Both the position numbers and the translations under genes were made by a program. Under the pieces are notes generated by a model. That model worked only from the letters and a program-made list of their open reading frames with translations, was not told where the DNA came from and searched no databases. A stretch of DNA of 64,000 bases from Squalus acanthias (lineage: Eukaryota): the NCBI GenBank assembly GCA_030390025.1, contig CM059432.1, forward strand, positions 24,306,001 through 24,370,000, given 5' to 3'. Below, in pieces: positions 1 to 64,000 of this stretch. The stretch's first letter is position 1. Each line of letters starts with the position of its first letter.

Positions 1-1548
1 TTTCGACCAAAATGTATCACTTCGTACTTTTCTGCGTTAAATTTCATCTGCCACGTGTCTGCCCATTCCACCAGCCTGTCTATGTCCTCTTGAAGTCTAT
101 CACTCTCCTCCTCACTGTTTACTATACTTCCAAGTTTTGTGTCATCTGCAAATTTTGAAACTGTGCCCTGTACACCTACATCCAAGTCATTAATATATAC
201 TAAGAAAAGCAGTGGTCCTAGTAACGACCCCTGGGAAACATCATTGTATCCCTTCCTCCAGTCCAAAAAACAAACGTTCACCATTACACCCTGTTTGCTG
301 TCACTTAGCCAATTTCGTATCCATACTGCCACTGTCCCTTTTATTCCATGGGCTTCAACTTTGCTGGCGAGCCTATTATGTGGTAATTTGTCGAGCGCCT
401 TTTGTAAATCCATGAACACCACGTCAACCGCATTGCCCTCATCAATCCTCTCTGTTACCTCATCAAAAAACTCAATGAAGTTGGTTAAACACGATTTGCC
501 TTTAACAAATCTGTGCTGGCTTTCCTTAATTAATTCACACTTGTCCAAGTGACTGTTAATTTTGTTTCTAAAAGCTTCTCCACTACCGAGGTTAAACTGA
601 CTGGCCTGTAGTTGCTGGTTTTATCTTTACACCCTTTTTTTGAACAAGGGTGTAACATTTGCAATTCTCCAGTCCAATGACACCACCCCCATTTCTAAGG
701 AGGATTGGAAGATTATGGCCAGTACCTCCGCGATTTCTTCCTTCACTTCCCTCAGCGTCCTAGGATGCATCCCATCTGGTCCTGGTGTTTTATCTACTTT
801 AAGTACAGCCAGCCTTTCTAGTACCTCCTCTTTATCAATTTTTATCCCATCCAGTATCTCCCCTACCTCCTCCTTTACTATGTCTATGGAGCATCCTCTT
901 CCTTGGTGAAGACAGATGCAAAGTACTCAGTTAGCACCTCAGCCATACCTTCTGCCTCCATGCGTAGGTCTCCTTTTTGGTCCCTAATGGGCTCCACCCC
1001 TCCTCTTGCCACCCATTTACTATTTATATGCCTATAGAAGACTTTTGAATTACCTTTTATGTTAGCTGCCATTCTATTCTCATACCCTCTCTTTGCCCCT
1101 CTTATTTTATTTTTCACTTCTCCTCTGAACTTTCTATATTTAGCCTGATTATCAGATGTATTCTTGACCTGACATCGGTCATACGCGCTCTTTTTCTGCT
1201 TCATCTTACTCTCTATCTCTTTCGTCATCCAGGAAGCTCTGATTTTAGTTGCCCTACCTTTCCCCCTAGTGGGAATGTACCTCGACTGTACCCAAACTAT
1301 TTTGTCTTTAAAGGCAGCCCATTGTTTCATTACAGATTTGCCTGCCAATCTTTGATTCCAATTTACCTGGGCCAGCTCCATTCTCATCCCATTGAAATTG
1401 GCCTTTGTCCAATTAGGTATTTTTATTCTAGATTGCTCTCTATTCTTTTCCATAGCTAATCTATACCTTATAATACTATGATCACTGTTCCCTAAATGTT
1501 CACCTACTGACACTTGCTCCACTTGACCCACCTCATTCCCCAGAACCA
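1..1548 (-). mobile_element. CR1 LINE ORF2 fragment (endonuclease C-terminus/linker to RT), frameshifted
   Basis: ORF 884..1531 has CR1 motifs HLGNSDH and AEVLTEYFASVFT; 1-900 is antisense RT sequence. Confidence 0.9.
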
Positions 1549-1612
1549 GATCTGTTTGTCAGGGATTCCGCAGCTGTTCCGCTGAACTTGCATAAGATTG
1601 TAAATCTACCCC

Positions 1613-2123
1613 TTTACAATTACATTTAAAATCTGCTTAATTTTATGTAGTACCTATACACACACATCTTTTTTTTGTACTAGTTACTGATACAACAGTC
1701 TATAAATTTGTGACTGAAGTACCAATAACTTCACAATTAATGTACTTTTTTAATTATGTTCTTGATCGTATTTGTAGATGGAGTCATATTATTTAATGAT
1801 CATTTGATTTAAATATTTCTTTGTCACTCATATATAACTTTTATTATATGATTGTACAGTAAAGATTCAGCACCCGCTATGTTAGATTGAACTTAAAATT
1901 TAATGTGGCCAGGGTCCCTTTAAGAATCCCAGTTTAAAACGCATCATGAGTGATGTCACCAGACCTGCTCCTTCTTATTGGGCCGGGTAACGTTCTGGAC
2001 GGGCTTAATAGGCCTCATTAAGGTAAGTTCACACTGTACAGCAGGATGGAGCCAGCAGCGGGGTAGGGAGCTGCCACGGACACTGGTTACACCAGACCCA
2101 CCCAGGTAAGGAAAACTCCGGTC
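1613..2123. mobile_element. Degenerate Harbinger-type MITE remnant(s)
   Basis: AT-rich core, GC-rich subterminal part, TIR-like end GGAAAACTCCGGTC at ~2123; another TIR-like end AAATCTACCCC at ~1601-1611. Confidence 0.4.
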
Positions 2124-2629
2124 AATGAAGTGGTGCAGAAACCCAGGCCAATTTTCTTGGGCTAAGAAGGGGTGGGGGAAGAGGAAGGGGAAAGCGCAAG
2201 AGTTTCTTCATCTGATCACTATCTTGTTGGAAGTGCACTTGTGTTGACATCGGTTTCTCCCTTGCTCTGCCAGTAGAGGAATAGTGTTGAGATGTTTGAA
2301 GAGCACGTATAATCACACCCAAATGCCCACCTTGCATCTCAGTAGACATGGGAGAAAAAACATGCATGAATCCAGTATGCTTCTTTGAAACTGTTGTCTT
2401 GCTGTCTCACTTTTACAGATGTTAATGCAACATTAGTTCAATTTTAAGTGGCAGTTAACAAGACAACGCTGCTGCAGTATGAGCATGTATGTGAAGCAAT
2501 GAAAGAGCAATTACAATGTTTGAATGCTTTGCATGCAGCTCAAATCAAGGTGTAATAGGTAGAGAAGGAACACTTTCTGACATGTATACTTTTGCCCTTC
2601 TATTATGCAAAAATACTGGGTACCTTTAC

Positions 2630-2860
2630 CCTGGCAGTTCTTCTGATGATGCCAACTTGTTCTCATCTGCACCCAGGTCCTCTGGGTGTTGAACACAGCA
2701 TCGATACTTTCCATAACTTCCTCCCATGCAGTCTGCACCAGTGCCCTGTGAGGAACGTGCCCTTCAGTGCCGATCAGGACAATGCTCCTTTTCCCCACTT
2801 CCTAAGAAGTTCCACAGCTGCATCAGGGAATGGAGCCATTATTGGAGCACACGCCACCCT
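2630..2860 (-). pseudogene. Decayed Harbinger Myb/SANT-like exon
   Basis: Translation includes FPDAAVELL and TAWEEVMESIDAVFNTQRTWVQMR, resembling the Myb exon 1 at 14301-14540 and 63556-63792; ends at AGG|gtaaag. Confidence 0.6.
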
Positions 2861-3129
2861 GTTTCAGTAAATGCAATGATTTCCTGCTTCCCATCTTCAT
2901 CCTGCAGAAAGAATTCAGCTTGCTTCTCATTTTAGCTGCAGCCCTTTACGAATTGCAGCTATGCAGGATTTCTCGCACCACCATTAAGGGAGGTCCAATC
3001 CAGGCAGCGTCGCACTGCCTATATAATTAGGCCAGTCTGGACGATCTGACTGGGCTGGTTGTTCCAGGTTCATACAAATGGAATTCAATCCCTCAGCCCA
3101 AGCTTTGGGACTGGACAATTTATGCTACA

Positions 3130-3445
3130 GTTCCATGGGCAACAGTACTTTGCCCAAGTGGTCTTTTTTTCATAATCCTCACGTAAGTGAGGATAGGTGA
3201 GCTATTCCGCATGAGAGGTGATCAGAGCCAAGACCAATCCTCTCCTTGCTTCATGTCCACACATGCGAAATTTCAACCTGGACCAGGAATCCTGGCCGAT
3301 TTTTCTCCTTAGTGAGGACAATTGTCACTCTCCCAATGCCACCCCCAACTGAGAATGGCTAACTCAGCAGAAACCAAGGATTGAATCTGGGTCCTTCTTA
3401 TATGCAGCTCAATGCCAGATGATGCATTTACCCAGTAATCCATCA
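3130..3445 (-). mobile_element. Old tRNA-derived SINE (family unassigned)
   Basis: Minus-strand head with A-box-like and B-box-like (GATTCAATCC) motifs; body similar to 8820-9080. Confidence 0.5.
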
Positions 3446-3584
3446 ATAGTTGGGGATTCTACCTCCTTATGTTAATTTATCAGAGAAAAATAAACCTGTT
3501 CTCTCGACGCAGTTCCTTCCTTACATCCCTTCTGTAAGGGATTTTTTCATTTTATTACTGTACATTTGAAAATGCAGTCTTCAT

Positions 3585-4720
3585 TCATAGGAACATAGGA
3601 ACATAGGAACAGGAGTCGGCCATTCAGCCTCTCAAGCCTGTTCTCCCATTCGATGAGATCATGGCTGATTTGTGACCTTACTCCATATACCCGCCTTTGC
3701 CCCATATCCCTTAATACCATTGGTTAACAAAAATCTATCAATCTCAGATTTAAAACTAACAATTGATCTAACATCAATTGCCATTTGTGGAAGAGAGTTC
3801 CAAACTTCTACCACCCTTTGTGTGTAGAAGTGTTTCTAATTTCACTTCTGAAAGGTCTGGCTCTAATTTTTAGACTATGCCCCCTAGTCCGACACAGATC
3901 CCTGCAGGACACCACTAGTCACATCCTGCAAATTAGAGTACCTGCCCATTATCCCTACTCTCGGTCTCCTGCCTTTCAGCCAATTTTCTAACGAGGTCAA
4001 TAATTTATCTTCAATTCCATGGGCATCAACCTTAGTTCACAGTCTCTGATGCGGGACTTTATCAAATGCCTTCTGGAAGTCCATATAAATAACATCCATA
4101 GACATTCCCCTGTCCACTACTTTAGCCACCGCTTCAAAAAATTCAATCAGGTTCGTCAGGCATGACCTACCCTTTGCAAATCCATGCTAGCTCTCTCTGA
4201 TCAGCTGAAAATTTTCAAGGTGTTCAGTCACCCTATCCTTAATTATAGACTCTAGTAATTTCCCGACAACAGATGTTAGTCTAACTGGTCTATAATTCCC
4301 TGGTTTCCCTCTCCATTCTTAAATAGAGGAGTGACATGCGTAATTTTTCAATCTAAAGGGATGGTTGCTGAATCGAGAGAACTTTGGAAGATTATAGTTA
4401 GAGCGTCTGCAATGTGCTCACCTACTTCCTTAAATTCCTGGGATGGAAACCATCTGATCCTGGGGATTTGTCACTCTTTAGTGCCGTTATTTTCTTTATT
4501 ACTGTTATTTTGGTCACATTAATTTTATTGAGTCCCTGTCCCTGATTCAATATCAGTTTCCTTGGGATTTCCGGCATGCTATCCTCTTCCTCTACTGTAA
4601 ATACTGACGCAAAGTAATTATTCAACATGTCCACTATTTCCTTATTATCATTGACAATATCACCAATATGAGTTTTCAAGGTGCCTACATTGCTCCTGAC
4701 CACCCTCTTTTTCCTAATAT
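3585..4720 (-). mobile_element. CR1 LINE fragment with 3' tail and internal deletion
   Basis: (CATAGGAA)n tail at 3586-3610; ORF 4422..4703 MLNNYFASVFT...DKSPGSDGFHPR. Confidence 0.85.
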
Positions 4721-5771
4721 AATTGCACTAATATTACTAAATGACTCACTAAGTCATCATGCACAAATTTCAAGGAACAAATGTGTATCTGTCCATAAAC
4801 ATACTGGATTTCTAACATGCTCTAAAACTCAATGTCAGCATCTGGTAACAATGTTCCTTTAGCTGGCCCAAGTCTGCGAACATTGAATTATTAGAATTCA
4901 ATGAGCCTTGCAGTGTTGCATCCCTTAAGTAATCATGCTATTATAAAACAGGCATGCAAGGTCTGGCCACTCTTAAAGCAGGTCTTACTTTTGGAGCAAC
5001 AGTACATTCAGTCTCCAAGCTGCATTAGTACGTCTTGCGTGCCAGGTATCTAGCACTAACTGCTAAAATCTGTAACATTTTACAGATGCTTCTGACCTTT
5101 ATTCAGACAAAGGCACTGAGGGTGTGTTCTCCTCAGTCCCTACTTGAAGATCAATTTTAAACTCAGCCAATCTATCAAAGTCTTAAGTGCAGAGGCATTA
5201 CTTTCCAACTTCACAGCATCTGATTCACATCACTGACTATCCTAGAGCAATCTTCAGGAAATGAGCAGAGCTCAGGCTCGAGTTCCATTGAGTTTATAAA
5301 GGGGATGTCATTCTGTAAGCTGAATTTCCTGACAGGTGAGCCTAGATATTGCCATTGGCGATATCATTGGGTGAGCACTTAACAAGTCTTTGTGACATTC
5401 TTCTGCCTGCTATTTTAGTGGAGGTGTTAACCCGTTTAAATTAAACTGGTTAAAGCTTGTGTCAAAAATATACCAGGCAGATGAAATCATATGAATATGT
5501 TAAGCATTTTCCCACTGTTATCACTCACAGTAATTTCTAGACTATAGTTCCTTGATAGTGTAGGGAAGAAAATGAAGACAAAATGGCTTGGTTTAGAAAT
5601 GTAAGCCCCTTAGGCTAACCCAGATGATATTGTACCATACATCTCCACACCTCCTATTACTCCCTATCTGGAATGCTTAAATAGTTTAGTGAGGGCAGCT
5701 GGAGCAATGGTTCATTTGACAAATTCACTGCCCAGTGCAGAAGCAAGCCTTAAAGAACAATAAATTCCTAC

Positions 5772-6314
5772 GGGGCGATTTTAAACCTACCTGCCCAATG
5801 GAAACCAGGTGAGTGGACAATTTAAATTGCCCAGGGTACCCACGGCCACCCGAATACCACCGACCGTGATTTTTACAGAAGCTTCGGGACAGGGAGCTAA
5901 GCCACCCGCTGGCGGGATCCTTCTTTAAATATGCAGAATGAGGTCGAATGATAACTACAATTTCTAACTCAGGTCTAAGCAGGGAAGTTGCAGCGGCTTG
6001 AAGAGAGTCGGGTCCACCAAAAAGATGAAGAGGCCCAAACTGGTAAATATTTTTATTTCCTTTGTGGGGCTAGGAGGTGCAGGAGCCTCCCCTGCTCTGG
6101 TCTCCCCGCAACCTTCCCTCCTGGAACCCCCTGCCCCACACTTACCCGAGTGCTGGCAGCTTCTTTCCCCCCCACCACCATTTCCTGCCCATTACGGGTA
6201 GGAAGTGAACTGGCTACATGTTAATATACCCTGGGCCTGAGTTCTGCAGCAGCAGGTGAGGTCAACTCACCGCGACACCTACCCGCCTAAATCCCACCGG
6301 AGTTAAAATTGGGG
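5772..6314. mobile_element. Harbinger-type MITE
   Basis: Starts GGGGCGATTTTAAAC, ends GTTAAAATTGGGG, TAC on both flanks. Confidence 0.55.
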
Positions 6315-6354
6315 TACTGGGTTTGATCTAAGCTGAGTTAAGTGATACATCGGA

Positions 6355-6680
6355 AACTCATAGAGGTTAAAACACGGAACCAAGCCACTCAGCCCAACCA
6401 GTCCGTGTCCACATGAGCAAATAGTCCTATTCACATTTTCCTGACATATTCCTATATCTCTTTATCCCATTTTCCTTCACCCACCTATTTAATCTAATAT
6501 TGACAGTTGGCATAGTTTCTGCCTCAACCACAAAGCCTGGAAGTGAATTCAACAGCCTCCCAGCTCTCTGTCCAAAGGCATTTCTCTTGCTCTCTGTTCT
6601 AAATCTATTGCGTTTATCTATGGCAAGTCATTGTAGACCCTCCAATTACTGGAAACAGTCTTCATCTATCTACCATATCT
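6355..6680 (-). mobile_element. Degenerate CR1 3' end
   Basis: Similar to other CR1 3' UTRs in the window (gccactcagcccaaccagtcc). Confidence 0.55.
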
Positions 6681-6954
6681 TTGAGCTCCAACCATATTGA
6701 ATCTCTTTGTTCAATTGTACTTGGCTGTGATGCCATCACAATTGAATAATATACTGACACTTGGAACGAGATTTTATGCTCAGTTTTGATGTCAGTGGCA
6801 GTACATTGGGGCGGGAATTCACCCTGCTGCAAGGGTGTGCCCCTAACCCCAGTTAATTTTCCAAGCATTGGCATTTTTTGGCAGACTCCCTGGCCTCTGT
6901 CAGTGAGTTCTTCTGTTGGGAGAGGAGGGATTGGCTGTGGGAACCACCAAGGAA

Positions 6955-7972
6955 TAATCTCAGCTCCAGGACATTGCTGCAGGAGTTTCTCAGGGCAGTG
7001 TCCCAGGCCCAACCATCTTCAGCTGCTTTATCAATGACCTTCCCTTCATCATAAGGTCAGAAGTAGGGATGTTCGTTGATGATTGCACAGTGTTCAGTTC
7101 CATTTGCAAGTCCTCAGATATTGAAGCAGCTCGTGCCCGCATGCAGCAAGACCTGGACAACATTCAGGCTTGGGCTGATAAGTGGCAAGTAACTTTCGCG
7201 CCACACAAGTGCCAGGCAATGACTATCTCCAACAAGAGAGAGTCTAATCACCACCCTTGGCATTCAATGGCATTACCATCGCCGATTCCCCCACCATCAA
7301 CATCCTGAGGGTCACCATTGACCAGAAACTTAACTGGACCAGACACATAAATACAGTGGTCACAAGAGAGGGTCAGAAGCTGGGTATTCTGTGGCGAGTG
7401 TCTCACCTCCTGACTCCCCAAAGCCTTTCCACCATCTACAAGGCACAAGTCAGGAGTGTGATGGAATACTCTCCACTTGCCTGGATGAGTGCAGCTCCAA
7501 CAGGTCTCAAGAAGCTTGACACCACCCAGGACAAAGCAGCCCGCTTGATTGGCACCCCGTCCACCACCTTAAATATTCACTTGCTCCACCACTGGTGAGT
7601 GGCTGCAGTGTGCACCATCTACAAGATGCACTGCAGCAACTCGCCAAGGCTTCTTCGACAGCACCCCCCAAACCCGCAACCTCTGCCACTTAGAAGGACG
7701 AGGGCAGCAGGCACATGGGAACACCATCATCTGCAAGTTCCCCTCCAAGTCACACACCATCCTGACTTGGAAATATATCGCTGTTCCTTCATCGCTGCTG
7801 GGTGAAAATCCTGGAACTCCCTCCCTAACAGCACTGTGGGAGTATCTTCACCACACGGACTGCAGCGGTTGAAGTAGGTGGCTCACTACCACCTTCTCAG
7901 GGGCAATTAGGAATGGGCAGTAAATGCTGGCTTTGCCAGTGATGCCTACATCCCAGGAATGAATTTTTTTTA
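6955..7972 (+). mobile_element. CR1-clade (Zenon-like) LINE 3' fragment
   Basis: RT remnants PQGSVxGP, FVDDCT, YKAQVRSVMEYSPLAW; 3' end shared with four other copies. Confidence 0.85.
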
Positions 7973-8819
7973 AATGCCAATCTTTCATCGATTCATTCAA
8001 TCGACCTTCTAGTGGACATTGGCCCACAGCGCAAACTGCCCCTAACTCTGCATTAATTGGCTCCAAACTGGCATTCTCACTCAAAGTGGTGTCTGGCTGG
8101 TGTGAGGAATGGGGGTGGATTTTGACTTTGTGCAATAATGTAAAATGGGTGATAGCGAATCGGCAGCCCATTTTACACCTCTCCTGATTTTTATTTCTAT
8201 TGACCTCAGTGGAAATTGAACATTTCCCAGAAGTAACCTCAGTTTGATAAGCACAAAATTCATAATTCAAAAGCAAAAATAAATCCTGACAGCTTTTACT
8301 AATTCTCCTTAATCATGGGAAATATTATTTTGGTGTACGAGGTAAATAAAGCATCTTTGCCTGTGCTGGGGAGCATTCTCAGTGACGAGCACCATTGAGA
8401 CTTGTGATCCTAAAACTATGACAGAGCAGTGCTAGTAGAAAGCCAATGATGCATACAAAAAATGTTAAGACACATCAGCCGTTTTGAAGGAGAAACTGAT
8501 GATTTTTGACACATACACAGGAAATGCTAAACCTACATTATTCCATATTTATACATCTCAATCAATATTTTAATACTTAATCTTTGTCACAGAAACCTTG
8601 ACTCACCTTCTTCTGAACTCTAATTTTCCTTGTCTGCATGTATTACAGGGGTGTAAGCATAGCAAAAATAATAAAACTTATAATGTTTTTATGAAGATTA
8701 ATGTTAATCATAGGGAAGGCTTTTTCTTTTCCCAATTTCCTTCCTCCCTGAAGGTTCACAGGTGTCAGCTGCCCCTTCAGTATCTCACACGTGGCCAATT
8801 TTCATCTTTGTGCTTAAGC

Positions 8820-9080
8820 AATGAGTGTCACCTGGCTATTTGACCATGTCAGGGAATCACAGCCAGCGATGGCCCTGTACTCACTTGTCATCTCTAAATG
8901 CATAGTTTCCAGCAGGAGTCACCAGATAGTGATTGGGAGTAGGAACCCTGGATGATGTTTTCTTTTCCCTAGCCCCAGAGTATTGTGGTCTAACTATAGC
9001 ACTTTAACTGCCACTCTGGTTGAAATATCAGCATAGACCAAGACCCAAACCTGGGGCTTTCTGGGTCTCTCTGGTTCAGT
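8820..9080 (-). mobile_element. Old tRNA-derived SINE, same family as 3130-3445
   Basis: Shared body (ggaaccctggatga...ccctagccccag) and B-box-like head. Confidence 0.45.
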
Positions 9081-9459
9081 GACACAATAGGCAGGGGACC
9101 ACAGAGATTGATAAAATCTAAAAGGTACCTACAGATGAGGAAGATTGTTTGACCTATCCCAGCTCAATTATCAAGCAAGAATCTACAGTCCCCAATTACA
9201 CCAACTGATTGTCTCTTAAATCCATGGCATCTTGACTCCGCAACCCTACCCATGTGCTGACCACTCTTTCTGCGAGGAAGAACTTATTGACATTAGTTCA
9301 AGATTTGCCTTTATATAGAAATAACAAAAGGTGAAATGATCACAAATTATTTTGCTCTTTATTGCTATAGCAAGAGTGTTTATATTTATCCTCCTACTCA
9401 CATTTATTTTATTCCCCATGTGAGGGCATCACATGGTGACTGCAGCCATCAAGCCAGTT

Positions 9460-11312
9460 ACATAGACCGTATGAATTAGGAGCAGGAGTAGGCCATATGG
9501 CCCATCGAGCCTGATCCGCTATTCAATAAGATCATGGCTGATCTTCGGCCTCAACTCCACTTTCCCGCTTGATCCCCATATCCCTTAATTCCCCTAGAGT
9601 CCAAAAGTATATCTATCTCAGCCTTGAATATACTCAATGGGCAGAATTTTCATTGACCCGTGGAGAGGGTTTGGAGGCATGTGGGGGGTTAAAATTGTTG
9701 ATTCGGAGGTCCCGAACCCATCCCGCCCCCAACCCGCCTCCATGCCAGTTTCACAGGAGGCGGGTACCCGACCTGTGCTGGGACCGCCTCCCCGAGGCAG
9801 GAAGGGGATTAGTGCCAATAAACTGCCTGTTAACAGGTAGTTAACAGGCAGTTTTTTGCCTAATCCCTATTTTTAGCCCTGAAGTGTGGGCTTCCCGACA
9901 GGTCTGAACCACACCGTTTTAGCGAGGTGCACCGTGGGTCTGCAGGGGTTGGAGGGGTCGATATATCCGGTGGGCAGGTGAGTGATGGGTGCATGTGTGC
10001 AGAGGTAAGTGTGTAAGGTAAGTGTAAAGTGTGGAAAAAAGTTTTACTTACCTTAACTTCCTCCTGCAGGTGTCAGTCCTTCAGGTCTCGGGAGTCAGAA
10101 ATCTCACTGGCAAAGAAAGCAGAATGGCCGTTGAGCTGTCAAAAGGTGCAGTCTCTGCTTTTTGTTCTGCAGAGATCTCTAAATCAGCCTGAGAGGAAGG
10201 AATTAACTTAGAGTACAGATTGTCAGTGTTTGACAGCTTCAAGGAGCTGTCAAACGCTTATATTTCATCTGTCAAAAGCTCTTGACAGATGAAATGTCAA
10301 TCTGTGACGTCACCTGTTGCCGGGTGGTCCTTAATTGGCCTGCTGAGCCCGCTGGGCGGGCTCAACAAGGTCAATCAAGGGAAAATCGAGTGGGTTGGCC
10401 ACAAGTCGATGGAGGCGGGACTACAACCCAAAAGGTGGGCGTCCCGCCTCCATCACGTCCCCATTGACAAAATCCAGCCCATAGACTCAGCATCCACAGC
10501 CCTTTCGGGGAGAGAATTCCAAAGATTCACAACCCTCCGAGTGAAGACATTTTTCCTTATCTCAGTCTTAAATGGCCAACCCCTTATCCTGAGACTATGC
10601 CCCCTAGTTCTAGACTCTCCAGCCAGGGGAAACAACCTCTCAGCATCTACCCTGTCAATCGCCTTCAGAATCTTATATGTTTCAATGAGATCAGCTCTCA
10701 TTCTTCTAAACTTCTGAGAGTATAGGCTCAGTCTACTCAATCTCTCCTCATAGGACAACCCTCTCATCCCAGAGATCAATCTAGTGAACCTTCGTTGCAC
10801 CACCTCTAAGGCATGTATGTACTTTCTCAGATAAGGAAACCAAAACTGTGCACAGTACTCCAGGTGTAGTCTCACCAACGCCCTGTACAATTGTGGTAAG
10901 ACTTCCTTACTCTTGTAATCCAACCCCCTTGCAATAAAGACCAACATGTAATTTGCCTTCCTAATTGCTTGCTGTACCTGCATGCTAACTTTCTGTGTTT
11001 CCTGTATGAGGCTGCCTAAGTCTCTCTGAACACCAACATTTAATAATTTCTTACCATTTAATAAATATTCTGTTTTCTATTCTTCCTACCAAAGTGAATA
11101 ACCTCACATTTCCCCACATTATACTCCATCTGCCTCCTTCTTGACCATTCACTTAACCTGTCTATATCCCTTTGCAGGCTCTTTGCATCTTCCTCACAGC
11201 TTACTTTTCCACCTAGCTTTGTATCGTCAGCAAACTTGAATACATTGCACTCAGTCCCTTCATCTAAGTCATTAGTATAGACTGCAAATAGCTGAGACCC
11301 AAGCACTGATCC
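9460..11312 (-). mobile_element. CR1 LINE 3' part, interrupted by a MITE at 9639-10480
   Basis: ORFs 11058..11336 (KFADDTKLGG) and 10453..10983 (LEYCAQFWFP, NLWNSLP). Confidence 0.9.
9639..10480. mobile_element. Harbinger-type MITE (same family as 57620-58464, opposite orientation)
   Basis: Ends GGGCAGAATTTT / AAAATCCAGCCC; interrupts CR1 ctcaat^gactcagc. Confidence 0.85.
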
Positions 11313-11319
11313 TTTTGTG

Positions 11320-11402
11320 TATTGAAAAGCCGGCAAGCCGGCTGCGCGGGTTCACTGGAGCGCTGTGTGGCCATGCGGCCGTGCAGCTTACGGGGAACAT
11401 TG
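11320..11402 (-). mobile_element. Possible hAT-like element terminus
   Basis: Reverse complement begins CAATGTTCCCCGTAAGCTGC, resembling hAT TIRs; only one end seen. Confidence 0.3.
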
Positions 11403-12193
11403 AGCAGGAATAGGCCATACGGCCTCTCGAGCCTGCTCCATCATTCAATAAGATCATGGCTGATCTACCTCAACTCCACTTTCCTGCACATATCCCTTGA
11501 ATCCCTTACTGTCCAACAATCTATCGATCTCAGTCTTGAATATACTCAATGACTGAGCATTCACAGCCCTCTGAGGCAGAGAATTCCAAAGATTCACAGC
11601 CCTCTGAGTGAAGAAATTTCTCCTCATCTCAGTCCTAAATTGTCGACCCCTTATCCTGAGACTATGGGCTCGATTTTCATAGGGCCGTTGAGGCGGGATT
11701 GGAGGCGAGTGGGGGGTTAAAATTGGAAAAAATGGCGGGCGGGCCCGATCCTGCACCCATCCCGCCTCCGCTGAATTTTCCCAGGTGCGCGTTTTCAGAT
11801 CCAGTTCCCGACCCACCTCCAAGAGGCGGGATAGGCCCTTAAGGCCATGGACAAGCTCCTAATTGGCTCCATAGTGCCATTTTCACAGGCTTTTCGATTT
11901 TTACCAGTTTTCCACATGATGCACGCCTCCTCTGAAACACGACGGTGAAACCTGGCGGGTACACATTTGGCTTGCTGGCTTTCAGCTGCAGCTCCACCAT
12001 TAAGGAGTAGTTTGGAGCAATCATCATTTGCAGGTGGCAGAACTTAGTTGTTTCAGGTCTGAGGAAACTTTAGCAGGCCTACTCATTGTTGTGGAAGTTT
12101 GGAGCCTGACACCCATCTCCAGTGTGAGCTTCTGGAAAACTCCTCACCCCACCCTGACTCAGCGCTTCCTCAACTGAGGCATCTACCAGAAGA

Positions 12194-12355
12194 ATGGGAA
12201 CCATTCGGTTCCTTTCCCCCTGGACATCAGATGAGGATGAGCAGGAGGGAGAAAACGAACATCTGGCAGAGGCGCATCAACCAGCGGCAGCAATACGCGA
12301 GACCATTGCTGGCCGGGACGCAAGGAACGCACTCATCTTGGCCAGATTTGCCTAG
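12194..12355 (+). pseudogene. 53-aa remnant of Harbinger transposase (start fused to acidic C-terminus)
   Basis: MGTIRFLSPWTSDEDEQEGENE...GRDARNALILARFA* resembles the C-terminus ...EEDEDDD...AVRQRLIASRF* of ORF 60285..61514. Confidence 0.65.
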
Positions 12356-12711
12356 CCTAGCCAAGCAACCACTTGTGCCTCGCAGCTTCTTGCCACAACA
12401 TCGTTAATGGCCAGGACCCATCGTCTTCCTAGCACTCTGACCATCATTCTGACAACTGCTACTCCTCCTAAGCCCGCAATGTGGAAGTCCCAATAACGAG
12501 ATGACACAGGCCACAACTGCAGCAGTAGCCAACAGATTTGTTATTTACAGGAAGCTACTGATGGCTTATCACAATGAAACATAACATTTCACCCAAGTGA
12601 CAAACCTTGTGACTATTTGTGCAGTTTCTTTCTCTTACGCGTGCTTCTACGTGGTGGTTCCCCCTTGGCATCAGCAGATGTGGAGGCCCCTTGCTCACTC
12701 TGTTGCTGCTC

Positions 12712-14540
12712 CTATCTCGACACCTTGGGCGGGCGTCCTCTGGGGTGCCGAGCCTGTGAGGGCTCGCCAACAGTCTGCTGCTCCTGCGGCTGTGCAGGGG
12801 TTGAGACGCCGATCTCAGTTGGGTGTGGACTCTGGTGGGGCTCTGACCGAGGACTTGTCAGTGGCATGGAAGTGTGAGCACTTGGAGAGGAGCCCACACT
12901 TCCTTGTTCTCTGCCACCATCATCCCTCTCATGGGTCAGGTCCACCTCAGCGCTTGCAAGTGGCTTGAGAGCACCTTGCTGCACATCAGGGGGGCTATGG
13001 GGACCCGTATCTGCACTGGCAGTCCTACTCAGAAGGACTTCCATGAAGGTCTGGTTTCTCTGTTCAATAGATGTCCATTGCTCCTCCAGAGATGTCATTC
13101 TATTCAGAACACTCACCATGTTTTCTGCACTCTGGCGACTTATCACCTCCATGGAGGTTGCCATCCTTTCCATGGAGATGCGTTCATGCGCCAATGACTC
13201 CGCAAAGGCTCTGCTCATGTTCGCAATGGACTCTTCCATTCGCTCCACACTTGCAGCGACCCTGGAGACAAAACCTGCCAGAGACTCCTGCATCTGTTCC
13301 TGGAGTTCCAGCACCGCTGTTCTTCTGGATGGACCTAGAGGCAGAGGGTCGACATGCAGCTGAGCCGAGCTGGGAGAGTCCTGCGCCCTCCAACGAGGAC
13401 TCTCCACTGCTTTCCCTGTCTCCACCATCTGCTGATGCTCACTTGTGAGCTGTGATATACCAGGTGACAACACTACTCTATCTCGCGAGGGTCCCACCAA
13501 GGTGTGAGTCTCTGCACTGGTGCTGGCCTGGCTGAATTGTGTTGACGCTGCACCCTCAGAGGTTTCAGCTTCCTCTGAGGAGTCTTGAGCCTCAGGCTGT
13601 TCCTCCTGGATGGTGGGGACGGGTGCTTGTGATGGATGGTCCTGTGGAGGAGTAAAGGAAAAAGTCAGAGATGTGAGGCCAAGGTGACATGCACAGTGCA
13701 TATTGCAGATGATCATAAGTCCAACTGTTAGAGCTTCAGAATCATTATCAGCGACTCATGCAATGTCAATGAGAGAGATGAACAACTATTCTGTCACCAG
13801 CTTGCTCTGCTGCGCCCGTCTGCCCGTCCCCCACTTGCGCATCATCATCGAGTCCCACGATCTCCAGGGCCGCTTCCTCCCAGGTGGTGAGCTGGGCTAC
13901 TGAGGGTGGCCCTCCTCCTGTCCTCGCTCTTTCACGCTTATTGTGAGCTCTCTTTTCCTGCAATGAGGGAGACAAGTGGTGTTTGAGTGAGAATGAAGGG
14001 GAGAGTTTATAGAATCCATCTCATAGATGCTTATAAGGAGGCAAAGATGGAGTGAGGTGGCAAGACCAAGGGCCCATCCTGTGTGTTGTAAGCTGTTTGC
14101 ATAGCATGACACTGATAGGGAGTGTGAGGGCTGCATAGTGGAATAGTTAGGTGAATGTGACCATAGAGAGAGAGGGAATGGGTAAGGGTGCAGGGATGTC
14201 AGTGTCAAGTGGGGTGTGAAGGAAGAGGTTGCTAAAGCTGAGTGCTGGTGAGGAGAGGCAAAGGGCATCAGATTGAGGGTGATGGGAAAGTCATACTCAC
14301 TTTTCTAGTGCGCACAAGGTCATGAAATCTTTTGCGGCATTGAATCCAAGATCTGTTGATCAAGGATAGAGAAGTCACCTCCTGGGCCACGTGGAGCCAC
14401 ACAGCCTTTGTTTGCTAAGGAGGCTTCTTTCTCCCTGAAGAAGGGAAGAGCACCTCCTTATGATCTCTTGCTCCATCTATCAGGGCTTGCAGGGCGGTGT
14501 CCTCGAATCTTGGAGCAGACTTGGGTTTGTTGGTACACAT
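12712..14540 (-). pseudogene. Harbinger Myb/SANT-like gene, 3 exons (14540-14301, 13957-13798, 13641-12712)
   Basis: APRFEDTALQAL...W...RSWIQCRKRFHDL|EKRAHNKRERARTGGG; GT-AG introns; in-frame TAG at 14415-14417 and a frameshift near the start of exon 3. Confidence 0.85.
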
Positions 14541-16369
14541 GATGCCTCCAGGTCAATGTAGGAACAAAGGCCAGAAGGTTGGCAGTCTGCAAAGGAAGCA
14601 AGGCCTCTTGCAGACCTTAAAAGCAGCAGCAATGATGACATCATCAGAGGCGACTTTCAGACTGGAAAAGCTAATTGGGCCAGGGGTTCCCATACACTGG
14701 AACTCAATTGCCCAATCAAGGGAAAATCACGTTTGTTACACACATCTCATGAGAATCGTGTGGATAACACGGAATTCAGATAACACGACCCCAACCCGCC
14801 CCAGTATCAAAATCCAGCCCTTACCCTCGAGTTCTAGACCCTCCAGTCAGGGGAAACAGCCTCTCAGCATCTACCTTGTCAAGCTCTCTAAGAATTTTAT
14901 ACATTTCAGTGAGGTCAACTCTCATTCTTCTAAACTTCAGAGAATATAGTCCCTTACACTTCTTTCACTGCTCCAGTTGAGACCAGTTAACAGTACCGAT
15001 TAAGGATCAAGTCTGGGGCTCATCTGGTCGATATGGTACCAAGCACCGCAGAGCCAGACAGTGACGGCTCATTTGGAGATGGTGGTGGGTGTATATGCTT
15101 CATTCAGCTGACAGTCCAGGCCGCGTACAGATGAAATGTATCTCAACTGTGGACTAGCTGGATCTCAGCATTCATTGCTTTTCTTCACACGCACATATAA
15201 GAAAAAAAAATGTAATCCTTTCAATATTTCAGTGTCTTATTATGCAGCTGCTGCACCGTTGGCACTGTCTCACAGCTAGCAGGTTTTCAGCTGTTCAGAA
15301 TAGAAATCGGAAAAGGGGAAAAGGCTATCTGCCTCAAACAGCTCAATCCTTTAAAGCCATGGATGCAATATCTTGCAGCGCACTTCATTGTGTTTTTGTT
15401 CTAAACTAATAGTCTCTGATGGGAGATAACAAGAAGCAATAGAACAGATGTGACATGCAGAGAGCAGTATGTGATACAAACAAACGTTTTAGCAGAGATA
15501 TTGCAGCGATGCACTGCGCTACGTTCTTTCAGTAAAGCTCCGTAATTTTAGAAAATTCCACCCAGCAGGAAGTGAGCATTGTAAAGGCTCCATGTTGTGT
15601 AATAAGGGAGAAGAGCTGAATACATAAAAGAAAAGACAATGTCTAAAGGATTTTTTTTCCCCCCGTGGTGGATGAATGAACTGAGATTAAGAGCAGACAT
15701 AGTCAAAGCCAGCAGGAGGGGAATAGACTTAGCTGAACCTGCAGTTATACATTTTAATGGCAGGTTTTGGAAGAGTTTAAACTATCAGGATGCACAATGC
15801 TCTCACTTTTTTTTTAAATTCAATTGCAATTGATAAGTGCATAACTACAATTGTGTAAAGAAATTTCCTGCTCAAGTCAGGATCAGACCTGGATTGAGTT
15901 TTCAGTAGAAAAAGAAAACAAAATGAATGCCGGAATTTCGAAATGAAAATGGGAAATACTGGAGATGAGCAGCATGAGAGAAAGAAGGATTGGTTAGCGC
16001 TTCAGTTAGAAACTCTTCGTCAAGACAGTTGAGGAAGATTTTCACTGGCTCCACCAGACGGAAACAGGAAGATGCCCTGAAAATCATGAGGGACAAATTA
16101 TCGCCCTCCCCACACAGCCCTCCCCTTCCCCACATTTCGGCTCCCAAACTGTCCGATATTATCTGAAAGGGGCCTACTGCTGGGAGGCCGGAGAGCCCGC
16201 CTATTTCTGGCAGTATGCCATTTTAATACACAAATCGGGGTGCTATTATGCAATGTAATAATCATGGGGTTTTCAACTACCCAGATATTAATTGGACAGA
16301 AGAGGTAGGTAAAGGAGTTCCTACACTGTGTACAGGACTCCATTCCAACCCAATATGTAAAAAGCCCAA

Positions 16370-18110
16370 AAATAAAAACAGAAATGCTGGAAATACTCAG
16401 CCAGTCAGGCAGCATCTGTGGAGAGAGAAACAGAGTTAATGTTTCAGGTGGATGACCCTTTGTCAGAACTGGAAAAAGCTGGAACAGGTTTTCAAGCAAG
16501 TGCAGGGGCAGGGAAAGGGGGGAGGGGAGGAAAGGACAAAAGGGAAGGTCTGTGAGAGGATGGAAGGCAGGAGAGATTAAGAGACATTAAGAGATGGTGC
16601 AAGGCAAAAGGAGATGGTAATGGGACAAGTTAAAAAAACAAAAGATGGCTCTAGATGAAGTGTAAATGGCACTGGCAGAATGAAAGACAGCTGCCATGTG
16701 GGAGAGAGAAAAAAAAAATGGAAAAAGAAAAGAAGGATGGGGCAGAGGTTATGGTCTGAAATTGTTGAACTCTTATGTTAAGTCCAGAAGGCTGTAAAGT
16801 GCCTAATCGAAATATGAGGTGCTGTTCCTTGAGCTTACGTTGAGCTTCATTGGAACAGTGTAAGAGGCCGAGGACGGTGAGGTCAGAGTGGGAGTGGAGC
16901 GGAGAATTAAAGTGACAGGCGACCGGACGCTCGGGGTCTCCCTTACAGACTGAATGGAGGTGTTCCGCAAAACGGTCACCCAATCTGCGTTTGGCCTCCC
17001 CAAAGTAGAGGAGACCGCATCGTGAGCAGCGAATACAGTATACTAAATTGCAAGAAGTACAGTAAATCGCTGTTTCACCTGGAAGGAGTGTTTGGGGCCC
17101 TGGACAGTGGGAAGGGTGGAGGTAAAAGGGCAGGTGTTGCATCTCCTGCGCTTGCACGGGAAGGTGCCGGGTGAAGGGGAAGGGGTGTTGGGGGTGATAG
17201 AGGAGTGGACCAGGGTGTCGTGTAGGGAGCGGTCCCTTCGGAATGCTGAAAGGGGAGGTGAGGGAAAGATGTGTTTGGTGGTGGGATCACACTGGAGGTG
17301 GCGGAAATGGCAGAGGATGATCCGTTGAATGTGTAGGCTGGTGGGGTGAAATGTGAGGACAAGGGGATCCCTATCGTGGTCCCGGGAGGGAGGAGTAGGG
17401 GTGTGAGCAGAAGTGCAGGAAATGGAATGGACACGGTCAAGGGCCGTGTCAACCACAGTAGAGGGGAATCCTCAGTTGAGGAAAAAGGAAGACATGTCAG
17501 AAGCACTAGTATGGAAGGTGGCATCGTCAGAGCAGATGCGGCGGAGACGGAGACACTGGGAGAATGGAATAGAGTCCTTACAGTAAGCGGGGTGGGAGGA
17601 AGTGTAGTCCAGATAGCTGTGGGAGTCAGTGGGCTTGTAGTGAATGTTTGTCAATAGCCTATCCCCAGAGATGGAGACAGAGAAGTCGAGGAAGGGAAGG
17701 GAAGAGTCGGAGATGGACCATGTGAAGGTGAGGGAAGAGTGGAAATTGGAAGCAAAGTGAATGAAATTTTCTAGTTCAGGGCGAGAGCAGGAAACAGCAC
17801 CGATCCAGTCATCAATGTACTGGAAAAAGAAGTGAGGGAGGGGACCTGAGTAGAACTGGAACAAAGAATGTTCCACATAGCGCACGAAAAGGCAGGCATA
17901 GCTGGGACCTATGCAGGTTCCCATAGCAACACCTTTAATTTGGAGGAAGAGAGTGGAGTCAAAGGAGAAGTTGTTCAATGTGAGTACAAGGTCAGCCAGG
18001 TGGAGGAGGGTGGTGGTGGATGGGGACTGGTTGGGCCTCTGTTCAAGGAAGAAGCGGAGCGCCCTCAGGCCAACCTGGTGGGGGATGGAGGTGTAGTGGG
18101 ATTGGATGTT
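16370..18110 (-). mobile_element. Penelope-like element (RT + GIY-YIG + pLTR), 5'-truncated and frameshifted
   Basis: GVAMGT...PSYACLF, YIDD, YKPTDSHSYLDY, NLVYCIRCSRCGLLYFGE, GLN; 10-bp TSD AAAAGCCCAA at 16360-16369 and 18111-18120. Confidence 0.92.
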
Positions 18111-18759
18111 AAAAGCCCAACAAGATATGGATTCGTTATTGTATCTAGTAATGGGGAATGAACCAGAGCAGATAAGAGAAGTAAAAGTAGGGGAACATCT
18201 AGGCAATAGTGACCATAATATGATATGCTTTAAGATATTAATTGAGAAAGACGTAAGTATGACAAAGACCAGTGTAATAGATTGGAGAAAAATGATTTTG
18301 AGGGGCTGAGAATAGAACTTGGGAAAATAAAATGGGCAACAATATTGGCAAACAATGATGTAGAACAGCAATGGGAAACATTTAAAACGGTGTTCAACAG
18401 AGACCAGGAAAAATATATTCTGCTAAAAAACAAGAACATGCTAAACACTAATGAGACACCATGGATGAATAAAGCCATAAGGGAAAACTTGAGAGTAAGG
18501 AAAGAGGCATACATTAAGTACATGGACAGCAAGGGAGAGCATGACAAGAGATAATATGAAGAAATTAGGAGAAAAGTAAAAAAAACAATTATGAAGGCAA
18601 GAGGAACTATGAAATTAAATTATCAAGGAACATAAAACAAAATAGTAAAATATTTTACAGGCACGTAAATAAAAAAAGGAAGGTCGGGATGGGAATAGGG
18701 CCACTAAGGGATGGACAGGATAATGCCACAGGCAACGGTAGAGAGATGGCCGAGATAAT

Positions 18760-19524
18760 GGGCCGGATTTTCCGATGGAGGCTTCCTGCGTGTGGATGCC
18801 TCTGATCGGGAAAAATCTACACACTTATTTGTTGGCTCCGTACGTCCCGAGACCTCCGATCCTGGGCCTCCCCTGGTCTGCGCGCGCAGAGGCCCAGGTA
18901 TCCTGGGGGCGCATGCGGTTTGCAAGTGTCCCTGGGATTATGCGGGCCATGGGGAAACAATCAAAGAAGGGAATCCCCCTGCACACTTTTGACAGGTCTC
19001 TACTCATAGATCTGTCAAAAGTATGAATGGGATCACTTAAAAAACAGTTAAACATTAAATACATTTTTTTAAAATCACATATTTAAAATTAGTTAAAATT
19101 ACATTAAAATAAATAATTTAAACAAAAATTAAATTTTTTGAAAAAATAATTAAAGTTTTTTTATGGGGCTAAAAGTAAACTTACCTTTTTTAAAAGTATT
19201 TTTAAATTATAAATGAGTGAAAGAAAAATTATTTAAAATTTTTTTAAACTCTTATATGGTAAAAGCAAGCCTTACGCATGCTTTTACCAGGCGTAAGATT
19301 TTTAAAGGTTTTTCAGCGGGCGGAGGTTGTGCAGAAAGCGGAACTCCCTGCCCGCGGAAGCCCTTCTCCCGGGCAGGCGGATGATCTGTCAAGAGTATTC
19401 TTGACAGATCGGAAGTGCCAGGTTTTAGTACATGCGCTTCACATGCCTGAAACCGGCACTTGCGAGGCCCCTACGGGAGTGTACACGCCTCGTACACACC
19501 CGTGGAGGTCGGAATATCCGGCCC
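18760..19524. mobile_element. Harbinger-type MITE (related to 34751-35510)
   Basis: TIRs GGGCCGGATTTTCCGA / TCGGAATATCCGGCCC; flanks AAT / ATT; AT-rich core. Confidence 0.88.
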
Positions 19525-21459
19525 ATTAACTAATTACTTTGCTTCAGTATTTACCAGGGAGATAGAACAGGTGGAGATTACATTGAATGATGATACTAGC
19601 AAGGAGATAACTGCATTTAAGATAAAACGAGGAGATATATTAAATAAACTAATGAAACTCAAAGAGGATAAAACCCCTGGTCTGGACGGATTACATTCGC
19701 ATTTTAAAAGAATCTAGGGAAGAGATAGCAGAGGCATTACTACACATATTTAATAATTCATTCGAAAAGGGTGCAGTGCCAGAGGACTGGCAGATAGCTA
19801 ACGTAATACCTATATTTAAGAAGGGAGATAGAACATGTCCAGAGAACTATAGACCAGTCAGCTTAACATCGGTGGTAGGAAAAATAATAGAATCCCTGCT
19901 AAAGGAGAAAATGGAAGAACATCTAGAAACCAAAAATATAATAATGAATAGTCAGCATGGATTTCAAAAGGGAAAGTCTTGCTTGACCAATCTCATTGAA
20001 TTTTTTAAAGAGGTAACAGAGAGAGTAGACAAGGGTAATGCAATAGCTATAATTTACTAGATTTTCAAAAGGCCTTCGATAAGGTACCACATAATAGACT
20101 AATGAATAAGGTCAGGAAATGTGGAGTCAGGGGACAAGTAGCACAATGGTTAGCTAGCTGGCTTCAAGACAGAAAACAGAGAGTAGGGGTAAAAGGTAGC
20201 TATTCAGAGTGGCAGAAGGTGGGAAGCGGTGTTCCACAAGGATCAGTGCTGAGACCACTGTTGTTCATACTTTATATTAACGATTTAGACTTTAGAATCA
20301 AAAACACAATTTCTAAATTTGAGGACGACACCAAATTAGGGGGGATAGTCAATACTGAGGAGGACTGCAACAAATTAAAAGAAGACATTAATAAACTTGC
20401 AGAATGGGCATATATTGGCAAATGAAATTCAACACAGATAAATGTAAGGTACTACATTTTGGTAAGAAAAATAGGGAGGTCACATATTACTTGGAAAATA
20501 AGAATTTAAATGGGGTAGAGGAGCAAAGGGATCTCGGAGTACAAATACACAAATCACTAAAAGTATTGACACAGGTTAACAAAGCCATTAAAAAAGCAAA
20601 CCAAGCACTAGGGTTTATTTCTAGAGGGATAGAATTGAAAAGTAGTGAAGTTATGCTAAACTTGTATCAAACCTTGGTTAGACCACACTTGGAGTACTGC
20701 ATACAATTCTGGTCACCGTATTATAAAAAGGATATAGAGGCACTGGAGATGGTGCAGAGAAGATTTACAAGGATGATACCAGAAATGCGAGGGTATACCT
20801 ATCAGGAAAGGATGATCAGGCTGGGTCTCTTTTCTCTTGAAAAGAGAAGGCTGAGGGGTGACCTAATAGAGGTCTTTAAAATCATGAAAGGTTTTGATAG
20901 AGTAGATACAGAGAGAGTGTTTCCACTTGTGGGGAAGAGAAAAACTAGAGGCCATCAATATAAGATAGTCACCAAGAAATCAAATAGGGAATTCAGAAGA
21001 AACTTCTTTACCCAGAGAGTGGTGAGAATGTTGAACTCGGTACCACAGGGAGTGGTTGAAGTGAATAGTATAGATGTATTTAAGGGGCAGTTAGATAAGC
21101 ATATGAGGGAGAAGGGAATAGAGGGTTATGCTGATAGAGTTAGATGGGGAAAGACGGGAGGAGGCTCGAGTGAAGCATAAAAGCCGACATGGACTGGTTG
21201 GGCCAAATGGCCTGTTTCTGTGCCATATATCCTATGTAATGTGGGCCAAGATTGGTGTCAACTAACCATCTACTCCTTATTTACCTCATCTCTTTTACTC
21301 GCTTCACCTTTTGTGGTATTCTGCACTGGAACCTTAACTCTTCACCTATTTTTCTCAATTAACAAAATAATAGCTTAATATCTATCCACTTTGAATTATT
21401 TTACAATTTATATCCTACTAAACCAGGAAAATACAGGAACCATTACCAGGGTTGGTATG

Positions 21460-21932
21460 TTTTTTTTAATTTATTCATTCATGGGATGTGGGCGTCGCTG
21501 GCAAGGCCAGCATTTATTGCCCATCCCTAATTTCCCTTGAGAAGGTGGTGCAGTCCATGTGGTCAAGGTACTCCCACAGTGCTGTTAGGGAGGGAGTTCC
21601 AGGATTTTGACCCAGCGACGATGAAGGAACGGCGATATACTTCTAAGTCAGGATGGTGTGTGACTTGGAGGGGAACTTGGAGGTGGTGGTGTTCCCATGT
21701 GCCTGCTGCCCTTGTCCTTCTAGATGGTAGAGGTCGCAGATTTGGGAGGTGCTGCCGAAGAAGCTTTGGCAAGTTGCTGCAGTGCATCTTGTAGATGGTA
21801 CACACTGCAGCCACGGTACGCCAGTGGTGGAGCGAGTGAATGTTTGAGGCGGTGGATGGGGTGCCAATCATGGGGCTGCTTTGTCTTGGATGGTGTCAAG
21901 CTTCTTGAGTGTTGTTGGAGCTGCACTCATCC
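21460..21932 (-). mobile_element. Zenon-like CR1-clade LINE 3' fragment
   Basis: Same 3' sequence as 6955-7972 with an A-rich tail. Confidence 0.85.
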
Positions 21933-22054
21933 ATGTGATCAGGCATCAGGAGTTGAGATCTTTGTTGGCAATTTATCCTTACCTCTAAACTGGGACATCA
22001 TATTATTGCATTGTACTCCACCAAATAGGCCAGCAATGAAATTGCCAAAAGAGC

Positions 22055-22300
22055 GAGAGGAGAGATGAGGAGAATTGTTTTTATGCAGCAATTTGTTATA
22101 ATCTGGAATGCACTGCCTGAAATAGTAGTGGAAACAGATTCAATAGTAACTTTCAAAAGCTAATTGGATATATGCATGAAGGTGAGAAAATTGCAGGGCT
22201 ATGGGGAAAGAGCAGGGGAGTGGGACTAATTGGGTAGCTCTTTCAAAGAGCCAGCACAGGCATGATGGGCGAAATGGCCTCTTTATGTGCTTTAAGATTT
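22055..22300 (+). mobile_element. CR1 3' fragment
   Basis: CR1 C-terminus (WNALP) and 3' UTR. Confidence 0.75.
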
Positions 22301-22301
22301 T

Positions 22302-22536
22302 ATGAGAAGTCGCACAACACCAGGTTATAGTCCAACAGTTTTATTTGAAATCACAAGCTTTCGGAGCTATTGATCGCCCCTTCCTCAGGTGAAGGGGCGA
22401 TCACCTGAGGAAGGGGCGATCGATAGCTCCGAAAGCTTGTGATTTCAAATAAAACTGTTGGACTATAACCTGGTGTTGTGCGACTTCTCATTTTTGTCCA
22501 CCCCAGTCCAACACCGGCATCTCCGCATCATGACCA
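22302..22536. mobile_element. Penelope-derived fold-back mini-element (family B) with two hammerhead motifs
   Basis: ~90-bp inverted arms plus unpaired tail; TTAAGATTTTATGA duplicated at 22292-22305 and 22537-22550; same sequence as the ends of 29585-30663. Confidence 0.85.
22401..22442 (+). ncRNA. Minimal type I hammerhead ribozyme motif (mirror copy on - at 22351-22392)
   Basis: TCAC-CTGAGGA-A-GGGGC..GCTCC-GAAA-GCTT-GTGA. Confidence 0.65.
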
Positions 22537-24449
22537 TTAAGATTTTATGACCTCTATAAAGCCACAAACTCACAACCAGCAGATTTTGAATAACAAATGG
22601 TCCCAGGGAATAAATAATTGTTGTAGCCTAGGCTGAGAAGCATGTGGTCCATTATTTATCAGTTTTATCAAGTTTTACAACAAAATGTAACTCTATGTGC
22701 AAAACCTGAGCTTTATCCTGTTTAAGCAATATAGATATATCTTATATTTTTCAGTTTTCCATTTGCCCAACAAGTGAAAAGAAACTCTTGCTGTATAGGA
22801 ATGTGCAGTCATTTGAATGGTGCAGTTGAAGTCAGTCTTCAATTTTCTTGCATTTTCCTTCAGTTGATAACTACAGTTGTCGTCACTCATACACACTTGT
22901 CAAGTCTCCTTCATTTGGTGTGACAATCACTTAGTTTTGTTTAAAAATGTAACTTACTTTGACGTATCTCTCCCTGAAAAATAAACGCATCTCACCATAT
23001 GTTTAAATGGGCTTGCAATTTGCCTCACTCTTTTTAAACATAAATTTCACTCCTAACTATTATTCAGTTTTGACAGCTCTGCTCATCTTCTTGCATTATC
23101 CAGACTCAGTGCTGTTGGGCAAGGCATGGCTTTGGTCTCATCAGAATATAGCTGTAGTGGCTTCGTAACAACTGAGATTCTTAAGCCTCTGGGAAGACAA
23201 GGGATAACAACAAACTTGCAGAACAGCAGTTAATACCCTATTGTTTAACTCTTTCACAAGGGAGACAGATAATTACATAGGAATACATTACATAGGATAT
23301 ACGGCACAGAAACAGGCCATTCGGCCCAACCAGTCCATGCCAGCGTTTATGCTCCACATGAGCCTCCTCCCGTCTTTCCTCATCTAAATCTATCAGCATA
23401 ACCCTCTATTCCCTTTTCCCTCATATGCTTGTCTAGTCTCCCCTTAAATGCATCGATACTATTCGCTTCAACCACTCCCTGTGGTAGCGAGTTCCACATT
23501 CTCACCACTCTTTGGGTAAAGAAGTTTCTTCTGAATTCCCTATTGGATTTCTTGGTGACTATCTTATATTGATGGCCTCTAGTTATGCTCTTCCCCACAA
23601 GTGGAAACATTCTCTCTGTATCCACTTTATCAAAATTTTTCATAATTTTATAGACCTCCATTAGGTCATCCCTGAGCCCTCCCCCTCAAGAGAAAAGAGA
23701 ACCAGCCTGTTCATCCTTTCCTGATATGTATACCCTCGCATTTCTGGTATCATCCTTGTAAATCTTCTCTGCACCCTCTCCAGTGCCTCTATATCCTTTT
23801 TATATGGCGACCAGAACTCCAAGTGTGGTCTAACCAAGGTTCGATACAGGTTTAGCATAACTTCCCTACTTGTCAATTCTATCCCTCTAGAAATAAACCC
23901 TAGTGCTTGGTTTGCTTTTTTTATGACCTTGTTAACCTGTGTCGCAACTTTTAGTGATTTGTGTATTTGTACTCCTAGATCCCTTTCTTCCTCTACCCTA
24001 CCTAGACTCGCACCCTCCAAGTGATAAATGACCTCCCTATTCTTCCTACCAAAATGTAATACGTTACATTTATCTGTGTTGAACTTCATTTGCCAATTAT
24101 ATGCCCATTCTGCAAGTTTAATGTCCTCCTGTAACTTGTTGCAGTCCTCCTCAGTATTGACCATCTCCTACCCCCCCTCCCCACCCCCCACTTCCCGCCC
24201 CCGCGATGTGGTGTCATCCACAAATTTAGAAATTGTGTTTTTGATTACTAAGTCTAAATCGTTAATGTGAACAGCAGTGGTCCCAGCACTGATCCTTATG
24301 GAACACCTCTACCCACCTTCTGCCACTGTGAATAGCTACCCTTTACTCCTACCCTCTGCTTTCTGTCCTGGAGCCAGCCAGCAATGTATTATAAAAACTA
24401 TTATGGAAATACTCAGCAGGTCAGGCAGCATCTGTGGAGAGAGAAACAG

Positions 24450-24486
24450 AGTTAACGTTTCAGGTCGATGACCCTTCGTCAGAACT
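24450..24486 (-). ncRNA. Hammerhead ribozyme motif in Penelope pLTR
   Basis: AGTT-CTGACGA-AGGGTC ATC GACCT-GAAA-CGTT-AACT on the minus strand. Confidence 0.65.
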
Positions 24487-25178
24487 GGAAAAAGCTGGAG
24501 ATGGAACAGGTTTTTAAGCAAGTGTAGGGGCAGGGAAAGGGAGGAGGGGAGGAAAGAACAAAAGGGAAGGTCTGTGATAGGATGGAAGGCAGGAGAGATT
24601 AAGAGACATTAAGAGACATTAAGAGATGGTGCAAGGCAAAAGGAGATGGTAATGGGACAAGTTAAGAAACAAAAGATGGCTCGAGATGAAGTGTAAATGG
24701 CACTGGCAGAATGAAAGACAGCTGCCATGTGAGAGAGAGAAAAAAAAATGGAAAAGAAAGATAGGGATAGAGGTTATGGTCTGAAATTGTTGAACTCTAT
24801 GTTGAGTCCAGAAGGCTCTAAAGTGCCTAATCGAAAGATGAGGTGCTGTTCCTTGAGCTTACGTTGAGCTTCACTGGAACAGTGTAAGAGGCCGAGGACA
24901 GTGAGGTCTGAGTGGGAGTGGAGCGCAGAATTAAAGTGACAGGCGACCGGAAGCTTGGGGTCACCCTTACGGACGAAACGGAGGTGTTCCACAAAGCGGT
25001 CACCCAATCTGCATTTGGTCTCCCCAGTGTAGAGGAGACCGCATTGTGAGCAGCGAATACAGTATAATAAATTGCAAGAATTACAATTAAATCGCTGTTT
25101 CACCTGGAAGGAGAGTTTGGGGCCGTGGACAGTGGGAAGGGTGGAGGTAAAAGGGCATGTGTTGCATCTCCTGCGCTT

Positions 25179-25998
25179 TGTAGAAAGTATATACAGTCCC
25201 TTAATTTTAATATTTCTTGAAATGCTTTGCCAGGCAAAAAGGTTTTACAAAGTGAAATAAAGTTGGTAAATGTAACAAGCAGTCTTTCACTGATAAGGCA
25301 GGAAACATGGTTGTGACTGCAGGGGGTAGTGATAGTCAACAGAGATAAACAAACCCTCTTAGCTTTGCAGACATGATAGCTTTCTCTGAGGTTAAAGGGG
25401 AGAAGTCAAACCTTTGAAGTTTTGAAATGCAGAATACGGCGTAACTCATGAACCGAACCAAGTGGTTTTCTGCCACCTTTGTAAACTTTAGGAGTGAATG
25501 AACAATTTTGGGCTGTGATAAGGATAAGCCACACAGGATGAGTTAATGTAAACATTTGACAGCTCAAACAGCTCAGACCAACATTAAAGGAACATTTCAC
25601 TATCTCTGAATGAATGATTTAATACAAAAGACAAGGAAAGCTGTATAAAGCACAGTAGCTAAAGAATATCAGCACTGCAGTCAGAAGAAGGTGGCTTGGC
25701 CAGTCATCTCGCCTACGAGGATCAAGCTGCAGTCAGAGGAAGAGGGGCCTGGCCAGTCTTTTCGCTTACGAGGACCTACAATCAACGCTGGACTGATCAT
25801 TGGCGGGTGGTTGTGTGTATGATTTCCTGTAATATTATTGGTGAACTGCTTGAATAGTGGTTGGGGTTTTGAATCTGTCTTAGGAACAATAAAAGGTTAA
25901 AGACAGAACCCGTGTGTCTGGTGTAATTTCTCATAATTCTCAAGTCCGAACTCTATAACCTGTTGGATGGGGCGAGGGGTAATTCCGCACGTCTTACA
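25179..25998 (+). mobile_element. Solo LTR (820 bp), Gypsy- or class I ERV-like
   Basis: TGTAGA...TCTTACA ends, 4-bp TSD GCTT (25175-25178, 25999-26002), TATAAA ~25644, AATAAA ~25888. Confidence 0.85.
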
Positions 25999-26913
25999 GC
26001 TTGCACGTGAAGGTGCCGGACGAAGGAGAAGGGCTGTTAGGGGTGATTGAGGAGTGGACCAGGGTGTCGCGGAGGGAGTGGTCCCTTCGGAATGCTGAAA
26101 GGGTGGGGAGGGGAAGATGTGTTTGGTGGTGGGATCACGCTGGAGGTGGCGGAAATGGCGGAGGATGATCCGTTGAATGTGGAGGCCGGTGGGGTGAAAG
26201 GTGAGGACAAGGGGAACCCTATCATGGTTCCGGGAGTGAGGGGAAGGGGTGAGAGCAGAAGTGCGGGAAATAGAATGGACACGGTCAAGGGCCGTGTCAA
26301 CCACAGTAGAAGGAAATCCTCGGTTGAGGAAAAAGGAAGACATGTCGGAAGCACTAGCATGGAAGGTGGCATCGTCAGAGCAGATGCGGCGGAGACGGAT
26401 AAACTGGGAGAATGGAATAGAGTCCTTACAGGAAGCGCAGTGGGAGGAAGTGTAGTCCAGATAGCTGTGGGAGTCAGTGGGCTTGTAGTGAATGTTTGTC
26501 AATAGCCTATCCCCAGAGATGGAGACAGAGAAGTAGAGGAAGGGAAGGGAAGAGTCGGAGATTGACCATGTGAAGGTGAGGGAAGAGTGGAAATTGGAAG
26601 CAAAGTGAATGAAATTTTCTAGTTCAGGGTGAGAGCAGGAAACAGCACTGATCCAGTCATCAATGTACCGGAAAAAAAGGTGAGGGAGGGGACCCGAGTA
26701 GGACTGGAACAAAGAATGTTCTACATATCCCACGAAAAGGCAGGCATAGCTAGGACCCATGTGGGTTCCCATAGCAACACCTTTAATTTGGAGGAAGTGA
26801 GTGGAGTCAAAGGAGAATCCTATCACAGACCTTCCCTTTTGTTCTTTCCTCCCCTCCCCCCTTTCCCTGCCCCTACACTTGCTTAAAAACCTGTTCCATC
26901 TCCAGCTTTTTCC

Positions 26914-26950
26914 ATTTCTGACGAAGGGTCATCGACCTGAAACGTTAACT
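26914..26950 (+). ncRNA. Hammerhead ribozyme motif in the inverted pLTR
   Basis: CTGACGA-AGGGTCATCGACCT-GAAA-CGTTAACT. Confidence 0.6.
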
Positions 26951-27184
26951 CTGTTTCTCTCTCCACAGATGCTGCCTGAGCTGCTGAGTATTTCCAGCAT
27001 TTTCTGTTTTTATTTCAGCAAGCTATTTTGCTACTTGTCCCCTGACTTGGCATTCTCTCTGACCTTGTTCATCAGTCCATTATGGGGTACCTTATTGAAG
27101 GCCTTCTGAAAATCTAGATAAATTACTACTACTGCATTACCATTGTCTACTCTCTCTGTTAACCCTTCAATATCTGAATAAGAT

Positions 27185-27643
27185 ACAACAGCTTGATTGG
27201 CACCCTATCCACCACCTTAAACATTCACTCCCTCCACCACCGGCGTACCGTGGCTGCAGTGTGTACCGTGGCTGCAGTGTGTACCGTCTACAAGATGCAC
27301 TGCAGCAACTCGCCAAGGCTTCTTCGGCAGCTCCTCCCAAACCCGTGACCTCTTCCATTGAGAAGGACAAGGGCAGCAGGCGCATGGGAACACCACCACC
27401 TCCAGGTTCCCCACCAAGTCACACACCATCCTGACTTAGAAGTATATCGCCGATCCTTCATCGTCGCTGGGTCAAAATCCTGGAACTCCCTCCCTAACAG
27501 CACTGTTGGGAGTACCTTCACCACACGGACTGCAGCGGTTCAAGAAGGTGGCTCACCACCACCTTCTCAAGGGCAATTATGGATGGGCAATAAATGCTGG
27601 CCTTGCCAGTGACGCCCACATCCCATAAATGGATTAAAAAAAA
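27185..27643 (+). mobile_element. Zenon-like LINE 3' fragment
   Basis: Family 3' end with A tail; internal 18-bp duplication GTACCGTGGCTGCAGTGT. Confidence 0.85.
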
Positions 27644-27649
27644 CTGGTA

Positions 27650-28251
27650 CAGGAAACTCTTTATTAACCGGCACCGACGGGACCGGCGTGGTGCCGGTTA
27701 ATCAAAAAGTCCGGATAACGGAGAGTTATATCTCCCAAGGGTGGTGAACCTGTGGAACTCATTGCCACAGAGGGCAGTGTACGCCAGCTCATTAAATATA
27801 TTTAAGAGGGAATTAGATATATTTCTACAGGCAAAAGGGGTTAAGGGTTACGGAGAGAAGGCGGGGACGGGATACTGAATTGAAGGATCAGCCATGATCT
27901 CATTAAATGGCGGAGCAGGCTCGAAGGGCCGGATGGCCTACTCCTGCTCCTATCTTCTATGTATCTATGTATCTAACGTATGAGAGCCCCATACACACTG
28001 ACATACGCCTGCATTCGGAGCTCCGTCTCCCCGGGGACCGCCAGCTGACCTTCTGTCGTGTCCGCTGCCTACCCGGGCTGCACATTCCCCTCCCAATCTA
28101 CATGCTCCGATACAAGGCAAACGCCTCGGGGTCTTTTTTAAAGTTATTTTTAAAGGAGAGATGAAGGAAATCCCCGGTTACCTACTCAAGAATTTTGCCG
28201 GTTAAGAGAGATTTCCGGTCATTTGGGTGCCAGTTAAAAGAGAGTTTCCTG
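27650..28251. mobile_element. Tc1/mariner-pogo (Tigger-like) MITE containing a CR1 3' fragment (~27730-27980, +)
   Basis: TA flanks; TIRs CAGGAAACTCTTTATTAACCGGCACC / GGTGCCAGTTAAAAGAGAGTTTCCTG. Confidence 0.85.
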
Positions 28252-28554
28252 TATTTACTCCTAAAGGACAAGAGCTCTACTTGTATACTTAAACAACAAG
28301 AGAAGTGAGAGATAGTATAAAGCTAAAAGAAAGGTACAACTGGAGGTTGCAGCAGTATGTATACACACAGCATAGGCACAATGGTTTCTGTGCTTTGGTG
28401 CCAGGGCTAGGGTGCGATCTGTGGAGGACAGAGATGTGGGGGTGGATCAGTACTGTGGAAATGATCATGATTAGGAATCAAGTAGTATTTATGTAAAATA
28501 CTTTGAGATTTAATGGGTAGGGTAGAGTCCATTGTATTATAGACTGAATATAAT

Positions 28555-28738
28555 GGCCCTAGAACTCTGCGTGATTATGCCAGGATTGTGGCTGATGGCA
28601 CCCCCTAGCAATGAACCCGCAGATGTCTGTGTGGCGTCAGTGGGACAGCACCTCATTAGAATGCAGCAGGTGGGTGCAAACGCCACTTTGGTGTATCTCT
28701 GGTGCCCATCTGCCCCATGTCAACTGAAACTCCGGCCC
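28555..28738. mobile_element. Small degenerate Harbinger-type MITE
   Basis: GGCCCTAGAACTCT ... GAAACTCCGGCCC; flanks AAT / AGT. Confidence 0.4.
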
Positions 28739-29209
28739 AGTTCCACCCTTGCGGAGGGTGACTCAAGCCTGCCCTACAGACCCCAGCAAGCGCCCTATCG
28801 ATCAGTAAAGCAAGGCAGCCAATCTGATGACATTTAAAATAAAAACTTGAATGATTTGGAAGTCTAGGCCTCTTCTTTGATGTGGATCCTATTAGTGGGG
28901 CCTATATTTGCCTTCCAGAGACCTGTAGCTTCCACTCACTGAGCATAATAGCTACCACACAAATACCTCTTCCCTGCTGAGAAGCAGAAGTGGGAACTCA
29001 TGTCTTAGAGAACCCACCCAATTTTCTGATGTTCACTGTGCCCAAGTGATTCAGTGCTTAGATCCAGAAAAAGCTCTCTGAATTTGTGTAAAGAGTGGGC
29101 TTGATGGCCCAAGTGGCCTATCCTCATACCTTATTTGCTTCTTTTCTTAAAAGTTTTATTTTTAAAGTTTTACTTATACAGCCATACCAGGACAGCTCTC
29201 TAATATTGG

Positions 29210-29301
29210 TTCGGATGAAAGGTCATCGACCTGAAACGTTAACTTTGTTTCTCTCTCCACAGATGCTGCCTGATCTGATTTCCTTCATTTTCTGTTTTTA
29301 A
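29210..29301 (+). mobile_element. ~92-bp Penelope family A pLTR insertion beginning at the hammerhead core
   Basis: CGGATGA-AAGGTCATCGACCT-GAAACGTT; flanked by CTCTAATATYGG at 29198-29209 and 29302-29313. Confidence 0.7.
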
Positions 29302-29584
29302 CTCTAATATCGGAGCTTTCTAACAAGTCATTCTTGGAATGTGGGCATTGCTGGCAAAGCCAGCATTTATTGCCCATCCCTAGTTGCCCTTGAGAAGGTG
29401 GTGGTGCATTGTTTGTGTGTGTGGTGAAGGTGCTCCCAAAGTGCTAACAAGTAGGGACTTCCAGGATTTTGACCCAGCGACAATGAAGGAATGGTGATAT
29501 ATGTCCAAATTGGGATACTGCGTCATTTGGAGGGGAACTTGGAGGTGATACTGTTAACATGCACCTGCTGCCTTTGTCCTTCCA

Positions 29585-30663
29585 AAAGTGAGAAGTCGCA
29601 CAACACCAGGTTATAGTCCAACAGTTTTATTTGAAATCACAAGCTTTCGGAGCGGCTGCTCCTTCGTCAGGTGAAGTGAAGGAATACGAATCGGCAAAGC
29701 ATATATAGACAGAGAACAATGCCTGTGCAGCGTACAATGTCAGACGACTACATTTAATCCTCCTGACTGCCTTTCGTCACACCTCGGCAGAGAAACAATC
29801 AGGTCAGCCAGGAAGGCACCACATCAAAGACATAGCAAGATACAACTGAGACAATGAGGTGGGGTCACAGGGGGTCTAATGTGTCAAATGCTGCAGTCTG
29901 TATGGAAAACCATAAACTTTAAAATGTTTACTTTTTTTTTTACTGGAAATCACATCTGTGAACAAGCCAACGACGACTCGAGTCTGGATGACTCTATGTC
30001 ATGTAGCGTGACATGAACCCAAGATCCCGGTTGAGGCCGTCCTCATGAGTGCGGAACTTGGCTATCAGTTTCTGCTCGATGATTTTGCGTTGTCGTGTGT
30101 CTCGAAGGCCACCTTGGAGAACGCTTACCCGCAGATCCGAGCAGAAACTGATAGCCAAGTTCCGCACTCATGAGGACGGCCTCAACCGGGATCTTGGGTT
30201 CATGTCATGCTACATGTCGTAGAGTCATCCAGACTCGAGTCGTCATTGGCTTGTTCACAGATGTGATTTCCAGTAAAAAAAAAGTAAAAATTTTAAAGTT
30301 TATGGTTTTCCATACAGACTGCAGCATTTGACACATTAGACCCCCTGTGACCCCACCTCATTGTCTCAGTTGTATCTTGCTATGTCTTTGATGTGGTGCC
30401 TTCCTGGCTGACCTGATTGTTTCTCTGCCGAGGTGTGACGAAAGGCAGTCAGGAGGATTAAATGTAGTCGTCTGACATTGTACGCTACACATGCATTGTT
30501 CTCTGTCTATATATGCTTTGCCGATTCGTATTCCTTCACTTCACCTGACGAAGGGGCAGCAGCTCCGAAAGCTTGTGATTTCAAATAAAACTGTTGGACT
30601 ATAACCTGGTGTTGTGCGACTCCTCACTTTTGTCCACCCCAGTCCAACACCGGCATCTCCGCA
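29585..30663. mobile_element. Palindromic Penelope family B insertion (two ~493-bp inverted arms, 59-bp spacer, ~32-bp tail)
   Basis: Left arm plus spacer encodes GIY-YIG end ...QRKIIEQKLIAKFRTHEDGLNRDLGFMSRY on -; TSD CTTTGTCCTTCCA at 29572-29584 and 30664-30676. Confidence 0.92.
30541..30578 (+). ncRNA. Hammerhead ribozyme motif (mirror copy on - at 29637-29674)
   Basis: TCAC-CTGACGA-A-GGGGC AGCA GCTCC-GAAA-GCTT-GTGA. Confidence 0.7.
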
Positions 30664-31229
30664 CTTTGTCCTTCCAGGTGGTGGAGGTCATGGGTTTGGG
30701 AGGTGCTGCCGAAGTAGCCTAAGGGAGTTGCAGTGCATCCTGCAGATAGTACACACTGCAGCCAAGGTGCACCAGTGGAGGAAGGGGTGAATGTTTAGGC
30801 TAGTGGGTGAAGTGCCAATCAAGTGGGATGCTTTTTCCTGGATGGTATTGAGCTTCTTGAGTGTTGTTGCAGCTGCACCCATCCAGGCAAGTGGAGAGTA
30901 TTCCATTACACTCCTGACTTGTGCATTGCAATTGATGGAGAGGCTTTGGTGAGTCAGTGAGCCACTCACCTTAGAATACTCAACCTCTGACCTGCTCTAC
31001 TCATCACGGCATTTATGTGGCTGGATCAGGTCAGTTTCTGGTCAATGATTATCTCCAGGATGTTTATGGTGGAGGACTCGGCAATGGTAATGCCATTGAA
31101 TGCCAAGGGGAGGTGGTTAGACTCTCTCTTGTTGGAGATGGTTATTTCCTGGCACTTGTGTGGCGCAAATATTTTTTAACACTTATCAGCCCAAGTTACC
31201 AAGTCTTGTGTTCGATATATCCTGGAAAA

Positions 31230-31663
31230 AAGAAAAGAAAGAAAGAACTTGCATTTATATACTGCTTTTCATGATCTCGGGACATCGCAAACTGCTTTAC
31301 AGCCAATGATCACTATTGTAATGCAGGAAATGTGGCAGCCGATTTGCACACAACAAGGTCTCACAAACAGCAATGTGTTAAATGACCCGATCATCTGTTT
31401 TAGTGGTGTTGGTTGAGGGATACATATTGGCCAGGACACCGAGGAGAACGTCACTGCTCTCTTTGAATAGTGTCATGGATCTTTTACATCCACATGAGAG
31501 CGCAGACGTTGGTTTAAGCTTTCATCCGAAATATGGCACCTCTGACAGTGCAGCACTCCCTCAATACTGCACTGGGAGGGTCAGCTAGATTATGTGCTCA
31601 AGACTCAGGAGTGGGGCTTTAACCCACAACCTTCTGTCTCAGAAGTGAGAGCCAAGGCTGACA
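31230..31663 (-). mobile_element. tRNA-derived Deu-domain SINE (SacSINE1-like)
   Basis: Head TGTCAGCCTTGGCTC...GTGGGTT, Deu-like core GAGGTGCCATATTTCGGATGA, L2-like tail TATATAAATGCAAGT. Confidence 0.8.
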
Positions 31664-31979
31664 CAAAGGCACAATGTTATACCATCCTGACTCAGGACCT
31701 TGCGGCCTCCTCTCAATTCTGAGACCGGCCTCAACTGTGCGATTCAACAGATAACCAAAATTCGACTTTTTTGGTTCTGATGATTAGTTTGTATTTTCTC
31801 ACGGACAATAGTAGTTGTTTTTAACTTGTTGGTAAGGCTAGAGATCCAAGGCTTGGTTTCTGGACCAAAAGTAGCTTGGATTTCACTAACTCCTTGTCCG
31901 CCCAGTCCAATCTAAGTGCGTCATCACTGGAAACATAGGCAGGTACAGGACCATAAAATGCTATTCCAGTCCATTACCC

Positions 31980-32215
31980 TTAGGTGTCCAAGCCCTAAGC
32001 TCGGGAATTCCCTCCCCAAACCTCTTCGCTTCTCCTCCTCTCTCTCCTCCTTTAAGGTGCTGCTTAAAATGTACCTCTTTGACCAAGCATTTGGTCACTT
32101 GTCCTAATGTCTCCTTCTTTGGCTCAGTGTCAATTTTTGTCTGATTACCCTCCTGTGGAGCGCTTGGGACATTTTACTGTGTTAATAATGTAATATAAAT
32201 GCAAGTTGTTATTAC
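31980..32215 (+). mobile_element. L2 LINE 3' end
   Basis: FKVLLKMYLFDQAF and ATAAATGCAAGTTGTT tail. Confidence 0.8.
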
Positions 32216-32423
32216 TGGTTAAACAGTTGCATTATGTTTCCCCTACACCAAAATCATTATAAACAAATAGAATCAGAAATAGACTGTATACAGTGAAACA
32301 CAATAAACTAATGAAATTGTATTGCTCTTAACCTAACTACTCTACTGGCTGTCCTGGTTCTCTAAATAATGTCAATAGCATCAATTACAATTAAATACAT
32401 GACATATAATCAATATCAGTTAC

Positions 32424-33482
32424 CAACAACAACAACAACTTGTATTTATATAGCACCTTTAACATAGTAAAACATCCCAAGGCGCTGCACAGGAGTATTA
32501 TAAGACAACAAATTTGACACCGAGCCACATAAGGAGAAATTAGGGCAGGTGACCAAAAGCTTGGTCAAAGAGGTAGGTTTTAAGGAGCATCTTAAAGGAG
32601 GAAAGAGAGGTAGCGAGGCGGCGAGGATTAGGCAGGGAATTCCAGAGCTTAGGGCCTAGGCAACAGAAGGCACGGCCACCAATGGTTGAGCGATTATAAT
32701 CAGGGATGCTTAAGAGGGCAGAATTAGAGGAGCGCCGATATCTCGGGGGGCTGTGGGGCTGAAGGAGATTACAGAGATAGGGAGGGGCGAGGCCATGGAG
32801 GGATTTGAAAACAAGGATGAGAATTTTGAAATCGAGGCGCTGCTTAACCAGGAGCCAATTTAGGTCAGTGAGCACAGGGGTGATGGGCGAACGGGACTTG
32901 GTGCAATTTAGGAAATGGGCAGCCGAGTTTTGGATGACCTCAAGTTTACATAGGGTAGAATGTGGGAGGCCAGCCAGGAGTGCATTTGAATAGTCAAGTC
33001 TAGAGGTAACAAAGGCATGGATGCGGGTTTCAGCAGCGGATGAGCTGAGACAAGGGCAGAGACAGGCGATGTTACGGAGGTGGAAGTAGGCGGTCTTTGT
33101 TATGCTGCGGATATGTGGTCGGAAGCTCATTTTAGGGTCAAATATGACACCAAGGTTGCGAACAGTGTGGTTCAGCCTCAGACAGATGTTAGGGAGAGGG
33201 ATGGAGTCAGTGGCTAGGGAACGGAGTTTGTGATGGGGACCGAAAACAATGGCTTCGGTCTTCCCAATATTTAATTGGAGAAAATTTCTGCTCATCCAGA
33301 ACTGGATGTCGGACAAGCAGTCTGACAATTTAGAGACTGTGGAGGGGTCGAGAGAAGAAATAGTAAGGCAGAGCTGGGTGTCGTCAGCGTACATGTGGAA
33401 ACTGATGCTGTGTTTTCGGATGATGTCGCCAAGGGGCAACATGTAGATGAGAAATAGGAGGGGCCCAAGGATAGATCCAAGG
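32424..33482 (-). mobile_element. L2 LINE 3' part with open 300-aa RT C-terminus (32540-33442)
   Basis: YADDTQL, HAFVTSRLDYSN, FKMLLKTYLF; (GTT)n tail. Confidence 0.92.
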
Positions 33483-33719
33483 TAATATGTCTTACTGTTG
33501 TCATTAGAGCAGAGTTTTGAAAGGGATTTCTACATTATCAAAATTCTTACGTCGAGCGCTCATTGCATCATGCCTTTCAAAAGGGTCATACTTCAGTGTG
33601 TCACATGTGATGAGGCAAAAATTAGTGAGTGGCTGAAATGAGGACTTATCTATGAAATTGGCAATCAAATATCTGATTGATTAAACTTTAATAAAATCAT
33701 TAACTACCAACAATAACAT

Positions 33720-33870
33720 AATAACAACCATTACTGTTTGTAGGAACTTGTTGTGTGCAAATTTACTGATGTGGTTCCCTACATTGTAACAGCGACTACA
33801 CTTAAAAGAAAATAATTGGCTGTGAATTATTTGGGACATCCTGAGGCCATGAAAAGCGCTATATAAATAT
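33720..33870 (+). mobile_element. Deu-SINE 3' fragment
   Basis: Matches the tail of the 31230 and 37535 copies. Confidence 0.65.
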
Positions 33871-34750
33871 ATATCACCTAATTTCTGGAGATTCAGGGGC
33901 CACACTTTAATTGTGTTTGTTTCCATTTGGTTCCTTTGGTCCCTTTCCCATCTAAAAACATCTTCTGAGCCTCTTCAGCTGTGTCTTCTCTCCAGTGCCA
34001 CCTGTTCGCTGCCTGACTGTTCTAGTTCTCACCACTGCTGTCATACAAAAACATTGGTGAGGGAGTCCATTAATGGAGGGAAAATCATGGACTGCCAAGC
34101 CACAATCTCCTGAGAGGTGATCCCCCCGGACATCGGATTGTGCACAGTTTGGATTCAGGGAGAAGGATGAGTATGTCGCACAATATACATGGGGCTTAGG
34201 AGGAACGGAAGAGGAGCAATGACCATAGAACTAATTATAATAAAAATAGATAGCACTTAGGAGCGTTATTTATCAATAATTACTGTAAAATCTGGTGTAT
34301 TATCTGCACAGATATAATAATTGCACCCAAGGCTCACAAGTCTTGATTAAAGGGGTGACTTATGAATTGGATTTATGGTATGTCATTCATATTCAACTGA
34401 TTCTAACTGGATTAATTTATTGTTCATCCTGGGTGCAGCAGCTAAATGAACTAGTTAATTATGTTATAAATGAAACAGTGAACAAAGCCATTGCCATAAA
34501 TTTAAATGGCAAAGTTTAAAAGACCTTTCTTCTTGGTATAGGGAAAATCCGACAATACTGAGTAATTACATTCTGCAAATCAATGTCTTGTCTTCCCTTT
34601 TGTTGAACCTATTTGCTCAACCAGTGCAATTATCGATTGTCCTAAGGGGGCAGTTAACTGTTTAACTTCCAAATAGCAAAGAATTCAAGTTTATGAAATC
34701 AAAAATAATATACCAAAAATTCATTGCACTTTCGGCCAGTGACATATAAT

Positions 34751-35510
34751 GGGCCGTATTTTGCGGCCCCTACGGGTGAGTACGAGGTGTGTACATACCC
34801 GTAGGGGCCGTACAAGTTCCGGGTTTAGGCAATCGAAGTGCATGCGCTGAAACCCAGAACTTGCGATATGTCAAGAATCTTCTTGACAGATCCCCGGGAG
34901 AAGGGCCTCTGCGGGTGTAGAGTTGCGCTATTTGCCCAACTTCTGCCCACTGAATGCCTGTGAAATTCTTACGCCTGGTAGAAACAGGCGTAAGACCTGC
35001 TTTTACTAGCATAAGAGTTTTAAAAAATTGAAAAATAACATTTTTTCACTCATTTATACATTAAAAACTCTGTCCAGTAAGGTAAGTTTATTTTTAGCCC
35101 TGTTGAAACATATACTTTTTTTTCCAAAAATTTAAATTTTTGTTTGAAATATTTAATTAAATGACATTTTAATTAATTTTAAATATTTAATTTAATTTTT
35201 TTTAAATTTCATGTGTACGTGTACTTTTTAAGTGATCCCCATTCATACTTACGGGGTTTCGGTATGTACGGAACTCCCATAAGTATGAGTGGGGATTCCC
35301 TTCTTTTATTGGTTGGGCTGGCCCACATGATCCCAGGGGCGTTTGCGAACCGCATGCACCCCTGGGATATGTGAGCCTCTGCCAGCGCGTACCAGGAGAG
35401 GCCCAGGAGCACGAGTCTCCATACCTCCCGGGCCACCAGATAAATTCATAGATTTTTTACAGGTCGGAGGCATCCATCCGCGGGAAGCCTCCGATCACAA
35501 ATTTTAGGCC
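34751..35510. mobile_element. Harbinger-type MITE (18760 family, reversed)
   Basis: GGGCCGTATTTTGCG ... CACAAATTTTAGGCC; flanks AAT / ATT. Confidence 0.85.
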
Positions 35511-35596
35511 ATTGTTTACATTGAAGTAAGCAATATTTCAATGTTTTGGTCCCTCCAAGTAAATCAAATATATCCAGCATCGCATACACCAAGGGC

Positions 35597-35822
35597 TATG
35601 TACTCATCCGGAGACGTCTACACATCCGGAGACGTCTACACATCCAGGGCCGTCTACACATCCAGGGCCGTCTACACATCCAGGGCCATCTACACTTCCA
35701 GGGCCATGTACACATCCAGGGCTGTCTACACTTCCAGGGTCTTGTACACTCCTGGGACATGCATGCAGCTAACGATGTGTACATCCAGGAAATGTATCTA
35801 ATTGGATGTACACATCCAGATA
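35597..35822. repeat. 18-bp minisatellite (TACACATCCAGGGCCGTC), ~9 units plus degenerate copies
   Basis: Direct reading of tandem units. Confidence 0.9.
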
Positions 35823-36182
35823 AAGTGAAAGTATTTTGCCTTCCTGTTATGGGAATTTGAAATTTGAATTTCAAAAAATCTTCCTTTCCAGATAAGCTTT
35901 TCTTTGTTACTGTCATATCTTTGGTGTCTCCTGGCTTCCTTAAGATTTCAGCATTCAGTCAGTTAAAGGAACCACGTTACCTTGAAAAATACATTTGGCA
36001 CTTTTTTTGGTTTTGTTTATAAACACACACAACGCAATGATGTAAATCGTATTGAAATGCATCATTCTAACACTTGTACCAATGCCATTCTGACAAAAAT
36101 GAGGCACTGGACATTTTGCTCTTCTCCTTCCCTTTTCCCCCAATAAAAGATCTGTTGCATTAATGTCCCCTTTATATTACAG

Positions 36183-36330
36183 GGCAGCTTCATGTAGCAG
36201 TAGTTCTGAAGTAGCTTTGGTTGCCAGTGCTGTGAAATCTGCCCGGTTAAAAAGGAGGCAGCACCAGCGGCAACGAAGGAACAAATCACAAATTTTACTT
36301 CCGGATGTTGGGTGCTTCCTGAAGGATTAG
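36183..36330 (+). CDS. Candidate terminal coding exon, gene unidentified
   Basis: cccctttatattacag| then open frame AASCSSSSEVALVASAVKSARLKRRQHQRQRRNKSQILLPDVGCFLKD* in non-repetitive DNA. Confidence 0.25.
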
Positions 36331-36651
36331 CAAAGTTCCAGACAGGACACCGGTGGGAAATCCACCACAAGCTTAGCACTGACCCTGCTTGCAGTGAGAA
36401 ATATTGATGGCTGGTGCTGTTGGCAGCACACTCTAACTTAGCTGTCTCAGGAGGTGATGGAGAATTCCACCTGCTTAGATGACTTTCGTCGCATCTGGAG
36501 GTGAAAGCATCAACTCATTTACTTAACAACACTGCAACTCAAATCAGGAACCCATCAGCGGAAGTGCTGTCATTTTAAAAGCGTGCCTAATTTTCTGCTC
36601 TTGGCCTAAGTTAAATAGACTGCTTACATCTGTATCATTTATGCCTTTCAG

Positions 36652-36812
36652 ATCATTTAGATCTTGACGTGTGTCATAAATCGCAAGTAACAACTCAGGA
36701 AGTACTACTGGGCGGCCAGCTGGGGCGCCGTCCAGGGAGTATAAATACTCAGGCATGGGCCCACCTTGGGCAGAGACAATCTGGAAACAGGAAGCTAGTG
36801 ACTGCTAACTAG
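36652..36812 (+). CDS. Candidate terminal coding exon, gene unidentified
   Basis: tttatgcctttcag| phase-1 frame HLDLDVCHKSQVTTQEVLLGG...RKLVTAN*, with ATTAAA downstream. Confidence 0.2.
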
Positions 36813-36906
36813 ACCTCCATGTTTTGTTACAAGTTGATTAAAGCCTTGCTTTATGTTCAAGTGCGTAGTGAGTCTTTATTACATCAACGTGATTAAAAGA
36901 TATTTG

Positions 36907-37052
36907 TGCCAGGAATTTCCTAGGGGTTTCTCCTGATTGGCCGCCATAACATCAGCTGAAGATGGGCGGAAAGCCCGGATGCACCGCTTGACTGGAGTTT
37001 TCGTCCGAGTTACAGCAGCCAATCCGGAGAATCCACGAGGAAATTCCTGGTG
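36907..37052. mobile_element. Small hairpin MITE
   Basis: ~40-bp imperfect inverted ends CCAGGAATTTCCT.../...AGGAAATTCCTGG. Confidence 0.65.
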
Positions 37053-37249
37053 TTATAGTTCAGCACAAGTCAATATATTGTTTAAAACGACACCATCATC
37101 CTTCACCAGCCAAACCTGTACTGACAATATAATGGGTGTGGCTGACATTTTAAGAAAGAACAAAAGAAAGTGTGAAATGGGAAAAGGACCATCATGCTCC
37201 TTCCCTCCACAACCCACATGTCATCTGCACCATTAAGAATGTTATCCAA

Positions 37250-37431
37250 AATAACAACAGAAAATGCTGGAAACACTCAGCAGGCCAGGCAGCATCTGTG
37301 GAGAGAGAAACAGAGTTAACGTTTCAGGTCTGTGACCGTTCTTCCAGTTCTGACAAAGAGTCACAGACCCAAAACATTAACTCTGTTTCTTGTTATTTCA
37401 GATTTCCAGCATCCGCAGTATTTTGCTATTG
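37250..37431. mobile_element. Penelope family A fold-back mini-element (older, degenerate hammerheads)
   Basis: 16-bp TSD TAAGAATGTTATCCAA at 37234-37249 and 37432-37447; inverted pLTR halves plus tail. Confidence 0.85.
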
Positions 37432-37532
37432 TAAGAATGTTATCCAACCCTTCTTTCCCCTGTCTCATTTTGACTCCTCTGTTGCTGAGACAGCATTAGG
37501 ACTACTTTCAGATTGTTTTGTAAAGGACACCA

Positions 37533-37994
37533 AGAAAAAAAACTTGCATTTTTATAGCACCTTTCATGACCACTGGACATCCCAAAGTGCTTTACAGCAA
37601 ATGAATTACTTTTTGAAGTGTAGTCACTGTTGTAATGTAGGAAACGCGGCACCAAATTTGCGCTCAGCAAGCTCCCACAAACAGCAAAGTGATAATAACC
37701 AGGCAATCTGTTTTTTAGTGATGTTGATTGAGGGATAAATATTGGCCAGGATACCGGGGATAACTCCCCTGCTCTTCTTTGAAATAGTGCCATGGGATCT
37801 TTTATGTCCACCTGAGAGAGTAGACGGGACCTTGGTTTAATATCTCATCCGAAAGAGGGCACATCCGATTAGTGCAGCACTACTGCAGTAGAGTGTCAGC
37901 TTAGGTTTTTGTGCTCAAGTCCCTGGAGTGGGTCTTGAACCCACAACCTTCTGACGTAGAGGCAAGGGTGCTACCCACTGAGCCACGGCTGACA
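37533..37994 (-). mobile_element. Full-length Deu-domain SINE (SacSINE1-like)
   Basis: tRNA head TGTCAGCCGTGGCTCAGTGGGTAGC...GGTTCAAG, Deu core, L2 tail. Confidence 0.85.
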
Positions 37995-38439
37995 AAGAGC
38001 AGTGTTTCACAATCCTTGTCACAATTTATCATACCCATCTCCCCCAATTTGTGTCATCAGCAAATTTCAAAATAATTTCCTCAGTTCCAAAGTACAGATC
38101 ATTTATGTTTGTAAAAAATGAGCAACACCAAGATAGAACCTTGTCGAACACCACTCACCACATCTTTACAGTTGAAGAACCTTCCTTTTACCCCCACATT
38201 TTGCTTCTTTTCTTGTGCCATTACCTTTGCCATAAGTCTCTACAGAATTTTAGAAAATTCTAGTTAAAGTCTATTTCTTCCCGAGCTCCCCTTGGGATCC
38301 TCAGATGTAAACCATCGGGTCCAGATGATGTGTCTATGTTAAGTTTGAGTAATCTTTGAACAATATACCTCCACTATCTGACTGTGCCCATCTCTGGTGG
38401 TTCAACAATCCCACTATACATCTTTGAAAATTTAGTCAA

Positions 38440-39040
38440 AGTAAAAGTAGAGAAGTTATGCTGAACCTTTATAAAGCGCTGGTTAGGCCACAAGTGGAGC
38501 ATTACGTCCAGTTCTGGTCACCACACTTTAGGAAGGATGTGAAGGCCCTTGAAAGAGTGCAGAGGAGATTTACCAGAATGGTTCCGGGGATGGGGGATCT
38601 TAGCTACAAGGACAGGTCGGAGAAGCTGGATTTGTTTTCATTAGAGCAAAGGAGGTTGAGGGGTGATTTGATAGAGGTGTACAAGATTATGACGGGTTTG
38701 GATAGGCTAGACGGGGAAAGGCTATTCCCACTAGTTGATGGTACAAGGACTAGGGAACACAGATTTAAGGTTTTGGGCAAGAGATACAGGGGGGATGTGA
38801 GGAAAAACTTTTTTACGCAGCGAGTGGTGATGACCTGGAATTCGCTGCCGACGGAAGTGGTGGAAGCGGAGACACTCAATGTTTTCAAGGGGAGACTGGA
38901 TAGGCACTTGAGGGAAATAAACTTGCAGGGCTACATGGATAGAGCGGGGGAATGGGACTGACTGGATTGCTCTACAGAGAGCCGGCACAGACTCGATGGG
39001 CCGAATGGCCTCCTTCTGTGCCGTTATGTCTCTATGACTC
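38440..39040 (+). mobile_element. CR1 3' fragment
   Basis: ORF 38458..38961 FWSPHFRKD...WNSLP. Confidence 0.9.
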
Positions 39041-39265
39041 TATTTATTTAGTGTCTCTTCCATTGCATTACTTTTCACTTTCTTCTTTATCTCGTAGCAG
39101 CTCCAGCACTACCTTAACTATCTTCTTACTAATGTGACTATGGAAAACTTTAATATCTTTTATGTATTTTGCTCATTTTCTCTCACACTGCCTTTTATAT
39201 TTTCCAATCTCCCCTTTTGTAGCTTTCTTATATTCCATCTTTTTGACCTGACTTTCATTTTTGTT

Positions 39266-40554
39266 GACCCAAAAATTGCGGTTGGCGGCGTAACTACGGA
39301 GTCCGCCGCCAACCTCCGAAAAGTATACAAACTTACCTTGTACGAGGCCCAGAACGTAGGCTTGCTCTTCGTGGCTGCAGAGTTGTGCGCAGCGTCGTAC
39401 ATCACGAAGGCCAGGAGCGCAGTACAAGGGAAGTCACGTCCACTAAATCTGTCAAAACTAAGCCACGCCCACAGAAACTTCTTTCAGTCTCTTCCATTGA
39501 AATTACATTTTTAAAACTTGAAATTAAACTGGCGCTTGGATTTATTTCATATATCAGCATTTTGTTAAAATGATGTAACCAAATACCAACAATAATTTGG
39601 CATTTGTTTTCCAGTTGAAGGTCAAAAAAGATAATTTGAGGTCAATGGAAAGATTCTCGTCCGTTGGCCGTTTACTAAAGTGAAATAAATCGTTTAGCCG
39701 TCCAACCTCCTATTGAGGTTAAAACAGTTTCAATCACTTGGGAAGTGTATTAAACGTTATTTATATTACATACTAAGAAACATGTTCCTTTTCTTATTTG
39801 CACGAAGGAGCATTGTAGAGCGTTGTAGAGTGTTTTGCAAGCCCAAAGAATTACCTGTGCAGTACTTCAAACATCCCGGCTTTGTAAATTAAGGATGTGT
39901 TCGGATTTATTTTATGTAAATCAGGTAAGTTTTTATACTTTTAAGGCTAGCATTTAATATCCTGTCAAAGGTCCATTACGACGGATTATGATTCAACAGC
40001 ACTGAACGACGTTGGCAATGATCCTTCTGATTTACGATACATCATGCACGTCACACACCAGCTGTGGGGCAGCTTTAAATGTATTATATAAAATAATTAA
40101 ATAGCAAAATGGTTTTATTTCATACGTTTGGAGGAAGTATAAATGATCTGTGCCAAATGCCCAGTTCTTGATCATACAATTGGAGTGCAGAAAACATTGG
40201 TAATTTTTAATATTATTTGTCATATTTTATATTTTTAATGTTTCTAAATGTTGCCACCAGGTACATGTATTTTATTGTGAAACGATACCAGAACGGTTAA
40301 CAATCCTTTCAGACGCACTCAAATGGGCTCCTGTGCCTGCTTTCACTAACCGTAAAATTTTCAGACGTAATTGCTGGGCAGTTGATGGGCAATTAGCCCA
40401 ACTCTGCGCCAGCAATAAGTATTTCCCCGTCGGTGTGGATCTTGACAGGTCGCAAGGTCGGGATTTAGCATATGCGAACTTGCTGTCAATTTCAAAGGCG
40501 GTATGACGGCGTACTCTCAGAGTATCCCATCATACCCACCGCAAAATCTGCCCC
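39266..40554. mobile_element. 1.29-kb non-autonomous Harbinger-type element
   Basis: GACCCAAAAATTGCGG / CCGCAAAATCTGCCCC; exact 3-bp TSD GTT. Confidence 0.75.
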
Positions 40555-40647
40555 GTTATCTACCCTTTAAGCACCATATGCTTCATTTTTTTGCGTTTCA
40601 AATTTGATCTCCCTATTCATCCATACAACCTCGGTCTTTGACACACT

Positions 40648-41227
40648 GGGGTTAATTTTCACTGCCTTCATCTGGTGTTAACAGCTTCACAATGGGGTCA
40701 GTGGCCTTACCGCTCATTAAGACTGGCGATGCAGCCTGCTCCATTTTAAAAGAGGTCTACTGATGGGTGTCCAAAGCGCCTGCCTGCTTCAGGTGATAGG
40801 CCCCTTTTAATGTAGAAACCGGGGTCCTGTGACGTAATTAGGACCCCGATTGTCATTTTAGCTAGGAACTAGCCGGAGCCTGCACACTGCATGGGCAATG
40901 GAAGAGAAGAGAGCCCTCTAAAGGCAAGTCTTGAATTATTTTTGTGGACCCCAGAGGAGCAGGAATGTAATCATCTGGGCTGCTGCTACCCCAGGACCCA
41001 ACACTCTCTGCGACCATAACCCCGACTCTGCTGGCGGCAGCTCCTGCCCGATTTCTTGTGTTTAATCTGGTGAGTTGCACTGGGACGCCTGTTTACTGCC
41101 CTGCAGCTTGCGTGGTGAATTTAAATGAGTCCACAGCCTCTAAATGGCAGGGGCCTTGATGCCATCAGAATGGGTGACCCATCAGAGCACTCTGCCAGTC
41201 AGTTGCCCAAAAGTCAAAATCGACCCC
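40648..41227. mobile_element. Harbinger-type MITE
   Basis: GGGGTTAATTTTCACT / AGTCAAAATCGACCCC; exact TSD ACT. Confidence 0.85.
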
Positions 41228-41702
41228 ACTCTCGTTTTCCCTCGCTGGAATATATTTTGATTTACATTCCTATATTCTCCTGTTTAAATATTTCCCTTAA
41301 TTGATTTATTTGCCAATTATTCCTTCCATTCATATCTGTTCAGATCAGGAACTAAGCAAGGCGTTGATCATCCAACCTATTTAATCTCCTGAAGGAAGAT
41401 GCTACAAAGGATTTTCCTCTCACGCTCCCTCTTCATCTTCTCAAAGCCAAATTGAGTGAAACGCCAGAATCTAGCCTTATTCTTTAAATTATTTATCATT
41501 GAGTGTTTGCTTTCCTTGTCATGATACTTTCATGCTCCCAGCAGCTCAGGCACCATCCCGTTCCACACAGTATTCAATAATCCCTGCCTGCACTTACTTA
41601 TCCAACCCTCAATCCTGTTCTAAACCAGATATTCATGCAGTTCATTTTTGTTTAGGATGCAAATTTTGCTGAGGCCCTGTTGGGAAAAAAAATCTCAAGT
41701 TT

Positions 41703-42420
41703 TTTAAAAATTCATTTATGGGATGTGGGCGTCGCTGGCAAGGCCAGCATTTATTGCCCATACCTAATTGCCCTTGAGAAGGTGGTGGTGAGCTGCCTTC
41801 TTGAATTGCTGCAGTCCGTGTGGTGAAGGTACTCCCACAGTGCTGTTAGGGAAGGAGTTCCAGGATTTTGATCCAGCGACGATGAAGGATCGGCGATATA
41901 CTTCTAAGTCAGGATGGTGTGTGACTTGGAGGGGAACATGGAGGTGTTGGTGTTCCCATGCGCCTGCTGCCCTTGTCCTTCTAGGTGGAAGAGGTTGCGG
42001 GTTTGGGAGGTGCTGCCGAAGAAGCCTTGGCGAGTTGCTGCAGTGCATCTTGTAGATAATACACACTGCAGCCACGGTACGCCGGTGGTGGAGGGAGTGA
42101 ATGTTTAAGGTGGTGGATGTGGTGCCAATCAAGCGGGCTGCTTTGTCCTGGATGGTGTCGAGCTTCTTGAGTGTTGTTGGAGCTGCACTCATCCAGGCAA
42201 GTGGAGAGTATTCCATCACACTCCTTACTTGTGTCTTGTAGATGGTGAAAAGGCTTTGGGGAGTCAGGAGGTGAGACACTCGCCGCAGAATACCTAGCAT
42301 CATTGAGGATGGGGATATTCATGGAGCCTCCACCTCCCGTTAGTTATTTAATGGTCCACCACCATTCACGACTGGATGTGACAGGATGCAGAGCTTTGAT
42401 CTAATCCATTGATTGTGGGA
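41703..42420 (-). mobile_element. Zenon-like LINE 3' part
   Basis: ORF 41764..42303. Confidence 0.88.
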
Positions 42421-42859
42421 TCATTGTGGATAGTTAACTTTGTGCTTGTGTTCCTCAATGTGCTCATATTCCTCTCTAAATAACTTGTTTGCATCCAAAT
42501 TATCTTAAGGTGCTTTTATATTGTGCTTACTGCCATGCAAGTGCCACGACTGCTTAGTAAAAATGCATCTCCCAGGCTGCTGGCCTTAACAATTCTGACA
42601 AGCTTACTTCGATGTTGCAGCTGTCTGTGTGGGATCTGTGCATTGGGAGCTAGTACCAGCAAAGTAGTAGACCATATATTCAAACCCCATTCCCCTCCCC
42701 ATAGTGAAAGCAGTAACAAATATAAGTATGGTTGCATTTAAATCCATTTTTTTTTTTGGATACTGTAATGAAATGAGTGAGGAATTTAAAATACATTTTC
42801 CTTGCTGACACTTCTAAGAGCAAGATTTCCTCTGGTTTCTGTGTGCTAGTGATAAAGAG

Positions 42860-43280
42860 GGGTCATGAGTCAGTGGGTCGAATTCTTGCCTATGAATTAG
42901 AAAGTTATGAGTACGAGCCTCAATCTAAGATAAGAGTGTATAATCTAGCTGGATACTAAAATGAAGCACTGACAGAGTGCTGCGCTATTGGACGTGATGT
43001 TAGACTGAAGTCACATCTTCTGTTCCAGTGGTTCAGAGAGACATTAAAGATCTCATCCCGCTATTTGAAGAAGAGCAGGGATTTCTCACACAATCTTAAC
43101 CAACATCCCTTCCTCAACCAAAAACCACCAAAAACAATCCGATTAACTGATCATTCATCTTGGCTTTTTGTGAAGCCTTGGTGCATCAGTCACTGCACTT
43201 CAAACTCCTTTGTTGTACAGCAGAGTGCTTTGGGATGTTTCTTTGAGATGTGAGAAGGTGCGATATAAATACAGGTTCTT
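42860..43280 (+). mobile_element. Degenerate Deu-SINE
   Basis: ATTAAAGATCTCAT...GAAGAGCAGGG core and L2-like tail. Confidence 0.6.
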
Positions 43281-43448
43281 TGTTTCCTGCCATAAAGACA
43301 GCAGGAAGATTTCTGATTTCTATTTCTAGTGAAATCATAAACAAATTCTGTAAAGATGCTTTACAAGCTGGTTGGAAATAGGCACCACAATAAATCTTGC
43401 CATTGTACTTACAACAACAACGAGTTGCATATATATATAAATTACATC

Positions 43449-44190
43449 TGCCCAGAAATTGATCTCGCTCTGTTCCCGCGGGGGTAAGGAGCAGGCGCGA
43501 TCTCTCACTCCGCGTTGGCTTTTTCAGATCCAGCTCGCACGAACTTGATGTTCCAGACATCAGCTGGGCAGTGCTTGCGTATCCCACCGGCGTAGTGAAT
43601 TTGTGCGAGCTGTGGGATCACGTGACTCAGTTAGAGCCAATGGCAGCACACCATCTTCCATTCATAAGTTTCACATACGTGCTGTGAAAGCTATGAATCT
43701 TACACACACCCAAAATAACAGCTAAACCTCAATTAAATTTAAAAAAAACCATCACATTAATAAAATAAGTATAGTTAAATAAATTAACCATTTTAAATAA
43801 AAAATTAAATTTTTGAAAAAATTTAAAATCTTTTAAAAAGTTATAAAAATAAACTTACCTGTCTTTAAAGTCTCTAAAAAAGATATACCTGTTAAAAAAA
43901 ATTCAAAATAATACTTAATTCACTACTTACCTTGTTAAAAGTGGGTCTTACTCCTCCTTTTTTCATTTGTAAAATCTTCCGTCCTTACCTGCGCGTCCAA
44001 AGCACTAAGTGCACAGCGTGCGCGCAGCCTGTAGCGCGCACGCGGTGCACCGAGGAACCGCCCCCTTTTCCAAAGACCAAGTGCCGGTTTTCAGCGCATG
44101 CGCAGTGCATGCAGAAAACCGGCAATTGGAGAGAGAATACGCGAGAGTACGCAGTGCGTACTCTCGCGTAGCGGCATCAATTTTTGGCCC
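43449..44190. mobile_element. Harbinger-type MITE inserted in an L2 tail (43410-44370, -)
   Basis: TGCCCAGAAATTGAT / ATCAATTTTTGGCCC; TSD ATC. Confidence 0.8.
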
Positions 44191-44694
44191 ATCATCTTTA
44201 ATTAGAAACCATCCCAAGGTACTTCACAGAGATGCAAGTAAAAAATGGACACCGAACCAAAGAAGAGGATGTTAAGAGGGGTTAGCAAAAGCTTGGTCAA
44301 AGAGTGGTGTTTTAAGGAGGGTTTTAAAGGAGCAGAGGGAGGGGAAGAGGTTTAGTGAGGGAATTCCTGCAGGTACTGTACACAGCATTGATCTTGGCAA
44401 CCACTCACTGCCAAATAGGGAAAACAATCCCTCTTCGCATCCACCACATCCAGCAGCACCTCCACTTTACCAGCCAACAAGCAGGGGGTTTGCATGTTCA
44501 GTTGCTCCATCACTTGCCACAGACTGTTCCCTGCCTCAACATTTGTTTTGCCTTCTCCTGGGTTGCACCAGTCATTTCTTTTGGTCCGTGCAGATTTTGT
44601 TAGGGCTGGAAAATATAATTAAAGGCTTTGCAGTTTTTGGGCAGACAAAATATACCTTGACCATGTACCTTTAAGTGGCTGCACTGGTTTAGAA

Positions 44695-45215
44695 GTTGTG
44701 GGTAAATTTGAGCTCATCCAAAACTCTGCTGCTCGTATCCTAACTCGCACCAACACCCGTTCACCCATCACCCCTGTGCTCATAACCTAGAATGGTTCCC
44801 AGTCTAGCAACGCCTCAATTTTAAAACTCACACCCTTATTTTCAAATCCCTCCATGGCCTCGCCCCTCCCTATCTCTGTAACCTCCTCCAGCCCTACTGC
44901 CCTCTGAGATCTCTGCGTTCCTCCAATTCTGGCCTCTTGCGCATCCCTGATTTTCATTGCTGCATCATTGGCGGCTGTGCCTTTAGCTGCCTGGACCCTA
45001 AGCTCTGGAATTCCCTCTCTAAACCTCTCCACCTCTCTACCTCTCTTTCCTCCTTTAAGACGCTCCTTAAAACCTATCACTTTGACCAAGCCTGCCCTAA
45101 TATCTCCTTATGTGGCTCGGTGTCGAATTTTGTTTGCTAACACTCCTCTGAAGTGCTTTTGGACATTTTACTATGTTAAAGGTGCAATAAGATGCAAGTT
45201 GTTGTTGTTGTTGTT
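44695..45215 (+). mobile_element. L2 LINE 3' part
   Basis: IQNSAAR...KLWNSL...FKTLLKTY; (GTT)n tail. Confidence 0.88.
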
Positions 45216-45416
45216 AGTTGTAGCCCTTGAATGGATGACGGTACACATCATTTCCTGCTCCCTCTCGCCCCTTTGGCAAGCTGCCACTGGCAAGCCGAAT
45301 CCGAACCCAGAGCTTGTTACAAATCACATGAGATCAGCTGAGCATGATTTTGTACTGCACAAAGCCTTGATTCCACTATTTCAACACCAAGACTAAAAAA
45401 TCTATATTTTGGTTTT

Positions 45417-45653
45417 ACGATAGCAAAATACTGCGGATGCTGGAAATCTGAAATAACAACAGAAAACGCTGGAAAAACTCAGCAGGCCAGGCAGCATCCG
45501 TGGAGAGAGAAAGAGAGTTAACGTTTCAGGTCGATGACCTTTCGTCAGACGTGTTCTGACGAAAGGTCATCGACCTGAAACGTTAACTCTCTTTCTCTCT
45601 CCACGGATGCTGCCTGGCCTGCTGAGTTTTTCCAGCGTTTTCTGTTGTTATTT
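45417..45653. mobile_element. Penelope family A fold-back mini-element with two intact hammerhead motifs
   Basis: 99-bp inverted arms (45451-45549, 45555-45653) that read as perfect, 5-nt loop, 34-bp tail, 14-bp TSD TATATTTTGGTTTT. Confidence 0.92.
45553..45588 (+). ncRNA. Hammerhead ribozyme motif (mirror copy on - at ~45516-45549)
   Basis: GTT-CTGACGA-A-AGGTC ATC GACCT-GAAA-CGTT-AAC. Confidence 0.7.
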
Positions 45654-46914
45654 TATATTTTGGTTTTGTTTGGAGCTGATTTGAGGTGAAAGTACAGCTT
45701 TAATTATATTAAACAACCAAAAATATTGGTTGACTATTAGTTATGGAAGCTCTTGTGAGAGAATAAGATTGTACGAACGAGAAAAGGTTGTCAGCGATCA
45801 GGTCATTCCATCATCTGTATCATCTTTCAGGATCTAATTTGACTATTTTGCACCTTTGCCTTCTCCAAATCCATATCTTTTTACTCCTTGCTGAATCAGG
45901 AATCAATCTAACTCCACTTGAAAGCTTCAACTGAATCAGTATTTATTGCACCAGGCAGCTGTCTATTGCACAAGCCAATGATAAGCATAAATTATTCCTT
46001 ACGCTGAGTCTAGTTTATGGCTTTTTTTTTTAAAGTGTGTAGTCATGTCCTCTAATTTCTATGTCCTGATTTTCCATAAAATGTATCTACATATCTACTT
46101 TTTTGATTCAATATTTGCAGAGCCTCAAATACAAGACTGGAGTTTACTGAATATTCAAGAGGAGTGAGACATAAGCCTCAGTATGTTAAACCAATTAACC
46201 TAACATCTGTAGCAAGGGAAATGTTTGAGGGCATTGTACAGGATGATGTCCATGGATATATAAAAAGTACACAAGCCATAGGGGAACAATCAGCATGGTT
46301 TTACAAAAAATAGATTTTCCAATCATTGGTATTTTAATGGATTAACATTCATGTTAAATTAATACCAATTAGGAAATCTAGGTTAACAAGTCACCACACA
46401 ACACAGAGCGACAAAAATTATTTGTTTTTGAGTAACCAAGATTCTCGATGGATACAAATTAATTGTGGAAGTCATTGGATCAAGTTCTCCTGCATTATCG
46501 TCTATATAGAACTGAGCAAGTGAGGGTAGACTAAACCTCATGCATAATTTTTTTGGTATGGACACTGAGCCAAGTTAAATATAATTATGAAAACAAAACG
46601 TGGAGTCTTTTACTATTTTTATGCCCAAGAAGGTGTAAGTTAAACATTGTGTAATCAAGTGAAATTTGCGGTGTTAACCTTTTGCTGCTGTTTAACGTCT
46701 TGCTTCTTTAACAAAGCTAATTCGTAGCTTATAATTTAAGTCAAACGATTAATCATTTTTCCTTTGTCCAAAGGCTAGGAGAACACAAGACAGTTGCTAT
46801 TATTTTCAGTGAGCAAATTATAAGTAACAAAGGTGGCCTGTTTGATCTTGGTTTTGCTACATTATCAGATATCAAGCATGTAAATTTGGTTCATAGGGAT
46901 TGAGGGCTTACTTA

Positions 46915-48770
46915 CTTGGGGAGTCTAGAACCAGGGGCCACAGCCTCAGGATAAAGGGTAGGCCATTCAGGACTGAGATGAGAAGAAATTTCTTCACACA
47001 GAGGGTGGTGAATCTTTGGAATTCTCTACCCCAGAGGGCTGTGGAGGCTCAGTCATTGGGTATAAAACCGAAGTCGATAGATTTCTGACTAGTAAGGGCA
47101 TCAAGGGATATGGCGATAAGGTTGGTGAATGGAATTGAGGCAGAAGATCAGCCATGATCTCTTTGAATGGCGGAGCAGGCTCGAAGGGCTGAATGGCCTA
47201 CTCCTGCTCCTATTTCTTATGTTCTTACAGATCTCGGTATTAAGCACAAGAAAAATATCTGCCGGAAGTGCTAAACGTATAATAAATATAAGAAAGCTGA
47301 CAGCATTCGTACGGATTTGGACGTTAAGTGGATAGGATAGGGAATGGCAGATACATTTTAATATGGACAAATAGGTTGGTGGGATATTACTGAGATGGTA
47401 CAAATTTAGGACAGAATTAAAAGGGAGGTTAGAAAAACCCTTTACACAGAGGGTGGTTAGAGTGAAGAATTCTCAGCCACAATTCATTGTTGAAGCATTA
47501 ATTAAAAGGAAATTAGATAATTGCTTAAAAAAAGGAAGGATCTGGGAAGTGCATAGGTGAGTGGGATTAGACTAGGTCACTTGTGTGACGAAAAACATTG
47601 GCACAGACTTGACGAACCAAATGGTTTGTTTCTGTGCTATAATAATTCATGAGTCCAAGATTTTGTGAGGGTTCAGTGGTAGCAAAAAACGACTGTATTT
47701 CTTCATTCTAGCCATCTTCTGTGTAAAGAATTTTTATATCATTCCCTTTAATTCTATTCTACCTTAAATTTGTGCCATGTCACTATTTGTGCCCATGAAA
47801 ATAAGCTATCATTATAAATCTTTATTTCCTTCAAGACCTCTAATCTTCTCTGCTCTAGTGAAAAAATAATCCTAAAAGGCCATTTAGGAGTGAAATCAGG
47901 AAGCACTTTTTTGCACCAAGGGTGATGGAAATCTAAAACTCTCTCCCCCAAAAGGCTGTGGATGTTGGGTCAATTGAAATTTTCATGTCTGCGATCGATA
48001 GATTTTTGTTGGGTAAGGGTTTCAAGGGATATGGAATAAAGGCGAGTAAATCGAGTTGAAGTACAGATCAGCTATCGTCTAATTAAATGATGGAACAGGC
48101 TCGAGGGGCTGAATGTACTATTCCTGTTGCTATGTTCCTGTGTTTCCCAGGTAAAACATTAGCAGAACTCAAGGTGGAGAAGTCACCAGGCCTTGATGGG
48201 TGGTGAATAAAGTCAGAGAGGAGGCAGCAGAGGCAGTGGCCACAATGGAACTGGAGGGTGGCCAATGTAACAGCTTTGTTCAAGAAGGAGATGGATAAAA
48301 TGGTAACTATAGACCAGTGAGTACAACATCAGTAGTGGGAAAGCTCCTAGAATCAATAGCTGAAGATACAATTAAGCAAGCATTTAGAAATGCATGGGTT
48401 AATTAAGGGCAGCCAACATGGATTGGTTAAGGGCAAGTCATGCCTGACAAACTTAATAGAGCTTTTTGAAGAAGTGACCGATTGGAAAGATAAGGAGATG
48501 CAGTAGACGTAATGTATATGGATTTTTTAGAAAGGACTCAATAAGTCTCACAAGAGATTTGTTAAGAAAATTCAAGAGTATAGTTTAAGAGAATGTGTAG
48601 CTATGCCATTTAGGAGTGAAATCAGAAAGCACTTCTTAACACAAATTAACTCGCCAAAAGGTTGTGGATGTTGGGTCACCTGAAATTTTCAAGATTGAGA
48701 TCGATAGATTTTTGTCGGGTAAGGGTAATAAGGGCTGTGGATCAAAGGCGGGTAAATGGAGTTAAGATTC
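46915..48770 (+). mobile_element. Cluster of CR1 fragments (3' ends at ~46915-47230, 47380-47650, 47875-48140, 48605-48765; RT piece 48150-48600)
   Basis: RRNFFTQRVVNLWNSLP, NYRPVS and QHG..GKSCLTNL remnants. Confidence 0.75.
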
Positions 48771-49554
48771 TGTTTGGATCACTTTGTTTCATTTAAATAC
48801 TAACACTCTAGGATATTGGGATGGTTTTTCCTTTGGTATTCTGCCTGAAATCGGGTGGGATAGTGGGAGAAAAGGCAACTATCCCACCCGATTTCAGGCA
48901 AAATACTGAAGGCCTACTGTTGCCTCACTGCCCTAACCTAGATTTCCTTCAGGATCCCAGCTCATTTCCGTCCCGTCCACCCATTTTATCACTGCTCCCT
49001 AGAATCATCAAGTGTACCAGTTCAGTAGGCCTGCGGTAGCACCAGAAATATATTCAGGTGCTCCGAATGAAAGGAGAGAGCCCAGTCGAGGTCTTTAGCA
49101 AATGATCTAGTCCACGCATCTGTTAATGATGCCTGTTACCTCTGGGTGCTGCAACAGTGGTCCTGCTGAAGCCCTGCCTTGGTTTTCCTGGGGCCTTTGG
49201 TGGACTCCTGCTTGGTGTTGGTATTCCATTCAAGCCCACCATCAATACTCCTGATCCCGGGTGGTTCAGCCCTGTAGGGGTAGAGTAAGGATAATCCAAC
49301 CCATTGTCTCCAATCAATACCTCTTCTCCCTTTCTTCCTTCCCTATCATATTTGATAGTGAGAGGAGTAGACAGTTGCTTCTGTATATGTAAATACAAGT
49401 CCTGAATACTGTTTTGCCTCCCATGTACCAGGGACATAACAGAATGAATACATGAACCCTTAGTATGGGAGAGGGGGGGGGCAGATGGAGATTATTTTAG
49501 ATCCAGGAATATTTAATTTCTATTCCTGATTCAACTGCAGTTATTTTTTAGTTA

Positions 49555-51090
49555 TTAGGAAAGTCATCGCAAGAATCCTCCTCAATCGCCTTCTCCCAGT
49601 GGCTGAAGAGCTCCTCCCAGAGTCGCAATGCGGATTCCACCCACTAAGGGGCACAATGGACATGACCTTCACCGCGCGTCAATTACAAGAGAAATGCAGG
49701 GAACAGCACCAACCGCTGTACATGGCCTTCTTTGACCTCACAAAGGCCTTCGAAACTGTCAACCATAAAGGATTATGGAGTGTCCTCCTCAAATTCTTCT
49801 GCCCTCAAAAGTTTGTCACCATCCTCCGCCTGCTTCATGACGACATGCAAGCCGTGATCCTGACCAATGGTTCCACACAGATCTAATTCACATACGGACT
49901 GGGGTCAAGCAAGGCTGTGTCATTGCACCAACGCTCTTCTCGATCTTCCTTGCTGCAGTGCTCCACCTCACCCTCAGTAAGCTCCCCGCTGGAGTGGGAC
50001 TAATTTACAGATCTAACGGGAAACTGCTCAACCTCCGTCTCCTCCAGTCCAGATCTAAGGTCGTCCCAACCTCTGTCGTCGAATTACAATATGCAGACGA
50101 TGCTTGCATCTGCGCACACTCGGAGGTCGAACTCCAAACCATCGTCAACACCTTCACCCAAGCTTACGAGAGCGTGGGCCTTACACTAAACATCCGCAAG
50201 ACAAAGGTCCTCTACCAACCGGCCCCCACCACACAGTACTGCCCCCCGATTATAAAAATCCACGACAAGGCCCTGGACAATGTGGACCACTTTCCATACC
50301 TCGGGAGCCTACTGTCAACAAGGGCAGACGTCGATGATGAAGTCCAACACCGCCTTCAGTGTGCCAGTGCAGCCTTCGGTGGCCTGAGGAAGAGAGTGTT
50401 TGAAGACCAGGACCTCAAACCCGGCTCCAAGCTCATGGTCTACAGAGCAGTAGTGATACCCGCCTCCTGTATGCCTCAGAGACATGGACCATGTACAGCA
50501 GGCACCTCAAAGCACTGGAGAAGTAGCGCCAACGCTGCCTCCGCAAGATACTGCAATACCATTGGCAGGATAGGTGCACCAATGTCAGTGTTCTCGCTCA
50601 GGCCAACATCCCCAGCATCGAAGCTTTGACCACGCTCGATCAGCTCCGATGGACGGGCCACATCGTCCGCATGCCCGACACGAGACTCCCAATGCAAGCG
50701 CTCTACTCGGAGCTCCGACAAGATAGCCCCAGGTGGGCAGAGGAAACGCTTCAAGGACACCCTCAAAGCCTCCTTGAAAAAGTGCAACAACCCCACCGAC
50801 ACCTGGGAATCCCTGGCCCAAGACCGCATAAAGTGGAGGAGAAGCATTCGGGAAGGCACCAAACACCTCGAGTCTCTTCGCCGGGAGCAAGCAGATGCCC
50901 AGCTCAAGCAACGGAAAGAGCGCACATCAACCCAAGCACCCCACCCACCCGCCCCTTCAACCACCGTCTGCCCCACCTGTGACAGAGACTGTAGGTCCCG
51001 CATTGGACTCATTAGTCACCTGAGAACTCATTTTTAATGTGGAAGCAAGTCATCCTCGGTTCCGAGGGACTGCCCTAAGAAGAAGAGAAG
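49555..51090 (+). mobile_element. RTE-clade LINE, 5'-truncated, frameshifted
   Basis: LLPESQCGF, FFDLTKAF, GVKQGCVIAP, QYADD, C-terminal CPTCDRDCRSRIGLISHLRTH zinc finger, (AAG)n tail. Confidence 0.92.
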
Positions 51091-51101
51091 ATTGCTTTTA
51101 T

Positions 51102-51760
51102 ATAAGAACATAAGAAATAGGAGCAGGAGTTGGCCATTCGGCCCCTCGAGCCTGCTCCGCCATTCAATAAGATCATGGCTGATCTGTTCTTGGCCTCAAC
51201 TCCACTTTCCTGCCCGCTCCCCATAACCCTTGACTCCCCTGTTTTTCAAAAATCTGTCTATTTCCGCCTTGAATATATTCAATGACCCAGCCTCCACAGC
51301 TCTTTGGGGTAGAGAAGTCCAAAGGTTCACGACCCTCTGAGAGAAGAAATTCCTCCTCATCTCCGTGTTAAATGGGCGACCCCTTATCCTGAGACTATGT
51401 CCCCTAGTTCTAGATTCCCCCACGAGGGGAAACATCCTCTCAGCATCTACCCTGTCAAGCCCCCTCAGAATCATATGTTTCAATAAGATCACCTCTCATT
51501 CTTCTAAACTCCAATGAGTATAGGCTCAACTTGCTGAACCTTTCCTCATAAGACAACCCCTTCAACTCAGGAATCAACCTAGCGAACCTTCTATGAACTG
51601 CCTCCAATGCGAGTATATTCCTCCTTAAATAAGGAAATCAAAACTGTACGCAGTACTCCAGGTGTGGTCTCACAGTTGTAGCAAGACTTCCCTACTTTTA
51701 TACTCCATCCCCCTTGCAATAAAGTCCAACATTCCATTTGCCTTCCTAATTACTTGCTGA
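51102..51760 (-). mobile_element. CR1 3' fragment
   Basis: ORF 51196..51492; (ATAAGAAC) tail. Confidence 0.9.
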
Positions 51761-52436
51761 TCATGATTTACTGTTTCAATCAAGGACTCCAGATCCAAGT
51801 CTTATTTCTTATAATCTGGACACAACTTTTGCATGTTTCTGGCACATGGAGGCAGGACTCTCTTTTACAGTTATAGAAGGAACTGTCCTCTCGCTATCAC
51901 ATATGCATTTAACTCTCCATCCTTGGCTAACCACTTGCTGCACTATGCATCGTAGGTAATCATAATTTTCTCCTCTGAATCATTATTCTCCACTGCATCC
52001 ATTATAGGTACCCAGGACTACATACATATCAGATAGCTTTAGATCCCCCCTGGAGTTTCCTGCACTGCCTCTACCCGCCCAACCTCCATCCTTCCAACCC
52101 CCTCTGATGACCTCCAGCCTTCCGAACCCCTCCAATGATCCCCAGCCTTCTGACCCCTCCCCCCCCGGCATTCCGACCGTCCCCCGATCCCTTCTTCCCT
52201 CATCTCTGTGGGCTGGTACCGCAGGCCTACCCGCTCAACATCCAGCCAGCATCTCCCGAGGGAAACATGTTCTCCTGGGTTTCCCTACCATATTCCTGCA
52301 CCCCAACTCCCTCCCCGCCTCCAAGTTAAAATTCCGGCCAGTTGGTTCTACCTCTCCTTCCCTTCCTCTGGCTCATATTCACCTCCTACAATGTGTGCTC
52401 TTCCAATCTTTCCTCTTTCTGTATAATCTACATAGC

Positions 52437-53320
52437 GGGGGGACTTTTAACCCCCAAAAAACGGGTGGGTTGGGGTCAGGTGGGAGGATCAAGTGTTAAA
52501 AATCTGAATCCCGACCCCAGCCCGCCGACTTCCGGTTTTAACGGAGGCGGAACGGGGACGGGCGGCCAACCCGCTCCCAGGAGGTGGGTTGGCACTTTAA
52601 ATATTATAATGAGGCTGTGTGCCTCATTTTGAAGCTCCATTTTAAATTTAACTCTGGCTGGCTGGGTTTTCCGGGCCTCGAGAAACCTGCCAACTAAAGG
52701 AAGGTGAGGACTACTGGAACCAGGAAGTAAGTGCCTTTACACTTACCTGCTAGATCCAGCGATCCTGCCATGCCAGCCCCCAGTGATTGGACACCCCCGA
52801 CCCATCCGCTCTCCCCCCGGCCTCCCCTCTCCCCGAGGCCTCCGAAACACCCCCACCATGAAGCCTCTGATCTCCGATCCTCCTTCCTGACTTCCACCCC
52901 CTACCCCCCATTGACCTCTGAAAACCCGGCCCCTGAACTCCCCCCCCCACCCCCCCCCCGGCCTCCGATCCCACACTTTGGCCTCCGATCCCCAGCCCCC
53001 GACCCCCTTCCAACCTCCAGCCTTCCGACCCCCCCCCCCCGCCGCCGCCGCCAAACCTCCATCCTTCCGACCCCCCCCCTCTGATGACCTCCAGCCTTCC
53101 AAACCCCTCCAACGATCCCCAGCCTTCTGACCCCTTCCCCCCAATCCCGGCCTTCCGACCGTCCCCCGGTCCCTCCTTCCCTCCTCTCTGTGGGCTGGTG
53201 CCGCAGGCCTACTCGCTCAACATCCAGCCAGCATCTCCCGAGGGAAACATGTTCTCCTGAGTTTCCCTACCGTATTCCTGCACCCCAACTCCCTCCCCGC
53301 CTCCAAGTTAAAATTCCGGC
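52437..53320. mobile_element. C-rich Harbinger-type MITE; its right end is duplicated at ~52075-52351
   Basis: GGGGGGACTTTTAAC / GTTAAAATTCCGGCC. Confidence 0.75.
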
Positions 53321-54209
53321 CAGTTGGTTCTACATTTTTCTCAGTCTCAGTAATTTTCAGCTTAAGCAAGTCCACTTGGGAGACAGTTCTCACACCTATG
53401 GTTGTCATAGTTTGCAGAAACTCCCACATTGTGCTAAATTGCACCCAACACTGGTTTCACCATAACAATTAGAGTCAAAAACTCAATTTCCTGAAAGTAG
53501 TTTCAGGCCAACTGCACTTCAGTTCTAACCTCCAGTTCTGGTAAACCCCTTTAATTCTTTAGTTTCTCACAAGTCAATTACCTCTTTCTACTACAATATA
53601 CTTAAATTCTCTCAAATCAACACTGTCAGCATGAACAAGCAGCAAATCCAATAGTCAATCAATAAGAAGCACACCTCACCACCAGTAATTTCATACCTAA
53701 TTGATAGCTAGCTTGTCATTCAAACCACCCTGTTCGCACTTGTAATAACGCTAGTTAATTCAATAGTTACCTATGCACTCATCCTCTTCAGTTTAGGCCT
53801 GTATTCCCTCAGCTGTCTTCACACTTAACTCAATTTCCCCTTTGGGGGGGAGGTGGGGTTTTAGCTTTTTGGTGGAAATGTTTTAAAGTATGGGTTCAGG
53901 ATCTATGTTGGTCCATGTTACAATGCAAGGTGGGCTTTCTGAACCATCTCCCCATCATTCATCACATGTCAGGCTGTTGCACATTCTTTAATTTTTTTAA
54001 AATATATATTCTATCAGACTTTGCATTCCATTTTATATCAAAATATTTTTAACTATTTCAAATGACCCCTACCAGGATTCACAACCTTTCTCTTCCTCTT
54101 GTGAAGCTCTCTCCTAGCTGATTACTGTATCTGGAACACTACACAGCAATAAAATGAGTTATTGAGAAGGATGACTTTTGGGAAGCTTTATCCAGTGATA
54201 CAACTTTCA

Positions 54210-54450
54210 TACAACAACAACAACAACAAGTATTTATATAGCACCTATAACATAGTAAAATGTCCCAAGGCGCTTCACAGGAGTATTAAAAGACAAAAAA
54301 ATTGACACCGAGCCACATAAGGAGGAATTAGGGCAGGTGACCAAATGCTTGGTCAAAGAGGTAGGTTTTAAGGAGCGTCTTAAAGGAGGAGAGAGAGGTA
54401 GCAAGGCAGAGAATTCCAGAGCTTAGGGCTGAGGCAGCAGAAGGCATGGT
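54210..54450 (-). mobile_element. L2 3' end
   Basis: Near-identical to 32424-32670; (CAA)n on +. Confidence 0.85.
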
Positions 54451-56265
54451 CTGAAACTGATGGGAAACAGAAACCTTTTTCAGACTGAGAAAATCTGATA
54501 AGTGTAATGATATTTTGGTGGTTTAATTAGTTTTATACATGTGTCCCTCAGGGAAATGAGTGAAACCAGCCTTACGTCAGTGTTTATCCCATATCCCATG
54601 GATCAATCAGCTCAAATGTGACTCTAAGTCAAGTTATTCAGTTCTCTCAACAAATGTGTTCATCAGCGCACCATTGAACTTTTCTCTCTTTCTCATCCTA
54701 AATAAGCAGTCCTAAGGATTTTTCTCCTCCCTGCATGCTCACTGTCATATAATCGAGACTCTAGCTGTATCTCTTACTCTAATTCTTTCCCGGTCTACAA
54801 AACTCTGGAGATCCTGACTTCATTCAGTCTTCCTTTCCCCATACAATCTGCAGGCATCACTAATTTACCTAGTCGACTCTCCTATCTTTTCCAATCTTAG
54901 TAGTTTCCTACTCTATGGGCCTTGCCCCTACAACTTGGCTTTTCAAAAAAAATTTCAGGATGCAGGTTCTGTTTCCATTGGTATTCTGAGCCTTATGTGG
55001 AGACTTTACTGGCTCAGTAATTGGAGCAGCTGATGTACACTAAATATCTTATTAAATGCCTCGGGCACATTACCTGACCTACTCTAAGCAAACTCTTGCA
55101 GCACACCTGCCATTATTCGATATGACTGTCCTCCTGTTGGGGATGAGATAACCTTGCTGTAGAATTTAATGTTTTTTTGTGTCAAAGATAAGAAAAAACT
55201 ATTGATAAGAAAAGAAAAATTGTCCTATTATTGAGATAAATCCTTGTTTATGTCAATGCAATTGGCTGGTGGTGTTATGTCTGACATGTTTATAAAGGAC
55301 AGCACCGAGTAAATTCAATTTTGAATGTTCTACAATTGGTAATTTGTTTCGGAAAATGAAATGTGTACAAAGATATGGAGTTTTAGTGACTGAAAATAAA
55401 TTAATAGCACTAGCTGCTCAGGGGTAGTCTGCAGCCTGCAACATGGTTAAGCTGTTTAGCTTTTATCAGGGAGCAGTGTTTTAACTTGGTCTGTCACTTT
55501 AAAGCACACTGTTTGGGCATTCCTTATGGGGAAAGTTGTACAAAGAGATACACCGGGGGGGGAGGGGGGGGGCGTCAATTAGAGACTATTTGTGAATTGA
55601 GGTATGTATAGAATGGCAACGTGTATAACTATTGGGGAAGGACCAAGTTATCAAGTTCAGGAAAAACAACAAGAAATTCTGGCTTTTTCTCTTCTATATA
55701 TTTGACAGACACTTAAATATTATGGATGCGTGCTATATGTGTAGACATTTAGCGTCAAATAGAGTTCAGGATTATCCGACTCAGTCCAGCACTTCAGTCT
55801 GCCACCGCCATTTTGTTTTTGATTGAACTGTTCACTATGAAAAATAATTATCCCAAGGAAGATACAGGGAGGGGAGCTTTACTGGAATGCAAGAATTAAA
55901 AGCAGTCACCAAAACAAAATGAAGTTACAAAAAAAAGAGAGAAAATGGCTGGTTTCACAGCATGTTCGGTCCTAATTGACTCAACATGGTCTACACATCA
56001 CAGTATCTCTAAATTATGGAAGGTATGATGAAGATGGTTTAGCTGCATCCTGGCAAGTTAAATTAATCACTTTAACCAGTTGGAAGGAAGTGTCAAGATT
56101 AACACCCGGGGTTGTTTCTCTTCAAGTGCACATTAGGGTCAGACACGGCCTGCTGGGCCAATCATTAAAAATGAAACAAACGCGCATTTCAGCTTTCGAA
56201 TCGTTAGACGAAAGTGACTAAAGTGTTGTTGAAATATTAGTTGTGCTCTCTGCTGGGTTTCACAG

Positions 56266-56331
56266 TCCAAATTCTTGACAACTGGAGTTTGAATCCAGAG
56301 GCTAATTCTTCCGTTTCTCAAGTTCTTGCTG
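56266..56331 (+). CDS. Candidate 66-nt symmetric (phase 1-1) internal exon, gene unidentified
   Basis: gtttcacag|TC CAA ATT...GCT G|gtaata; open frame QILDNWSLNPEANSSVSQVLA. Confidence 0.25.
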
Positions 56332-56559
56332 GTAATATCACTAAAAAGGCATTAGTTGGATTTTCCGACCATAAATAGTCAGGAAAATCTAACACATTTA
56401 GCAGCTGCCAGTGCAACATGGTTGCCACCAAAGATGATAATCAAATCCCACACCGTGCCACTCAAGTTATAGGCCCCAAATATTATGATAAAGCATCTGT
56501 GGCCATTGAAATAGCTGTGGTAATGAAACAAGAAGAGGGATTACAGTTACTACCCGTTC

Positions 56560-56880
56560 AGCAACAACAACAACAACTTGCATTTATATAACCCTTTTAA
56601 CGTAGTAAACCGTCCCAAGGCACCTCACAGGAGAGTAATCAGATAAAATTTGATGCTGAGCCAAAGGAGGCATCAGGGCAGTTGACCAAAAGCTTGGTCA
56701 AAGAGGGTGGTTTGAAGGACGATCTTAAAGGAGGGGTGGGAGGTGGGGAGGCGGAGAGTTTTATGGAGGGAATTCCAGAGCTTAAGGCCTAGAAGGCTGA
56801 ATGCATAGCCGCCAATGGTGGGGCGAAGGAAGTGGGGGATGGACAAGAGGCCCGCCTTGGAGGAACGCAGAGTTCAAGAC
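56560..56880 (-). mobile_element. L2 3' end
   Basis: (CAA)n tail and L2 3' UTR. Confidence 0.8.
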
Positions 56881-56989
56881 ATACAAGGACAGCATGTTTT
56901 ACTGAGAGTGCTGTGTCTGTACTTGTGGTTGAAGTTCCATCTCACCAGCAGCCAATTTTCAGGATGGCTGATAAAGAAAGAAGGAAGAA

Positions 56990-57290
56990 CGAACTTGTGC
57001 TCATAGAGTGTGTTTCACATCTTTAAGGCTTCCCAAATTGCCCCACAGCTAATGATTAATTTTTGAAGTGAAGTCACTATTGTTACGTAGGCAAACACTG
57101 CAGTCAATTTGCACACAGAAAGGTCCCCAAAACAGGAGAAAAATGACTAGTTAATCTGTTTTTAGTGGTGGTGTTGGTTGAGGGAGGAATGTTTGTCAGG
57201 GCACGAGGACAACTTCCTGTCCCTCTTTGGATGGTGCCATGGGATTTTTTACGGCCACCTGGAGAGGCAGATAGGGTCTCCGTGTAAAAC
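56990..57290 (-). mobile_element. Deu-SINE fragment
   Basis: GTGCCATGGGATTTTTTACGGCCACC core. Confidence 0.65.
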
Positions 57291-57311
57291 AGATTTCACA
57301 GCAAGTAAGAT

Positions 57312-57425
57312 GTGAAACTTGATGCATGGGAGAAGGTGACACAGCGTGTTGGTGCCACGTCGGAAATCAGGAGAACCATTAGCAAGGTGTCAAAGAAATT
57401 TGGGGCCATCATGAAAGCCACCAAA
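57312..57425 (+). pseudogene. Orphan Harbinger Myb/SANT exon-1 fragment
   Basis: VKLDAWEKVTQRVGATSEIRRTISKVSKKFGAIMKATK|gtaagt, same phase-0 donor position as the other Myb genes. Confidence 0.6.
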
Positions 57426-57619
57426 GTAAGTGATCATAATGAAAACCTGCTCTGCACTCACCATTATACTCTATTCAGTCGATAGAATTAGAAGAGTACT
57501 GTTGCTGTAGCGAAAAGCTGACAAATATGGTATACATTAAGGAGGAAAAAATGAGTGAAGCTCTCATTTCATACCATATTAAGAGATGGGTTCAAAATTC
57601 ATAGAGTCTTTGAAACTTA

Positions 57620-58464
57620 GGGCTGGATTTTGCCAATGGGGAGCTTTTGGAGGCGGGACTCCCACTTGTCGGGTTTCAGTCCCGCCTCCATCGATTTCTG
57701 GCCAACCCACGCTATTTCCCCTTGATTGACCTTGTTAAGCTCGCCCAGCGGGCTTAGCAGGCCAATTAAGGGGAAGCCGGTTACAGAGAACGTCAGCATA
57801 TGACATTTCATCCGTCAAAAAATTTTGACAGATGAATTGTCATCGTTTGACAGCTCTGTGAAGCTGTCAAACATTGACATTCTCTGTAGTTTGATGAATT
57901 CTTGTATTCAAGGCTCATCAAACCTCTTTCTTTAGCAGAAATTAGATGGTTGTTGCATTGGAGAATGCAGCAGCCATCTGTCATCTCTGCCGGTGAGATG
58001 CGAGACTCTCCGCATCCCCAACGATTGAAACCTGCAGGAAGAAACAAAGATAAGTAAACTTTTTCTAACATTTTCCACTTACCTCACATACTCACCTCTC
58101 CACACTTGCACCCATCACTTACCTTCACAGCGCACTTTTGCACCCCTCTGACCCCCGCAGACCCACTGCTCGCCTCGGTGACCCTTTCGGGGTTTGCAGC
58201 CTTCGGGAAGCCCGCACTTGTGTGGGTAAAATGGGGATAATCCTCTTATCTGCCTGTTAGCTACCTGTTAACAGGCAGTTAAGTGGCTGTAATCCCCTTT
58301 CCACCTCCAGGAGACGGGACCCGGCGCGAGTCGGCTACCCACCTCCCGGGAAGATGGCACGGAGGCGGGTTGGGGGCGGGATGGGCACCCACCCCCAGAT
58401 TCTGCCATTTTCCCGGCAGTCCCACCTCTAAACCTGCTTCCCCAGGGCTGGCAAGATCACGCCC
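57620..58464. mobile_element. Harbinger-type MITE (9639 family)
   Basis: GGGCTGGATTTTGCC / GGCAAGATCACGCCC; reverse-complement similarity to 9639-10480. Confidence 0.85.
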
Positions 58465-59224
58465 TTTCAGTACCGAAGGCAGCCATTCGGCCCGTCATGC
58501 CTGTGCTGGCTCTTTGAAAGAGCAGTCATGCTTAGTCCCACACCCCCACTTTTTGTCCGTAACCCTGTAAGTTCCTCATCCTCAAGTACCTGTCCAACAC
58601 CCTATTAAAATTATTTATAGAATCAGATTCCACACCTTTTCATGTAGAGCGTTCCAGATCGTGACAATATTGATGAACGAATGAGCCAATAGGCCTTGAG
58701 ATCCTGCACCATGAAATAGCGAGCATTTGGTGCATGTATAGGAAGACAATGTAATGATAAAGTTAGGGAGGGCCAGCTAATCTTTTCATTCCTGTGTGGC
58801 TTGTAAGGAGTAAAAAGGAACCATGTGAGCATTTACAAAATAATTAAGCCAAGCAGCCGACATGCAATTAAATATATGCAATATGTAATCTGAGTGCCAT
58901 ACCACGCATTATAGTGATCATTTTGCTTGTTGGAGGCCAAGGTCGTACAGAAATTAGACTGCCATTTCCCATTCATGTCCACGGTTTCATGATGGCTAAA
59001 ATATCTTGATTATAATTAGTTTTTACCAGAAACGCATTTCCCTTTATTTAATCTCTTCATCTTTTCTCCCAAAGTTTAAATCAAAAAGCAGGAATGCTGA
59101 TGAGTTTCCCTCAAGGCCTCATTAGGACATCATCAATGTGATCAGTTCAAGACCATGACACGTAACTCTACCTTTGTACAAATTTAATAATGGGCAGCAG
59201 TAACTCCACCAAGGCTTAAGTATG

Positions 59225-59842
59225 TAGAATCATAGAATCATAGAATGGTTATAGCGCAGAAGGCGGCTATTTGGCCTGTCGAGCCCATGCCGGCTCTCTG
59301 CAAGAGCACTTCAGCTAGTCCCACTCCCCTGCCCTTTCCCCGTAGCCCTGCAATTTTTTTTCCTTCAGGCACTTATCCAATTCCATTTTGAAAGCCATGA
59401 TTGAATCTGCCTCCACCAGCCTTTCAGGCAGTGCATTCCCGATCCTAACCACTCGCTGCGTAAAAAAGTTTTTCATAATGTCGCCTTTGGTTCTTCTGCC
59501 AATCACCTTAAATCTGTGTTCTCTGGTTCTCGACCCTTCCGACAATGGGAACTGTTTCTCTCTATCTACTCTGTCGAGACCCATCATGATTTTCAACACC
59601 TCTATCAAATCTACTCTCGACCTTCTCCGCTCTAAGGAGAACAACCCCAGCTTCTCCAATCTATCCACATAAGTGAAGTCCCTCATCCCTGGAACCATTC
59701 TTGTAAATCTTTTCTGCACCCTCTCTAAGGCCTTCACATCCTTCCTAAAGTGCGGAACCCAGAATTGGACACAATCCTCCAGTTGAGGCCGAACCAGTGT
59801 TTTATACAGGTTCATCATAACGTCCTTGCTTTTGTACTCTAT
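59225..59842 (-). mobile_element. CR1 3' part, target of the Harbinger insertion
   Basis: ORF 59315..59857; (ATAGAATC)n tail. Confidence 0.9.
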
Positions 59843-60353
59843 GGGGTAAAAATTCACTTGGTTGCGCCTCCCGTTAGCGCCTTAAGAGGGCGCTAATGGG
59901 GCGTTAAGCCGCTAACGCCCGGGCGCAGCGATGTTTGCGCCGCTCGAGAACTTAACTTGAGATTGTGCGGCGGCGCTAAAACTTACTGCTGCGATCTCCT
60001 GCGCGCGCAGATTGTGACGTCATTCCATGGTGCAACGCCCTTGGGGCGCCCCGGAGCGGAAATTGAGTGGCGCCCCCTGCCTTACCGCCTGGCGCTTCCA
60101 ACGACCGGAAGACTGGAACGCTATCAATCGGTGTGGGGCTGGGGGGGGCGCTATTTAAAGGGGGCCTCTTCCTGTCTTTTTCTGTGGTCGACATTTATGC
60201 ACCACTCGTTCTGAGAGAGAGAGAGAGATTCGGAGAGAGAGAGAGAGAGACTTCTACATTGACTCAACGCTTTGTGAGGTAGTTTTGCCTATTCATCCTA
60301 ACTTTGTTGCTACTTTAGTTGCTGTACCTCATTACTTTTCTGGCAAAGAGAAA

Positions 60354-61514
60354 ATGGGGGCTGCAATGATTGGGGGCGTCGTCCTGCTCCAGCTGAATCG
60401 GAGGATACCAAGACGCAGACAGAGAGTGGCAATGATGGCCAGACGGAGGAGGGCCATCAGGCGCATGTACAGGAGAGCTTACCCTCCCAGGGTATATCGT
60501 GAACAGCTCTCCTACATCCATATGTCCGAGGAGCTGTGTTTGCGAAGGCTGCGATTCAGCAAGGAGCTGGTCACTGAGCTCTGCCACCTGCTGCAGCCAG
60601 ATCTGCAGCCTCAGCTGAGGTCCAGGACGTCTCTGTCGGTGGCAGTGAAGGTCACAGTGGCTTTGAACTTCTACGCCACTGGCTCATTCCAAGCTGCTGT
60701 TGGGGACCTCGCCAATATCTTCCAGTTTGCGGTGCATCGCTGCATCCGGCAGGTCACCAATGCCCTCTTCAGAAGGAGACGAGACTTCATCTCTTTCCCT
60801 ATGACCCCAGACAAGCAGCGTGACCGCGCTCTGGGCTTTGCGAGGGTAGCGGGCTTCCCCATGGTGCAGGGCGCCATTGACTGCACGCATGTGGCTTTGC
60901 GTGCTCCGCGAGAGAATGCAGAGGAATTCAGGAATAGAAAGGGGTTCCATTCCTTGAATGTGCAGTTGGTCTGTGATGACAGACAGGTGATACTCGCTGT
61001 CAATGCCCACTATCCGGGCAGCTGCCACGATGCTTTCATCCTGCGCCAGACTACTGTGGCAGAAGTTTTCGAGGCACCACATCAGCCAGTTGGTTGGCTT
61101 CTGGGGGACAAGGGGTACGCATTGAGCACCTGGCTGATGACACCGCTCCGTACGCCAAACACCCCTGCTGAGCTGCTGTACAATGAAAGCCATCAAGCAA
61201 CCAGGAACATTATTGAGCGCACAATCGGCGTGCTGAAACAACGGTTCCGCTGTCTGGACCATTCCGGAGGAGCCCTGCAGTACTCGCCTGAGCAAGTTTC
61301 GAACTTCGTAGTCGTGTGCTGCATGTTGCACAACATGGCAGTCCTCAGGACCCAGCCAATGCCACCAGGCCTTGTAGCACCACCAGAGGAGGAGGAGGAA
61401 GAGGAGGAAGAGGACGAGGACGATGATCATCAGCAGCACCAAGGCAGGAGGGCGGCCCACAATGGTCAAACTGCAAGTGCCGTCCGTCAACGACTAATAG
61501 CAAGCCGTTTCTAG
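60354..61514 (+). CDS. Harbinger DDE transposase (HARBI1-like nuclease), intact ORF
   Basis: ALNFYATGSFQ (HTH region), GAIDCTH, NRKGFHSLNVQLVCD, PGSCHD, LLGDKGY, IERTIGVLKQRFRCL; first ATG at 60354. Confidence 0.93.
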   Translation: MGAAMIGGVVLLQLNRRIPRRRQRVAMMARRRRAIRRMYRRAYPPRVYREQLSYIHMSEELCLRRLRFSKELVTELCHLLQPDLQPQLRSRTSLSVAVKVTVALNFYATGSFQAAVGDLANIFQFAVHRCIRQVTNALFRRRRDFISFPMTPDKQRDRALGFARVAGFPMVQGAIDCTHVALRAPRENAEEFRNRKGFHSLNVQLVCDDRQVILAVNAHYPGSCHDAFILRQTTVAEVFEAPHQPVGWLLGDKGYALSTWLMTPLRTPNTPAELLYNESHQATRNIIERTIGVLKQRFRCLDHSGGALQYSPEQVSNFVVVCCMLHNMAVLRTQPMPPGLVAPPEEEEEEEEEDEDDDHQQHQGRRAAHNGQTASAVRQRLIASRF

Positions 61515-61808
61515 GGCCCCTGCCATTGCTACAAACACTAATCAACCCAGCACGCAACCCCTAAGCCGGCCAAGGCACCAATAATTCCAACCACCAGCCA
61601 TGTATATTTTGAATACAGAAACTTATTTATTTTACAAACTCTGTGTGTGTCAATTCCTCATGACAAACTCATAGAAATAAACACAAAAAAACAGTCAATA
61701 ACATAACTGGTTCTCACAACCTGGAGATAATGTCCAAAACACTAAACAAAAGTTGGACCATGAACCTCGGCCTTTAATAAAAAAATGACCAGCATTTTGT
61801 CACACCTC

Positions 61809-63792
61809 CTACTTTTTGCCCTTCGAGGGTGATCTCCTTCCCTTGCGCACTTCCCCCCTTCTAACCCTACTGCTCCTCCGTAATGGGACCTCAGTGGCTG
61901 CAGCAAGGCTGGTGGAAGGCTGCTGCTCGTCAGACCCTGACACTGCAGATGCCCCTGAAGGACGGCCTCGACCACTTCTGGGCCTGGAGGGCCCGGCTGC
62001 AGACTGCACCAACTCTGCATGGGCGGCAGCAGTCTGTCCTACAGGCGGTGGCAAGTGCAGTGGAGAAGTGACAGTGTAGGCAGCAGGAATGCTGTCATCG
62101 TGAGAGAGGCCAGCAACTCCCTGCTCGCCCGACACACTGGCACTCCCACGGGGCAGCACTTCAGCATCCGGAGCAATCTGCCGGAGAACAGATTTCTGGC
62201 CTGCTGCGGCGCGGTGACAGCCCCGGGGACATGTGCACGAACCATCGAGGTTGGCAGCAGTCTGTGCTCGCGTGGCCTCCATCTGAGTCTGTATGAGAGC
62301 AGTCAGAGGTGGGATCACGGCAGCCAGTGACTGAATTGCAGCACTAAGCGTTAGTGTGGCATCCGCCTGTGCTACAGCGAAGTGCTCCACACTCCTTGCC
62401 AGTGACTCAATGCAATCGGGCACCCTTCCCACTGCACCCATGAGCTCAGTGTGCATGCACACCGCCTGGGTGTTCATTTCTGCAATCAGCCGCTCCTCCT
62501 CTGCGTCCATTGCAGTAGGAGTGTCTGGCATACTCTCCCTCTGGGGAGAAGGCCCCCGTTCTTTCCTACCCCCCCATGGCATTGCTGCAGCCCGCTGGGT
62601 CCTGGAGCTTCACCATCATCAGCCCCTTCCCCCCTGCTCCCCTCCGGGGAAGGCGTGTTCCCAGTGTGGGCATGGGCTTCCTCGGGAGAGGGTGGCACTG
62701 ATGCTCTGGCTTCCTCTTCCTCCTCAGCTGCAGCATCACTCCCAGTGGCAGCTTCAGGGCCCGTCTCCTCAGCTGGTGAATCACCATCTGAAAGCAGGAA
62801 GGTACAAAAGTGGCTTTAGCGTGAGGACAGGGTGGCAGTAAGGGAGGAATAAGTGCAGCGAGTTAGCAAGTTGGATTGAAAGTGTCAAAGGCTGGTGTTG
62901 TGAGGGACAAGTGGAAGGACAGAGGACAAAAAGGTGATGACCTTACCATTGCTGTCCAGAACGGGGTCGGCGTCTCCAGTGGCGACGGGACCGATCACCC
63001 GGCTTGCCACAATCCTGTGGACGCGCTCCTCCAGATCGCTGAGGGGTTGCAGCTGAAGCCGCCTTCCACCTGTCCGTTGCTGCTGTCTCCTATTATGAGC
63101 CAGCTTAGCCTGCAAGAAAAAGGACAGCATCTGAGTAAATATGCAGCCATGGTCTTGCCTGATGTGCCTCCCATAGGTGAATAGCCCTTACAATATACAG
63201 CCATGGTCTTGCCTGATGTGCCTCCCATAGGTGAATAGCCCTTACAATATGCAGCCATGGTCTTGCCTGATGTGCCTCCCATAGGTGAATAGCCCTTACT
63301 GTATGCAGCCATGGTCTTGCCTGATGTGCCTCCCATAGGTGAATAGCCCTTACAATATACAGCCATGGTCTTGCCTGATGTGCCTCCCATAGGTGAATAG
63401 CCCTTACTGTATGCAAAGTGTGGAATGTGTGTGTGTGTTTGATGAAAGGGCCATAGGTGTTGGATGAGTGTTGTGCTTTGGGGTTTTAAGACCCTCTGGC
63501 CATAGAGTGAGGTTGAGATGGAGGGATGGAGAGGTATTGAGAAAAAGCCACTCACCCTGACGACCCGAGTGAGGTCGTTGAACTTTTTGCGGCATTGAGT
63601 ATGGGTCCTGGGCACCATGCTCCTGGAGGAGACGCTCTGAGCCACCTCCCTCCACACTCTTCTGAACTCGCGTGGCAAAGGCCTCCTGCCACTCTCAGGG
63701 AACAGCATACATCGTCTGCGCTCCACTGCGTCAACCAGAGCATCCAAGGCCCGCTCGGTGAAGCGATGAGCGCGTTCTCTCACCCTCTCCAT
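61809..63792 (-). CDS. Harbinger Myb/SANT DNA-binding gene, exons 63792-63556, 63109-62947, 62787-61809; one frameshift at a G7 run
   Basis: RAHRFTERALDAL...WREVA...RTHTQCRKKFNDL|AKLAHNRRQQQRTGG; canonical GT-AG sites; basic C-terminal tail. Confidence 0.82.
63141..63415. repeat. 54-bp tandem repeat, 5 units, in Myb intron 1
   Basis: Units differ only in the CAATATAC / CAATATGC / CTGTATGC segment. Confidence 0.95.
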
Positions 63793-64000
63793 GCTTGGCA
63801 GCAAAATGGATTACAGGTCTCTCCAGGCTGAGATTCAAGGCTGCAATGAGCAGGGTGTGGCTGGGGAGCAAGTGGCCCCCCCCGCTTTAAGAAGTGTCCG
63901 GCGCCAGTGTGTCTGTGTTCCCTCGCTAACTGGCAGCAGCTGCGCTGCGCTCGCGCGCTGAGTTAGCGCCTCACTCCTTGGCCTTTGCGCCTTAAGAGAG

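Follow-up and report, generated by a model that had tools for sequence, protein, structure and literature searches.

Within a 64,000-nucleotide stretch of Squalus acanthias DNA (hereafter the window, part of contig C8 of a 3.7-Gb genome), a 237-base insert at 45417..45653 forms a hairpin with a hammerhead-like core on each strand, which raises the question of whether it is a ribozyme system replicating in its own right or a product of a known retroelement. It is a real, young, miniature form of a known type of Penelope-like element (PLE) insertion, not a new ribozyme system; as a ribozyme device, it is ordinary. The whole insert consists of two mirror-image copies of a PLE end, and the layout given in the original prediction holds: perfect 99-bp arms, a 5-nt loop, a 34-nt tail, and an exact 14-bp target-site duplication (TSD). 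Along the forward strand, the left TSD copy (45403..45416, 14 bp), present singly at the empty site in a relative, is followed by the 34-nt PLE tail (45417..45450, minus strand), which in near-full copies continues into the 5' UTR and ORF. Next come the tailed pseudo-LTR (pLTR) arm (45451..45549, 99 bp, sense on the minus strand), without a mismatch to the other arm, and the central junction (45550..45554), a CGTGT loop in which GT is native to the plus-strand arm and CGT is extra, and which is unique in the genome. The tail-less pLTR arm (45555..45653, 99 bp, plus strand) ends outwardly at the boundary of single tail-less copies and is followed by the right TSD copy (45654..45667, 14 bp), an exact match to the left one.

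The tailed arm and tail are 100% identical to long copies elsewhere (e.g., L155 and L166), so the perfection of the arms needs no selection, only youth. In a relative's contig (run X19, ~95% similar across the right flank), the left flank runs straight into one copy of the target site; the insertion is thus lineage-specific. All of this describes what is very probably a young, extremely shortened, head-to-head PLE insertion. An inverted copy, a one-sided tail, and a TSD constitute standard PLE anatomy in published descriptions (Craig 2021, PMC8557442; Arkhipova 2013, PMC3846280), and the hairpin is the shortest form of that layout. The inverted-pLTR insertions of EN+ PLEs illustrated there (Pen2a_Av, PMC3846280; PMC8557442 Fig. 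2) likewise have head-to-head arms, a one-sided tail of 30-40 bp, a TSD, and a parent with RT and C-terminal GIY-YIG domains; correspondingly, we find pLTR origin, a head-to-head inverted 5'-truncated copy, a single 34-nt tail, and a TSD with its empty site. The hairpin class differs from these insertions in having no ORF at all, in that both arms stop at the hammerhead, and in its thousands of copies; its TSDs are also longer, at 13-16 bp versus 8-10 bp in the Adineta examples of those two papers.

As predicted, the arms are made of Penelope pLTR; they derive from the pLTR of an element that encodes RT plus a C-terminal GIY-YIG endonuclease. The full layout is seen in L167, where one TSD encloses an inverted tail-less arm, a tandem copy that is truncated but has its pLTR and tail, a unit of 3,193 nt, and a further pLTR with tail. 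The L167 ORF begins shortly 3' of the tail and matches the Pfam RT (E 8e-5) and GIY-YIG (E 4e-4) models, both below the curated cut-off. Read directly, the protein contains a CX4CxxC linker before GIY-YIG and a cysteine pair inside the GIY-YIG motif. Neptune is defined by a CX2-5CxxC linker, which Nematis has too (PMC8557442); by its linker and cysteine motifs, the parent element is Neptune-like. Two families are represented. An exact 23-mer of the hammerhead in the family of our hairpin (family A), followed by a non-C base 76 nt on, has 25,981 genome matches, and a comparable pattern for a second family (family B) has 40,584; between the two families, helices I, II, and III show compensatory changes. 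Separately, four long loci contain short head-to-tail pLTR units of ~230-360 nt (L154:1481-1794, L165:1283-1611, L170:2414-2873, L173:5679-6100), which fuse the start of the ORF to sequence upstream of the hammerhead and are retrozyme-like non-autonomous derivatives. A young subfamily (L052, L058, L065, L070, L132) has C rather than U at hammerhead position 17, which gives a GUC triplet.

To place the hairpin among its relatives, we counted hairpins genome-wide with a pattern of exact 16-mer arms, which returned 2,221; the expectation of a very abundant class is therefore borne out, with at least that number present, and 1,105 matches carry both core strings. A sample of 51 (our hairpin and the first 50 listed, all 50 on C1) was characterized individually. 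None of the 51 has two tails, and 50 have one full tail; an exact TSD of 13-16 bp, variable in sequence, flanks 33. Both cores are kept in 16 hairpins, and at least one is lost in the other 35; only six combine both cores with a helix I of at least 3 bp. The 51 loci have 49 distinct centre strings, although these strings include arm variants, such that breakpoint types recur more often than the count implies. Five loci share a breakpoint type with 2-nt microhomology, yet they include either polarity and more than one arm variant, an indication that each was joined independently. Where a tail-less copy stands alone with a TSD of its own (L017, L221, L223), it stops at the boundary of the tail-less arm, as do contigs of relatives.

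The junction of our hairpin occurs once in the genome as a 25-mer; an 18-mer search allowing one mismatch returned 12 further scattered matches, none identical, and the closest hairpin among nine of these (L257) has another loop-II variant and its tail on the opposite arm. The original prediction had left undecided whether such hairpins replicate as units or re-form at each insertion. Given the unique junction, the 49 centres in 51 loci, the lack of any two-tailed hairpin, and the presence of two complete hammerheads in only six, the hairpins appear to be mostly re-formed at insertion; unit replication is not borne out for the hairpin studied here. MITEs and fold-back elements have symmetric terminal inverted repeats next to a short TSD of fixed length, and many copies of one such element share the same interior and ends. 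Here the tail is one-sided, the TSD spans 13-16 bp with variable sequence, and the interiors differ from locus to locus.

A few locally clustered common junctions form the exception, and our hairpin is not among them. One odd family-B junction recurs at five loci that span 2.7 Mb (L247-L251, G000 C1:12.2-14.9 Mb) and is absent from the rest of the genome. These loci have unrelated flanks and separate TSDs (12-13 bp in four, the fifth assigned by eye); of the two arms, one hardly changes and the other is variable, and the tail is found now on one side, now on the other. Segmental duplication was considered for this cluster and rejected, as the flanks align only in patches of other repeats. Similarly, a palindromic family-A junction, identical in L102 and L103 (C1:29.08 and 30.29 Mb), has three copies genome-wide, two of them 1.2 Mb apart. 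Both clusters speak for a hairpin that is a non-autonomous element, MITE- or retrozyme-like, transcribed and re-inserted as a whole. Nevertheless, we consider this account very improbable: beyond the unique junction and the diversity of centres, even L247-L251 differ in tail side and in the sequence of one arm, so whole units were not copied there. Junctions can spread locally, either with read-through RNA serving as one of two templates or by gene conversion at fragile hairpin tips; an assembly effect is also possible.

We then asked what remains of the ribozyme. The core string, the extra A, helix II, and the AACGTT palindrome are found on both strands as claimed, in the form of minimal type I hammerhead cores. 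On the plus strand, the minimal hammerhead spans 45553..45587, with a 3-bp helix I, the core from 45556, a 5-bp helix II, a palindromic helix III, and a predicted cut after 45584; on the minus strand, the minimal core with helix II and AACGTT spans 45517..45549, with helix I down to 1 bp and a predicted cut at 45520/45519. Helix I is thus shorter on both strands than the 4-5 bp of a minimal type I motif, while long copies have 4 bp. Among 64 copies in long context, helix II is 5 bp in 59 with a variable loop, and position 17 is U in 60 and C in 4; judged by this pattern of conservation, the parent's motif is a real minimal type I hammerhead. A search of Rfam with E allowed to reach 1 found no hammerhead; its matches were to miRNA-like hairpins and scored under the gathering threshold. 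Metazoan PLE minimal type I hammerheads (PMC4209133) share with the hairpin a short helix I, an extra base before helix II, and a palindromic helix III that requires a dimer. In the Schistosoma cases described there, paired hammerheads lie on opposite strands 100-700 bp apart; here the cores are separated by 7 nt and enclosed in a 99-bp duplex, and helix I keeps 3 bp in one and 1 bp in the other.

The idea of a functional switch between hammerhead and double-stranded RNA that cleaves read-through transcripts can point to intact cores and helix II in our hairpin, to the preservation of a 5-bp helix II around a variable loop, and to the restriction of position 17 to U or C, as a hammerhead allows. 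That conservation, however, is a property of the parent elements; among the 51 hairpins, one or both cores are gone from 35. The predicted folding energy of the hairpin is -206.9 kcal/mol (z = -31), equalled by none of 200 shuffled sequences, and forcing the hammerhead fold costs +54 and +55 kcal/mol on the two strands, with a helix II probability of ~1e-17. Each strand contains one sense motif, placed 3' of the antisense arm and hence transcribed after it, and there is no second sense copy in cis with which to form the dimeric helix III. In the assays reported by Cervera and de la Pena 2014 (PMC4209133), monomers of minimal motifs of this kind failed to cleave and dimers did so weakly, and cleavage by an Anolis PLE hammerhead required protein in the reported experiments (PMC11167929). 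We regard the switch as the most improbable of the readings, and neither it nor the broader proposal of a non-autonomous ribozyme system gains support, given the unique junction, its variation among loci, and the loss of cores. According to the folding model, the ribozyme motifs are predicted to be locked inactive inside the hairpin; the hammerheads would be passengers from the parent element, inactive in read-through RNA. The main effect on the host, if the hairpin is transcribed, is likely to be long dsRNA. Two presumed RNA runs (X1 and X4) placed no contig on the flank, which says little about expression, as they may come from other organisms and the filter drops contigs.

Non-LTR retrozymes (bioRxiv 10.64898/2026.07.22.740005; see also PMC7229834) are likewise ORF-less, derived from PLE pLTRs, and equipped with type I hammerheads. 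As described in the preprint (bioRxiv 10.64898/2026.07.22.740005), they are arranged in tandem, head to tail, and contain two or more sense ribozymes, whereas our hairpin is head-to-head with one ribozyme motif per strand; no head-to-tail tandem with at least two complete hammerheads is present in it.

We propose that the hairpin is an insertion of an endonuclease-bearing PLE, very probably built on site from two short cDNAs that were primed by both cut target strands and joined mid-way. The RT-GIY-YIG protein would almost certainly begin with a staggered cut, ~14 bp apart. One DNA end would then probably prime at the end of the RNA tail and the other ~34 nt upstream, so that only one of the two arms acquires a tail. 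Somewhat less surely, both would prime on the upstream pLTR of an uncleaved transcript and run off its 5' end before the hammerhead after ~100-135 nt. The 3' ends of the cDNAs would, with high likelihood, be joined by microhomology or a few extra bases to give a new junction each time. For a PLE protein, cutting and extension of both strands, two RT start sites that flank the tail, an uncleaved RNA template, and a predicted dimer have been reported (Frangieh 2024, PMC11167929). That in vitro system (Poseidon-Ac) matches the proposed mechanism in its two RT start points delimiting the tail, its cutting and extension of both strands, and its uncleaved RNA; it differs in that the parent here has a Neptune-type CX2-5CxxC linker and an ORF that starts after the tail, and the account of that system, as far as covered here, does not deal with inverted products or their junctions. 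A further likeness is to twin priming. In LINE-1 twin priming, cDNA synthesis starts from each of the two target strands and microhomology joins the resulting cDNAs, which yields an inversion without a duplicated 3' end. Two-strand priming and joining by microhomology are thus common to both, the difference being that our hairpin duplicates the 3' end in inverted form.

The second arm might instead arise by snap-back, in which a single cDNA reaches the 5' end of the RNA, folds on 2-4 nt of microhomology, and copies itself. Self-priming was favored for junction palindromes in an earlier study (Arkhipova 2013, PMC3846280), an idea close to this one, and a common junction type here does have 2-nt fold-back microhomology (L010, L012, L105, L106, L124). 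Arms within a locus are also more alike than arms between loci (2.1 versus 4.6 differences per 55 nt; 0 of 10,000 permutations; 43 of the 51 loci, with eight dropped for short arms), and private variants are common to both arms of a locus (L003, L010, L013, L106, L111). This likeness fits one source per insertion; snap-back synthesis or later conversion between arms explains it equally well. Yet snap-back leaves unexplained why the second arm usually ends at the boundary of single tail-less insertions; the longer arm at the centre can be either one, many junctions have inserted bases, and some loci pair different arm variants (L012, the window insertion at 29585, and some family-B rows). We therefore judge snap-back unlikely. 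Mismatched arm pairs, such as that at 29585 and similar family-B rows, suggest two templates or two pLTR copies.

We mapped the 5' ends of 114 arms that had not been selected for a hammerhead, both arms of our hairpin included, with position 0 set at the T before the core. Thirty-three ends fall within the 20-nt window from -5 to +14, in the 5' half of the hammerhead, 6 lie near the predicted cut site (+28 to +35), and 51 lie more than 40 nt upstream; of the 10 placed at -40 to -6, about 8 look artefactual by eye. With the 23-mer pattern, in which ends downstream of +10 cannot show, a count by eye puts the ends of ~34 of 100 rows in the stretch from +10 to -5; of the remaining 66, ~1 ends within the 40 nt beyond it. 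In family A, the edge falls on the A of CAGTT, a position that agrees with the initiator consensus and at the same time coincides with the bottom of helix I. Family B tells these two features apart: there, an initiator-like A marks the edge 7 nt before the core and 3 nt beyond helix I. In both families, which are unrelated, the ends cluster not at the cleavage site but at an initiator-like A immediately ahead of the hammerhead. Among relatives, contigs have the same 3' boundaries, and their loose 5' ends lie near the hammerhead.

Three other sources of these ends were considered and rejected. Ribozyme cleavage as the main source conflicts with the 6 of 114 ends near the site and with ~1 of 100 rows that ends exactly there (by eye). 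A block where helix I begins would account for the ends in family A, but those in family B sit 3 nt further up. An intron of 369 nt with its end at helix I, modelled on the case of D. virilis, is unsupported: the genome holds no spliced copy, and 15 of 116 cases inspected show no such joint.

We also examined the base preceding those arms that start exactly at the edge and are joined to non-PLE DNA. It is G in 13 of 20 cases in family B (G versus A) and in 18 of 45 in family A (G versus A or T); these counts were made by eye, with p between 0.005 and 0.04 depending on the background. In single cases, the preceding G is extra (L189) or derived from the target (L212). Copying of a cap would leave an extra G, as is known for other RTs. 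The pile-up of arm ends and the modest excess of a preceding G suggest, from sequence, copying to a capped RNA end. Against this, one arm extends past the edge in ~7 of 49 twin-core hairpins, by eye. An internal promoter is described for the Drosophila pLTR (Schostak 2008, PMC2377424), but transcription in D. virilis starts far upstream of helix I (PMC2377424, PMC4209133). Further upstream in L167, at ~4760-4775 (~518-532 nt upstream of the hammerhead, in the endonuclease-coding region), ~7 long arms end within 15 nt; this cluster is possibly a second start site or a joining hotspot.

The edge signal and the local junction clusters are the two leads that remain. Tentatively, and with much less assurance than for assembly from two cDNAs as such, the thousands of mini-hairpins may record an undescribed PLE step. 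In it, a dimeric enzyme would use both target strands as primers on the upstream pLTR of an uncleaved RNA, capped and initiated a few bases ahead of the hammerhead, and would extend them as far as the cap. Finished hairpins may, in addition, sometimes seed nearby, half-templated insertions that inherit their junctions. By title and abstract, we found no paper on mini-hairpins of shark PLEs or on the 5' edge of such hairpins; they may already be described in supplements, in Repbase, or in Dfam. The origin of inverted pLTRs and one-sided tails is called unresolved in the relevant sections of PMC8557442 and PMC11167929. Because the minimal products are young, number in the thousands, and have ends that can be mapped, a census can test this question; these products also yield exact predictions for the in vitro system: start sites, the 5' edge, the extra G, and junction types.

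The window contains several other PLE copies. Of the five similar inserts proposed within 64 kb, three are hairpins (our own, 37250, and 22302) and 29585 is an inverted insertion; the set nonetheless mixes both families, and 29210 is no hairpin. The insert at 37250..37431 (plus strand) is a same-family hairpin with an internal deletion and a 16-bp TSD, and 29207..29301 (plus strand) is a same-family single tail-less arm that starts at the hammerhead edge. The RT/GIY-YIG relatives reported at 16370 and 24385 are present: the former (16370..18115, upper end approximate, minus strand) is a 5'-truncated same-family copy that ends in a tail-less pLTR, and the latter (24385..27018, minus strand) is a longer, interrupted same-family copy with RT and GIY-YIG remnants between inverted pLTR arms. 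Family B is represented by a hairpin with an AAGCTT helix III and a 14-bp TSD (22302..22536, plus strand) and by a 1.08-kb inverted insertion with a 13-bp TSD (29585..30663, plus strand), whose arms are ~98% identical overall yet differ at two hammerhead positions (29631-29670 versus 30545-30584). Two CR1/L2-like RT fragments, inverted and ~90% complementary, lie on either side of the 22302 hairpin (20414-24097). Within 60159-63810, judged by motifs, an ORF at 60159-61514 (plus strand) looks like a Harbinger/PIF-type transposase and one at 62995-63810 (minus strand) like a Myb/SANT-like partner; a similar low-complexity ORF is present at 12712-13755. Finally, a perfect 23-bp inverted repeat with a 13-nt loop is present at 48842-48900.
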